DNA of 64,000 nt, taken from the IMG/VR virus record IMGVR_UViG_3300009011_000012, positions 1 through 64,000 of that record; one strand, 5' to 3'. Each line of letters opens with the position of its first letter. The stretch's first letter is position 1. The notes beneath the pieces are model-generated. The model had not been told where the DNA came from, did not search any database, and saw only the letters and a program-made list of their open reading frames with translations. Positions 1 to 64,000 of the stretch are shown one piece after another. The stretch is from a virus. A program made the translations under genes and the position numbers.

Positions 1-11433: not shown

Positions 11434-12087
11434 TTAACTGAACGGCCTAGGCTTTAACTCAAGGGCCTTCTCCCAATCAGTTTTTTCTTCAAAATAGGCC
11501 TGATCAGCTTCATTATCATCATCCATAACCTGTTCCATCATAGATGCAGGAAATTTCCTATAGAGGGTCGATACACCAACGTCATAGATGATTGCCACTT
11601 GGTTCCTAGTTAATCCATTACGGATTAAGCGCCCCATTTGTTGCCATTCATCGTAAGAGTATTTTGGAGGCCTCCCGCCAATACGCCCTTTTTTTCTTGC
11701 TGCAGCCAAGCCTGCTCGGGTTCGCTCAATGATGATTTCCCTTTCCATTTCAGCAAGTGCTGACATGATGTGGAAAGTAAACCGCCCCATACTCGTATTG
11801 GTGTTAATCCCCTCCGTTATGGAGAGAAATTTCACATCCATTTTTTTAAATGTTTGCAATAGATCGGCCAGATTGATCAAGGAGCGCCCCAAGCGATCAA
11901 GTTTCCAAACTACAACCGTGTCACCGGGTTTAAGGGTTTTGAGTAATTTGTTCAGGCCCGGGCGCTTTGCTTTAACTCCGGTCATTTTATCTTCAAAAAT
12001 TAGTTCACATTTTGCTCGTTCAATTGCATCACGCTGTAATTCAGGATTTTGGTCATTTGTTGACACCCTAACATAGCCAATTCGCAT
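11434..12087 (-). CDS. cin: Serine DNA invertase (Cin/Min/Gin family)
   Basis: MRIGYVRVSTNDQN, VVWKLDRLGRS, GRIGGRPP, C-terminal HTH VSTLYRKFP; adjacent to cix-like sites. Confidence 0.92.
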   Translation of the reverse strand: MRIGYVRVSTNDQNPELQRDAIERAKCELIFEDKMTGVKAKRPGLNKLLKTLKPGDTVVVWKLDRLGRSLINLADLLQTFKKMDVKFLSITEGINTNTSMGRFTFHIMSALAEMEREIIIERTRAGLAAARKKGRIGGRPPKYSYDEWQQMGRLIRNGLTRNQVAIIYDVGVSTLYRKFPASMMEQVMDDDNEADQAYFEEKTDWEKALELKPRPFS

Positions 12088-12165
12088 AACTTTTAACCAA
12101 TTAAATACCCTTTAAAAAGTGACTGATTGTAAACAAGAATCGGCAAGCATTTCATTCAAAACGTT

Positions 12166-12510
12166 GGTTTAAGAGAAGCAAGGTTTGTAACAAGCAGAGG
12201 TCGTAATGCGAATGGTCAATGGATTATTTGGTCTGATGGAGCTATCGAGGTTATGGGTTATGGCGTAACCATTGAAAATGGATTGGCCACAGTAACGTAT
12301 CCGATCGAGTTACCTGATGTGAGCCGTTATATCAGTATTGCTGAACGGCTTGCTGGGGACTCTGGTACTGCGTTCAATTCTACTCATACATCTATGGTCA
12401 TCGACTCATTAACAACAAAAGCGGGTTTTAAAGCTCGTTGCACAATGGCAGCAACGGGTGCTCCTTCAAGCAATGGATTTTCATGGAGAGTGTACTATGC
12501 GCCTATTTAA
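12166..12510 (+). CDS. Silent tail-fibre variable cassette Sv1
   Basis: GLREARFVTSRG...WRVYYAPI; no own start; begins at the crossover site. Confidence 0.85.
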   Translation, partial: GLREARFVTSRGRNANGQWIIWSDGAIEVMGYGVTIENGLATVTYPIELPDVSRYISIAERLAGDSGTAFNSTHTSMVIDSLTTKAGFKARCTMAATGAPSSNGFSWRVYYAPI

Positions 12511-12694
12511 TCCCAAAACAATGACAGAAGTAATACCAGGCTTTCATGATATCGCTGGTGCTATTGAACTACCCGAGGATAATTGGTTTTTTAGAGAAAA
12601 TGTAATTCCGGAAGGAAAAATGCTCGCCGTTACTCAATCAGGCGAGCCAATTTTGGTCGATGTTAATTCAGCGCGGGAGGAGTCGGATAGGTGA
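12497..12694 (+). CDS. Short tail-fibre assembly-like protein
   Basis: MRLFNPKTMTE...PEGKMLAVTQSGEPILVD; overlaps the Sv1 stop. Confidence 0.65.
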   Translation: MRLFNPKTMTEVIPGFHDIAGAIELPEDNWFFRENVIPEGKMLAVTQSGEPILVDVNSAREESDR

Positions 12695-12769
12695 TGTTGG
12701 GTGCTGAGGTGATATCTACCTCCTTGAGCGCCTTAATATAGAGCATGAAAAGCATACGCGCTTAACGTT

Positions 12770-13114
12770 GGTTTAGGAGAGGCAGCGAAAATGGAGGCTG
12801 TCACAGCCCAATTAGCGGTTAATGGATGGCTTAAAATTCCTTTGCCAGGAGATCAAAATATTTATCTTCAGTGGACTGTTCTTACTTCGTCAAAAATCGA
12901 TATAAGCGGTGGAGAGATAGATGTCATGTCTTTCACGTGGCCTATAGCTTTCCCACATGGCGTACTGGCAATAAGTAATTCAGCAAACACCTATGTTCAA
13001 GCAGTTAGAAGCATCGAAGGTGCTAACCGATTGGGAGGGAAGCTGTTAGTAATGGCGCATAGCGGCAATATCGCACACACACCTGTGACAAGTATCATGG
13101 CGATCGGGTATTAA
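12770..13114 (+). CDS. Silent tail-fibre variable cassette Sv2
   Basis: GLGEAAK...GWLKIP...YLQW...WPIAFP...AIGY. Confidence 0.88.
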   Translation, partial: GLGEAAKMEAVTAQLAVNGWLKIPLPGDQNIYLQWTVLTSSKIDISGGEIDVMSFTWPIAFPHGVLAISNSANTYVQAVRSIEGANRLGGKLLVMAHSGNIAHTPVTSIMAIGY

Positions 13115-13220
13115 AGGTTGTTTTTTCACACTAATCGAAATACCCGGAGGCAAGATGCTCGCCAAAAATGAAACCGGCGAGCCAATTTTGATTGGAATTA
13201 GTTATGTTCAGGAGGAATTT
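13115..13220 (+). pseudogene. Degenerate remnant of the short assembly gene
   Basis: ATACCCGGAGGCAAGATGCTCGCC...GGCGAGCCAATTTTG closely copies about 12605-12657; 5' part missing. Confidence 0.55.
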
Positions 13221-13262
13221 GCAGGTTGATATTAGATACTATGCAGATTTCTTCTGTGAAAG

Positions 13263-13601
13263 TTATTTACCTATGGCAATAATCATGGTCCCGTACTTTC
13301 CTGCCTTTGATGTTTTGATTTTCGCGAGCGTTCGATCACCTCCTATGATTTTGTACGTAGGCGCTTCTGTCTGTGTTGGATCTACCCACATAGCGGATAT
13401 TGCTAACAACGAATAGGGAAAAGCTACCGGGTAAACTGCTGGTGTTCCCTCTAAATCTGAGCTGTAAACATCAACTGAAAAGACCTGTACAATATGGCCG
13501 CTAGGTAATTTGAACCATCTCAGATCAGAAGTGAATGAACTCATATCGGGGAGCTGATTTGCGCCGGTGCCTACTGTTCTTTTCGCTGCCTCTCCTAAAC
13601 C
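13263..13601 (-). CDS. Silent tail-fibre variable cassette Sv3
   Basis: GLGEAAKRTVGTGANQLPDM...FKLPSG...YPVAFP...AIGK. Confidence 0.88.
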   Translation of the reverse strand, partial: GLGEAAKRTVGTGANQLPDMSSFTSDLRWFKLPSGHIVQVFSVDVYSSDLEGTPAVYPVAFPYSLLAISAMWVDPTQTEAPTYKIIGGDRTLAKIKTSKAGKYGTMIIAIGK

Positions 13602-13635
13602 AACGATTTTAGAGTATAAATTTAATACTACGCGT

Positions 13636-13992
13636 TCAGCATCCCATCACAATGAAGAATATGGAATTTGTAGTCGGTGTTACGTAGGTAAAGTTAACTT
13701 GAGAACGGGAAGTAAGTGCCGTATTAAATCCAACGGACCGTACAGACGGATCTTGTGTACTAAACATTGCGATAACAGAAAGTAATGCTGTAGGCATTGC
13801 GATTGGGAGGTTTACATATTTATTTGAAACCACACCATTCGTTGTGTCTACAGCAAACCATCCCCATTGAATGATCAAACCACCAGGCAATTTTGAATAG
13901 CCGTTAGTGCTCATGTTGCTTGAGAAAAATGACATATCCGGTATCTGGTTAGCAGCAGAACCAATTGATCGTTTCGCTGCCTCTCCTAAACC
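13636..13992 (-). CDS. Silent tail-fibre variable cassette Sv4
   Basis: GLGEAAKRSIG...KLPGGLIIQWG...VMGC. Confidence 0.88.
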   Translation of the reverse strand, partial: GLGEAAKRSIGSAANQIPDMSFFSSNMSTNGYSKLPGGLIIQWGWFAVDTTNGVVSNKYVNLPIAMPTALLSVIAMFSTQDPSVRSVGFNTALTSRSQVNFTYVTPTTNSIFFIVMGC

Positions 13993-14031
13993 AACGTATG
14001 CAGTGCTTAAAAAATACACGCGCTTAACGTT

Positions 14032-14397
14032 GGTTTAGGAGAAGCTGCTAAGAGAAGTATTGGGAACGGCGCAAATCAGGTTCCTGATATGGGTTTTTTC
14101 AAATCTCAGATAGGATCTAACGGCTACGCTTGCTCTCCAAGCGGATACATTTTGCAATGGGGCCTACTTACCGGGGGGAATCAGTATGATTTTAACTTTC
14201 CCATATCTTTCCCTACCGGAGGTTTCATTTTAATTGGAATGGCACATACTACCGATACTGCCGGTGTAACTGCACTATCGATAGTAAATGGGTTTATCAG
14301 AGGTAATTCTGCAGGATATTTAGCAAGTGCCAATATCATTAACGGGGCACCTCAGTATTTCGCTAGATCGATACAGTGGTTTGCCTTAGGAAAATGA
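14032..14397 (+). CDS. Silent tail-fibre variable cassette Sv5
   Basis: GLGEAAKRSIGNG...ILQWG...FPISFP...WFALGK. Confidence 0.88.
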   Translation, partial: GLGEAAKRSIGNGANQVPDMGFFKSQIGSNGYACSPSGYILQWGLLTGGNQYDFNFPISFPTGGFILIGMAHTTDTAGVTALSIVNGFIRGNSAGYLASANIINGAPQYFARSIQWFALGK

Positions 14398-14406
14398 TAA
14401 TTTCAG

Positions 14407-14763
14407 TTAGTAACCAAGCATAATATAACAAGCTGTTTGGAGTCTCGTTGGGATGTGTGGGTATGGTGCATTAGAAACGTCTCTAAAGACTGCAGAAAAT
14501 CCAATGGTTGACCGAGGACCGAAGGAAGCAGTGAAGCCACCATTGATGGTATCGACTCCAGTCAGTAATCCACTTAAAACCCCACTGGGAAAAGCAATCG
14601 GATAGGTTGCTTCTCCCACTGTGCCTGCTCCAGAATTTGAAACCGTCCCCCATTGAAGGAGCAAAATTTTTTGTTTCCCCGCCTCACTTAATGGAATCTT
14701 CAAGTACCCTCCAGCGGAAATTAGTCCTAGGATGCCGCTACGATCTGAGGCCTCTCCTAAACC
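14407..14763 (-). CDS. Silent tail-fibre variable cassette Sv6
   Basis: GLGEASDRSG...LLLQWG...YPIAFP...MLGY. Confidence 0.88.
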   Translation of the reverse strand, partial: GLGEASDRSGILGLISAGGYLKIPLSEAGKQKILLLQWGTVSNSGAGTVGEATYPIAFPSGVLSGLLTGVDTINGGFTASFGPRSTIGFSAVFRDVSNAPYPHIPTRLQTACYIMLGY

Positions 14764-14799
14764 AACGTATTAAGCGCTCAAAAGGTATACTCTGAAGTA

Positions 14800-15180
14800 T
14801 CAATACCCGATTGCAAACCAGCAGAAGCTGTTTCCTCCCCCGCTACTTGAGACGTAGGCAGTAGTCGAGTGGAGTGACCATGTAAATTTACCGGCTGAAT
14901 ATGGATAGGCACTTGCTATATAAGTATTAATAACATCGTTTGACGAGGTAATGATATTTATCACCGAATTTGGGAAAGTGATAGGGAAATTTCTTTCTCC
15001 AATATACTTACTTACACTGCCTCCGAGTACAGCATAGGCACTATGTTCTCCCGAGTAATCAACCCTTATTCTCCCCCACTGAACTATCAACTTTTTTCCA
15101 TCTTTGGTTGGAACTGCCAACCATCCATCCACATCTTGTGCGCCTTCTGCAGGTTTTAGTTTGATGACTTCTTCTAAACC
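14800..15180 (-). CDS. Silent tail-fibre variable cassette Sv7
   Basis: GLEEVIKLKP...LIVQWG...FPITFP...WFAIGY. Confidence 0.88.
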   Translation of the reverse strand, partial: GLEEVIKLKPAEGAQDVDGWLAVPTKDGKKLIVQWGRIRVDYSGEHSAYAVLGGSVSKYIGERNFPITFPNSVINIITSSNDVINTYIASAYPYSAGKFTWSLHSTTAYVSSSGGGNSFCWFAIGY

Positions 15181-15219
15181 AACGTTAAGCGCGTGTATTT
15201 TTTAAGCACTGCATACGTT

Positions 15220-15585
15220 GGTTTGGGAGAAGCTGCGCGACGTGATATCGGCACGGGGTCAAATCAACTCCCGGAGATGAGTATGTTCGCTAGCGCATTT
15301 AGTGGCGCAAGCGGTTACTGCAAGCTGCCTAATGGCGTAATATTGCAAAGTGCCGCCATTAGTGGCATTCCTGCTGGCGGTTCGCTTGAAGTCACCTATC
15401 CGATCCCATTTCCTAACCTAATGATGTTTGTAATTGCAGCCCCGGCGATCGCTGCTAATGGAACAACACCCATTTCAATTGCGATAGACGCAGCATCTGT
15501 AACCGACCCCAAAAAAACCATCATGATAAGGAATATTTCAACAGTAAATAATGGTGGGACGCGCCTGTTTGCGTTAGGTAGATAG
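15220..15585 (+). CDS. Silent tail-fibre variable cassette Sv8
   Basis: GLGEAARRDIGTG...KLPNG...YPIPFP...FALGR. Confidence 0.88.
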   Translation, partial: GLGEAARRDIGTGSNQLPEMSMFASAFSGASGYCKLPNGVILQSAAISGIPAGGSLEVTYPIPFPNLMMFVIAAPAIAANGTTPISIAIDAASVTDPKKTIMIRNISTVNNGGTRLFALGR

Positions 15586-15662
15586 CGAATAGGCAAACAA
15601 CGAATTTTATGCACCTATTTCACATAGTTCATAGCATTGAATCTTCATGTGAGAGGGCAAAT

Positions 15663-16136
15663 ATGGAATACTTTTACAGCGCTTCAACAAATGCTTTTTA
15701 TCCAGCGGCTTTGTTGGACAGTTACAAACAGGCCGGAACTCTACCTGATGACATCCAATCAGTAGGGGAGGATGTTTTCATGGAATTTACCGCAACACAA
15801 TTAGGTATGCGACGAGTGCCCAATCAGGAGGGTTTCCCCATGTGGGAGGCCATACCTGCAGTGGTGCTGACTCAGGACGAGATAAAAAGTAAAGCAAGAA
15901 AGTTACGTGATAGCTTCATATCCGCAACAGATAGCATGCTCGTTTCAGACTACACCATTAACGATACCGAGCTCACCGAGGATGAAAGGGAGGAGCTAAT
16001 GAGCGTCAGGCTCACCTTCAAGAAATGGCCAACAAATGATGGCTGGCCTGGTATAGCATTACCTGACATTCCTCAATGGTTATTGGTTGAAGCGGTTAAT
16101 AATGGGTACAGAGTATACAGCTGGCCTGAAGAGTAA
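15663..16136 (+). CDS. Tail fibre assembly chaperone (Tfa/U-like)
   Basis: MEYFYSASTNAFYP...LPDD...GFPMW, typical of Tfa. Confidence 0.85.
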   Translation: MEYFYSASTNAFYPAALLDSYKQAGTLPDDIQSVGEDVFMEFTATQLGMRRVPNQEGFPMWEAIPAVVLTQDEIKSKARKLRDSFISATDSMLVSDYTINDTELTEDEREELMSVRLTFKKWPTNDGWPGIALPDIPQWLLVEAVNNGYRVYSWPEE

Positions 16137-16233
16137 AATCATAATATCAAGCACCATATGACATGGTGCTTTTAACTAACTTTTTAGATAGGCATTGTGT
16201 TTTTATTAGGTCATTTAATTGATTCTAAAGACA

Positions 16234-17592
16234 TCAGTATCCGATTGAAAACCACGTAAACATACGGGAGTTACCAGGTAGCGTATCATCAAGGAAAAAC
16301 TGAGCATTAGCGCCGGTTTTCGTTGGGTAGCCGACTGAAACAGCTTGCCTTAAAGTTCTATAGACTGGCACATAATCATAATTTGATGCCCTTACGCCTG
16401 CGCTTGAATATATACCGAAGCAAGCCGACGGGAACGCGACTGGAAACGTAATATCACAATTATATGTAGTGCTTGTTACTCCCCCCTCCCATCGCCCCCA
16501 TTGAAGTATTATTTGCTTACCCCCGTATATAGGCAGGTTTAGCCAACCAGAGCCTAAAAGTGTGCCAGTTGCCGCTGGCAGTTTAGCGGCCTCTCCTAAA
16601 CCAAGGTATTCGAGAATACCGGCAACCGTTTTACCAGAAAGATCTGTGAGGGTTTGGTTAAGCGGCTGCTTGCCATCGAGGGCCTTTTTCATAGTAGATG
16701 CAAACTGGGGATCATTATTCAGCGCAGCAGCAAGCTCACTTAGAGTATCGAGGCCCTCGGGAGTTGAACCACCTACCAGAGCAGAAATCGCCGCCTTAAC
16801 GAAAGCGGTGGTGGCTATCTGTGTGTTATTTACCGTTTGGTCAGCTGTAGGAGCCTTAGGTGTCCCGGTTAACGTCGGGCTCGCCAATGGGGCCTTAAGG
16901 TCTAGTGCCTTATCAATTGTCTGCGCGAAATTACCATCGTTGTTTATCGCTGCGGCTAGCTGGGCCAGTGTAGAGAGGGCTTCCGGCACTCCCTCCCCAG
17001 ACAGGAAGGAAATCGCTTTTTTAATAGCGAGGGAGTTCGCAGCGACCCCTTCTTCTTCGCTATCAAGTTCTGCGCTTAACTGAAGCCCCAAGCTGCGAAA
17101 TACACGGAAAGAGGTGTCTATCATTTCCGATGTAATCTGCGTTGCCCCCTCCGGTACCGCAACCCGGCACAACTCTATTTGGCCGTCTTTTAGTTGCTGA
17201 GCCGTAATAGTAACAATCTCAGCTGCATTAACAGTCGATTCGTCCGTTACTTGGCTCGTTTTCACACCAAACTTATAAAAAGCCTGCAACGCGATAATCG
17301 TTGTCTGGCCAGCAGGGATGTCGACGTCAATATCTAAAATCTGCTGTACTGACAACTGGACGTTATCAATATCAACAGACGCAGCACCGCCTTCATTGCC
17401 GGAGGTCACTGTAACCTTCAGACCGTTGCCAGGCACGACATTAAAACCTGAATAGATTCCAGGCTTAATAATATTTTTAAATTTCCGGTTTAATGCTGTT
17501 GAGGTGTAGGCCTCGTAAAACTGTACGTCTGTGATCAGGCTCTTACGAGAATCTGCGGCCAGAAGGCTCACACCACTAATAGATCCGCTCAT
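16234..17592 (-). CDS. S: Tail fibre protein S (constant part plus currently fused cassette Sv9, 16234-16602)
   Basis: P1 S-like N-terminus (DVQFYEAYTSTALNRK); PEALSTLAQLAAA/PEGLDTLSELAAAL repeats; crossover site inside EYLGLGEAA. Confidence 0.92.
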   Translation of the reverse strand: MSGSISGVSLLAADSRKSLITDVQFYEAYTSTALNRKFKNIIKPGIYSGFNVVPGNGLKVTVTSGNEGGAASVDIDNVQLSVQQILDIDVDIPAGQTTIIALQAFYKFGVKTSQVTDESTVNAAEIVTITAQQLKDGQIELCRVAVPEGATQITSEMIDTSFRVFRSLGLQLSAELDSEEEGVAANSLAIKKAISFLSGEGVPEALSTLAQLAAAINNDGNFAQTIDKALDLKAPLASPTLTGTPKAPTADQTVNNTQIATTAFVKAAISALVGGSTPEGLDTLSELAAALNNDPQFASTMKKALDGKQPLNQTLTDLSGKTVAGILEYLGLGEAAKLPAATGTLLGSGWLNLPIYGGKQIILQWGRWEGGVTSTTYNCDITFPVAFPSACFGIYSSAGVRASNYDYVPVYRTLRQAVSVGYPTKTGANAQFFLDDTLPGNSRMFTWFSIGY

Positions 17593-17594
17593 AC

Positions 17595-18044
17595 TCAGCT
17601 CCCCGCCTGCTCAATCATCATGATGATTGAGTAATTCTTTCCCAGGTATACAGTATCTTGCTGAGTAGCAAGCACGGCGATGGCTTTGTCTTCTGCGTCC
17701 AATAGCACGAGTGTATTGAAGTCGTAAACAGTGTCTTCCTCAAGGCTGTCTTGAGGCAACACGGCATTAAGCGTGATGATGTTCCCCTGAACTGACCGCA
17801 CAAGTTCACATTTCGCGAAGTTGGTAGTCATGTCTTCCAGCACGAAGTCAGTTGGGATATCTGAGATATTCCAACCACCAGCCTCATTCACCGAAACCAG
17901 CGTCGATTTGCCCCAGCATGCCGTTTTGATTTCAAAGCGTTGGCCGTTGCCGATCGCAGACTCCGCGCGGCGTGAGTAGTAGTAATCGAGTAATTGCGCT
18001 TTATAAAGCGTACCGCTAGTACGAGCGGCGAGAACATCAGCCAT
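17595..18044 (-). CDS. R: Tail fibre/baseplate protein R
   Basis: LLDYYYSRRAESAI as in P1 gpR; upstream of S. Confidence 0.8.
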   Translation of the reverse strand: MADVLAARTSGTLYKAQLLDYYYSRRAESAIGNGQRFEIKTACWGKSTLVSVNEAGGWNISDIPTDFVLEDMTTNFAKCELVRSVQGNIITLNAVLPQDSLEEDTVYDFNTLVLLDAEDKAIAVLATQQDTVYLGKNYSIIMMIEQAGS

Positions 18045-18120
18045 TTAAATCCCCTCAAAATGCACTGAGAGGAGTTCGAGCCCTTGAGTGGAATCAAACT
18101 CCGCAAGTGGTAGTCTGCGG

Positions 18121-18141
18121 AGTTTGTTGAGTTTGTGAAAT
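18121..18141 (-). promoter_or_regulatory. Candidate late promoter of R-S
   Basis: ATTTCACAAAC-N4-CAAACT on the minus strand. Confidence 0.55.
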
Positions 18142-18147
18142 TGAGCG

Positions 18148-19950
18148 TTAGGCGCTAGAACCTATCAGGTAATTTATTTTCCTGATAGTCTTTCTCCAGC
18201 TGCCTGCAGGCTCCTGTATGAGCACATGTTCGCTATCAACTGGGAATAGGATCGTCGCTAGGTCACCATTTGCGTATTCGATAATACAACCATGTAATCC
18301 AAGCGTTGACACGTATAACCCCACAACACCGGCAAACTCTCCGGTATCAGAAATTACCTGCTCAAAAATACGCGGATCAGGATTTTTTTCACCCGGGATG
18401 ATGGCTGGAACGATGTGGGTGTGTCCTATTGGCCACGCATCAAGCGGTAAGGTATCGAGTGTCAACGAAACTGCATCCAGTCCCCGTGGAACGCCATTAA
18501 ATTGTTGTTCACACACCCCAGTAAAGCTCCTGCCCTGCACCAGATGGGAATTATGATCATCCAACCTATAATGAACCTGCGAACTGACGTCTGCGTTTAT
18601 AATCCCTTCATTCACGGCGGAAAAAATCGGCTCAATGCTGGCTGACACATCACTTTGAAGAAAGTCGTCAGCGACTTCGCTAACAATAAACACATCTGAA
18701 CTTTCACCGCCCATCATCGATATGGCTATAGGAGCATCATTAAAATCGGCGTGATCATGCTCTGACCTGATTTGACCAAGTGTTATCTCGTTAAGCCTTT
18801 CGTGTACTGATGCACTCTGACGTATCTCATCAGCACACTGCAAATAGTTAATTTGACGAATCTCATCCCTCCAGTTACCGGCCAGAGGTTGTAATATCAC
18901 CTCATCAACGAAGCCGGGAAATCCGTACCGGACGACTCGACTATCTGCATACTCGACAATACAGCCGTACTGGCCAAGAGTTTTGAGCATCAAGCGAGAC
19001 TCTCCTTGGCTATATGTGAATAAAACAGTGGAATCAACCGTGAAATCGCGCCCGGACATATCCTGGGTATACAATCGCCCATCGCCCTCTTCTCTTGCAG
19101 GGATTATTGGTGGAATAATTGCTGTCATACCTAAGGGCCAAGCATCAAGCGGCATGCCATCAAAGCAAATAGGTATCATGTCCAGAGAGCGCTTAAGGCT
19201 TTTGATAACGCGATTTTCATTGAATGAAATGTTAGTTTTTACACCAACAGCGTCGGTCTTATCGCCGAAATCAAAGCTATGGTTGAAACTCATTTGAGTT
19301 TCAACAAATACAAGATTTTCCTTTTTCTCTATCGCTTTAAATACTAGCTGCAACGTTAAGCCGTCATAGACAATATGCAGTGGAATAAGAGGAACTATGA
19401 TTTTGGTAAAGTCAGACTGAAAACGCCTTATGCTCGCATTAATATCGTCAGCACCGTAAAGCTCATATAATTTGTTGAGATTAAGTACAACTCGACCACG
19501 GGAAGTAAGGAAAAAGTCCCCATAACTAGCGGTGGCTGACTCAACTTCTTGTGCCGTCGCCAAATACGATCCGTAAGGGGTTTTAACGATATCAGTGGGC
19601 GCGTACAACGGCTCCCAAGATACAGGCATCTCTCCGAACTCACGCCAAAGGGTCTGCTCGATTGGCCTAGTAGTGCCTTTGAAATGCACCTCATCGAGAC
19701 GCTGAGTAAGAAGCATGGGCCGCCGGGCTCTGTCTTCCTCTGCGATTATGAAGAAACGACCATATTCCGAAATCCGTGTATCCATATCTTCACTATCCAT
19801 GGTGAAAAAGGATTTGCGATTACTGATTCGCGTCAGGACCGGTTCGACAGTTTCATTCCACATGTCCTGCATCTTTTCAGTAAACGCAGCCCATAAATTT
19901 GAGCTGCGCTTAGCTGGTGTTAACTGCTCTTTCAGCCAATTTTCTTTCAC
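18148..19950 (-). CDS. 16: Baseplate protein gp16-like with a duplicated C-terminal module
   Basis: N-terminal WLKEQLTPAK...RISNRKSFF is P1 gp16-like; 600 aa with an internal repeat. Confidence 0.75.
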   Translation of the reverse strand: MKENWLKEQLTPAKRSSNLWAAFTEKMQDMWNETVEPVLTRISNRKSFFTMDSEDMDTRISEYGRFFIIAEEDRARRPMLLTQRLDEVHFKGTTRPIEQTLWREFGEMPVSWEPLYAPTDIVKTPYGSYLATAQEVESATASYGDFFLTSRGRVVLNLNKLYELYGADDINASIRRFQSDFTKIIVPLIPLHIVYDGLTLQLVFKAIEKKENLVFVETQMSFNHSFDFGDKTDAVGVKTNISFNENRVIKSLKRSLDMIPICFDGMPLDAWPLGMTAIIPPIIPAREEGDGRLYTQDMSGRDFTVDSTVLFTYSQGESRLMLKTLGQYGCIVEYADSRVVRYGFPGFVDEVILQPLAGNWRDEIRQINYLQCADEIRQSASVHERLNEITLGQIRSEHDHADFNDAPIAISMMGGESSDVFIVSEVADDFLQSDVSASIEPIFSAVNEGIINADVSSQVHYRLDDHNSHLVQGRSFTGVCEQQFNGVPRGLDAVSLTLDTLPLDAWPIGHTHIVPAIIPGEKNPDPRIFEQVISDTGEFAGVVGLYVSTLGLHGCIIEYANGDLATILFPVDSEHVLIQEPAGSWRKTIRKINYLIGSSA

Positions 19951-19959
19951 AGTTTTACC

Positions 19960-21396
19960 CTACGGATAGCTGATTGATTCGAAGTCAGACGACTCAACAT
20001 TGAGATAAACGAAGTCATTCATCAATACGGCGTCACTCATATCAATCGCCTCAACATCATAGGAAATAAATAACCCTGTATCCTCGATAACACGCCAAAT
20101 ATCTTTAACCTTTACCTGAGCGTAATATTGTTGCTGTGAATCATCCTCACTTTGAAGTAATTTGCTGAATGATGGCGAATCTTTCCCGAAGTTATTCTCT
20201 AACGCCTCCTTCAGATCCTTGCGGGCGTCATCAATAAGAACGCTTTTTTTGGCCGTTCCGCTGAACTTGATAGTGAATGGTTTTTCGTTTGTCGGCACAT
20301 ATTCGAAGTGCTTGTTTAGCTCGTTAGGGATGGGGGCCAGTGCTTCAAGAATCTCTGAAGCTAGCTTTTCCTGCGATACACCCGGTTTATGCCCACAGAA
20401 GAAGATACGGTTAATATTTCGTACATCAAAACCGGTTATGCTCTCTTGAACAGCCTCTCCCCAGACGTTCAGCCAAGAGGTGCCACTAACTGCACCTTGC
20501 ACAAAATGACGATAGTCGCCACCCCATACAACCTGCTCATCAAAGGGAACGTAGTATTGCGCACGATTTCTCGTTTCTTCGGTTGATTCCATACCGCCGC
20601 CGCCGGAGATAACAGAATCAGTTACGATTTCGAGGACGTCCGCATATTTAGCGATATTACCGGCTGCTTCAAGCTTCTGTCCCTGAGCAAGGGTGTAATC
20701 CCCCAGGCTTGCCAGAATATCGAGCCGAACCTGGCAACCAGCTGGTGGCATCATTCCCATGGAGCCATCACCGAACCGTACCCCTAGCTGCTCTGTAGGT
20801 TTATATACCAGCGCATAGTGTTTACTATCACTGCGTGACATACGGAATAGTGGGTTACGAGTCCATACCTGCTCCTCGTCTCCATTCACAATGATAACTG
20901 ACAACTCTGAAACTTCAGCCGTAATATCCCGAGTAAGCAGTAAAGTTAGGAATGGTTTTTCTTCTGCAATATCGAAGCTAACACTGATCGCTTCTTGCTG
21001 CTTGACTGGCACGCCATAGACAGTTTCGCCGGGACCAATTGTCACGGTGTTATCACATGATAATGGGGTTTGATCCGATGTGAGTATTTCCCCGCCAGAG
21101 GGCAGAATTATGCTTTCAGAAGATTTATTTTTGATTGATACCGTGCCATGAGATGCCTCAACAAAACGCCCTACATATCCACGATCTTCCGCTGCGGCGA
21201 GGATACTAGATCGACGTGTTGCAGTCGTGATAAAACCCTCAACCAGTGCCCTGCTTGCGTAGGTCTGAGCAATATATATAACCTGCGCGCCTAGGACGGC
21301 CATCATCTGCGCAAACTGACTGTTAACGAACCTCGACCACCAGCTGTTTTCGCTCAGTTTGGCGTTAAATTTCTCTAAAACCTCGGAGATACTCAC
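19960..21396 (-). CDS. bplA: Baseplate wedge protein BplA (gpJ/T4 gp6-like)
   Basis: GTG start after GGAGG; TATRRSSILAAAE and VRFGDG motifs. Confidence 0.88.
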   Translation of the reverse strand: MSISEVLEKFNAKLSENSWWSRFVNSQFAQMMAVLGAQVIYIAQTYASRALVEGFITTATRRSSILAAAEDRGYVGRFVEASHGTVSIKNKSSESIILPSGGEILTSDQTPLSCDNTVTIGPGETVYGVPVKQQEAISVSFDIAEEKPFLTLLLTRDITAEVSELSVIIVNGDEEQVWTRNPLFRMSRSDSKHYALVYKPTEQLGVRFGDGSMGMMPPAGCQVRLDILASLGDYTLAQGQKLEAAGNIAKYADVLEIVTDSVISGGGGMESTEETRNRAQYYVPFDEQVVWGGDYRHFVQGAVSGTSWLNVWGEAVQESITGFDVRNINRIFFCGHKPGVSQEKLASEILEALAPIPNELNKHFEYVPTNEKPFTIKFSGTAKKSVLIDDARKDLKEALENNFGKDSPSFSKLLQSEDDSQQQYYAQVKVKDIWRVIEDTGLFISYDVEAIDMSDAVLMNDFVYLNVESSDFESISYP

Positions 21397-21764
21397 GATT
21401 CCTCCTGCTTTTTCTTCATGATCACACTCGTTCCACCACCATGGGCAAAAAAGCTGATTTGTAATTCGTCCATGCTCAGAGCCGCACAACGAATTGACTC
21501 GATGTTTAAGCCCGGCAAATCCTCTCCCAACTTCGTTACCAACCTGCCTTCGATGGCCACTTCTACTAAGTGACTTGTTTCCGAACCAATAGGCTCGTGT
21601 TTGAACTCCTCCATAGGATTTCCCCAATGCGGCAGCCCGTAAACGCTCCCGGAAGGAGTGCGTAACCATTCGTGTAGCCGGGCCATCCATACATCTTTTT
21701 GTCCCTTTGCAATGACAATTCCGTTCTCGTCCACGCTTAAAAGGGCGTCCACCTCATAAAACAT
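21393..21764 (-). CDS. pmgA: PmgA baseplate protein (T4 gp25-like)
   Basis: EWLRTPSGSVYGLPHWGN; lies between sit and bplA. Confidence 0.8.
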   Translation of the reverse strand: MFYEVDALLSVDENGIVIAKGQKDVWMARLHEWLRTPSGSVYGLPHWGNPMEEFKHEPIGSETSHLVEVAIEGRLVTKLGEDLPGLNIESIRCAALSMDELQISFFAHGGGTSVIMKKKQEES

Positions 21765-21766
21765 GC

Positions 21767-24700
21767 TCAATCCTCCAACAGAACATCCAGTGATGGGTCA
21801 CTAATTGTGGTGCTGGCACGTTCCCTCGGCTGCGGCTGGGCCGTTTTAACCACTTTGTCAGGGTCTCCTTTGCTTCCGCTTTTGGTGGCTCCCAGGATGT
21901 CCTTAAGAACGCTGTACACACCGTCCAGCGTTTTCAACATAGCCGGATCGTTATTTATGTTGTCAGTGGTTAAAGTTTGTCGAACGCCGCTTCGGGCTAG
22001 GTCTGTTACCGTTGGCAGTTGCTGCGGCATACTTAGGAAAGGCTCTTGCCTCTTCGGTTTCGCACCAAATAGAGTATTGTTTAGGCCACTTGTTGTGGAA
22101 CTGACAGTGGATGCAGCTGACTGAAGCCCGCCGTCGAGTAATTCCCCAGCTTTTTGGGTTAAAGGACTCACAGCACGCGCTATGTCGGTATTTCCCCCTG
22201 TAACTTGTGTCATCAGGTCGTCAATTACCCCACCGCCGCTAATCCCGCCAATCACTCTTGAGACATGCTCACCTGCAGTCGGCAAAATGGAAGAACCGAT
22301 ATTCTTTAAGCCCTCTACAGAGGATGAGAGGAATGATGTATCTCCCCCCTCACCTTTCTCTATGACCTTGTAACCATTGTTGTAGACGGGGATTCCGCGT
22401 TCATTTAGCGGCGGGTTTAAATCATCTTGACTGGCGGTACCTAACAGGTCGATATCCGCTCTTTTATCTGAGTCCTGGTGGGCACTAGAACGTTTCACTT
22501 GCTGGAGAGCCGCCAGAGGTGCCGCCGGAGTGAAGCCAACCTTTTTTCCTGTCCAGCCCTGAACTTTGGCGCTGATCTGTTTATCCAGCTCACGGGATTT
22601 CGCTATTGCAGCCTGGATGGCTTCAGGTGTATTGGCCGACATCAGCCCAGTCATAGCAGATGTGGAAGAAGCGCCTAAATCCCCTATGGTTGACATTACG
22701 CCACCTTGCGGTACCTGAGAGGCGGCAGTCTCTTCAGTGAGAAGTCCTGCGGGTGCAGCTGTCAGTGTCTTAGCTGAATGCTGATGTGCCATTTTAAATG
22801 CCGTTTCGCTCGACACATTTGGCTTTGGGGATAATACGTGCGTTGGTACTGGCTTCTTCACTGATTGCGCGCGTTGCGCCACTTCTGAGTCGGTAATTGG
22901 CGTTTTAAAAGACACAGCATTTTTTTGTGGTGCCAGTGCTGTGCCTGTGGAGTTAGCCAATTTCACCTTACTACCGAAGCTGTATTGGGAATCTGCCGCA
23001 ATAGCCTGCTCGCCGTTAGCAGTCCGCGCGGCATTTATCTTCGTTAGCGATTCGTCAGAGAACTTGCCTTCCCACTTACCAGTATCCCTGTTGAATGTTC
23101 CCAGAGCGTCTTTAATGTACCCATCGTTGACTGCAGGATTTCCGCCCTCTTTCGTCGCAATGGCGCGAACGAGGCGGGTCATCACTTCAGGGTCGGAAGC
23201 GTCGATCTTTTCGTTAGGGGATACGCCCAGATAATCACAGACGTTTTTGATGTACTGATTCGTGTTATTTTCGTTCGGCGGAGCCCATTTAGAAATAATG
23301 CTCGATACTGTCTGAAGTTTCTCGTAGCCAGCAGCCTTGCTGGTACCCTCGTAGTAACTGGATACCTGATTTGCTAATCCACGAATGCCCTCTTCAGGCG
23401 TGTTGAATTTGGCGAAACGCCTTTCACCATTGGAGTTAGCGGTTTCTAGGCTTGCGCCTTCTTGGTTTGCATATACCAGGTTGCCCGGGTTGTTGTTGCG
23501 AAAATTACGGTTCTTAGCGTTGCTTCCACCAATATTTAGATCCGCTGCGATGTTATTGGCCGCTGGTGCCGTGAATTCAGCTTTTGATGTGTAACCATGC
23601 TCGCCGACACCATCCTCGCCAAACTGTCCCCCTTGTAACTGCCCTTTTAACCCTTCGATCGCAGAAACAGTTTTTCGAGTGCCATCTTCGATGGAGGTCT
23701 TGAGTTGTTTGGTACTGTCCTCATCTGACTTAAAGCCTGATTTAACCTTATCGACAACGTTGGCCGCTGCCCCAAATGCTAAGTTTTTAGCCCCCGAAAA
23801 TATCGATTGGGCGAAGTCCATTCCGCCCTCTAACCCACGTGCGATAGAGTCAGTTCCGACTGACTGAAGTTTATCCCCTGTTCCACTTAGACCAACTGCT
23901 GAAAGTCCTTGGCCAACAAGATTGGTGGCTCCAGTTAACAGCCCGCCCATATCTAACACGTTAGCACCGGCATAAGCGGTTTTCTGTTTAGTCGATACCT
24001 CTTTGCCTTCGGCTACCCCGAAAGCCTCCCGTTGGGCATCCTCATCGTTAAAGCCCTCTACCGCGTCATAACCAGCAAGAAGCGCAGTGCCGACACCAGG
24101 AATAAAGCGCAAAGCACCCTTGGCTGCAGCCTTTGCTCCCATTTTGGCTGCAGCATGTTCGGTTTCTCTTAACGCCACTGAGCCGGTCACTTTCCCGGCC
24201 TGCTTAGTTGCTGCTGTTTCTACACTTTTTTCGGCTGCGATTCCGGTGGCGCTGCCTGCTTGCTTGGCTACAGCGGCTTCTGTCCCTTTGGCTGTGACTT
24301 GAGCAGCTGCCTTACTTTCTTTCAGTATTGGTTTGGCGGTGTTGGCTGCTGTGTTTGCTCCCTTGGAGCTTAGCGCACCCGCCCCTGTCACTGCACCGAT
24401 TGTTGCCGCTGTACCGGCTGCAACCTTTGCACCGACACTGCTGAAAATTTTACCAATACGTCCGAACCGACCTTTAGGTTTAGTGCCACGCGTTTTTCTG
24501 GTGGACTTCTCAATAGAATCAGGGCGTTCACCTCGATTATGCCCACGGCCAGTTGATCCTCCACCAGCGCGGCGTTTTGTACCCCTTCGACCGCCAGGCC
24601 AACGATTCCTGAAGAAGTCAGACATACTGAAACTGCCACCGGAAGACATAGACTTTCTGAGCTTAATTATCTCGTCTTCTACGTCCTCAAGCGTTCCGAT

Positions 24701-25645
24701 AATACGATCGTCATTACTTGATAGGGCCTTGGTCTGCTCCTGGATCACTTTGACCGATTGGGAAGCTTGGTTTTCTGCAAAAATTTTAGATGAGTTAACT
24801 TTACCCAGCTCTGGAGCAGAAATTGGCTTTGCCTGAGCTGGTGGATAACTCAGAGCTTCCGACTGAGTGATCGATGTAACTTGTGAGGTTTTTTTACCGA
24901 CGTCTTTTTTGTCACCATTTAGCTCATCAACCCACTTTTTGAGCGAGATAGCTTTCCCACCAGTCTCTTTAGCTAACTCCACTACACCGCTGGCTGCCAT
25001 CCATAAAGGACCACCGACTCCCACTCCAGCCGCGTCCGTAACATCATTGCCTTCTGCTTTATCATGCTTATCATCGAGGCCAATTATTGAACCGAGCTTT
25101 CTCAAAAAACCTTCTTGAAGCTTGGCGGTAGCGCTGTTTTGCTTCTTACGGTTGTTGTTCTCAGCTATCTCGGATTGCTTATTTTCCGAGATAAATCGAC
25201 CTTTCCCGTCACGTTGCGCTACTTTTTGGGATGAGTTGGCTATGGGGTCATTATGTATTTTTTTACTATTCTGCCGGTACGATCTTTTTAGAGGCACAGA
25301 GTGCTGCAGATTTTTTTCCGCTGGCTCTGACGTCTGATTGTTATGCAAAACGTTACCGAGATCAGACACCAGTTTAGGCTTACGTCGGGCTTTTTTGGGC
25401 ATTCGGGAAACATAGACATTCTCATGCTGCAGCGCTATTCCAGAGACATCATTCGTGACTACCGGTGCCTGTTTATTTATATGTGAAAGCCTACGTGTAA
25501 CGCGCCCCTGATTTTCGCCAGCGCCCGCTACTAAGGTGCCTTTGGCGGTTATGGCGTTTTTAATATCGGCCAGTGCTTTGAGCTCGTTAGCGCTGGCGTC
25601 CTCGATTGCGCTAATGATTGCGATCCGATCTTGCTGTTTATCCAA
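21767..25645 (-). CDS. sit: Tape measure protein Sit with a lysozyme-like domain
   Basis: 1292 aa, A/G/K-rich; RNNNPGNL...IISKWAPPNENNT peptidoglycan-hydrolase-like motif; synteny. Confidence 0.88.
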   Translation of the reverse strand: MDKQQDRIAIISAIEDASANELKALADIKNAITAKGTLVAGAGENQGRVTRRLSHINKQAPVVTNDVSGIALQHENVYVSRMPKKARRKPKLVSDLGNVLHNNQTSEPAEKNLQHSVPLKRSYRQNSKKIHNDPIANSSQKVAQRDGKGRFISENKQSEIAENNNRKKQNSATAKLQEGFLRKLGSIIGLDDKHDKAEGNDVTDAAGVGVGGPLWMAASGVVELAKETGGKAISLKKWVDELNGDKKDVGKKTSQVTSITQSEALSYPPAQAKPISAPELGKVNSSKIFAENQASQSVKVIQEQTKALSSNDDRIIGTLEDVEDEIIKLRKSMSSGGSFSMSDFFRNRWPGGRRGTKRRAGGGSTGRGHNRGERPDSIEKSTRKTRGTKPKGRFGRIGKIFSSVGAKVAAGTAATIGAVTGAGALSSKGANTAANTAKPILKESKAAAQVTAKGTEAAVAKQAGSATGIAAEKSVETAATKQAGKVTGSVALRETEHAAAKMGAKAAAKGALRFIPGVGTALLAGYDAVEGFNDEDAQREAFGVAEGKEVSTKQKTAYAGANVLDMGGLLTGATNLVGQGLSAVGLSGTGDKLQSVGTDSIARGLEGGMDFAQSIFSGAKNLAFGAAANVVDKVKSGFKSDEDSTKQLKTSIEDGTRKTVSAIEGLKGQLQGGQFGEDGVGEHGYTSKAEFTAPAANNIAADLNIGGSNAKNRNFRNNNPGNLVYANQEGASLETANSNGERRFAKFNTPEEGIRGLANQVSSYYEGTSKAAGYEKLQTVSSIISKWAPPNENNTNQYIKNVCDYLGVSPNEKIDASDPEVMTRLVRAIATKEGGNPAVNDGYIKDALGTFNRDTGKWEGKFSDESLTKINAARTANGEQAIAADSQYSFGSKVKLANSTGTALAPQKNAVSFKTPITDSEVAQRAQSVKKPVPTHVLSPKPNVSSETAFKMAHQHSAKTLTAAPAGLLTEETAASQVPQGGVMSTIGDLGASSTSAMTGLMSANTPEAIQAAIAKSRELDKQISAKVQGWTGKKVGFTPAAPLAALQQVKRSSAHQDSDKRADIDLLGTASQDDLNPPLNERGIPVYNNGYKVIEKGEGGDTSFLSSSVEGLKNIGSSILPTAGEHVSRVIGGISGGGVIDDLMTQVTGGNTDIARAVSPLTQKAGELLDGGLQSAASTVSSTTSGLNNTLFGAKPKRQEPFLSMPQQLPTVTDLARSGVRQTLTTDNINNDPAMLKTLDGVYSVLKDILGATKSGSKGDPDKVVKTAQPQPRERASTTISDPSLDVLLED

Positions 25646-25673
25646 AACATCCTCCCCTGCGCAGCTGCGTGAG

Positions 25674-25855
25674 CTATCTATTTTTCCCGGCCTGAGCCTT
25701 ATATTTCTGTTCCAGCGCTTTGCTCATATGGATAGCTCGCCACTGAGAAAGGCGCTCAACGTCTCCCACCGGCTGATATCCATAAAGAGCAAGGTTGTTA
25801 ATGATGGTTAGCCATCCATTCAGGTCTAATTGATGGGATAAACTCTCGATTGAGA
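25674..25855 (-). CDS. Candidate frameshift extension of PmgB (tail assembly chaperone-like)
   Basis: Open +1 frame overlapping the pmgB 3' end with no convincing RBS/start; GWLTIINNLALYGYQPVGDVERL; directly upstream of the tape measure gene. Confidence 0.5.
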
Positions 25856-26619
25856 AATGGGACGTACAGCGTCGTGGTAACGTCTGCACCCTCCTTTGCG
25901 TTTTTGCATTTTTGCGGAGGTAGGATTAGACGGCTTGTACCATGTTCTATCGACATGAGTAGCCCATGGCGCAGGTCGCGCTGCATGAGCTGAATACGCG
26001 CTACGAGGGGTGTAAATTCGGTTTCTAAAGCCATAGCTTCGATCATTTCGAATCGTCTATTTGCTGCTTCGGTAAAGTCTTCTGGGTCATCGTCGAGAGC
26101 TGTGCATAAAGCAAGTTCAGCTATGCGAAACCGGGACATTCCGGCACTGTATTCTGGGTCTTTCATATCAGGTAGAGAGGCGCGCATACGTTCGAGCATA
26201 TGAGCACCACGACCGGTGAGAGGTTTTAAAGTCCACTGCGTTGGCTTCCCATTCACCGGAACCTGTGTTTTTACGTAAGGCTCTACGGTTAGCAGTTCAA
26301 CTGTTTCGGCCAACTGGTTTAGGTCAATATCTGCATTATGAGAGCTGTTGCAATGGCGGCACTCATAGGAATATGTCATTACCGGATCTGGGCGTGAGTT
26401 AACAAAGATCCACCATAGTGCGGTTCGACGGTCTTGAACGGTCCATTCAGCACTGTCGCTGATCGGTGGTTCTTGCATGGAGTTAAGGTACTCTGTTGTT
26501 GTAACCTCATCTTCACTTGGATTGAAATCGCTGTATTTGATTGCGTCTTTCACCGTTGGAGCATGGAATCTGACTTCGATTTGAGGTTTGGATGGCAATG
26601 GGAAGTTTGGGATATTCAA
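25798..26619 (-). CDS. pmgB: PmgB morphogenetic protein (CxxC)
   Basis: FPLPS.P, WTVQDRRTALWWIF and YECRHC motifs; upstream of sit as in P1. Confidence 0.75.
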   Translation of the reverse strand: MNIPNFPLPSKPQIEVRFHAPTVKDAIKYSDFNPSEDEVTTTEYLNSMQEPPISDSAEWTVQDRRTALWWIFVNSRPDPVMTYSYECRHCNSSHNADIDLNQLAETVELLTVEPYVKTQVPVNGKPTQWTLKPLTGRGAHMLERMRASLPDMKDPEYSAGMSRFRIAELALCTALDDDPEDFTEAANRRFEMIEAMALETEFTPLVARIQLMQRDLRHGLLMSIEHGTSRLILPPQKCKNAKEGADVTTTLYVPFLNREFIPSIRPEWMANHH

Positions 26620-26653
26620 TGTACTCTCCGGTCGGGTTTCTTATGACCAGGCG

Positions 26654-26674
26654 AGCATATTCAGTGTGTGATTT
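26654..26674 (-). promoter_or_regulatory. Candidate late promoter of the pmgB-sit-baseplate operon
   Basis: AAATCACACAC-N4-TATGCT on the minus strand. Confidence 0.6.
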
Positions 26675-26694
26675 TTAACGATATCGCTCTCAAA

Positions 26695-26960
26695 TAGATA
26701 ACCTTTAAAGTTATCCACTGGATAGATCCAATAATAAGATCCTAAATAGATCCTAATATTACCAAACAGATCCCGCTGGGCTTGAGGCCGCGTCAGCTCT
26801 GGCTTGAAGGGCTATCACGATGTGCGCTGGAGGGAGATAAGTGTGTGCTGTAGGGATAATAATGTGCGCTGGAGGGTTGTCAATGTGTGCTGGCGGGATA
26901 TAGGATGTGTGCTGACGGGAACCGGCGGTAAGTTGTCCAATGCCGATAAACTTATCCACA
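26695..26960 (+). other. oriR: P1-type plasmid origin oriR
   Basis: DnaA boxes TTATCCACT (26711) and TTATCCACA (26952); four AGATCC repeats; GC spacer; five iterons. Confidence 0.92.
26819..26922 (+). repeat. incC: Five 19-bp origin iterons (incC-like)
   Basis: TGTGYGCTGnnGGG repeats at 26819, 26840, 26861, 26882 and 26904 (21-22 bp period). Confidence 0.95.
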
Positions 26961-26979
26961 CAACCATGGTAAGCCATTG

Positions 26980-27840
26980 ATGAATCAACCATTTATCTCT
27001 GATGTTCTGTACGCAGACATTGAAAGCAAAGCTAAAGAGTTAACAGTTAATTCAAACAACACAGTACAGCCGGTAGCGTTGATGCGCTTAGGGGTCTTTG
27101 TGCCTAAGCCGACTAAAAACCAAGTTGAAAACAAAGAGATAGATGCGTCCAAGGTATTCTCTCAATTGGAGATCGCTCAGGCCGAAGGTTACGATAATAT
27201 CAAAATCACCGGCCCGCGACTCGATATGGATACTGATTTTAAGGTATGGATTGGCGTAATTTACTCTTTTAGTAAGTACGGCCTATCCTCCAACACGATA
27301 CAGCTATCTTTTCAGGAGTTCGCTAAGGCGTGCGGTTTCCCTTCAAAGCGTCTGGACGGAAAGCTTCGCAACACCATACACGATTCACTCGGTCGTTTGC
27401 GTAACAAAGGTATTTCCTTTAAACGTGGCAAAAGTGCGCGAGGCAGTTACAACACGGGCCTTCTAAAGACTGGTTATTTTGATGCTGAGCGCGACATTGT
27501 TGAGTTGGAAGCAGACTCAAAGTTGTGGGAAATTTTTCAGCTCGATTACCGTGTGCTTTTGCAACAACACGCGCTGCGAGCTCTGCCTAAAAAAGAAGCC
27601 GCCCAAGCAATTTACACATTCATCGAGAGCCTCCCGGCCCGCCCTATCCCTATTTCGTTTGAACGAATTCGCGAGCGCCTGGCTTTGATGTCAACTGTCA
27701 GCGAGCAGAATAGAACCATTAAGAAAGCTATCGAGCAACTGAAGACGATCGGCTACCTTGACTGTTCTATCGAGAAAAAAGGGCGTGAAAACTACATCAT
27801 CGTGCATTCCCGCAATCCTAAGCTCAAGCCTACCGAATAG
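26980..27840 (+). CDS. repA: Plasmid replication initiator RepA (P1/IncY type)
   Basis: MNQPFISDVLYADIESKAKELTVNSNNTVQPVALMRLGVFVPKP is nearly identical to P1 RepA. Confidence 0.97.
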   Translation: MNQPFISDVLYADIESKAKELTVNSNNTVQPVALMRLGVFVPKPTKNQVENKEIDASKVFSQLEIAQAEGYDNIKITGPRLDMDTDFKVWIGVIYSFSKYGLSSNTIQLSFQEFAKACGFPSKRLDGKLRNTIHDSLGRLRNKGISFKRGKSARGSYNTGLLKTGYFDAERDIVELEADSKLWEIFQLDYRVLLQQHALRALPKKEAAQAIYTFIESLPARPIPISFERIRERLALMSTVSEQNRTIKKAIEQLKTIGYLDCSIEKKGRENYIIVHSRNPKLKPTE

Positions 27841-28217
27841 TGTGTGCTGGAGGGCATTGACCTCCATTGTTCGTTTGAAAATGTGCGCTGATGGGAATAC
27901 GCGCACTGACCCAACGTGATTTACCCTACAGCACACATTTTTTTCCCGGCAGCACACATATTACCTCCCATTTTTCCCTGCAGCACACATGCAATTTTGG
28001 CTTTATCCCTTCAGGGCACACGCATGGCCAATCACCCCCTCCAGCACACATATTTTCCGGGCTATTACGTCTATCTTTTCCCCTCCAGCACACATTTTTT
28101 AATGCTCATCCACCCAGCGCACATCCATTTATCGTAAAGTGGGTGCTGGAGGGAGGATTATAGCGCTAACGTTCTAGGTAATACGGCGGTGTTCAAAAAC
28201 TCCCTCCAGCACACATA
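27839..28217. repeat. incA: Copy-control iteron cluster (incA-like), about 11 iterons in mixed orientation
   Basis: Repeated TGTGTGCTGGAGGG / CCCTCCAGCACACA between repA and parA. Confidence 0.92.
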
Positions 28218-28332
28218 TTACGTGCAATAAAATCACGTTTAGCGTTAATTTGTTGCACGTAGGCTTAATTGTTGTACACTCCAAAACTGCAAAAGCAATG
28301 TCCCCAACATTGAAAACTTCATGGAGATCAGA

Positions 28333-29538
28333 ATGAAACGAGATTACGGTGGTGTAGGCTCCATAGCACGCAGGGCTAGCCATTTGCTTGAGTCAATGAG
28401 CAGGGACATTGAAGAGCAGCGCAAAGAGTTTAATTTGACTGAATATTTCCAGACATTTACCCGGAATGCTGTCGCTAAATTACCGAAACTCAGTCGCAGG
28501 ATTGTCGAACAGGCCATTAAAGAAATGGAAGATGAGGGCTACGAGTTCAACAAAAAACAGGTTGGGAATGTCGAACAGTACGCACTGACTATCCAGAACG
28601 TCATTGATATTTACGCTCACCGCAAGATTCCTAAGTATCGTGATACCCATACCTCGCCTTACGTTATCTTTGTTGTGAACCTGAAAGGCGGTGTTTCGAA
28701 GACTGTTAGCACCGTTACTCTCGCTCATGCGCTTCGAGTTCACCAGGATCTTCTTCGCCACGATTTGCGCGTTCTTGTTATTGACCTCGACCCTCAGGCA
28801 TCGAGCACTATGTTCCTGGATCACACACATAGTATCGGTTCTATACTTGAGACGGCGGCTCAGGCGATGCTAAACGACGTTGATACTGAAACGTTGCGTA
28901 AGGATGTGATCCGCCCAACCATCATCCCTGGCGTAGATGTTATTCCTGCTTCTATCGATGATGGATTTGTAGCTAGTGCATGGAAGGAGCTGGTGAACGA
29001 GAACCTTCCAGGTGTTAACCAATATGAAGTGCTTCGCAAGGTTATTATCGATCGCGTAGCTGATGATTATGATTTCATCCTGATTGATACAGGGCCACAC
29101 CTCGATCCATTTTTGCTAAACGGCCTGGCTGCGAGTGACCTGATTCTCACCCCTACCCCACCGGCGCAAGTCGATTTCCATTCGACGTTAAAATACCTTA
29201 CCCGCTTGCCTGAAATGCTGGAAACATTGGAACAAGAAGGCATTGAACCGCGATTGTCCGCCAGTATTGGCTTTATGTCGAAGATGACCGGAAAGCCAGA
29301 TCACCAAGTTTCACACAGCCTTGCTCGTGAAGTATACACCAGCAATATTCTCGACTCGGCCCTGCCGCGACTAGATGGTTTTGAACGATGTGGTGAGACG
29401 TTTGACACTATTATCAGTGCGAACCCTGCATCATATCCTGGTAGTAACGACGCGCTGAAAAAGGCCCGAACAGAAGCGGAGCATTTCACTAAGGCTGTGT
29501 TTGATCGCATCGAGTTCTTGAGGAGCAAAGCGGCATGA
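28333..29538 (+). CDS. parA: Partition ATPase ParA (type Ia, P7-like)
   Basis: MKRDYGGVG N-terminus as in P7 ParA; KGGVSKT Walker A; DLDPQAS. Confidence 0.95.
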   Translation: MKRDYGGVGSIARRASHLLESMSRDIEEQRKEFNLTEYFQTFTRNAVAKLPKLSRRIVEQAIKEMEDEGYEFNKKQVGNVEQYALTIQNVIDIYAHRKIPKYRDTHTSPYVIFVVNLKGGVSKTVSTVTLAHALRVHQDLLRHDLRVLVIDLDPQASSTMFLDHTHSIGSILETAAQAMLNDVDTETLRKDVIRPTIIPGVDVIPASIDDGFVASAWKELVNENLPGVNQYEVLRKVIIDRVADDYDFILIDTGPHLDPFLLNGLAASDLILTPTPPAQVDFHSTLKYLTRLPEMLETLEQEGIEPRLSASIGFMSKMTGKPDHQVSHSLAREVYTSNILDSALPRLDGFERCGETFDTIISANPASYPGSNDALKKARTEAEHFTKAVFDRIEFLRSKAA

Positions 29539-30509
29539 AAAAGAAAATAGTAGCTCGCGGGCGAAGCATTTTAGGCAGTGATAGCTCCGATTTTATCCGT
29601 AGCCTTGATAACCAAGGCGGTGAGAAGGTTTTCACGCTTAAGTCTGGAAAGCAGGCTAAGTTCACTCTAAAGACCATTGTTAGTGATGAAATAGAGCAGA
29701 AAACTTTTGTTGATCCTGCTGTTAATGGTCGCGATCAAAGAAATGTAACTCCCGAGTCAGTGAGCGATATAACGCGAACGATCACTCTTCAGCAATTTTT
29801 CCCGGCAATTGGTCGGGCTGTAGGTGAGCGCATTGAGGTGTTGGATGGTTCCCGTCGTCGAGCTGCTTGTATTTTTAGCGGCTCGAAGTTTGAAATCATG
29901 GTTACAGAAGATGAAATAAGTCTGGAAGATGCCCGCCAACTGGCAAAAGACATCCAGACCGCCCGTGAACATACACTTCGTGAAATTGGGCAGAGATACC
30001 AGCTCATGCACGAGAATGGCATGACAAAGGATGAGATCGCGCGCGCTGAGGGAGTTTCCCCTGCAAGCGTTACCCGCGCGTTCCAAGCCGCTTCGGTACC
30101 AGCTGAGATGGTTGCGCTATTCCCGGTCATCAATGAACTTGCTCTTGCTGATTACCAACTGCTGCTTAAGCTTTCAGAAGAGCTAAACAACAAAGGTGTT
30201 CCCCTGCCAGAATTACTTGCAAAAGTGCAAGAAGACATAAGTGCAGCGGAAGTGGAGAGCGTAACTAAGTCGTTAATCCTGGACTCGTTCAAACGTCACA
30301 CAAAGCAGTTGAACCCGCGACCAGTGAAAACAGTCCAAACTGAAAAGCTGCGTGAGTTCGAAGATAAAAAACAGTTTGCACGTAAGAAAACTGATACGTC
30401 TAAACGCTTAGTGACCTATGAATTTGCTCGACTCCCAGCGTCAGTTCAAGCTGAGTTGGATAAAGCCATTAAGCAGGTAATGGATAACATGCAGGCACCT
30501 GCGAAGTAA
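29535..30509 (+). CDS. parB: Partition protein ParB
   Basis: QQFFPAIGR and EVLDGSRRR motifs, HTH; coupled to parA. Confidence 0.95.
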   Translation: MKKKIVARGRSILGSDSSDFIRSLDNQGGEKVFTLKSGKQAKFTLKTIVSDEIEQKTFVDPAVNGRDQRNVTPESVSDITRTITLQQFFPAIGRAVGERIEVLDGSRRRAACIFSGSKFEIMVTEDEISLEDARQLAKDIQTAREHTLREIGQRYQLMHENGMTKDEIARAEGVSPASVTRAFQAASVPAEMVALFPVINELALADYQLLLKLSEELNNKGVPLPELLAKVQEDISAAEVESVTKSLILDSFKRHTKQLNPRPVKTVQTEKLREFEDKKQFARKKTDTSKRLVTYEFARLPASVQAELDKAIKQVMDNMQAPAK

Positions 30510-30514
30510 AAAAA

Positions 30515-30630
30515 GTGGGAACTTCAGGCAGTTTTCTACCGAAAAGTTCCCACTCAATTATCAATGTTAACTAGCTAATAAATATGGATTTTATTAACTT
30601 CTTTCAATGTGAAATTCCCAAGGCTCACGC
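30515..30630. promoter_or_regulatory. parS: parS centromere (P7-like)
   Basis: TTCCCA box-B-like hexamers and GTGAAAT box A flank an AT-rich IHF-like core just after parB. Confidence 0.65.
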
Positions 30631-30640
30631 CCCTGAAACT

Positions 30641-31348
30641 TCAGAATTCGATAACACTTCCTGCCGCTGACTTCGCAGCTGAGCCCACTGCCCCGGCCGC
30701 TCCAGATAAGATAGCCTCAACCCCAGAACCAGCAGACGTGTATTTCTGAAAGGTGATCGGATAACTCAAAAACTCTGTTACCTGGTCACGTGAGCGGGTG
30801 ATTTCTCCAAGCTGAGTCGGAAATACGCGCATCTCTTCTTCTAGGGTTTTTCCACCTTCTTGAGATACGCGATACAAACGTATATTCATCAGGTATGAAG
30901 GTGGCAAGTTAATTGTGCCATCTCGGTTTGTCACTTTCCCTTTTCGCTCTTTAAACCAGCCCATTATTTTGCCATCCTCTGTATCCCGAACGGTCATCGT
31001 GACGAGCCCAGCGGTAACATGGGTAGGTTTATTGAATTCCACACTACCTATCACCTTACTTTCTGTTTCAATAGTCCCATGCCCATAAGTTATGTCTTTA
31101 ACAAACATGTCAAAGCCATTTAGCCCATCAACATCGACTGTCCACTGCCATCCTTGTGCGTAGCGAATACGCATAGCGGTCGCGACGATATTTTTCCCGT
31201 AGGCAATATCGTCGGCATAATTCCCACGCACACCTGAACCGGAAAGAGCCTTATCAAGGATGTCGCTAATAAGGTTGCTGGTGAAAGATTTAGTATTGAA
31301 GGAAAGAGAACTTGAAAGAGTGCTCTCTAGGCCGCTAAATATCCCCAC
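30641..31348 (-). CDS. tub: Tub (tube-fold baseplate protein)
   Basis: AQGWQWTVDVDGL...KDITY...RDQVTEF resembles P1 Tub. Confidence 0.8.
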   Translation of the reverse strand: MGIFSGLESTLSSSLSFNTKSFTSNLISDILDKALSGSGVRGNYADDIAYGKNIVATAMRIRYAQGWQWTVDVDGLNGFDMFVKDITYGHGTIETESKVIGSVEFNKPTHVTAGLVTMTVRDTEDGKIMGWFKERKGKVTNRDGTINLPPSYLMNIRLYRVSQEGGKTLEEEMRVFPTQLGEITRSRDQVTEFLSYPITFQKYTSAGSGVEAILSGAAGAVGSAAKSAAGSVIEF

Positions 31349-31361
31349 TGTTCCGCCCTCT

Positions 31362-31919
31362 CTATGATGCCGTGGTTGCGCCTGGAATGATGGCTCTGTT
31401 CGATGCCATTTTTTCCTCCATGTCCAAAACTCGCTGGTGGAGCGTTACTTCATCTGGAAGGTCAGAATAATCGAACTTTCCATCTATAGAAGCGCGTCTT
31501 AAGCGTGCAACATTAGGCACTTTTATTAGCGCTTCCAGGTAGTCTTCAATCATACCGATAATAGCTGGGGGTAAATGCCATCCTTCAAAACCACGATCAC
31601 GCAAATTCATAAGATACTGCATTCTGAATGGCCACCGCTCTGAACCTGTAAGATCCAGTTCGATGGTATTCCCTACTTCATCAGAGTAAACGAGTAAGCC
31701 GTGTGCGTCGGTAACATGGATAAGAGCTAAATAGTCATCAGGGCGAGATATAACCGTCCCTCCAGCCTTTTCCAGCTTAACAGTGGCAATGACCCCTGCC
31801 CTATCCTGATATGCTCCCAGCGCCTTTCTGAGAAGGGAATCAAGCGTTTCCTGTTCTCGAACAAGTAAAGGGTTAAAACGGAGCTTTACGTTTTCAAGGA
31901 GCTCGGCGGGCGTTGTCAT
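31362..31919 (-). CDS. pmgC: Head-tail adaptor (PmgC-like)
   Basis: LLRKALGAYQDRAG motif; upstream of tub as in P1. Confidence 0.6.
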   Translation of the reverse strand: MTTPAELLENVKLRFNPLLVREQETLDSLLRKALGAYQDRAGVIATVKLEKAGGTVISRPDDYLALIHVTDAHGLLVYSDEVGNTIELDLTGSERWPFRMQYLMNLRDRGFEGWHLPPAIIGMIEDYLEALIKVPNVARLRRASIDGKFDYSDLPDEVTLHQRVLDMEEKMASNRAIIPGATTAS

Positions 31920-31984
31920 GATATTCCCTGCAAAAGAAGATTAAATGCCTAATAGGCGCTGCGATTAAGCCAGCGCCGATTCTG

Positions 31985-32476
31985 TTACTCAACCCAGTTG
32001 TATACGACGCGCAGTGTCGGACGGACTACGGTCGTGACGTCTTCAGATGAGAAGTCCACTGCATCAGAATAGATTTTGCAGTGGGAGAAGGTACGGATTA
32101 AGCCTTTGTGATCGCCGCTGTTTGACTCGGCGGCTGCTTGAACCGTGACTTCGATATACTTCTTGCCGTAAACAAGCTCTTTGACGGCTGCTAATACAGT
32201 TCCATCGATGGTTTCTGCACAAGTAACCTGATATTCCCCTGAGTTGCGCAGCGTACCGTGCTGGTTGAATTTCATACCACCCGGACCAAAATCTTCTACG
32301 TCTTCACGTGTCATTTCCGGAATCTGAGTGGAGCGCACAAGGATGCTCAGATTGTCGTACCCTTTAAACGTCATCCAAAATTCTGAGCCGATCAGCTTCT
32401 CGCCAGCTGCAATATTTTTGTTGAAGCGAGATTTGAGAAAAGCGGTATCTGCTTTGGTATTCGCAAAACCAGACAT
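31985..32476 (-). CDS. bplB: Tail tube protein BplB
   Basis: QIPEMTREDVED...FNQHG and VRPTLRVVYNW match P1 BplB. Confidence 0.88.
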   Translation of the reverse strand: MSGFANTKADTAFLKSRFNKNIAAGEKLIGSEFWMTFKGYDNLSILVRSTQIPEMTREDVEDFGPGGMKFNQHGTLRNSGEYQVTCAETIDGTVLAAVKELVYGKKYIEVTVQAAAESNSGDHKGLIRTFSHCKIYSDAVDFSSEDVTTVVRPTLRVVYNWVE

Positions 32477-32485
32477 AGAAACTCC

Positions 32486-33079
32486 TTAAATGATAAACAC
32501 AGTGGAAATATTGCTGCGATTGAGTGATGTAATACCGCTGCATTGGAGAGTGACAGTGTTGTGGGAAAAATAGCCCTCTGAGGTTCGTGGAGCATCCAAT
32601 TGATAAGTCACATCTTTAATAACCACTCCTGAGAGAGCTATTGTGCGACCTATATTTAATGTTACTTGCTCTGGACGTCGCCCGAGTGCGGTGTACTCAT
32701 TGAGCTCTGGAGAGCACATTTTTAGTAGTGTTGTGATAGCAGCATTAACTTCTATTTGCGCGTTTTGGGTAGCCATGAGATCAACCGTTAAACTAAACTC
32801 CGGTGGCTGCTGACCTTCCCAGACGAGCATAGAGTTAAAGATCGTCTTTGCTGTAACGCCCGAAGCGGATTGAATAACATTGGCTGTAGCGTCCAGTTTC
32901 TGACTTACAGCCCCCATAATTCCGCTCAATGACTGATTCTCGAACGGTGATTGCCACATAGCTGAAAGCGTGGCTGAGGAGCCATCACCGATATAACCTA
33001 CAACCATATCCTCATCAGTACGGATGTAGATTTTCATGAGAGGGCTAATGCCATCCGGCATGATCGCGCCACATATCAT
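32486..33079 (-). CDS. pmgG: PmgG baseplate/tube initiator
   Basis: NSMLVWEG and VTLNIGR motifs; synteny. Confidence 0.72.
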   Translation of the reverse strand: MICGAIMPDGISPLMKIYIRTDEDMVVGYIGDGSSATLSAMWQSPFENQSLSGIMGAVSQKLDATANVIQSASGVTAKTIFNSMLVWEGQQPPEFSLTVDLMATQNAQIEVNAAITTLLKMCSPELNEYTALGRRPEQVTLNIGRTIALSGVVIKDVTYQLDAPRTSEGYFSHNTVTLQCSGITSLNRSNISTVFII

Positions 33080-33125
33080 CTCCAGACCTCCGAATCAGGC
33101 CATCATTACTGATGGCCTGATATAG

Positions 33126-33836
33126 TTACATGCCGCGTTTCTTGCGCAGCTTCATGGACTTCTTGCGGTGCAAATTCGCAACAGATGTATGAGCCTTACG
33201 GCGAGCCTTCTTCAGTGCCTGTTTCTGCAAAGAGTTAAGGCGACGAGGACGAGGGCGCTTACGAATAATTTTCACCTTGCCGTCACGAACAACCTTTTTA
33301 CGAACGGCTTCGAGCATAGCTGTATCGCCACCCGCAACTGTATACATTGCAATAGCCTCCTCCAGCATGTCTGAATCGTTCCCTGACAGAGCGTCGAAAA
33401 CTCGCTCCGCTGCTGAATCATCCATATCGTCGATCATGTCGGTGACATCATCCTGGTCCGCGCCCATGGACACTGCTGCATCAGCCAGCGAGGCTAATGC
33501 AGCGTTATAGGCATCAACTTGTTCATCGGTGAAATCAGCATCTTCATCTACACCATCAAGCCCCGCCATAATAATGGCCAAAGCATCAAAGGCGTCGGCT
33601 TCGGGATCATCATCCTCCAACCATTGCGCGATCATCGACGCGGCGAGGCCACGCTCATCGCCTTTGGCGCGCGCGCTAACAGCTTCCAGCATTAAGGCTT
33701 CACCATCTTTAGGCTGCTCCTGCTCTCCCGGTTTACGCTCTCCTGCGCTTTCAAGCATTGCCTTATCGTCAGAACCCGGCACGGTGGCACCAAAAAGAAC
33801 ACGAGCCAGGGGATTAGCGATTGTGAAATTTTTCAT
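33126..33836 (-). CDS. 21: gp21 head-associated protein (basic C-terminal tail)
   Basis: Acidic body with repeated MLE motifs; KKVVRDGK...ALKKARRKAHT tail; synteny. Confidence 0.75.
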   Translation of the reverse strand: MKNFTIANPLARVLFGATVPGSDDKAMLESAGERKPGEQEQPKDGEALMLEAVSARAKGDERGLAASMIAQWLEDDDPEADAFDALAIIMAGLDGVDEDADFTDEQVDAYNAALASLADAAVSMGADQDDVTDMIDDMDDSAAERVFDALSGNDSDMLEEAIAMYTVAGGDTAMLEAVRKKVVRDGKVKIIRKRPRPRRLNSLQKQALKKARRKAHTSVANLHRKKSMKLRKKRGM

Positions 33837-33876
33837 GTTTTATCTCTTAACGGCCGCCCGGAGGGCGGCTCATGGT

Positions 33877-35487
33877 TTATCGCATAAGGATTGGTTTACC
33901 GATGATGCGGCGCGCTGAACCGGTAGGGCACACTGCCCATTCGACTTGCCAGTAATCGCTCTCCAGTTGAGCCACAGTGATTACAAATGGCTCTTCGCCC
34001 TGAGACTTATCTCGGGGCTTTACCAGTGCACCTGCTGAATAGAAGCGCTCCAGTAATTCGGTCATGCCTTTCGTGAGTGACTCTTGGGTAACACCGTCCG
34101 GCTCGTGCTTGATAGCTTCAGCGAGCTCATAGAAGTTACGGGCGATGGCATTCATCAAGGAGGAGACGTGTTGGAAGCGAAGGTAGTTCTTTTTGGTAAA
34201 CGTGGTCAGCGCGTCATCAATATAAACATCACCGCTGGCCGACACTTTTACAGGATTGATTCGTGCCGTAACGAAAGCTTCCAGGTCGATAGCATCGAGG
34301 TTTGGAATCTTGGTGATGTTTTGACGATCGATAATGCCTCGGGATGTCCCCGCAGGGGAATAATGCCAGCCACCGACATCTGGTACCATCGCAACGCCTT
34401 TCGCTTTAGCTACAAAAGCGTCACAGCTAATACCGAAGACAACCTGCATGCCAGTTGCACTGTCTTTACAGGAATAAGGGAAGTAGTAGCGTGCGGGCTG
34501 GTGTGAACCACCAAAGCCATGACCTTTGGCTTCGGTGATCGCAGCTGCAGCTGTCTGATTGCCTGAAAGATCATAGAAGAAGTCGACGCGAACTGCTTCT
34601 GCCAGGTCCTTCAGTGCAGCTAGTACAGTTGAGTCGTAACAACCCAGCGAGAGAATGGCAGTTACATTGATCGGGGCTTGTTCCAGAATAGCCAGTGCTT
34701 TCAGGTATTCTTCAGCAGTAACTTTCGAGAACGTGCCATCAGAACCACCCACGAACGCCACATCTGTGAACGTAATGCCTGTGAACAAATCATCTTTATC
34801 ATCACTGGTGATCACGCAACCTAGGCGGGTAGACATGCTTTCCAACATGGTTTGCAACCATGCTGGTTGGCCCATATCGTTGACGGCCTCTGGGTTGAAA
34901 GAAACCTGATGAGTTTCGAGTTGTTCCACAGAACCATCCGATTGGGTTTCTTTTAGCGTCAGGTTGAGAAGGTCGCTATCCTCATCACTATCAAGCGAAA
35001 TTGTACGATTGCCTGAAGCCTCGCCGTCTTTGATGTAAATGATGGCCAGTTCGCCATCCTTAAGTGCTGGTGTTTCGTGGGGACCAAACTGAGCCCCTTT
35101 TAACACGTACTCACCCAGAACGGTGAAGGATTCGCCTTCTTCAACCTGGTTTTCTTCCCCAGAAGCCTTAGAAATGATGATGCCCGGGACCTTCATATCT
35201 GAAGGGCAAACGCGCACTACATAACCATCGCCACCTTTAACCGCCTGCTGGACGTGACGGAATGGCTCGAATGCCGAACCCAGTCGAGGATGGATTGGTG
35301 TTCCAAGCACATCCTTATAGTTCGATGCTGTGACCTGTAGCACCTTACCCGGCGCGCCACGGCGAGAAATCACCAGACCAGCGAAAACGGAGCTGCCGCC
35401 GCTGCCGGTGGATAGGGTCGCATCAGCGTTAACAGGCATAATGCCGACGCCAGCTGCTTGCCCTACTGAATATCCGATCTTATTCAT
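33877..35487 (-). CDS. 22: Tail sheath protein gp22
   Basis: DVGGWHYSPAG, NYLRFQHVSSLMNAI and CPTGSARRI match the P1 sheath. Confidence 0.93.
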   Translation of the reverse strand: MNKIGYSVGQAAGVGIMPVNADATLSTGSGGSSVFAGLVISRRGAPGKVLQVTASNYKDVLGTPIHPRLGSAFEPFRHVQQAVKGGDGYVVRVCPSDMKVPGIIISKASGEENQVEEGESFTVLGEYVLKGAQFGPHETPALKDGELAIIYIKDGEASGNRTISLDSDEDSDLLNLTLKETQSDGSVEQLETHQVSFNPEAVNDMGQPAWLQTMLESMSTRLGCVITSDDKDDLFTGITFTDVAFVGGSDGTFSKVTAEEYLKALAILEQAPINVTAILSLGCYDSTVLAALKDLAEAVRVDFFYDLSGNQTAAAAITEAKGHGFGGSHQPARYYFPYSCKDSATGMQVVFGISCDAFVAKAKGVAMVPDVGGWHYSPAGTSRGIIDRQNITKIPNLDAIDLEAFVTARINPVKVSASGDVYIDDALTTFTKKNYLRFQHVSSLMNAIARNFYELAEAIKHEPDGVTQESLTKGMTELLERFYSAGALVKPRDKSQGEEPFVITVAQLESDYWQVEWAVCPTGSARRIIGKPILMR

Positions 35488-35552
35488 TGCACTTACCCCT
35501 TCGGCGTGCGATTTGAACTTAAAACATTTCCCCCTCATGCGAGGGAGGAAAA

Positions 35553-35831
35553 TTATTCGCCTACGGTGAAGGTGTCACCCACGGTAGCGTCTTGTTTTTC
35601 GCTATCCACGCTGACGCCCTCTACGGTAACTACTGCCGCTTTAACCACAACCTTATGAGTAACGGTGTGGCCACCATCAGCAGTTGTAATAGTCAGTTCG
35701 GCTTCGCCAGGACCTTCTGCTTTACATTTATTGTTTTTACCCACAGATACGACCGCAGGGTTACTTGATACGACAGTAATGGCCTTGTTGGTGGCGTTTT
35801 CAGGGAAAACGGAAACTTTGATATCTGGCAT
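35553..35831 (-). CDS. Ig-like (Big_2) protein, circularly permuted
   Basis: Own RBS AGGAG; V.PENATNK..T..SS.P.V.SV...G.A..T.TT.DG core, with the usual first strands (V.GVSV...VGDTF) at the C-terminus. Confidence 0.85.
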   Translation of the reverse strand: MPDIKVSVFPENATNKAITVVSSNPAVVSVGKNNKCKAEGPGEAELTITTADGGHTVTHKVVVKAAVVTVEGVSVDSEKQDATVGDTFTVGE

Positions 35832-35842
35832 TTTGTTCTCCT

Positions 35843-35863
35843 AACGCCCCATAAGGGGGCGTT
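35843..35863. terminator. Hairpin between gene 23 and the Ig gene
   Basis: AACGCCCC-ATAAG-GGGGCGTT; no U-tract; abuts the RBS. Confidence 0.45.
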
Positions 35864-35883
35864 GTAAATAGACGTTTTATGGC

Positions 35884-35964
35884 TTACTCAATTGCGAACG
35901 AGTCACCCTCAGATAACTCCTGGCCGTCAGATGAAACTGAAACGCCAGTTACTCCGACTTTTTT
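35884..35964 (-). other. Candidate programmed -1 frameshift site and capsid C-terminal extension
   Basis: GAA AAA AAG TCG GAG TAA ends gene 23; the -1 frame reads VGVTGVSVSSDGQELSEGDSFAIE*. Confidence 0.75.
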
Positions 35965-37691
35965 TCTTCTTCATCCGTGGTTTCCCCTGGATTTGATGCT
36001 GAGGAGTTAATCTGGCCTGTCAGCATGTTGATCGCGCCTTCTTTGGAGTGCGTCAGACGTAAACGTGCGAAATAGTTTTCACCGTTACGAGGGTGAACAT
36101 CATTGATTGCTGAACCCCACAGAGTTGTACGGTTAACCAGGCTCGGGTTGGTTTCGTGGACGTAAGGAATTGCTGCTACTGCATCACCGGCGATCAGACC
36201 TGCTTTGCCGATATCGTTGCCGCGACCGTAGAAATAGATGTCATCCAGGCCAAGGTCATAACCCTGTTTCTGGAACTGCTCGCAAACTGGAGTAGGGACT
36301 TCGTAAATGCGGATAGATCCAAAAAGGGTACCGATGTACTGAATGTACGGAGATTGGACATAACCCGGGGCCAGCTGGAAATGCTGAGGTGGTAGTGAGC
36401 GCAGGAAGTTAGCTGCATCGCCACCAGCGAAGCCACCGCGAATACCTGAAGCCAGGGTGCGGTTAGCCATATCCTGGGACAAAGCATTCACAACATGGCG
36501 CATCAGACTTACCCATGATTCATAGCTTTGTGCTTCTGGAAGAGCAGCATCGAATTCACGGCCATACACGGTATGGAAAACCAGCGTGCGAAGGCGCATT
36601 ACATCTTGTTCATGGCTGAGCCACTGGCGCATTGCTGAGAACTGAGTCGCAGCCATGTTAATACCAAATTCACGGCTGGCATCAGACGCGGACATGATGG
36701 TGTGTTCAGATGCAACAACATACTGAGACGGCTTAACTTTGTAGTTACGCATCGCCTGGTTGATGACGGGGATCAGGTTAGGAGCGCGCTCGATGTTGAT
36801 CTCAACCTGTACTGCAAGCTCGGTACCTTCCGCTGGTGCATCGGTAAAGGTGATATCAATTACACCGGTGTCGTATGCCACCTTCGCAGTAGCAGCAAAC
36901 AGATTGCCTTTGCTATCCGAACCGTTGAAATACAGATTGCCGTCACCATCGTCAACTTTCGATGGTTTACGATTGATTAACAGCTTGTTATAGCCAGCAC
37001 GGATAGGGCAGTTTTGTCCTTCAAAGTCCTTAATATCGAACTTGAAAACTTTGGTTACACCATCGCCTTTTGCCGCCAGCTGGTACAGTCGTTTCATCTG
37101 ACTGTAGACGCCAGCGCTTTGCATATTCAATTCATCGCCTGGCTTGAAAGTGCCAAAATTGGTGCCTGCGATGTTGATGAGTTCGTAGATGTCTGATTCA
37201 TCACGTTCGCATGGGATGAAAGTGCAGGCATCGCTTGTGGCTGCGCCCAGGGCAGCTGGCAGAATCAGCGCTGCAAATTGAGCGATGCGCATAACACCAT
37301 CAGAACTGCGCATGGATTCAGCAGCGGACTCGAACATCGCCTTACCGGTGCCGCTATGCTTATCTTTAGCGCATTCTGTCATAAGGTTTTCGAGCGCGAC
37401 GTGACAGTTTGCCAGCACGTCTACAGCCGGGTAACGGCCGTGCTCTTGTTTATACTGGTGCATAGCCATAGCCCAGCCACCTGCAATTTGCAGGGCTGCA
37501 TCAGGATCGACACCTTCGAACATTGGCACCTTTTGCACTGCTGAGGTAAGGCTCGCCGTCATGGCGGCTTCATCGGCAATCAAATTGCCTGCACCGTCGG
37601 TGATTGGTTCGATAGTCATCGCCATGACGGAAGCCGCCCGACTCATCATTTCTTTCTCGCGTTTGCGAGCTGGCTGAATATCTTTATTCAC
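35949..37691 (-). CDS. 23: Major capsid protein gp23
   Basis: 580 aa; AGLIAGDAV and NRTTLWGSAIND.HPRNG match P1 gp23. Confidence 0.93.
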   Translation of the reverse strand: MNKDIQPARKREKEMMSRAASVMAMTIEPITDGAGNLIADEAAMTASLTSAVQKVPMFEGVDPDAALQIAGGWAMAMHQYKQEHGRYPAVDVLANCHVALENLMTECAKDKHSGTGKAMFESAAESMRSSDGVMRIAQFAALILPAALGAATSDACTFIPCERDESDIYELINIAGTNFGTFKPGDELNMQSAGVYSQMKRLYQLAAKGDGVTKVFKFDIKDFEGQNCPIRAGYNKLLINRKPSKVDDGDGNLYFNGSDSKGNLFAATAKVAYDTGVIDITFTDAPAEGTELAVQVEINIERAPNLIPVINQAMRNYKVKPSQYVVASEHTIMSASDASREFGINMAATQFSAMRQWLSHEQDVMRLRTLVFHTVYGREFDAALPEAQSYESWVSLMRHVVNALSQDMANRTLASGIRGGFAGGDAANFLRSLPPQHFQLAPGYVQSPYIQYIGTLFGSIRIYEVPTPVCEQFQKQGYDLGLDDIYFYGRGNDIGKAGLIAGDAVAAIPYVHETNPSLVNRTTLWGSAINDVHPRNGENYFARLRLTHSKEGAINMLTGQINSSASNPGETTDEEEKKSE

Positions 37692-37836
37692 TGTTTAGCC
37701 CTAAATTCGGGCGCGGCGTGAAAGTTCTTTTGACAGGCTTAATCTAATAACCTTGTTATATAGTCAAGACTGTCAAAAAGTTTAAATTGCTTGAAAAATC
37801 TCTCGTTTTAGATCTAAGATTGAAAATCAGTTAGTA

Positions 37837-37847
37837 ATTTTCTAACA
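37837..37847 (+). promoter_or_regulatory. Candidate repressor operator ATTTTCTAACA (copy 1 of 6)
   Basis: Exact 11-mer repeated upstream of non-structural units. Confidence 0.6.
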
Positions 37848-37866
37848 TAAAAAGTGAGAGCAATTG

Positions 37867-38262
37867 ATGGGATACAATATTTTTCTAACTTATCCTGGAG
37901 GGTCACAGAGTCACAAAATGAAGACTCTGTGCCGTGCCAGAGCGCAAGCTCACCTGCAAAAAATCCTTGATGATGCCGAGCTCCTGGCTATGGCGGAAAA
38001 GCTCACTATTCGCCATTCTGGCCGCAAGATTTTGGATATAGCGACAAGTAAGCCTGTTGATGAAATCCAAAATGCGATCGAGTGGCCAGCTGTTGGTGCG
38101 CAACGGAAAGTTAAACAGCCTGTAGCAGCCACTCTATATATGCCTGAGGCAGTCCGAGACTGGCTAAAGGGGGAGGGTAATGGGAATGTTAGCGCAGGAT
38201 TTCGTAAAGTGATGCAGAAGCAAAACCCGGCATTAAGTGACGAATGGGTTAAATCTAAGTGA
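37867..38262 (+). CDS. upfA: UpfA-like protein with C-terminal ribbon-helix-helix
   Basis: YNIFLTYP.G..SH; PVAATLYMPE...SAGFRK. Confidence 0.65.
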   Translation: MGYNIFLTYPGGSQSHKMKTLCRARAQAHLQKILDDAELLAMAEKLTIRHSGRKILDIATSKPVDEIQNAIEWPAVGAQRKVKQPVAATLYMPEAVRDWLKGEGNGNVSAGFRKVMQKQNPALSDEWVKSK

Positions 38263-38717
38263 GTCACGTCAATCCATCCCGAACACAATACCGCCTTATG
38301 CTGGCAATAGCCTCCGCTATACCCACTAGCCTGAATCCTCCTCTGGGCTGGCCTGCTGTAGTGGATGACTGTGGCCAGTATTACGGTTCCGATATTTTTG
38401 GGGAAACGAAGGCTCTCGCGCAGCTCTGCAAGGCTGGGGTATTGCATTGCATCGGTGAGCCGGATGATTTCGTTGTTCAACTGGCAGATCGGGATTCCTT
38501 CTTATTGTCGTGGAAGTCCGGTGCACGTGAGGCAGGTTTAGGTAATGGCATAGGGTACATTGATTATAGTGATTGTCCTTTGGCCTTTGCTGCTGGTTAC
38601 ATGCACTGGCATAACCGGTGTAAGGGAAGGGTGCGTGAATATAGGATCAGCGAGTTCCATGTTTGCCACGGCTTCGAAGAGGCTGACAACCAAGACATAT
38701 GGCTACAAGAGCCTTAG
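38259..38717 (+). CDS. Hypothetical protein
   Basis: 152 aa, coupled to upfA. Confidence 0.65.
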   Translation: MSHVNPSRTQYRLMLAIASAIPTSLNPPLGWPAVVDDCGQYYGSDIFGETKALAQLCKAGVLHCIGEPDDFVVQLADRDSFLLSWKSGAREAGLGNGIGYIDYSDCPLAFAAGYMHWHNRCKGRVREYRISEFHVCHGFEEADNQDIWLQEP

Positions 38718-38727
38718 TTGAAGCTAC

Positions 38728-38753
38728 ATAAAAGGCCGCATAGCGGCCTTTTT
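38728..38753. terminator. Bidirectional terminator
   Basis: AAAAAGGCCGC-ATA-GCGGCCTTTTT. Confidence 0.8.
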
Positions 38754-38754
38754 G

Positions 38755-39066
38755 TTATTGGAAAGCTTCTTTGTTGCGTTTGTTTATCAGAAAATTTCGT
38801 TCGTTACACTCATCAACTTTGGTGAAGATTGTTTCCGTGTACGCCGGATACTGGTTAAACAAGATGGGAGAGTTTTCAGGAACTATGCACGGTTGGTAAT
38901 CCATCACCGTTGCCATGTGCTTGCTGTTCGTTGTTATCGTAACCTTCACGGGCTCTACGGTTGATTTCTTTTGCCCGGTCCCGCTGCATCCGGATAACGT
39001 CATCAGGAACAGGCTCATCACTAACACCGGCATTGAGAAGTGCTTTTTCCAGACGGTTGATTTCAT
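38755..39066 (-). CDS. mlp: Outer-membrane lipoprotein, o-spanin-like (P1 Mlp)
   Basis: Lipobox LSGC; overlaps the 3' end of the i-spanin-like gene. Confidence 0.7.
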   Translation of the reverse strand: MKSTVWKKHFSMPVLVMSLFLMTLSGCSGTGQKKSTVEPVKVTITTNSKHMATVMDYQPCIVPENSPILFNQYPAYTETIFTKVDECNERNFLINKRNKEAFQ

Positions 39067-39352
39067 CCCGGCTTTTCTCCTGTTGTTTGGAAAGTTTGAT
39101 TTCTAAATCTGCAACTTTTTGTTGGTAGTTTTGCTCAACACTATTCAGCCGCTTTCGCTCTTCGAGCTCTGCTTTCCTTTGAGCCTCGCTGAGGTTCAAA
39201 GCGCCTTCCAGAGTGCTTACATTTGTATTTAAGGTCGAATTTGCGGCCTCAAGTCTCTCTATGTAGTCAAAGTGGTCGGATACTGCATTCACGGTCTTAT
39301 AGCCTGCAAATAACAGAAGCATGGCCACAACTGCGATGATGGTGTTTTTCAA
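38876..39352 (-). CDS. ppfA: i-spanin-like protein (P1 PpfA)
   Basis: N-terminal TM, coiled coil and VPDDVIR motif. Confidence 0.7.
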   Translation of the reverse strand: MKNTIIAVVAMLLLFAGYKTVNAVSDHFDYIERLEAANSTLNTNVSTLEGALNLSEAQRKAELEERKRLNSVEQNYQQKVADLEIKLSKQQEKSRDEINRLEKALLNAGVSDEPVPDDVIRMQRDRAKEINRRAREGYDNNEQQAHGNGDGLPTVHSS

Positions 39353-39353
39353 G

Positions 39354-40136
39354 TTATTCCTCCTTCAGAGATTCGATTACACCAGCGGGCATCAGCAGGC
39401 TTAATGCAGGTAAGATGGCCTGATTAGTCATCATTGAGCCTGTTAGGGTTATAGCTACTGCGTTATGCAGACTGGCAGCCGCGAGCACTGTCGATTCACT
39501 GATTTTTGAAGCCGCTATTTGTGTCGCAGCGGTCGCTGTTAAGATCTCGTCGGTTACGGCCGCAGCGGTTTCTACGGCGGTTTTCAGCGCCAATATCTCT
39601 TCGTCGGTTAAAGAAGGCGGCACCGGCGCACCACCAGCTCCAGCACCTCCCTCTGTGCCGGTAGTCGTACCGTTTGAAAGCTTATTGTTTATGGCTGTCA
39701 TGGACGCCTGCAACTCGTCGATGTTGAATTCATTCACGCTCATTTTAAGCGACCGGGGTATGCCTTCGTCTCCCATACCGGCAACGAGAGGGAATGGTTC
39801 ACTCACAGGTAACGAAGCTGCTTTTACATGGCATTCCCAACCCAGCTTCATCTGTAAGAGGTCAGACGGCGTGCAATATGGAGATATGGCTCCTGCAAGT
39901 GCGCTTGCAGCATTAGCTGCTTGCGTAATGATCTCTGTGAACGCTGGAAGCTGAGACGTATACGCACTGACCGAAGGTGGGTAAGACATTCCAGGTTGAA
40001 TAAGCGTTCCGATAGTTGTCGCCAAGTTAGTAGCGGCATCTTCAGCTTCTCTGCTTAATTTGACAGTTGCAGGCGTATTTAAGCCTGCCTGATTAAGGAT
40101 ATTGAAGGCATCAATCTGGCCTTGGGTATCGAGCAT
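39354..40136 (-). CDS. upfB: UpfB-like putative virion protein
   Basis: 260 aa, Ala-rich; between the PAAR and spanin genes as in P1. Confidence 0.6.
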   Translation of the reverse strand: MLDTQGQIDAFNILNQAGLNTPATVKLSREAEDAATNLATTIGTLIQPGMSYPPSVSAYTSQLPAFTEIITQAANAASALAGAISPYCTPSDLLQMKLGWECHVKAASLPVSEPFPLVAGMGDEGIPRSLKMSVNEFNIDELQASMTAINNKLSNGTTTGTEGGAGAGGAPVPPSLTDEEILALKTAVETAAAVTDEILTATAATQIAASKISESTVLAAASLHNAVAITLTGSMMTNQAILPALSLLMPAGVIESLKEE

Positions 40137-58624: not shown

Positions 58625-59620
58625 ATGGAATTTACCAGAGAACAATTAACGAAAATCATCGAAAGCGCGGAAGTCGTTATTACTGCATTGGATGGTACGA
58701 ATGAAGACCTTCATCCAGGCAATAACAAAGGGATGGTGGAAGCTTGGGACCATTTGAATGATGTTGCGGCCCCGCCGAAAGTTGTGAAGGAGCTGGCGCG
58801 TATTGCGATGGCAGCAACAGTTGAGCCCCTGTATCAATACCGAATTCGAAATGGCTACAACGGACAGGTAACAGAGTGGCAAACCATTAGACGTGACCAG
58901 GTTGATTTTGTTTTGAAAGCTCAGCCGCATAATACTGAGTTTCAAATTATCGCCCCGCCAGCTCCGATTCCTGATGTTTCCGCCGTCGCCCGCGCGGCGC
59001 TGGATTACATCGATGCACTTCCGGACGAAGTGGTAGCCAAGCTTCCTGCAATGCCTGGTTTCGATCGAGATTGGGCTGAAGAGATTCTTTCCACGGTCGC
59101 CGCACCGGCGCAGAGAACGCTAGCCATTGCGAACGAGACGATCGACTTTGAACGCCTGTGTGAAATCGCAGAAGAGGACAAAGGAAGCGACGTGGCGTCT
59201 GAATCTTCAATAATGGCGCGCATGCTAATTGGCGTGGCCATGAACAGCGAGCCGGTGGCGTATACTGATGCAGATGAATTGCGTTTCCCGCACGCCACCA
59301 GCGACATGTGGCCCGCACCTCTTGGGCACGGTAGGGATGTTCCTCTATACACTGTACAGCAGCTTAACGATAGGGAAAGGGCTGAGCTCACGTCATATCG
59401 TTGGCTGGTGGAGCGCCTTGAGGCAGCGCTCCGGCCTGACTGTCCCGCTTTTGATGCTGCATGCCGCGCATTATGGGAACGTGAACCACACAGGATTTTG
59501 GAAAAGGCCGGTTACCCGATTGATTACGACTCTCAGCCACCAGCGATTAAAGCTGGCTTAAAGCGGCAGGTGTTAACGGTTTTAAGGACCGTGGAAAAGG
59601 AGGTGAGGGGTGAAGGCTGA
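58625..59620 (+). CDS. Eaa-like mosaic early protein
   Basis: ELARIAMAA..EP, EPVAY and VPLYT modules typical of eaa-like genes. Confidence 0.65.
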   Translation: MEFTREQLTKIIESAEVVITALDGTNEDLHPGNNKGMVEAWDHLNDVAAPPKVVKELARIAMAATVEPLYQYRIRNGYNGQVTEWQTIRRDQVDFVLKAQPHNTEFQIIAPPAPIPDVSAVARAALDYIDALPDEVVAKLPAMPGFDRDWAEEILSTVAAPAQRTLAIANETIDFERLCEIAEEDKGSDVASESSIMARMLIGVAMNSEPVAYTDADELRFPHATSDMWPAPLGHGRDVPLYTVQQLNDRERAELTSYRWLVERLEAALRPDCPAFDAACRALWEREPHRILEKAGYPIDYDSQPPAIKAGLKRQVLTVLRTVEKEVRGEG

Positions 59621-59801
59621 AATATCCATCGTTCGTCCGGGCGCATGCGATGACCATGAGATCAGGTTGATTATCCGGCTGGCACGCGGGAAAACGATCA
59701 CTGCCATCATGACGCCGGAAAACCTGGCATTAGCGCTGACAGGGAAATCAGACCTACCGGCAGAAATTTCCCTACGTAATGTGGATATAGTGGTGAAGTG
59801 A
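59610..59801 (+). CDS. Hypothetical protein
   Basis: 63 aa; last ORF before a terminator. Confidence 0.6.
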   Translation: MKAEISIVRPGACDDHEIRLIIRLARGKTITAIMTPENLALALTGKSDLPAEISLRNVDIVVK

Positions 59802-59818
59802 CCCATGGTGAAACGAGG

Positions 59819-59845
59819 AAAGGCCCAATATCTGGGCCTTTTTTT
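59819..59845. terminator. Intrinsic terminator
   Basis: AAAGGCCCA-ATATC-TGGGCCTTTTTTT. Confidence 0.85.
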
Positions 59846-59856
59846 ATTTGACGTAA

Positions 59857-59937
59857 TCACCGCTTGTTGATGTAGTCGATGATCGTCGTGATGATGGCCA
59901 CCAGCGGTGGTAGTATCTTCAGCAGCAAACTAACCAT
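59857..59937 (-). CDS. 26-aa hydrophobic peptide (type I toxin-like) no. 2
   Basis: AAGGAGG RBS; MVSLLLKILPPLVAIITTIIDYINKR*. Confidence 0.7.
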   Translation of the reverse strand: MVSLLLKILPPLVAIITTIIDYINKR

Positions 59938-59961
59938 TTTGAGCCTCCTTGGGCTTCGGGG

Positions 59962-60048
59962 TTATCGGTCTTTCCAGTAACCCAGCAGCGTCATAATGAT
60001 GACCGCTACCGGATGCGCGAGTTTTAAAAACAACAGCAGCATTTGCAT
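59962..60048 (-). CDS. 28-aa hydrophobic peptide (type I toxin-like) no. 1
   Basis: TAAGGA RBS; MQMLLLFLKLAHPVAVIIMTLLGYWKDR*; paralogous to peptide 2. Confidence 0.65.
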   Translation of the reverse strand: MQMLLLFLKLAHPVAVIIMTLLGYWKDR

Positions 60049-60299
60049 GTTGAATCCTTACTTGTTTTCTCGCGCCTGGCTGCAAACACCCTTGGGCTTG
60101 CCTTTGCAGTTGCTGTATCGATAGTCGCCAGATACATTCAGCACGATTTCATGTTTGGGTGAGGCCTTCGAATCACCAAAAAACCTGCGCAGAAATTTCG
60201 CTTTTAAATCATGTCCTAAACCCTTCTCAACCGTTAGGGAACCTTCAGAACGGTTCCAGCTGGCTTGAAGAATGCAGTGCATTTGTTTAAGCTAACTTC

Positions 60300-60385
60300 A
60301 GTCGCCAGATACATTTGGCACGGTAAGCGGAGTTCGCACCTCCAGTTACCGATTGAAAGACCCGGTCTAATCAGCCGGGTTTTTT
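60300..60385 (+). ncRNA. Candidate antitoxin sRNA
   Basis: TTGAAG-17-TAAGCT promoter; ACCCGG...CCGGGTTTTTT terminator; 5' end repeats 60123-60145, so it is antisense to the peptide leader. Confidence 0.65.
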
Positions 60386-60420
60386 CATTTCCGGCAGACA
60401 AAAAAAAGCTTATGGAATAA

Positions 60421-60495
60421 ATACTACATATAGGGGTTTCAAAAATTCTTCCCGCTATATGGTGAGTATTCTAGTATCGAATCATTTCAGTACAA
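60421..60495 (-). promoter_or_regulatory. Leftward promoter with tandem NrdR-like boxes
   Basis: TTGTAC-16-TAGAAT; ATACTACATATAGGGG (60421) and CCGCTATATGGTGAGT (60452) lie 31 bp apart. Confidence 0.4.
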
Positions 60496-60694
60496 GAGTT
60501 GATTTTGACGTTAAATTGAGGTTGTCAAGGGGTAAAAATGCTTAAGTCCTCGTAACATAAGGCCTGGAAGAGATGTCAATAATTAAGAAAAAAAATTCAA
60601 AATTTGATCGAGTGATGATTTCTTCAACGGGAGGTCAGAATTGCGCAACATGATGTCGCGCAATGCACTCAGTTTCATACCAAATCTTCGCTTC

Positions 60695-61012
60695 TTATCT
60701 TATGGTTTGTGCCATGCATTTCCGCCAGGCACTCCCCTCAACACCATTATCCACATACGTTGATATTGCATACGGAATACTCCTGATTTCGGTTGAAACG
60801 ACTGCTCCATCACTAGCTGAGGTCGCGCGAGGTATTGAGGTGAACTTGTATTGGCCGCTGATTCCTTTTGCTGCTTGAGCCTTCGATTTCGTCATGATGG
60901 TATTTGCGCATTGTTCTGCTGCTGCAAGCTGCGGATCTTTATCCGATTTATCCGCGCTGCATGCTGTGAGGGTGATAACCAAAGCAGAGATGAATAATTT
61001 TCTATTTATCAT
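60695..61012 (-). CDS. Lipoprotein
   Basis: Signal peptide with lipobox LTAC. Confidence 0.75.
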   Translation of the reverse strand: MINRKLFISALVITLTACSADKSDKDPQLAAAEQCANTIMTKSKAQAAKGISGQYKFTSIPRATSASDGAVVSTEIRSIPYAISTYVDNGVEGSAWRKCMAQTIR

Positions 61013-61143
61013 TTTTTCGACCTAACGCTAATAAAAACAATAGACTACATCAAAATACAGTGGCGTAGAAGCGACCGCTGCGCTTTGACATTTGCTTACT
61101 TCGCTCACTACACGATTTGGATCAGTGCCTAGTATTGAATATA

Positions 61144-61159
61144 CTGTATATATATACAG
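61144..61159. promoter_or_regulatory. LexA (SOS) box
   Basis: Consensus CTGTATATATATACAG. Confidence 0.92.
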
Positions 61160-61179
61160 TTCATGCGCGTGAGGCCGTT

Positions 61180-61434
61180 ATGGGTAAGGATCTGAAATAT
61201 GAAGTTATTCCGCGAGGGACTCATATCCCTTACATCACACCGGGAAAATGGACCTTCATACAGCGCAAACGTGAATATGGGGGAGGCTGGTGGTTCGGGA
61301 GGGCTTATGACGATCACTTTCAGCTTGAGTTTGAACGGCCGACCTCATTGGGTGAAGGTATTGACTATATAAATGCCTACGAAAAAGTAAGCAAACTACC
61401 TGACTGGGATGATGATTTTAATTTGGAGGGTTAG
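61180..61434 (+). CDS. LexA-regulated hypothetical protein
   Basis: GAGG RBS; first gene after the SOS box. Confidence 0.75.
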   Translation: MGKDLKYEVIPRGTHIPYITPGKWTFIQRKREYGGGWWFGRAYDDHFQLEFERPTSLGEGIDYINAYEKVSKLPDWDDDFNLEG

Positions 61435-61746
61435 ATGGGATTTCCTTCTCCTGCAACTGATTACGCAGAGTCTAGGTTAACCATAGATAGGATCTGCCAG
61501 ATAGACAGTAACTGTGTTGTTATTGAGACAACGACCGGTTACGCAGTGATTAACCGGTCAATGAAGGCAAAGCAGGGTGATATGGTGCTGATCTCGATGT
61601 TCGGGCGAAACCTATTTGCCAGGGTCCATGGAGCGACCTTGCGAGAAAACGACGGGAAAATAATAGCGGGTGAGGAGCTCAATGAAGTTCATGTTGAGGG
61701 CGTAGTGACCTTCACAATTCACAGAACTCCAAGTACCCGCACTTAG
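61435..61746 (+). CDS. humD: HumD/UmuD'-like protein (shortened)
   Basis: MGFPSPATDY...GVVTFTIH; the GDSM catalytic segment is absent. Confidence 0.75.
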   Translation: MGFPSPATDYAESRLTIDRICQIDSNCVVIETTTGYAVINRSMKAKQGDMVLISMFGRNLFARVHGATLRENDGKIIAGEELNEVHVEGVVTFTIHRTPSTRT

Positions 61747-62165
61747 TCCTTTTGGTCGGCGTAGCGTTGTTCTTGTAGGCTCTCAAACGATTCGGTTATT
61801 GACCAAGGGACCGATTTAAACCGCTCGATCGCCTTCAACACCTCTACAGCGGTCGCTGTTGGCTCGACGGCCCCCTGAAGCCACGGGAGGAGGGCATCAA
61901 TAATGCGATCTTTCATGTTCTCACCGTCCGCAAGCAACCGGGCTTGGTACGCTTGAATGTCGGCCACCAGCGCCGACTCAGCCAGGCGTTGAAAAGGTTC
62001 TCCCTCTCCCGGTTCGTCAAGTAACTCCAGACGCTCTTTAATGCGTTGCGTATCCCGTGTTATCGCGTCGGAGGGAGTTGTGGCCAACCAGAGCTGGCAA
62101 AGATGATCGGGAATAACGATCGTCGTTCGCGTACCGGTGCTCTTCCTCACATAGTTCACTTTCAT
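61743..62165 (-). CDS. Putative ribbon-helix-helix regulator
   Basis: RTTIVIPDHLCQLW N-terminus; divergent from an operator-flanked promoter. Confidence 0.55.
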   Translation of the reverse strand: MKVNYVRKSTGTRTTIVIPDHLCQLWLATTPSDAITRDTQRIKERLELLDEPGEGEPFQRLAESALVADIQAYQARLLADGENMKDRIIDALLPWLQGAVEPTATAVEVLKAIERFKSVPWSITESFESLQEQRYADQKD

Positions 62166-62214
62166 GGATTGAACCTCTTTTTTCAGAAAGCAACATAATA
62201 CCGATCATCCGTTT

Positions 62215-62274
62215 TTGAGTAAATATTTACTCAATCCCATTGACCTAATTCCATAAATGAGTAAATATTTACTC
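62215..62274. promoter_or_regulatory. Two perfect palindromic operators flanking a -35
   Basis: TTGAGTAAATATTTACTCAA (62215-62234) and GAGTAAATATTTACTC (62259-62274) around TTGACC. Confidence 0.8.
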
Positions 62275-62300
62275 GTCAGATGAGTTAGATAAAAATAAGG

Positions 62301-62663
62301 ATGAACGCGATGAAACCGATACTCAACAAAGAGATCACCACACTTGCCGAGCTGGTGGCCACAACTGAAAATCTTGAGCCAACAGACCCGAAATTACTCG
62401 CGGCGATTAACGAAGTGCCTGCTGCGGCAAACACTGACATAACCTCTCCACTGCGGATTATTTCCGATTACATGCTGCGCTTCCTCAGCAACAACAAGGA
62501 TGCAAAATTGTATGAGGCAAAAGATCGGCTCGAACACAAGATCATCCAGTTTACCTTTGATGGATACGATGAGCAGTGCTTACGACAAGCACTCTCCACC
62601 GCCACCAGCTGCCACACACGGGAAGCGTTCGCCAGCGCCCTCGAATTGGAGGCAATCCAATGA
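62301..62663 (+). CDS. Hypothetical protein
   Basis: 120 aa with TAAGGA RBS. Confidence 0.65.
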   Translation: MNAMKPILNKEITTLAELVATTENLEPTDPKLLAAINEVPAAANTDITSPLRIISDYMLRFLSNNKDAKLYEAKDRLEHKIIQFTFDGYDEQCLRQALSTATSCHTREAFASALELEAIQ

Positions 62664-63115
62664 CCGTATATCGCAACTATGCCACCCGCACGCAAGCCGT
62701 TACTGCGTTGAATAAGCTGCCGCTGGGAGAGTCCATTCTGTTAGTGCCGTACAACCCTGGCGCGTATCAGCAGGAGTCTGGAAGTCTTAAAGCTGTAGCT
62801 TGTAAGCAGCGTATTAAAATTGAGCTGAAAAAGGTGCTGCTGGTGGTTGAGGACGAAATGCCGCAGTCCTTCTTGCGTGTGAGGAAGGTCGCCGGGGAGC
62901 CAGTTCCGCTGACCGAAAAAGAGCAACGCACCGCCCTGCGTGATGAAGCTGCCGCGCTGCTGGAGCAGGCTGAAGCGCTGTTAACTGAGCTAACTGACGG
63001 ATACACCGAAGAGAAGGACGGCACATTCAGCGCCTGCCACCCGCATAATGGCTTTGCTAGCGTGATTCGTCAGATCTCCAGCCTGCGTAAACCACTGACG
63101 AGGGCGAAGGTATGA
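62660..63115 (+). CDS. Hypothetical protein
   Basis: GGAGG RBS; ATGA overlaps at both ends. Confidence 0.65.
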   Translation: MTVYRNYATRTQAVTALNKLPLGESILLVPYNPGAYQQESGSLKAVACKQRIKIELKKVLLVVEDEMPQSFLRVRKVAGEPVPLTEKEQRTALRDEAAALLEQAEALLTELTDGYTEEKDGTFSACHPHNGFASVIRQISSLRKPLTRAKV

Positions 63116-63927
63116 CACTTCTTAAGCCGATCACGCACGCACAGATCATGACGCTGCGCCGCCTGGGCTCTGGAGTGCGTTTCTCGCTCCGTGGTGATGG
63201 CAAGAAGGTGATAGAACGCCGGGGGCAAGCCTTGGCTCACCATGACCATATTAACGTCTCCAGCCTCATAATAATGGCTTGCTCGGCGACAAAGGGCAGG
63301 GAGGCGGCCCCGGCTATGGACCTCTATAAAGGAGTTATGTATTCAACATTCCGCGCGAACGTACCCGCAACACATCCTGCAATTGTCATCTTGTCGGCAA
63401 AGCACGGCTTCATTGAAGCTGACCGTGTTATCGAACCTTATGAACAGTGCATGACAGAAGCGCGTGCAGATGAAATGATTGCGAAGTTGCCTGATCTTGA
63501 CTCAATAAGATGGCCAACTGGCGTTCACTCAATACTGCTGGCTGGTGGCAAAACCTATCAGCGAGTGATGCGAGCAGCGATTAAACGCCGTATTGAACTT
63601 GGCTTGCTGGATAACGGCATCATTATCGAACAAACGAGTGGTGGCATTGGCTATCAACGGGCGCAGCTAGGCGCTTATCTGCGTAGCCTGCCTAACTCCA
63701 ACGTGAACCATGATAAAGTAACCGCGGACACTACAATGCACATAAAGGGGAGGGCCATGAGTAACCAACTCGACGCTCCGGCAGAGCAGGACATAGCAGC
63801 TGAAGGCTGCAATCCCAAAGAGGGATTGATCATCAACGGCTTGGGCCAGAAACCTGGTAATGGTAAATCGGTACCGTTTCAGATGCAGGAAATGAGCGAC
63901 CGGGCGACGGCTGAAGGACAGGAGTAA
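63112..63927 (+). CDS. DUF6884/YaaA-like domain protein
   Basis: IMACSATK...PAMDLYKG...ILSAKHGFI...IEPYE...LAGGKTY...GIGYQ. Confidence 0.65.
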   Translation: MTLLKPITHAQIMTLRRLGSGVRFSLRGDGKKVIERRGQALAHHDHINVSSLIIMACSATKGREAAPAMDLYKGVMYSTFRANVPATHPAIVILSAKHGFIEADRVIEPYEQCMTEARADEMIAKLPDLDSIRWPTGVHSILLAGGKTYQRVMRAAIKRRIELGLLDNGIIIEQTSGGIGYQRAQLGAYLRSLPNSNVNHDKVTADTTMHIKGRAMSNQLDAPAEQDIAAEGCNPKEGLIINGLGQKPGNGKSVPFQMQEMSDRATAEGQE

Positions 63928-64000
63928 TGTTAGATCTACGAAGTTACGAAAGCCAGTTAGATGATCCAGCCTGGCGCAAACTTCACATATCCGGGCCGGT
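63927..64000 (+). CDS. Partial ORF at the window edge
   Basis: CAGGAG-TA-ATG; MLDLRSYESQLDDPAWRK... Confidence 0.45.
   Translation, partial: MLDLRSYESQLDDPAWRKLHISGP

Follow-up and report, generated by a model that had tools for sequence, protein, structure and literature searches.

The locus considered here raises two questions: whether nine crossover sites at the border of a tail fiber gene form a working DNA switch, and how many of the nine fiber tips stored there belong to its repertoire. The DNA analyzed is part of the viral record IMGVR_UViG_3300009011_000012, which comprises 89,473 bp with terminal repeats and whose close relatives are circular Enterobacter plasmids of 88–91 kb; "the window" refers to positions 1–64,000 of this record. 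Very probably, the locus represents a Min-type multiple DNA-inversion system which sets the tip of the S fiber in a P1/D6-like phage-plasmid of the Enterobacter cloacae complex. The inversion switch is active, since several of its arrangements have been caught in public sequencing data, which identifies it as real and functioning.

Crossover sites and cassettes of gene S

Crossover sites of the Din/Hin family are 26 bp long, with a 12-bp arm on either side of a 2-bp core which sets their direction. A scan with the 16-mer ACGTTGGTTTAGGAGA at up to one mismatch returned nine matches (12161+, 12765+, 13591-, 13982-, 14027+, 14753-, 15170-, 15215+, and 16592-), confirming the four plus-strand and five minus-strand cix-like sites that an earlier note on this DNA had described and placing them within 12161–16607. 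At up to three mismatches, 11 matches were obtained as opposed to 0.39 expected, a number reached in none of 100 shuffles; the remaining two (17888- and 49726+) carry three mismatches each and have no cassette behind them. Across the entire 89,473-bp record, the scan yielded four forward and five reverse site copies and no further sites beyond this cluster, while a control pattern gave zero.

The full sites lie at 12152–12177 (site 1, +), 12756–12781 (site 2, +), 13590–13615 (site 3, -), 13981–14006 (site 4, -), 14018–14043 (site 5, +), 14752–14777 (site 6, -), 15169–15194 (site 7, -), 15206–15231 (site 8, +), and 16591–16616 (site 9, -). All nine contain the core TT and a cassette arm that equals or nearly equals the P1 cix arm; the cassette-side arm and TT core are in fact common to the nine sites and to cixL and cixR of the annotated P1 record, the cassette arm of site 1, GGTTTAAGAGAA, being that of cixL/cixR. 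Site 1 joins the fixed invertase-side outer arm O1 to the arm of cassette 1, and site 9 is the expression site, whose outer arm lies within the constant part of S. Here, the outer arm fits the dyad at 8 of 12 positions, compared to 3–6 of 12 at the eight storage sites; the outer arms, though weak dyads, retain A-(A/T)-(A/T)-C beside the core. All nine sites fall within the consensus tabulated for sites of Mu, P1, e14, p15B, and S. boydii (PMC4134206, Table 3).

Two 29-bp spacers without strand assignment, module D (13998–14026) and the inverted module G (15186–15214), each hold two outer arms, back to back in module D, and D is identical to the reverse complement of G. Owing to module D, sites 4 and 5 lie 45 bp apart (start to start). 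Furthermore, some sites are flanked by repeats of 41–127 nt (76–83% identity), and the duplication of the 29-bp spacer includes its two sites.

Each site heads an intact in-frame cassette which opens with (V/L)GL(G/R/E)E and continues for 113–127 aa to a stop, in agreement with the earlier description (there given as 112–126 aa from a different counting start). The Pfam family PF21882 matches all nine tips, six of them above its curated cut-off: C4 (13636–13995, -, 119 aa, E 2.7e-13), C5 (14029–14397, +, 122 aa, E 3.3e-09), C6 (14407–14766, -, 119 aa, E 7.3e-08), C7 (14800–15183, -, 127 aa, E 8e-10), C8 (15217–15585, +, 122 aa, E 6.8e-10), and C9 (16234–16605, -, 123 aa, E 6.1e-11). The matches of C1 (12163–12510, +, 115 aa, E 0.0057), C2 (12767–13114, +, 115 aa, E 0.0053), and C3 (13263–13604, -, 113 aa, E 0.002) remain below it, at E 0.002–0.006. 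When combined into one profile, the nine tips match the last ~100 residues of the R1-pyocin fiber 6cxb (E 7.6e-10) as well as 6cl5 (E 2e-09) and 4mtm (E 3.7e-08). Judged from these matches, all nine tips are evidently divergent copies of one gp53-like, R-pyocin fiber foot domain. The framework that had been proposed as shared holds for an invariant Q, both prolines of PxxxP and an xG(Y/K/R/C) end in eight of the nine tips; QWG occurs in only five of nine, and C1 ends in API. As claimed, the tips are otherwise divergent, with 18–33% identity to one another.

The constant part of S (16606–17592, -, 328–329 aa) shares about 52% identity with S of P1, P7, and D6 over 92–95% of its length (tblastn), is 98% identical in two Enterobacter plasmids and matches PHROG tail fiber families. 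It is presently fused to C9, which lies within the 452-aa open reading frame 16234–17592 (-), just as the earlier note had read it. Upstream of S and in the same operon direction follows an R-like gene (17595–18044, -; phrog_2032, E 2.2e-59) at the position of R in P1 and D6. The gene order also corresponds to that of P1 and D6, with DarA, an Hdf-like gene, LydB, holin, invertase, S, R, and baseplate genes. Only C8 is followed by a chaperone gene, the other eight tips being without one; this gene is co-oriented with C8 and encodes a tail fiber assembly protein of 175 aa (15609–16136, +; phrog_188, E 5.5e-33) which matches Pfam Phage_tail_APC below cut-off and is 96–99% conserved in L001 and L002. 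Behind C1 lies a 78-aa open reading frame (12458–12694, +), a remnant of a longer gene, which matches positions 1–62 of the 145 in phrog_5400 and is 96% conserved in L002; a Pfam search returned no match for it, and it shows no likeness to the tfa gene.

The invertase and the proposed mode of switching

The only recombinase at the locus, and the sole invertase in the whole record, is a serine DNA invertase of the Gin/Cin/Min type (11434–12087, -, 217 aa) encoded outside the invertible DNA. It shows the catalytic N-terminal domain and C-terminal helix-turn-helix of small serine recombinases (Pfam Resolvase, E 9.5e-46; HTH_7, E 9e-16), enzymes whose active-site serine lies near residue 9–10; it belongs to PHROG 125 (DNA invertase) and shares 64% identity with Cin of both P1 and D6. 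Residues 1–190 match the Gin structures 3uj3/4m6f (E 1e-71), and the YVRVSTNDQ serine motif is retained. The sequence thus bears out the earlier reading of nine alternative tips served by one enzyme, with nine sites, nine frames, and a single invertase.

In Cin, Gin, and Hin systems, a Fis-bound enhancer acts in cis from within the 5' portion of the gene for the invertase. The putative equivalent of the P1 cin recombinational enhancer spans 11998–12069 (-), corresponding to invertase nt 19–90, and aligns to the annotated P1 enhancer gapless with 53 of 72 nt identical, an identity which coding constraint alone could explain. Fis-like G-N13-C words lie at invertase nt 22–36 and 71–85, 49 bp apart, the second at the same place as in P1 cin. 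The switch would presumably depend on Fis and such an enhancer.

In the proposed mechanism, this one Gin/Cin-family serine invertase would act on nine 26-bp cix-like sites, each covering the codons (Y)-L/V-G-L-G-E where the 328-aa constant part meets a stored tip of ~115–125 aa. Exchange at the central TT of two oppositely oriented sites would invert the intervening DNA and swap the tips behind their outer arms. Eight invertible modules make up the region: three carry a tip at each end, three carry a tip at one end, and two are the 29-bp two-armed adapters. Due to this layout, each of the nine tips can be brought to the expression site by repeated overlapping inversions. Enumeration showed that all nine arrive there in at most two inversions and that 129,024 arrangements are reachable. 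Because the tips are divergent versions of this foot domain, nine receptor specificities are expected side by side in a population of lysogens and in its released virions, which would be a form of host-range bet-hedging. By analogy to R-pyocin fibers, the receptors are probably LPS or other surface glycans.

The asymmetry of the sites may itself have a function. A good two-armed dyad is limited to the expression site, the eight storage sites combining one conserved arm with a weak one, and on these grounds it could be speculated that the invertase prefers pairs of a storage site and the expression site in a hub-and-spoke manner, with nine foot domains each reading a different Enterobacter surface glycan. 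Productive tip changes would then be favored over silent reshuffling. This proposal is doubtful, and the junctions found in public runs are producible via the hub or via storage-to-storage exchange alike.

Arrangements in public sequence data

Four public runs from four studies contain junctions which are absent from the window, with several partners per cassette within single runs. The evidence from these runs consists of contigs, rather than raw or long reads, which are at least 99% alike to the window in 14/14, 27/30, 39/46, and 39/44 records. In one contig, positions 13606 and 14028 meet on opposite strands, and the junction is flanked by 392 nt and 738 nt. Loose contig ends link the invertase-side flank to a C3-like start (run X2) and to C5 (X5 and X15); several loose ends are just 8–13 nt long and resolve groups of cassettes or arms rather than single ones (C2 versus C3; O2/O5/O7; O4/O8). 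Furthermore, C6 is joined to the constant part in run X2, whose inferred module order is seven inversions away, spacer-type flanks are joined to C9 in X2, X5, and X15, and X15 alone contains three outer flanks, all different, behind the C6 site.

Public assemblies extend this picture to complete fusions. One constant part is found fused to C9, to C6 (P0001 and P0124), to C5 (P0003 and P0005–P0008), to C3 (P0004, P0009, P0128, and P0133), to C1 (P0125), as well as to a tenth tip that occurs in plasmid L002, which differs from the window by segment inversions. Many S proteins labeled "partial" (325–333 aa) stop at the site on contigs of 82–89 kb. Stored copies of the cassettes begin with V (GTT), fused copies always with L (CTT), and the cassette which L002 stores with VRLGE reads YLRLGE in P0002; taken together, these natural markers place the join in the TT core.

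It is very unlikely that the alternative junctions arose by general homologous recombination or by assembly errors at repeats, with no part played by the invertase. The 41–127 nt repeats and the duplicated spacer would lend themselves to such events, and short-read contigs do break at them: at repeats of at least 31 nt they do so whatever the population, which applies to sites 4, 5, 7, and 8 (29-bp spacer plus site). However, junctions are likewise present at sites such as site 1, which have just 11–26 nt in common with their partners, the V/L and R markers put the exchange in the 2-bp core, and the novel junction at 13606/14028 lies well inside one contig. Moreover, complete 88–91 kb assemblies from several sources encode differing whole fusions, and the invertase gene is intact in all three complete relatives.

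There is only a slight chance, smaller still, that the locus is a frozen relic in which old events produced the differences between lineages and switching has since ceased. L002 shows that the locus can decay, and the read evidence consists of contigs. Against this, runs differing from the window at just 2–7 of 7,101 positions have other arrangements, and within single runs two or three partners occur for one cassette or flank, namely for the C6 site in X15, for the outer arm of site 6 in X7, and for C6 in X2. The earlier note had named a single arrangement or an inactive invertase as the findings that would count against a switch; what was found are several arrangements among the contigs of public runs and relatives, along with a full-length invertase which keeps its catalytic serine motif.

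The active switch may nevertheless have fewer than nine working tips. That the remainder are decaying or orphan cassettes is possible, if on balance unlikely. In favor of a smaller true repertoire, C1, C2, and C3 score under the Pfam cut-off, C1 lacks the usual xG(Y/K/R/C) end, L002 has a frameshift in C1 and truncated forms of C2 and C3 adjoining an IS element, the frame after C1 is a remnant and the chaperone gene is confined to C8. In addition, neither the public assemblies nor the four runs showed C2, C4, C7, or C8 at the expression site. Conversely, all nine frames are intact here, the weak scorers C1 and C3 are found fused to the constant part, and other phages keep close relatives of C2, C3, and C9. 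The earlier statement that all tips are maintained thus holds for intact frames, with zero indels across four near-identical runs, and as regards the fused state it extends to five of nine tips (C1, C3, C5, C6, and C9). On the preferred reading of a full repertoire, every tip would be functional.

Relation to known inversion systems

The closest model is the Min system of p15B, a P1-related plasmid prophage in which one Din-family invertase acts on more than two sites in both orientations at the border of the constant and variable parts of S, the overlapping invertible segments giving rise to many isomers. Sandmeier, Iida, and Arber reportedly described this multiple-inversion system in 1990–1992 with six crossover sites. 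The present locus likewise has one cluster of sites in both orientations (four forward, five reverse), one invertase, and the S tail fiber gene of a P1-related plasmid prophage as its target. Unlike p15B Min, it has nine sites, gp53-like tips of ~115–125 aa of which eight of nine lack a chaperone gene, and two 29-bp two-armed adapter modules.

With Cin of P1 and D6 and Gin of Mu, the locus shares the enzyme family (64% identity to Cin; E 1e-71 to Gin), and with P1 and D6 also its position in S, the neighboring genes and, as in P1 cix, the cassette half-site and TT core. In P1 and D6, however, two sites serve two long Sv+U alternatives, compared to nine sites and short tips here, so the locus is indeed larger than P1 Cin, as had been stated. 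S measures 452 aa as opposed to 939–988 aa in D6 and P1, and the invertase gene is oriented opposite to cin of both.

The R-type pyocin fiber foot (6cxb and 6cl5) and the putative tail fiber 4mtm have PF21882 in common with the tips, a homology at the level of sequence only. In the Enterobacter phage FRphi, a gin-type recombinase swaps C-terminal fiber isoforms; long reads showed isomers, deletion of gin locks the state and one isoform alone infects the test host (Nat Microbiol 2026, PMC13418256). FRphi resembles the present system as an Enterobacter phage with gin-type swapping of fiber tips, but is described there as an integrated lambda-regulated prophage with three tips, related loci having "up to six" paralogs, whereas nine tips reside on a P1/D6-like plasmid prophage here (PMC13418256). 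The R64/IncI shufflon (Rci), which targets a pilus adhesin, and Rin of Bifidobacterium prophages, with five variants, are likewise systems in which multiple inversions at several short sites swap the C-terminal ends of one surface-recognition protein, and both use tyrosine recombinases (PMC6109161). A strict shufflon, meaning a tyrosine recombinase acting on asymmetric sfx/rix sites, was rejected for the present locus because its recombinase is a serine invertase; the term used in the earlier note fits only loosely.

As regards size, the locus is the largest among 80 related IMG/VR loci compared, which reach a maximum of six sites, and its nine tips stand against up to six in the published loci compared. 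NZ_CP085744, a RefSeq plasmid of the same lineage, likewise has nine sites, in part wrecked by IS elements. The nine-tip locus is a fresh and unusually large example of an already known host-range switch.

Crossover sites, exchange point and tips

In this P1/D6-like Enterobacter phage-plasmid, the tip of the tail fibre is under the control of a working switch of the Min multiple-inversion type, built from nine sites and as many compact gp53-like tips (C1–C9, 12163–16605). The nine cix-like sites claimed in the earlier note are borne out by a scan with the 16-mer ACGTTGGTTTAGGAGA, which occurs nine times at no more than one mismatch (four copies on the + strand, five on the −), always within 12161–16607. 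Chance expectation is 0.39 even with three mismatches, and the observed count was met in 0 of 100 shuffles. No additional copies were found in the remainder of the 89,473-bp record, and two weaker matches (17888 and 49726, three mismatches each) were discarded as chance. The sites have a layout of 12 + 2 + 12 bp with the core TT in all nine, and the cassette-side arm is in each case identical or nearly identical to the cixL/cixR arm read from the P1 record. The outer arm, which is the half-site away from the cassette, makes a fair dyad at the expression site (site 9, 8 of 12 positions matching), where it lies inside the constant part of the tail fibre gene S, as opposed to a poor one at the eight storage sites (3–6 of 12). 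Though poor dyads, the storage-site outer arms retain A-(A/T)-(A/T)-C beside the core, in agreement with the site consensus given in Table 3 of PMC4134206.

The arms also leave markers in the encoded proteins. Stored cassettes have an outer arm ending in ACG or TCG and hence start with V (GTT); the constant-part arm ends in ACC, and L (CTT) is found in every fused protein. Furthermore, one stored cassette of the related Enterobacter plasmid L002 (NZ_CP085744.1) has C for G directly 3′ of TT and reads VRLGE, and its fused form, the assembly-derived protein P0002, reads YLRLGE. The V/L and R markers of stored and fused forms therefore confine the join to the interval from the base 5′ of TT to the base 3′ of it. 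These sequence markers put strand exchange at the 2-bp core, where it also occurs in the Cin, Gin and Hin systems.

Translation from each of the nine sites gives (V/L)GL(G/R/E)E and meets no stop for 113–127 residues, which upholds the claim of intact in-frame cassettes (there put at 112–126 aa). Site 9 falls within the S gene (452 aa; 16234–17592, − strand), and C9 is therefore the currently expressed tip, fused to the constant S as had been claimed. The constant part is 52% identical to the S proteins of P1, P7 and D6. All nine tips match PF21882 (gp53-like C-terminal domain), six of them over the curated cut-off and C1–C3 under it, at pairwise identities of 18–33%, and a nine-tip profile hits chain 4mtm and, in pyocin fibres of the R1 and R2 types, the C-terminal foot. 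The ENA protein P0169 (244 aa) is 92% identical to C1 over the whole length of the tip, which is followed by a tail-fibre assembly domain (PF02413). A tail-fibre assembly gene (tfa, 15609–16136; phrog_188) follows C8, the sole cassette so followed. Behind C1, a 78-aa ORF represents the remaining N-terminal part of a once longer gene and shows no likeness to the tfa gene; the make-up of P0169 hints that this ORF is the leftover of a chaperone of that kind.

Alternative junctions in assemblies, plasmids and public runs

A protein search with S revealed near-identical constant parts fused to differing tips (442–452 aa, on 88–91 kb contigs, mostly from E. hormaechei). C6 is carried by P0001 and P0124, C5 by P0003 and P0005–P0008, C3 by P0004, P0009 and the partial P0128 and P0133, C1 by the partial P0125, C9 by the window's own protein and a tip absent from the window but stored in L002 by P0002. 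Five of the nine tips are found at the expression site; C2, C4, C7 and C8 were not seen there among the S proteins searched. Many more S proteins labelled ‘partial’ come from 82–89 kb contigs and stop no more than a few residues from the site, which is how an assembly behaves when it meets a junction that is heterogeneous or repeated. L002 has C8, C5, C6, C1, C2 and C3 in common with the window, with segment inversions accounting for their different order and orientation. Within 3406–10800 of this plasmid, IS3-family elements interrupt the expressed S gene and the C2/C3 module, and C1 carries a frameshift; its invertase is intact (99.5%), though absent from the PLSDB gene table.

The stretch or part of it is contained in 20 public runs from 11 studies, 18 of them with half or more of the sampled words, and near-identical copies of the locus come from runs of 11 studies that include isolates, mouse metagenomes and one rhizosphere sample. 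Contigs of four runs from four studies (X2, X5, X7, X15) were placed on 11000–18100, where 14/14, 27/30, 39/46 and 39/44 of the placed records are at least 99% alike, differences in any of the runs are confined to 11 positions and no run has indels. In all four, contigs break off at the sites and their ends bear partners absent from the window. In one X2 contig, 13606 and 14028 meet on opposite strands, flanked by 392 and 738 nt, which brings together the outer arm of site 3 and C5. The same run links the invertase-side flank to a C3-like start and the constant part to C6, places C9 and C8 on spacer-type arms and gives two partners for C6. X5 and X15 both show the invertase-side flank with C5 and C9 with spacer-type arms, X15 has three different outer arms behind the C6 site, and X7 joins the site 6 outer arm to a C2/C3-type start and also to C5.

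Short-read contigs, on which the evidence from the runs is based, break at repeats of at least 31 nt whatever the heterogeneity, which applies to sites 4, 5, 7 and 8 with their common duplicated 29-bp spacer; the loose ends of 8–13 nt resolve groups of cassettes or arms, not single ones. Neither the contig end at site 1 nor the long contig with sequence on both sides of its junction can be put down to these effects. Multiple arrangements in the four runs, the assemblies and L002 thus support the first reading of nine alternative tips, and in place of a single arrangement the contigs and assemblies carry several junctions.

Modules, reach and exchange of cassettes

Between two fixed arms, one on the invertase side and one in the constant part, the crossover points delimit eight modules. 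Of these, three carry a tip at each end (C2/C3, C5/C6 and C8-tfa-C9), three combine a single tip with an outer arm (C1, C4 and C7), and two are identical 29-bp spacers (13998–14026 and 15186–15214) in which two outer arms stand back to back and the sites lie 45 bp apart, start to start. Such 45-bp site pairs recur at 5923/5968 in L001 (NZ_CP074151.1, another related Enterobacter plasmid) and at 7338/7383 and 8505/8550 in L002. Enumeration of all inversions between oppositely oriented sites yields 129,024 reachable arrangements, which correspond to 64,512 distinct sequences because the two spacers are identical. From the present state, C1, C2, C5 and C8 are one inversion away from the expression site and C3, C4, C6 and C7 two. 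A module order fitting all X2 junctions, which is inferred and not read from a single molecule, can be reached in seven inversions.

Relatives of the cassettes extend beyond this locus. Beside gp53-like tips, L001 (3863–5923) has in store two tips of 147 aa that belong to another type, each with its own tail fibre assembly gene behind it; one switch can therefore mix tip families. Four IMG/VR contigs of 4–10 kb (L050, L052, L068, L071) carry tips 80–95% identical to C9, C3 and C2 next to invertases only 63–65% identical to that of the window, and cassettes therefore move between different phages. The tip sets of the window, L001 and L002 are not identical, and relatives of C2, C3 and C9 occur in other, smaller phage contigs, so that the cassette pool is open and traded between phages.

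Invertase, genome setting and known switches

The serine invertase (11434–12087) is full length, with the Pfam domains Resolvase and HTH_7. It matches solved Gin structures over residues 1–190 (E 1e-71) with an intact catalytic serine motif and is 64% identical to Cin of both P1 and D6. In contrast to Gin and Cin, it bears an acidic C-terminal tail of ~27 residues (residues ~190–217; 11434–11520, − strand). In six IMG/VR relatives (L011–L014, L016, L076) the match runs through residue 210; the tail is therefore kept in this clade. The gene also runs in the reverse direction relative to cin in P1 and D6, and its 5′ end, with the putative enhancer equivalent, faces site 1 at a distance of about 95–167 bp. 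This stretch (11998–12069, nt 19–90 of the invertase gene) equals the annotated P1 enhancer at 53 of 72 nt and contains two Fis-like words 49 bp apart. Since it is conserved coding sequence, the likeness is only suggestive of a recombinational enhancer. Scans showed no excess of promoters (7 vs 13.9 in shuffles) or terminators (7 vs 6.3), and a promoter-like match at 12155–12126 (− strand), in the fixed flank before the invertase, does not exceed chance.

The record has terminal repeats at its ends. Around the locus it shares the gene order of phages P1 and D6, namely DarA-like, Hdf-like, LydB-like, holin, invertase, invertible region, S, R-like and baseplate genes. The DarA-like protein (680 aa; 7832–9874, − strand) contains a long (E/Q)P dipeptide repeat run between DarA_N and DarA_C. 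The closest complete relatives are circular, non-mobilizable plasmids of 88–91 kb (Enterobacter sp., E. hormaechei). Megablast with the region matched no phage records and only three plasmid records. The related-locus search found no relatives of the S constant part among viral or genome contigs, and an exact 38-nt word from the constant-part end had no matches among metagenome and genome contigs, the source record possibly lying outside these collections. When the tip profile was run against longer proteins, the fusions to this constant part were those already known.

The locus shows the extent to which the classical Cin/Min host-range switch can grow, with nine compact, predicted receptor-binding domains behind a single splice point in a plasmid-phage circulating in the Enterobacter cloacae complex. 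It offers a natural panel of nine homologous tips, and more among relatives, at a defined junction for studies of receptor recognition. It also accounts for assembly breaks in S of these plasmids and for its ‘partial’ or ‘hypothetical’ annotation, and cautions that one assembly is one isomer of many.

p15B Min has six sites. In P1, the motif scan returned exactly the two annotated cix sites, and likewise in D6; with nine sites, the switch is larger than P1 Cin, as the earlier note had held. A census with this motif, which is tuned to the present site, covered two plasmids and 80 IMG/VR loci picked by invertase likeness (57–88% identical). The IMG/VR loci have at most six sites (L015), four in two cases and mostly two or none; L001 has five and L002 nine. 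A motif-free 11-mer count exceeded the window in none of the census loci, a tblastn census found four or five tip-like places per locus at most, and an exact 15-mer, to which diverged sites are invisible, occurs no more than twice in any other of the 77 IMG/VR stretches. In the sources consulted, FRphi of Enterobacter is described with three tips and related loci with ‘up to six’ paralogs (PMC13418256), and Rin of Bifidobacterium with five variants (PMC6109161). The literature searched yielded no description of this Enterobacter plasmid switch. It works by a mechanism of a type known for a long time; novel features are its size, its minimal, chaperone-free cassettes, its adapter modules with two arms and an invertase gene in reversed orientation.

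What the first reader, a model, noticed from the sequence alone, without database searches (positions are those of the whole stretch)
35553..35964. Capsid -1 frameshift supplies a donor beta-strand for a circularly permuted Ig protein: candidate self-polymerising head fibre
Seen: gene 23 ends GAA AAA AAG TCG GAG TAA. This contains the heptamer A_AAA_AAG (35964-35958), with a possible CUGGC...GCCAG stem-loop 9 nt downstream. A -1 slip appends VGVTGVSVSSDGQELSEGDSFAIE*. The next gene (35831-35553, own AGGAG RBS) is a Big_2-type Ig domain that starts mid-fold (IKVSVFPENATNK) and carries the normally N-terminal strands at its C-terminus (VTVEGVSVDSEKQDATVGDTFTVGE). The two peptides align without gaps at 11 of 23 positions and end at essentially the same point. 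Known: A_AAA_AAG is the dnaX/IS-type slippery site; phages add whole Ig domains to capsid or tail proteins by frameshifting; pili polymerise by donor-strand complementation. Inference: frameshifted capsid subunits display only the donor strands, which complete the first Ig subunit. That subunit's tail completes the next, giving a capsid-anchored Ig chain whose number is set by frameshift frequency. I do not know of a description of this arrangement.
Basis: partly seen in the sequence, partly recalled or inferred. Interest (0 to 1): 0.92.

Follow-up and report, generated by a model that had tools for sequence, protein, structure and literature searches.

The report
Split Ig domain decorating phage capsid
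In this P1/D6-like phage-plasmid, a ribosomal slip at the end of the capsid gene adds the first three strands of an Ig-like domain, and the next small gene encodes the rest of that domain plus a spare copy of the same strands, so the protein probably snaps onto the capsid, and possibly onto itself, by completing a shared fold; I found no description of this for phages.

Summary
The capsid gene ends in A_AAA_AAG. The -1 frame behind it encodes strands A-A'-B' of a Big_2 Ig domain. The next 92-aa ORF is a Big_2 domain lacking exactly those strands, and it carries a second copy of them at its C-terminus.

This is not a recently broken gene. The split is kept across one clade with three lineages (window type, D6 type, L115 type), with Ig proteins only 42-52% identical. 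All three parts are under purifying selection. In window-type relatives, codon periodicity shifts by -1 exactly at the heptamer. One lineage fuses the donor segment to the capsid in frame. A more distant relative has a complete in-frame capsid-Ig fusion.

AlphaFold2 models the Ig ORF alone poorly (pLDDT 63). A natural read-through that joins extension and ORF gives a confident, complete Big_2 fold (Z 13.4) with the C-terminal tail left free.

Docking by fold complementation is well supported. Chain growth through the tail is plausible but untested. A weaker donor-like insert lies in the tail sheath of the same genomes. I found no prior description.

The parts
35949..37691 (-). Major capsid protein gene (P1 gp23 homologue), 580 aa in frame 0
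   Evidence: 80.6% identical to the phage D6 major capsid protein and 46% to P1 gp23. Matches solved P1 Gp23 9ukm, E 8e-171.
35958..35964 (-). Slippery heptamer A_AAA_AAG in the X_XXY_YYZ phase of the capsid frame. It is the proposed -1 frameshift site; the A7 run would also allow transcriptional slippage to the same product.
   Evidence: The same heptamer at the same place in every D6-type relative, followed by TGA, TAA or TAG, and in L034.
35909..35957 (-). Predicted RNA stem-loop directly 3' of the heptamer (includes CUGGC/GCCAG); possible frameshift stimulator
   Evidence: MFE -25.5 kcal/mol, z -2.1. D6-type relatives have a different, invariant long-range stem (GUGGCGA/UCGCCGC) starting 5 nt after the heptamer, and low synonymous divergence there. 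Its function is inferred.
35884..35958 (-). -1 frame extension of 24 codons plus stop: donor segment, equal to strands A, A' and the first half of B of a Big_2 domain
   Evidence: Translation. No ATG/GTG/TTG in frame, so it cannot start on its own. Tails-only HMM 22.7 bits, i-E 2e-5. 3 of 3 substitutions in relatives are synonymous in this frame.
35843..35863 (-). GC-rich hairpin (GCCCC-N-GGGGC type) that follows the capsid gene in all P1/D6-like relatives
   Evidence: Fold -14.2 kcal/mol. The same element lies behind the capsid gene in P1, JK004, L034 and D6.
35838..35842 (-). AGGAG ribosome-binding site of the Ig ORF
   Evidence: Sequence. The offset between extension frame and Ig ORF frame is 0, 1 or 2 in different relatives, so the ORF is initiated independently.
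35634..35831 (-). Ig ORF residues 1-66: acceptor part, a Big_2 domain from mid strand B to strand G that lacks about the first 19-22 residues of the fold
   Evidence: Pfam Big_2 profile 23-79/79. Model residues 1-69 align to 7quz 44-112 and lambda gpV 178-246, whereas the full domains start at 25 and 159. dN/dS 0.10.
35556..35633 (-). Ig ORF residues 67-92: C-terminal tail, a second donor segment (strands A, A', first half of B), joined to strand G by about 3 residues
   Evidence: Aligns without gaps with the capsid extensions. V84 G85 D86 F88 V90 are invariant in 12 proteins of 42-87% identity. dN/dS 0.19. Left disordered in both AF2 models.
35530..35548 (-). Hairpin behind the Ig ORF, before the sheath gene
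   Evidence: Inverted repeat CCTCCCTC/GAGGGGG read; not analysed further.
33877..35487 (-). Tail sheath gene (P1 gp22 homologue)
   Evidence: Matches solved P1 Gp22 8jaj, E 1e-127.
35110..35190 (-). Insertion in the sheath protein (VPGIIISKASGEENQVEEGESFTVLGE) with weak likeness to the donor segments; possible third docking site (tentative)
   Evidence: All five Ig-ORF genomes examined have an insertion here; the Ig-less relatives L004, L005, L006, L034 and P1 have none, while L011 and L014 carry unrelated inserts at the same site. Donor HMM trained without sheaths: D6-type sheaths 11.7-16.4 bits (i-E 0.001-0.03), window sheath only 6.0 bits. Pfam gives no Big_2 hit.

Best explanation
A Big_2 Ig-like domain is split between two polypeptides.

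A fraction of capsid subunits is made by a -1 shift at A_AAA_AAG. This is ribosomal, or an extra A from slippage on the A7 run. These subunits end in a 24-residue surface peptide that supplies strands A, A' and the start of B.

The 92-aa protein is encoded between the capsid and sheath genes. It is the rest of the domain and cannot fold completely alone. It docks non-covalently on the capsid peptide by fold (strand) complementation.

Its own C-terminal 25 residues are a second copy of the donor segment, joined by a linker too short to reach its own groove. This tail can complete the domain of another copy. Head-to-tail chains of Ig domains can therefore grow from each frameshifted capsid subunit, resembling a tandem Big_2 rod built from one small gene.

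Shown here: the coding status and conservation of all three parts, that extension plus ORF equal one Big_2 fold, and that the tail is homologous to the missing strands.
Inferred: docking in trans (about 0.75), chain growth beyond one copy (about 0.45), and exposure on the capsid exterior.
For: 1. Architecture. Pfam ranges are 23-79/79 for the ORF and 2-79/79 for the complete in-frame domain of relative L034. MAFFT places L034's N-terminal strands on the D6-type extension and the rest on the ORF.

2. Conservation. The heptamer is kept in all D6-type relatives with three different stop codons. dN/dS is 0.44 for the extension in the -1 frame against 1.3-1.5 in the other two frames, 0.10 for the domain and 0.19 for the tail. 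3 of 3 extension substitutions in window-type relatives are synonymous in -1, while capsid substitutions sit at frame-0 third positions.

3. L115/L116 carry the donor segment fused in frame to every capsid subunit, followed by the same kind of ORF. This donor aligns to L034's genuine Big_2 N-terminus (E 1e-4).

4. All split genomes form one clade (100/100), so the split is old.

5. A family of 91-92-aa proteins, 42-87% identical, shares the same start and the same end. VGDxFxV in the tail is invariant.

6. AF2 on the ORF alone gives pLDDT 63, tail unplaced, Z 6.7. The ESM Atlas model has pLDDT 0.55. AF2 on the natural read-through extension-linker-ORF of L025 gives extension pLDDT 88 as three strands, domain 86-95, tail disordered, Z 13.4, rmsd 1.3 A over 85 residues to 7r3t_B, and Z 12.6 to lambda gpV Ig.

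7. The ORF profile aligns colinearly to 87-residue stretches of tandem Big_2 arrays, so the tail sits where the next domain would begin.
Against: - No multimer prediction, virion proteomics, frameshift assay or image was available.
- The AF2 read-through model is of a D6-type sequence, not the window's. Its alignment held one complete Big_2 row, which biases it towards completion.
- The split lies in the middle of strand B, with 2-4 residues of overlap, which is unusual for strand donation.
- The extension is the least constrained part (dN/dS 0.44). Its low synonymous rate shows RNA-level constraint that muddies the test.
- Predicted frameshift-stimulating structures are only modest (z -1.5 to -2.6) and differ between lineages.
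- Nothing shows that chains longer than one unit form. An unlimited polymer has no obvious terminator.
- The split arose once, so co-occurrence of the parts is a single phylogenetic event.
Confidence: 0.6

Rival explanations
1. One-to-one decoration only. The ORF protein docks on the capsid donor peptide. Its own tail is a built-in cap: it occupies the groove of the same or a partner molecule (a closed swapped dimer) to keep the unassembled protein soluble, and the capsid peptide displaces it. No fibre forms.
For: This equally explains conservation of the tail and its homology to the extension. In L115/L116 every capsid subunit carries a donor, which fits full one-layer occupancy. Displacement of a capping strand is how chaperone-usher pilins assemble (established knowledge).
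Against: The linker between strand G and the tail is only 3-5 residues, and the ORF is colinear with tandem arrays. Native-like self-insertion is therefore sterically unlikely. Neither AF2 model puts the tail in the groove. After displacement the freed tail would still be able to bind another copy.
Confidence: 0.25
2. The extension is not made in useful amounts. The ORF protein acts on its own, self-associating through its tail or binding elsewhere such as the sheath. The -1 frame peptide is an evolutionary leftover kept open by RNA-structure constraints.
For: The extension has the highest dN/dS (0.44) and a low synonymous rate, which points to nucleotide-level constraint. No direct evidence of frameshifting exists. 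D6's record annotates the frame as a separate 34-aa ORF.
Against: The window's extension has no start codon in frame. The other two frames give dN/dS above 1. 3 of 3 changes in window-type relatives are synonymous in -1. Window and D6 extensions keep Big_2 strand patterns although their DNA no longer aligns. L115/L116 fuse the segment in frame to the capsid.
Confidence: 0.08
3. A decaying gene: a frameshift-accessed complete Ig domain (as in L034) was broken by insertion of a hairpin and RBS, and the pieces are on their way out.
For: L034 has a continuous capsid-Ig fusion with the same heptamer. P1-type relatives do without any Ig.
Against: The split is shared by a whole clade, with ORF proteins down to 42% identity and all 91-95 aa. 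dN/dS is 0.10-0.19. The tail motif is invariant. About 105 plasmids carry the intact ORF.
Confidence: 0.03
4. A second recoding event (ribosome hop as in T4 gene 60, or read-through) joins the extension to the ORF into one continuous capsid-Ig chain.
For: In the window, GAG before the extension's stop and a GAG 46 nt downstream, in frame with the ORF, resemble take-off and landing codons around a hairpin.
Against: The codon match is absent in D6. The frame offset between extension and ORF is 0, 1 or 2 in close relatives, and the gap length varies from 24 to 52 nt. The ORF has its own strong RBS and ATG everywhere.
Confidence: 0.02

Closest known systems
Ig-like domains added to phage structural proteins by programmed frameshifting (survey by Fraser et al. 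2006; T7 capsid 10A/10B; own knowledge, not re-read here)
   Same: A slippery site at the 3' end of a capsid gene gives a minority of subunits a C-terminal, surface-displayed Ig-type addition. The Big_2 family is the one most used by phages.
   Different: Known cases add whole domains. Here the shift adds only the first three strands (24 aa). The remainder is a separate gene product with its own RBS.
   Same: A Big_2 domain at the C-terminus of an HK97-fold capsid protein. L034 keeps the same GAA AAA AAG at the junction. The model matches phi29 capsid chains at Z 9.6-9.9.
   Different: Those are one covalent chain on every subunit (barring a shift at L034's retained heptamer). The window's domain is divided between two polypeptides.
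Donor-strand complementation or exchange polymers: chaperone-usher pili and Caf1, type V pili (C-terminal donor strands), archaeal cannulae (chaperone-free; PMC12518558)
   Same: The subunit is an Ig-like fold that lacks strand(s). A terminal extension of the neighbour supplies them, and head-to-tail repetition gives a fibre. As in type V pili, the donor is C-terminal.
   Different: There is no homology to pilins. Three strands, not one, are donated, and the cut lies inside strand B. No chaperone, usher or protease is evident. The initiator would be a virus capsid protein. Polymerisation is not shown.
Engineered split Ig-like domains (SpyTag/SpyCatcher type tag-catcher pairs; own knowledge)
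   Same: A short peptide displayed on a scaffold completes a truncated Ig-like domain supplied in trans.
   Different: This one is natural, is presumably non-covalent (no isopeptide residues examined), and the catcher carries its own tag.
dnaX / IS-type -1 frameshift cassettes
   Same: The heptamer A_AAA_AAG, with predicted downstream structure. In D6 types a stop codon directly follows the site.
   Different: No clear upstream Shine-Dalgarno-like stimulator. Efficiency is unknown. The structures differ between lineages.
Ig-bearing capsid decoration proteins (T4 Hoc, T5 pb10, N4 decoration protein 9e99)
   Same: A small accessory Ig protein on the capsid exterior, probably for adhesion rather than assembly. 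P1, which lacks it, is viable and reported to lack decoration proteins (PMC9024508).
   Different: Those bind through a dedicated capsid-binding domain or surface. Here binding would be through completion of the Ig fold itself.

Membership tests
Pfam Big_2 (PF02368) | HMM match above the curated cut-off | tested here: met
   24.1 bits against a cut-off of 22.8; 25 bits in the genome scan; D6-type ORF 32.9 bits.
Pfam Big_2 (PF02368) | Complete domain (profile 1-79) within one polypeptide | tested here: not met
   The ORF covers profile 23-79 only. Structural alignments start about 19 residues into solved domains. Extension plus ORF together cover the whole fold (Z 13.4, 85 residues).
-1 programmed ribosomal frameshift cassette | X_XXY_YYZ heptamer in the zero-frame phase | tested here: met
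   A_AAA_AAG at 35964-35958; conserved in relatives.
-1 programmed ribosomal frameshift cassette | -1 frame downstream is coding (selection, homology) | tested here: met
   dN/dS 0.44 against 1.3-1.5 in the other frames. 3 of 3 substitutions synonymous. HMM i-E 2e-5. In-frame equivalent in L115.
-1 programmed ribosomal frameshift cassette | Stimulatory RNA structure 5-9 nt downstream | tested here: inconclusive
   Predicted folds with z -2.1 (window) and -2.6 (D6). An invariant 7-bp stem lies 5 nt downstream in D6 types, but only 2 covarying pairs were found.
-1 programmed ribosomal frameshift cassette | Two protein products observed | not testable with these tools
   No RNA holder runs listed. 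No proteomics available.
Donor-strand complementation polymers | Subunit with an Ig-like fold lacking strand(s) | tested here: met
   incomplete profile coverage and low-confidence monomer models.
Donor-strand complementation polymers | Terminal extension that supplies the missing strand(s) to another subunit | tested here: inconclusive
   The tail is homologous to the missing strands and strongly conserved. The linker is too short for self-insertion.
Donor-strand complementation polymers | Homology to pilins, or presence of a chaperone/usher | tested here: not met
   The ORF is a Big_2 domain; no pilin or usher family matched it in Pfam. It works like such a polymer at most; it is not a member.
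Circularly permuted (self-completing) domain | Relocated strands return to their native place within the same chain | tested here: inconclusive
   AF2 and ESM monomer models do not place the tail with confidence. In the read-through model the tail stays disordered while the extension fills the site. The ORF is colinear with tandem arrays. This leans against, but rests on predictions only.
Phage capsid decoration protein | Present on the virion exterior, bound to the major capsid protein | not testable with these tools
   Only gene position (between capsid and sheath genes) and the RefSeq label 'structural protein with Ig domain' for D6.

The most novel reading that the evidence does not exclude
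One 92-aa protein is a universal, self-extending Ig brick. It is nucleated by three kinds of donor segment: frameshifted (or in-frame) capsid C-termini, its own tail, and an insertion in the tail sheath. It would build non-covalent chains of Ig domains over both head and tail. Their density would be set by frameshift frequency and their length by expression level. This would be a virus-anchored, chaperone-free donor-strand polymer.
Probability: 0.25. Interest if true: 0.92.

Novelty: new variant of a known kind. Interest (0 to 1): 0.8.

Why it matters
Phages are known to display Ig-like domains as covalent additions or as separate decoration proteins with their own binding domains. A domain split between the capsid protein and a second gene product would be a new way of attaching surface proteins to a virion. 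Attachment would come from completing the fold.

It could also be a very economical way to make long adhesive Ig rods from a 279-nt gene.

It would extend donor-strand complementation from pili and cannulae to viruses. It would provide a natural tag-and-catcher pair for phage display.

It gives the conserved A_AAA_AAG a clear quantitative role. Comparing the frameshifted, in-frame-donor and full-fusion relatives offers a natural series for studying how such a split evolves.

Phage D6 grows on E. coli C600, so every prediction is directly testable.

Tried and rejected
- T4 gene-60-like hop (GAG...GAG, 46 nt): rejected. It is not conserved, and the frame offsets between extension and ORF vary.
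- Extension as an independent small ORF (as annotated in D6, orf50): rejected for the window, which has no start codon in frame. L115 also fuses the segment to the capsid.
The genomic contexts of the further family members P0167-P0171 therefore could not be read.
- The profile search of 1.84 billion representatives was swamped by giant tandem Big_2 proteins: 39,117 hits, and the best 150 were all 738-6046 aa. It gave colinearity only, not new split cases.
- Megablast against phages found nothing.
- The D6 genome paper (PMC5800970) is not held, so I cannot exclude that it mentions the frameshift. Six literature searches found no description of a split capsid Ig domain.
- Pfam on the sheath insertions gave no Big_2 hit. 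The window's own sheath segment scores only 6-7 bits with the donor HMMs.
- The tails-only HMM does not detect L115's capsid donor. Its Big_2 nature rests on BLASTP to L034.
- Heptamer frequency alone is not significant.
- No RNA holder was listed among public runs, so expression and transcriptional slippage could not be examined.
- My first script for a within-genome versus between-genome donor identity test used wrong anchors. I did not pursue it as a statistic.

Full report
**What the window is.** The region lies in an 89,473-bp virus record with terminal repeats. It belongs to the P1/D6 group of phage-plasmids. The 580-aa gene at 37691..35949 (minus strand) is 99.8% identical to capsid proteins of two Enterobacter plasmids, 80.6% to the major capsid protein of phage D6, and 46% to P1 gp23. 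It matches the solved P1 Gp23 (9ukm). The gene at 35487..33877 is the tail sheath (P1 Gp22, 8jaj). Between them lies the finding.

**Checking the observation.**
- The capsid gene ends GAA AAA AAG TCG GAG TAA.
- A_AAA_AAG is at 35964-35958.
- The -1 frame reads VGVTGVSVSSDGQELSEGDSFAIE and then stops.
- A GC hairpin and an AGGAG precede a 92-aa ORF (35831..35553).
- Pfam Big_2 matches residues 5-61 of that ORF to profile positions 23-79 of 79, so the first 22 positions of the domain are missing.
- The last 25 residues of the ORF resemble the extension.

The heptamer by itself is common (26 copies, 19 expected). The likeness between extension and tail is not chance. An HMM built only from the tails of 14 related ORFs finds the window's -1 extension as the best non-training hit among 332,000 residues of six-frame translation (22.7 bits, i-E 2e-5).

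**Relatives.** Phage D6 and about 100 Escherichia, Salmonella and Shigella plasmids have the same module. The capsid gene ends GAA AAA AAG followed at once by TGA, TAA or TAG. A 35-codon -1 frame follows (annotated in D6 as a separate 'orf50'), then the hairpin, an RBS and a 92-aa Ig ORF.
- P1 and Cronobacter phage JK004 lack the whole module; there the hairpin is followed directly by the sheath gene.
- Other relatives have low-complexity C-terminal tails on the capsid protein.

Two relatives are especially informative.
- L034 (capsid 52% identical) keeps GAA AAA AAG, but frame 0 runs on through a linker into a complete Big_2 domain (Pfam 2-79/79, 56 bits). A -1 shift there would end after five codons.
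- L115/L116 have no heptamer. The capsid frame itself continues into a donor-like segment (...VVEGVTLSPASITVSAGDEITAG...) and stops. The hairpin and an Ig ORF of the same offset architecture follow. That segment aligns to the N-terminus of L034's genuine Big_2 domain (8/19 identical, 15/19 positive, E 1e-4).

A capsid tree puts the window, L115 and the D6 types in one clade (100/100). L034 falls outside that clade, within the wider D6-side group. The split therefore arose once and has persisted.

**Is the extension translated?**
- The window's extension has no ATG, GTG or TTG in frame, so it can only be reached from the capsid frame.
- Among nine D6-type variants, dN/dS in the -1 frame is 0.44, against 1.34 and 1.48 in the other two frames. 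The capsid 3' end gives 0.06.
- Contigs of window-type relatives from three public runs differ from the window at three places in the extension. All three are third positions of the -1 frame and synonymous. All seven differences in the adjoining capsid 3' end are third positions of frame 0. Codon periodicity thus shifts by -1 at the heptamer (P about 0.02-0.04 for the three).
- The extension's synonymous rate is low in D6 types (0.20 against 0.44-0.50 in neighbouring coding sequence). This coincides with an invariant 7-bp long-range stem that begins 5 nt after the heptamer.
- The window has a different predicted stem-loop (z -2.1).

These structures may stimulate shifting, but that is inference. 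An A7 run could also give the same product through transcriptional slippage.

**Are extension and ORF one domain?** MAFFT, given a natural read-through of L025 and L034's complete domain, places L034's strands A-A' on the extension and the remainder on the ORF. The cut lies inside strand B, with 2-4 residues of overlap.

In L025 the extension and the ORF happen to share a frame. Table 6 therefore gives a natural chain: extension, one Q, 14 residues, then the ORF. AlphaFold2 results:
- ORF alone (window): mean pLDDT 63, core 70-82, tail below 55. The ESM Atlas model of the same protein has pLDDT 0.55.
- Read-through chain: extension pLDDT 88 as three strands, linker disordered, domain 86-95, C-terminal tail without secondary structure.
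- Read-through model against solved structures: Z 13.4, rmsd 1.3 A, 85 residues to the Big_2 domain of 7r3t_B (25-110), and Z 12.6 to the lambda gpV Ig domain (159-246).
- ORF alone: Z 6.7, and it aligns only from about residue 44 of 7quz or 178 of gpV.

Caveats: the read-through is a D6-type sequence, and one complete Big_2 row was in its alignment.

**The ORF and its tail.** Proteins of 91-92 aa, 42-87% identical, share the start M-[PA]-[DN]-[IV]-[QK]-V and the end ...VGDxFxV(xx); L115's 95-aa version starts MPQIIKV and ends EGETITVTL.
- V84, G85, D86, F88 and V90 of the tail are invariant in the 12 aligned proteins, and tail dN/dS is 0.19.
- Extensions and tails of 22 different sequences align without a single gap.
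- Only 3-5 residues separate strand G from the tail.
- The ORF profile aligns colinearly to 87-residue stretches of giant tandem Big_2 proteins.

The tail therefore sits where the next domain of a tandem array would begin, and should not reach its own groove. This is why I prefer 'offset window of a tandem array' to 'circular permutation'. The frame offset between extension and ORF is 0, 1 or 2 in close relatives, so the ORF is initiated independently. A hop or read-through is excluded. None of 56 other viral loci with Big_2 matches has such a truncated start.

**Mechanism proposed.** Frameshifted capsid subunits (every subunit in L115) display a donor peptide. The 92-aa protein docks on it by completing its fold. 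Its free tail can then complete another copy, giving a chain of Ig domains. P1's capsid has 775 subunits at T=13 and 53 sheath rings (PMC12810830), so the number of anchors could be large.
- Docking is well supported; I put it at about 0.75.
- Chain growth is a reasonable reading of the conserved tail but is untested (about 0.45).
- The main rival is one-layer decoration with the tail acting as a self or partner cap.

The sheath proteins of all five Ig-ORF genomes examined carry an insertion after ...DMKVPG. The Ig-less relatives L004, L005, L006, L034 and P1 have none there; L011 and L014 carry unrelated inserts at the same site.

A donor HMM trained without sheath sequences finds the D6-type insertions as the best non-training hits: 11.7-16.4 bits, i-E 0.001-0.03. 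A genuine Big_2 N-terminus (L034) scores 13.7. The window's own insertion scores only 6 bits, L115's fails, and Pfam sees no Big_2. This is a possible third docking site. It remains tentative, and because the clade is single it counts as one evolutionary event.

**Comparison and novelty.** Frameshift-added Ig domains, in-frame capsid Big_2 domains (phi29, L034), Ig decoration proteins and donor-strand polymers are each known. A Big_2 domain divided between the capsid protein and a separately translated protein that carries its own donor segment was not found in six literature searches. The public records annotate the pieces as unrelated small ORFs. The D6 genome paper could not be read. I class this as a new variant of known kinds, of high interest, and fully testable in phage D6.

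Noticed in passing
window 35110-35190 (-); L001 about 5050-5110; L028, L098, L103 and L115 sheath genes: The tail sheath proteins of all five Ig-ORF genomes examined have an insertion at one site. In D6 types it resembles the donor segments (for example KELSVEPTETTVNPGDTLSVGVA; 11.7-16.4 bits with an HMM trained without sheaths). It is weak in the window itself. It is a possible docking site for the Ig protein on the tail.
   Followed up: partly
L034 4669-4970: This relative keeps GAA AAA AAG, but frame 0 continues into a complete Big_2 domain, and a -1 shift would stop after 5 codons (AGSRR). If the site is active, the logic is reversed: the shift would make the short, Ig-less capsid subunit. 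A GCCGG/CCGGC hairpin starts at the last base of the heptamer.
   Followed up: partly
L115 and L116 2345-2790: The donor segment is fused in frame to every capsid subunit, with no heptamer at the junction, and is followed by a 95-aa Ig ORF of the same offset architecture. This is a natural 'frameshift-free' version of the system.
   Followed up: yes
window 35843-35863 (-); P1 L002 about 4230-4250; L034 about 4983-5000: A GCCCC-loop-GGGGC hairpin follows the capsid gene in all P1/D6-like relatives. In the split genomes it sits between the extension and the Ig ORF. It is probably an mRNA-stabilising or attenuating element.
   Followed up: no
L023 4695-4820: A D6-type variant has one A fewer in the A-run inside the lysine-rich end of the extension. 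This changes its last residues and lengthens it to 41 aa. The basic tail after the B' strand seems freely variable.
   Followed up: no
L004, L005, L010, L006, L030, L007, L014, L011 capsid 3' ends: Relatives without the Ig module carry low-complexity Ala/Glu/Thr/Pro/Lys-rich C-terminal tails of 10-65 residues on the capsid protein. The capsid C-terminus is a hot spot for surface additions in this group.
   Followed up: no
PDB 7quz / 7r3t (best structural matches): The closest solved Big_2 domain comes from Big_2-CBM56 constructs described as dimeric and octameric. I did not check whether those oligomers involve strand swapping.
   Followed up: no
P0156, P0163, P0165 (proteins): Natural D6-type Ig ORF variants have small in-frame changes: a duplication of AGQ, and deletions of 3-4 residues within or at the end of the domain. 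They might be assembly errors or tolerated variants.
   Followed up: no
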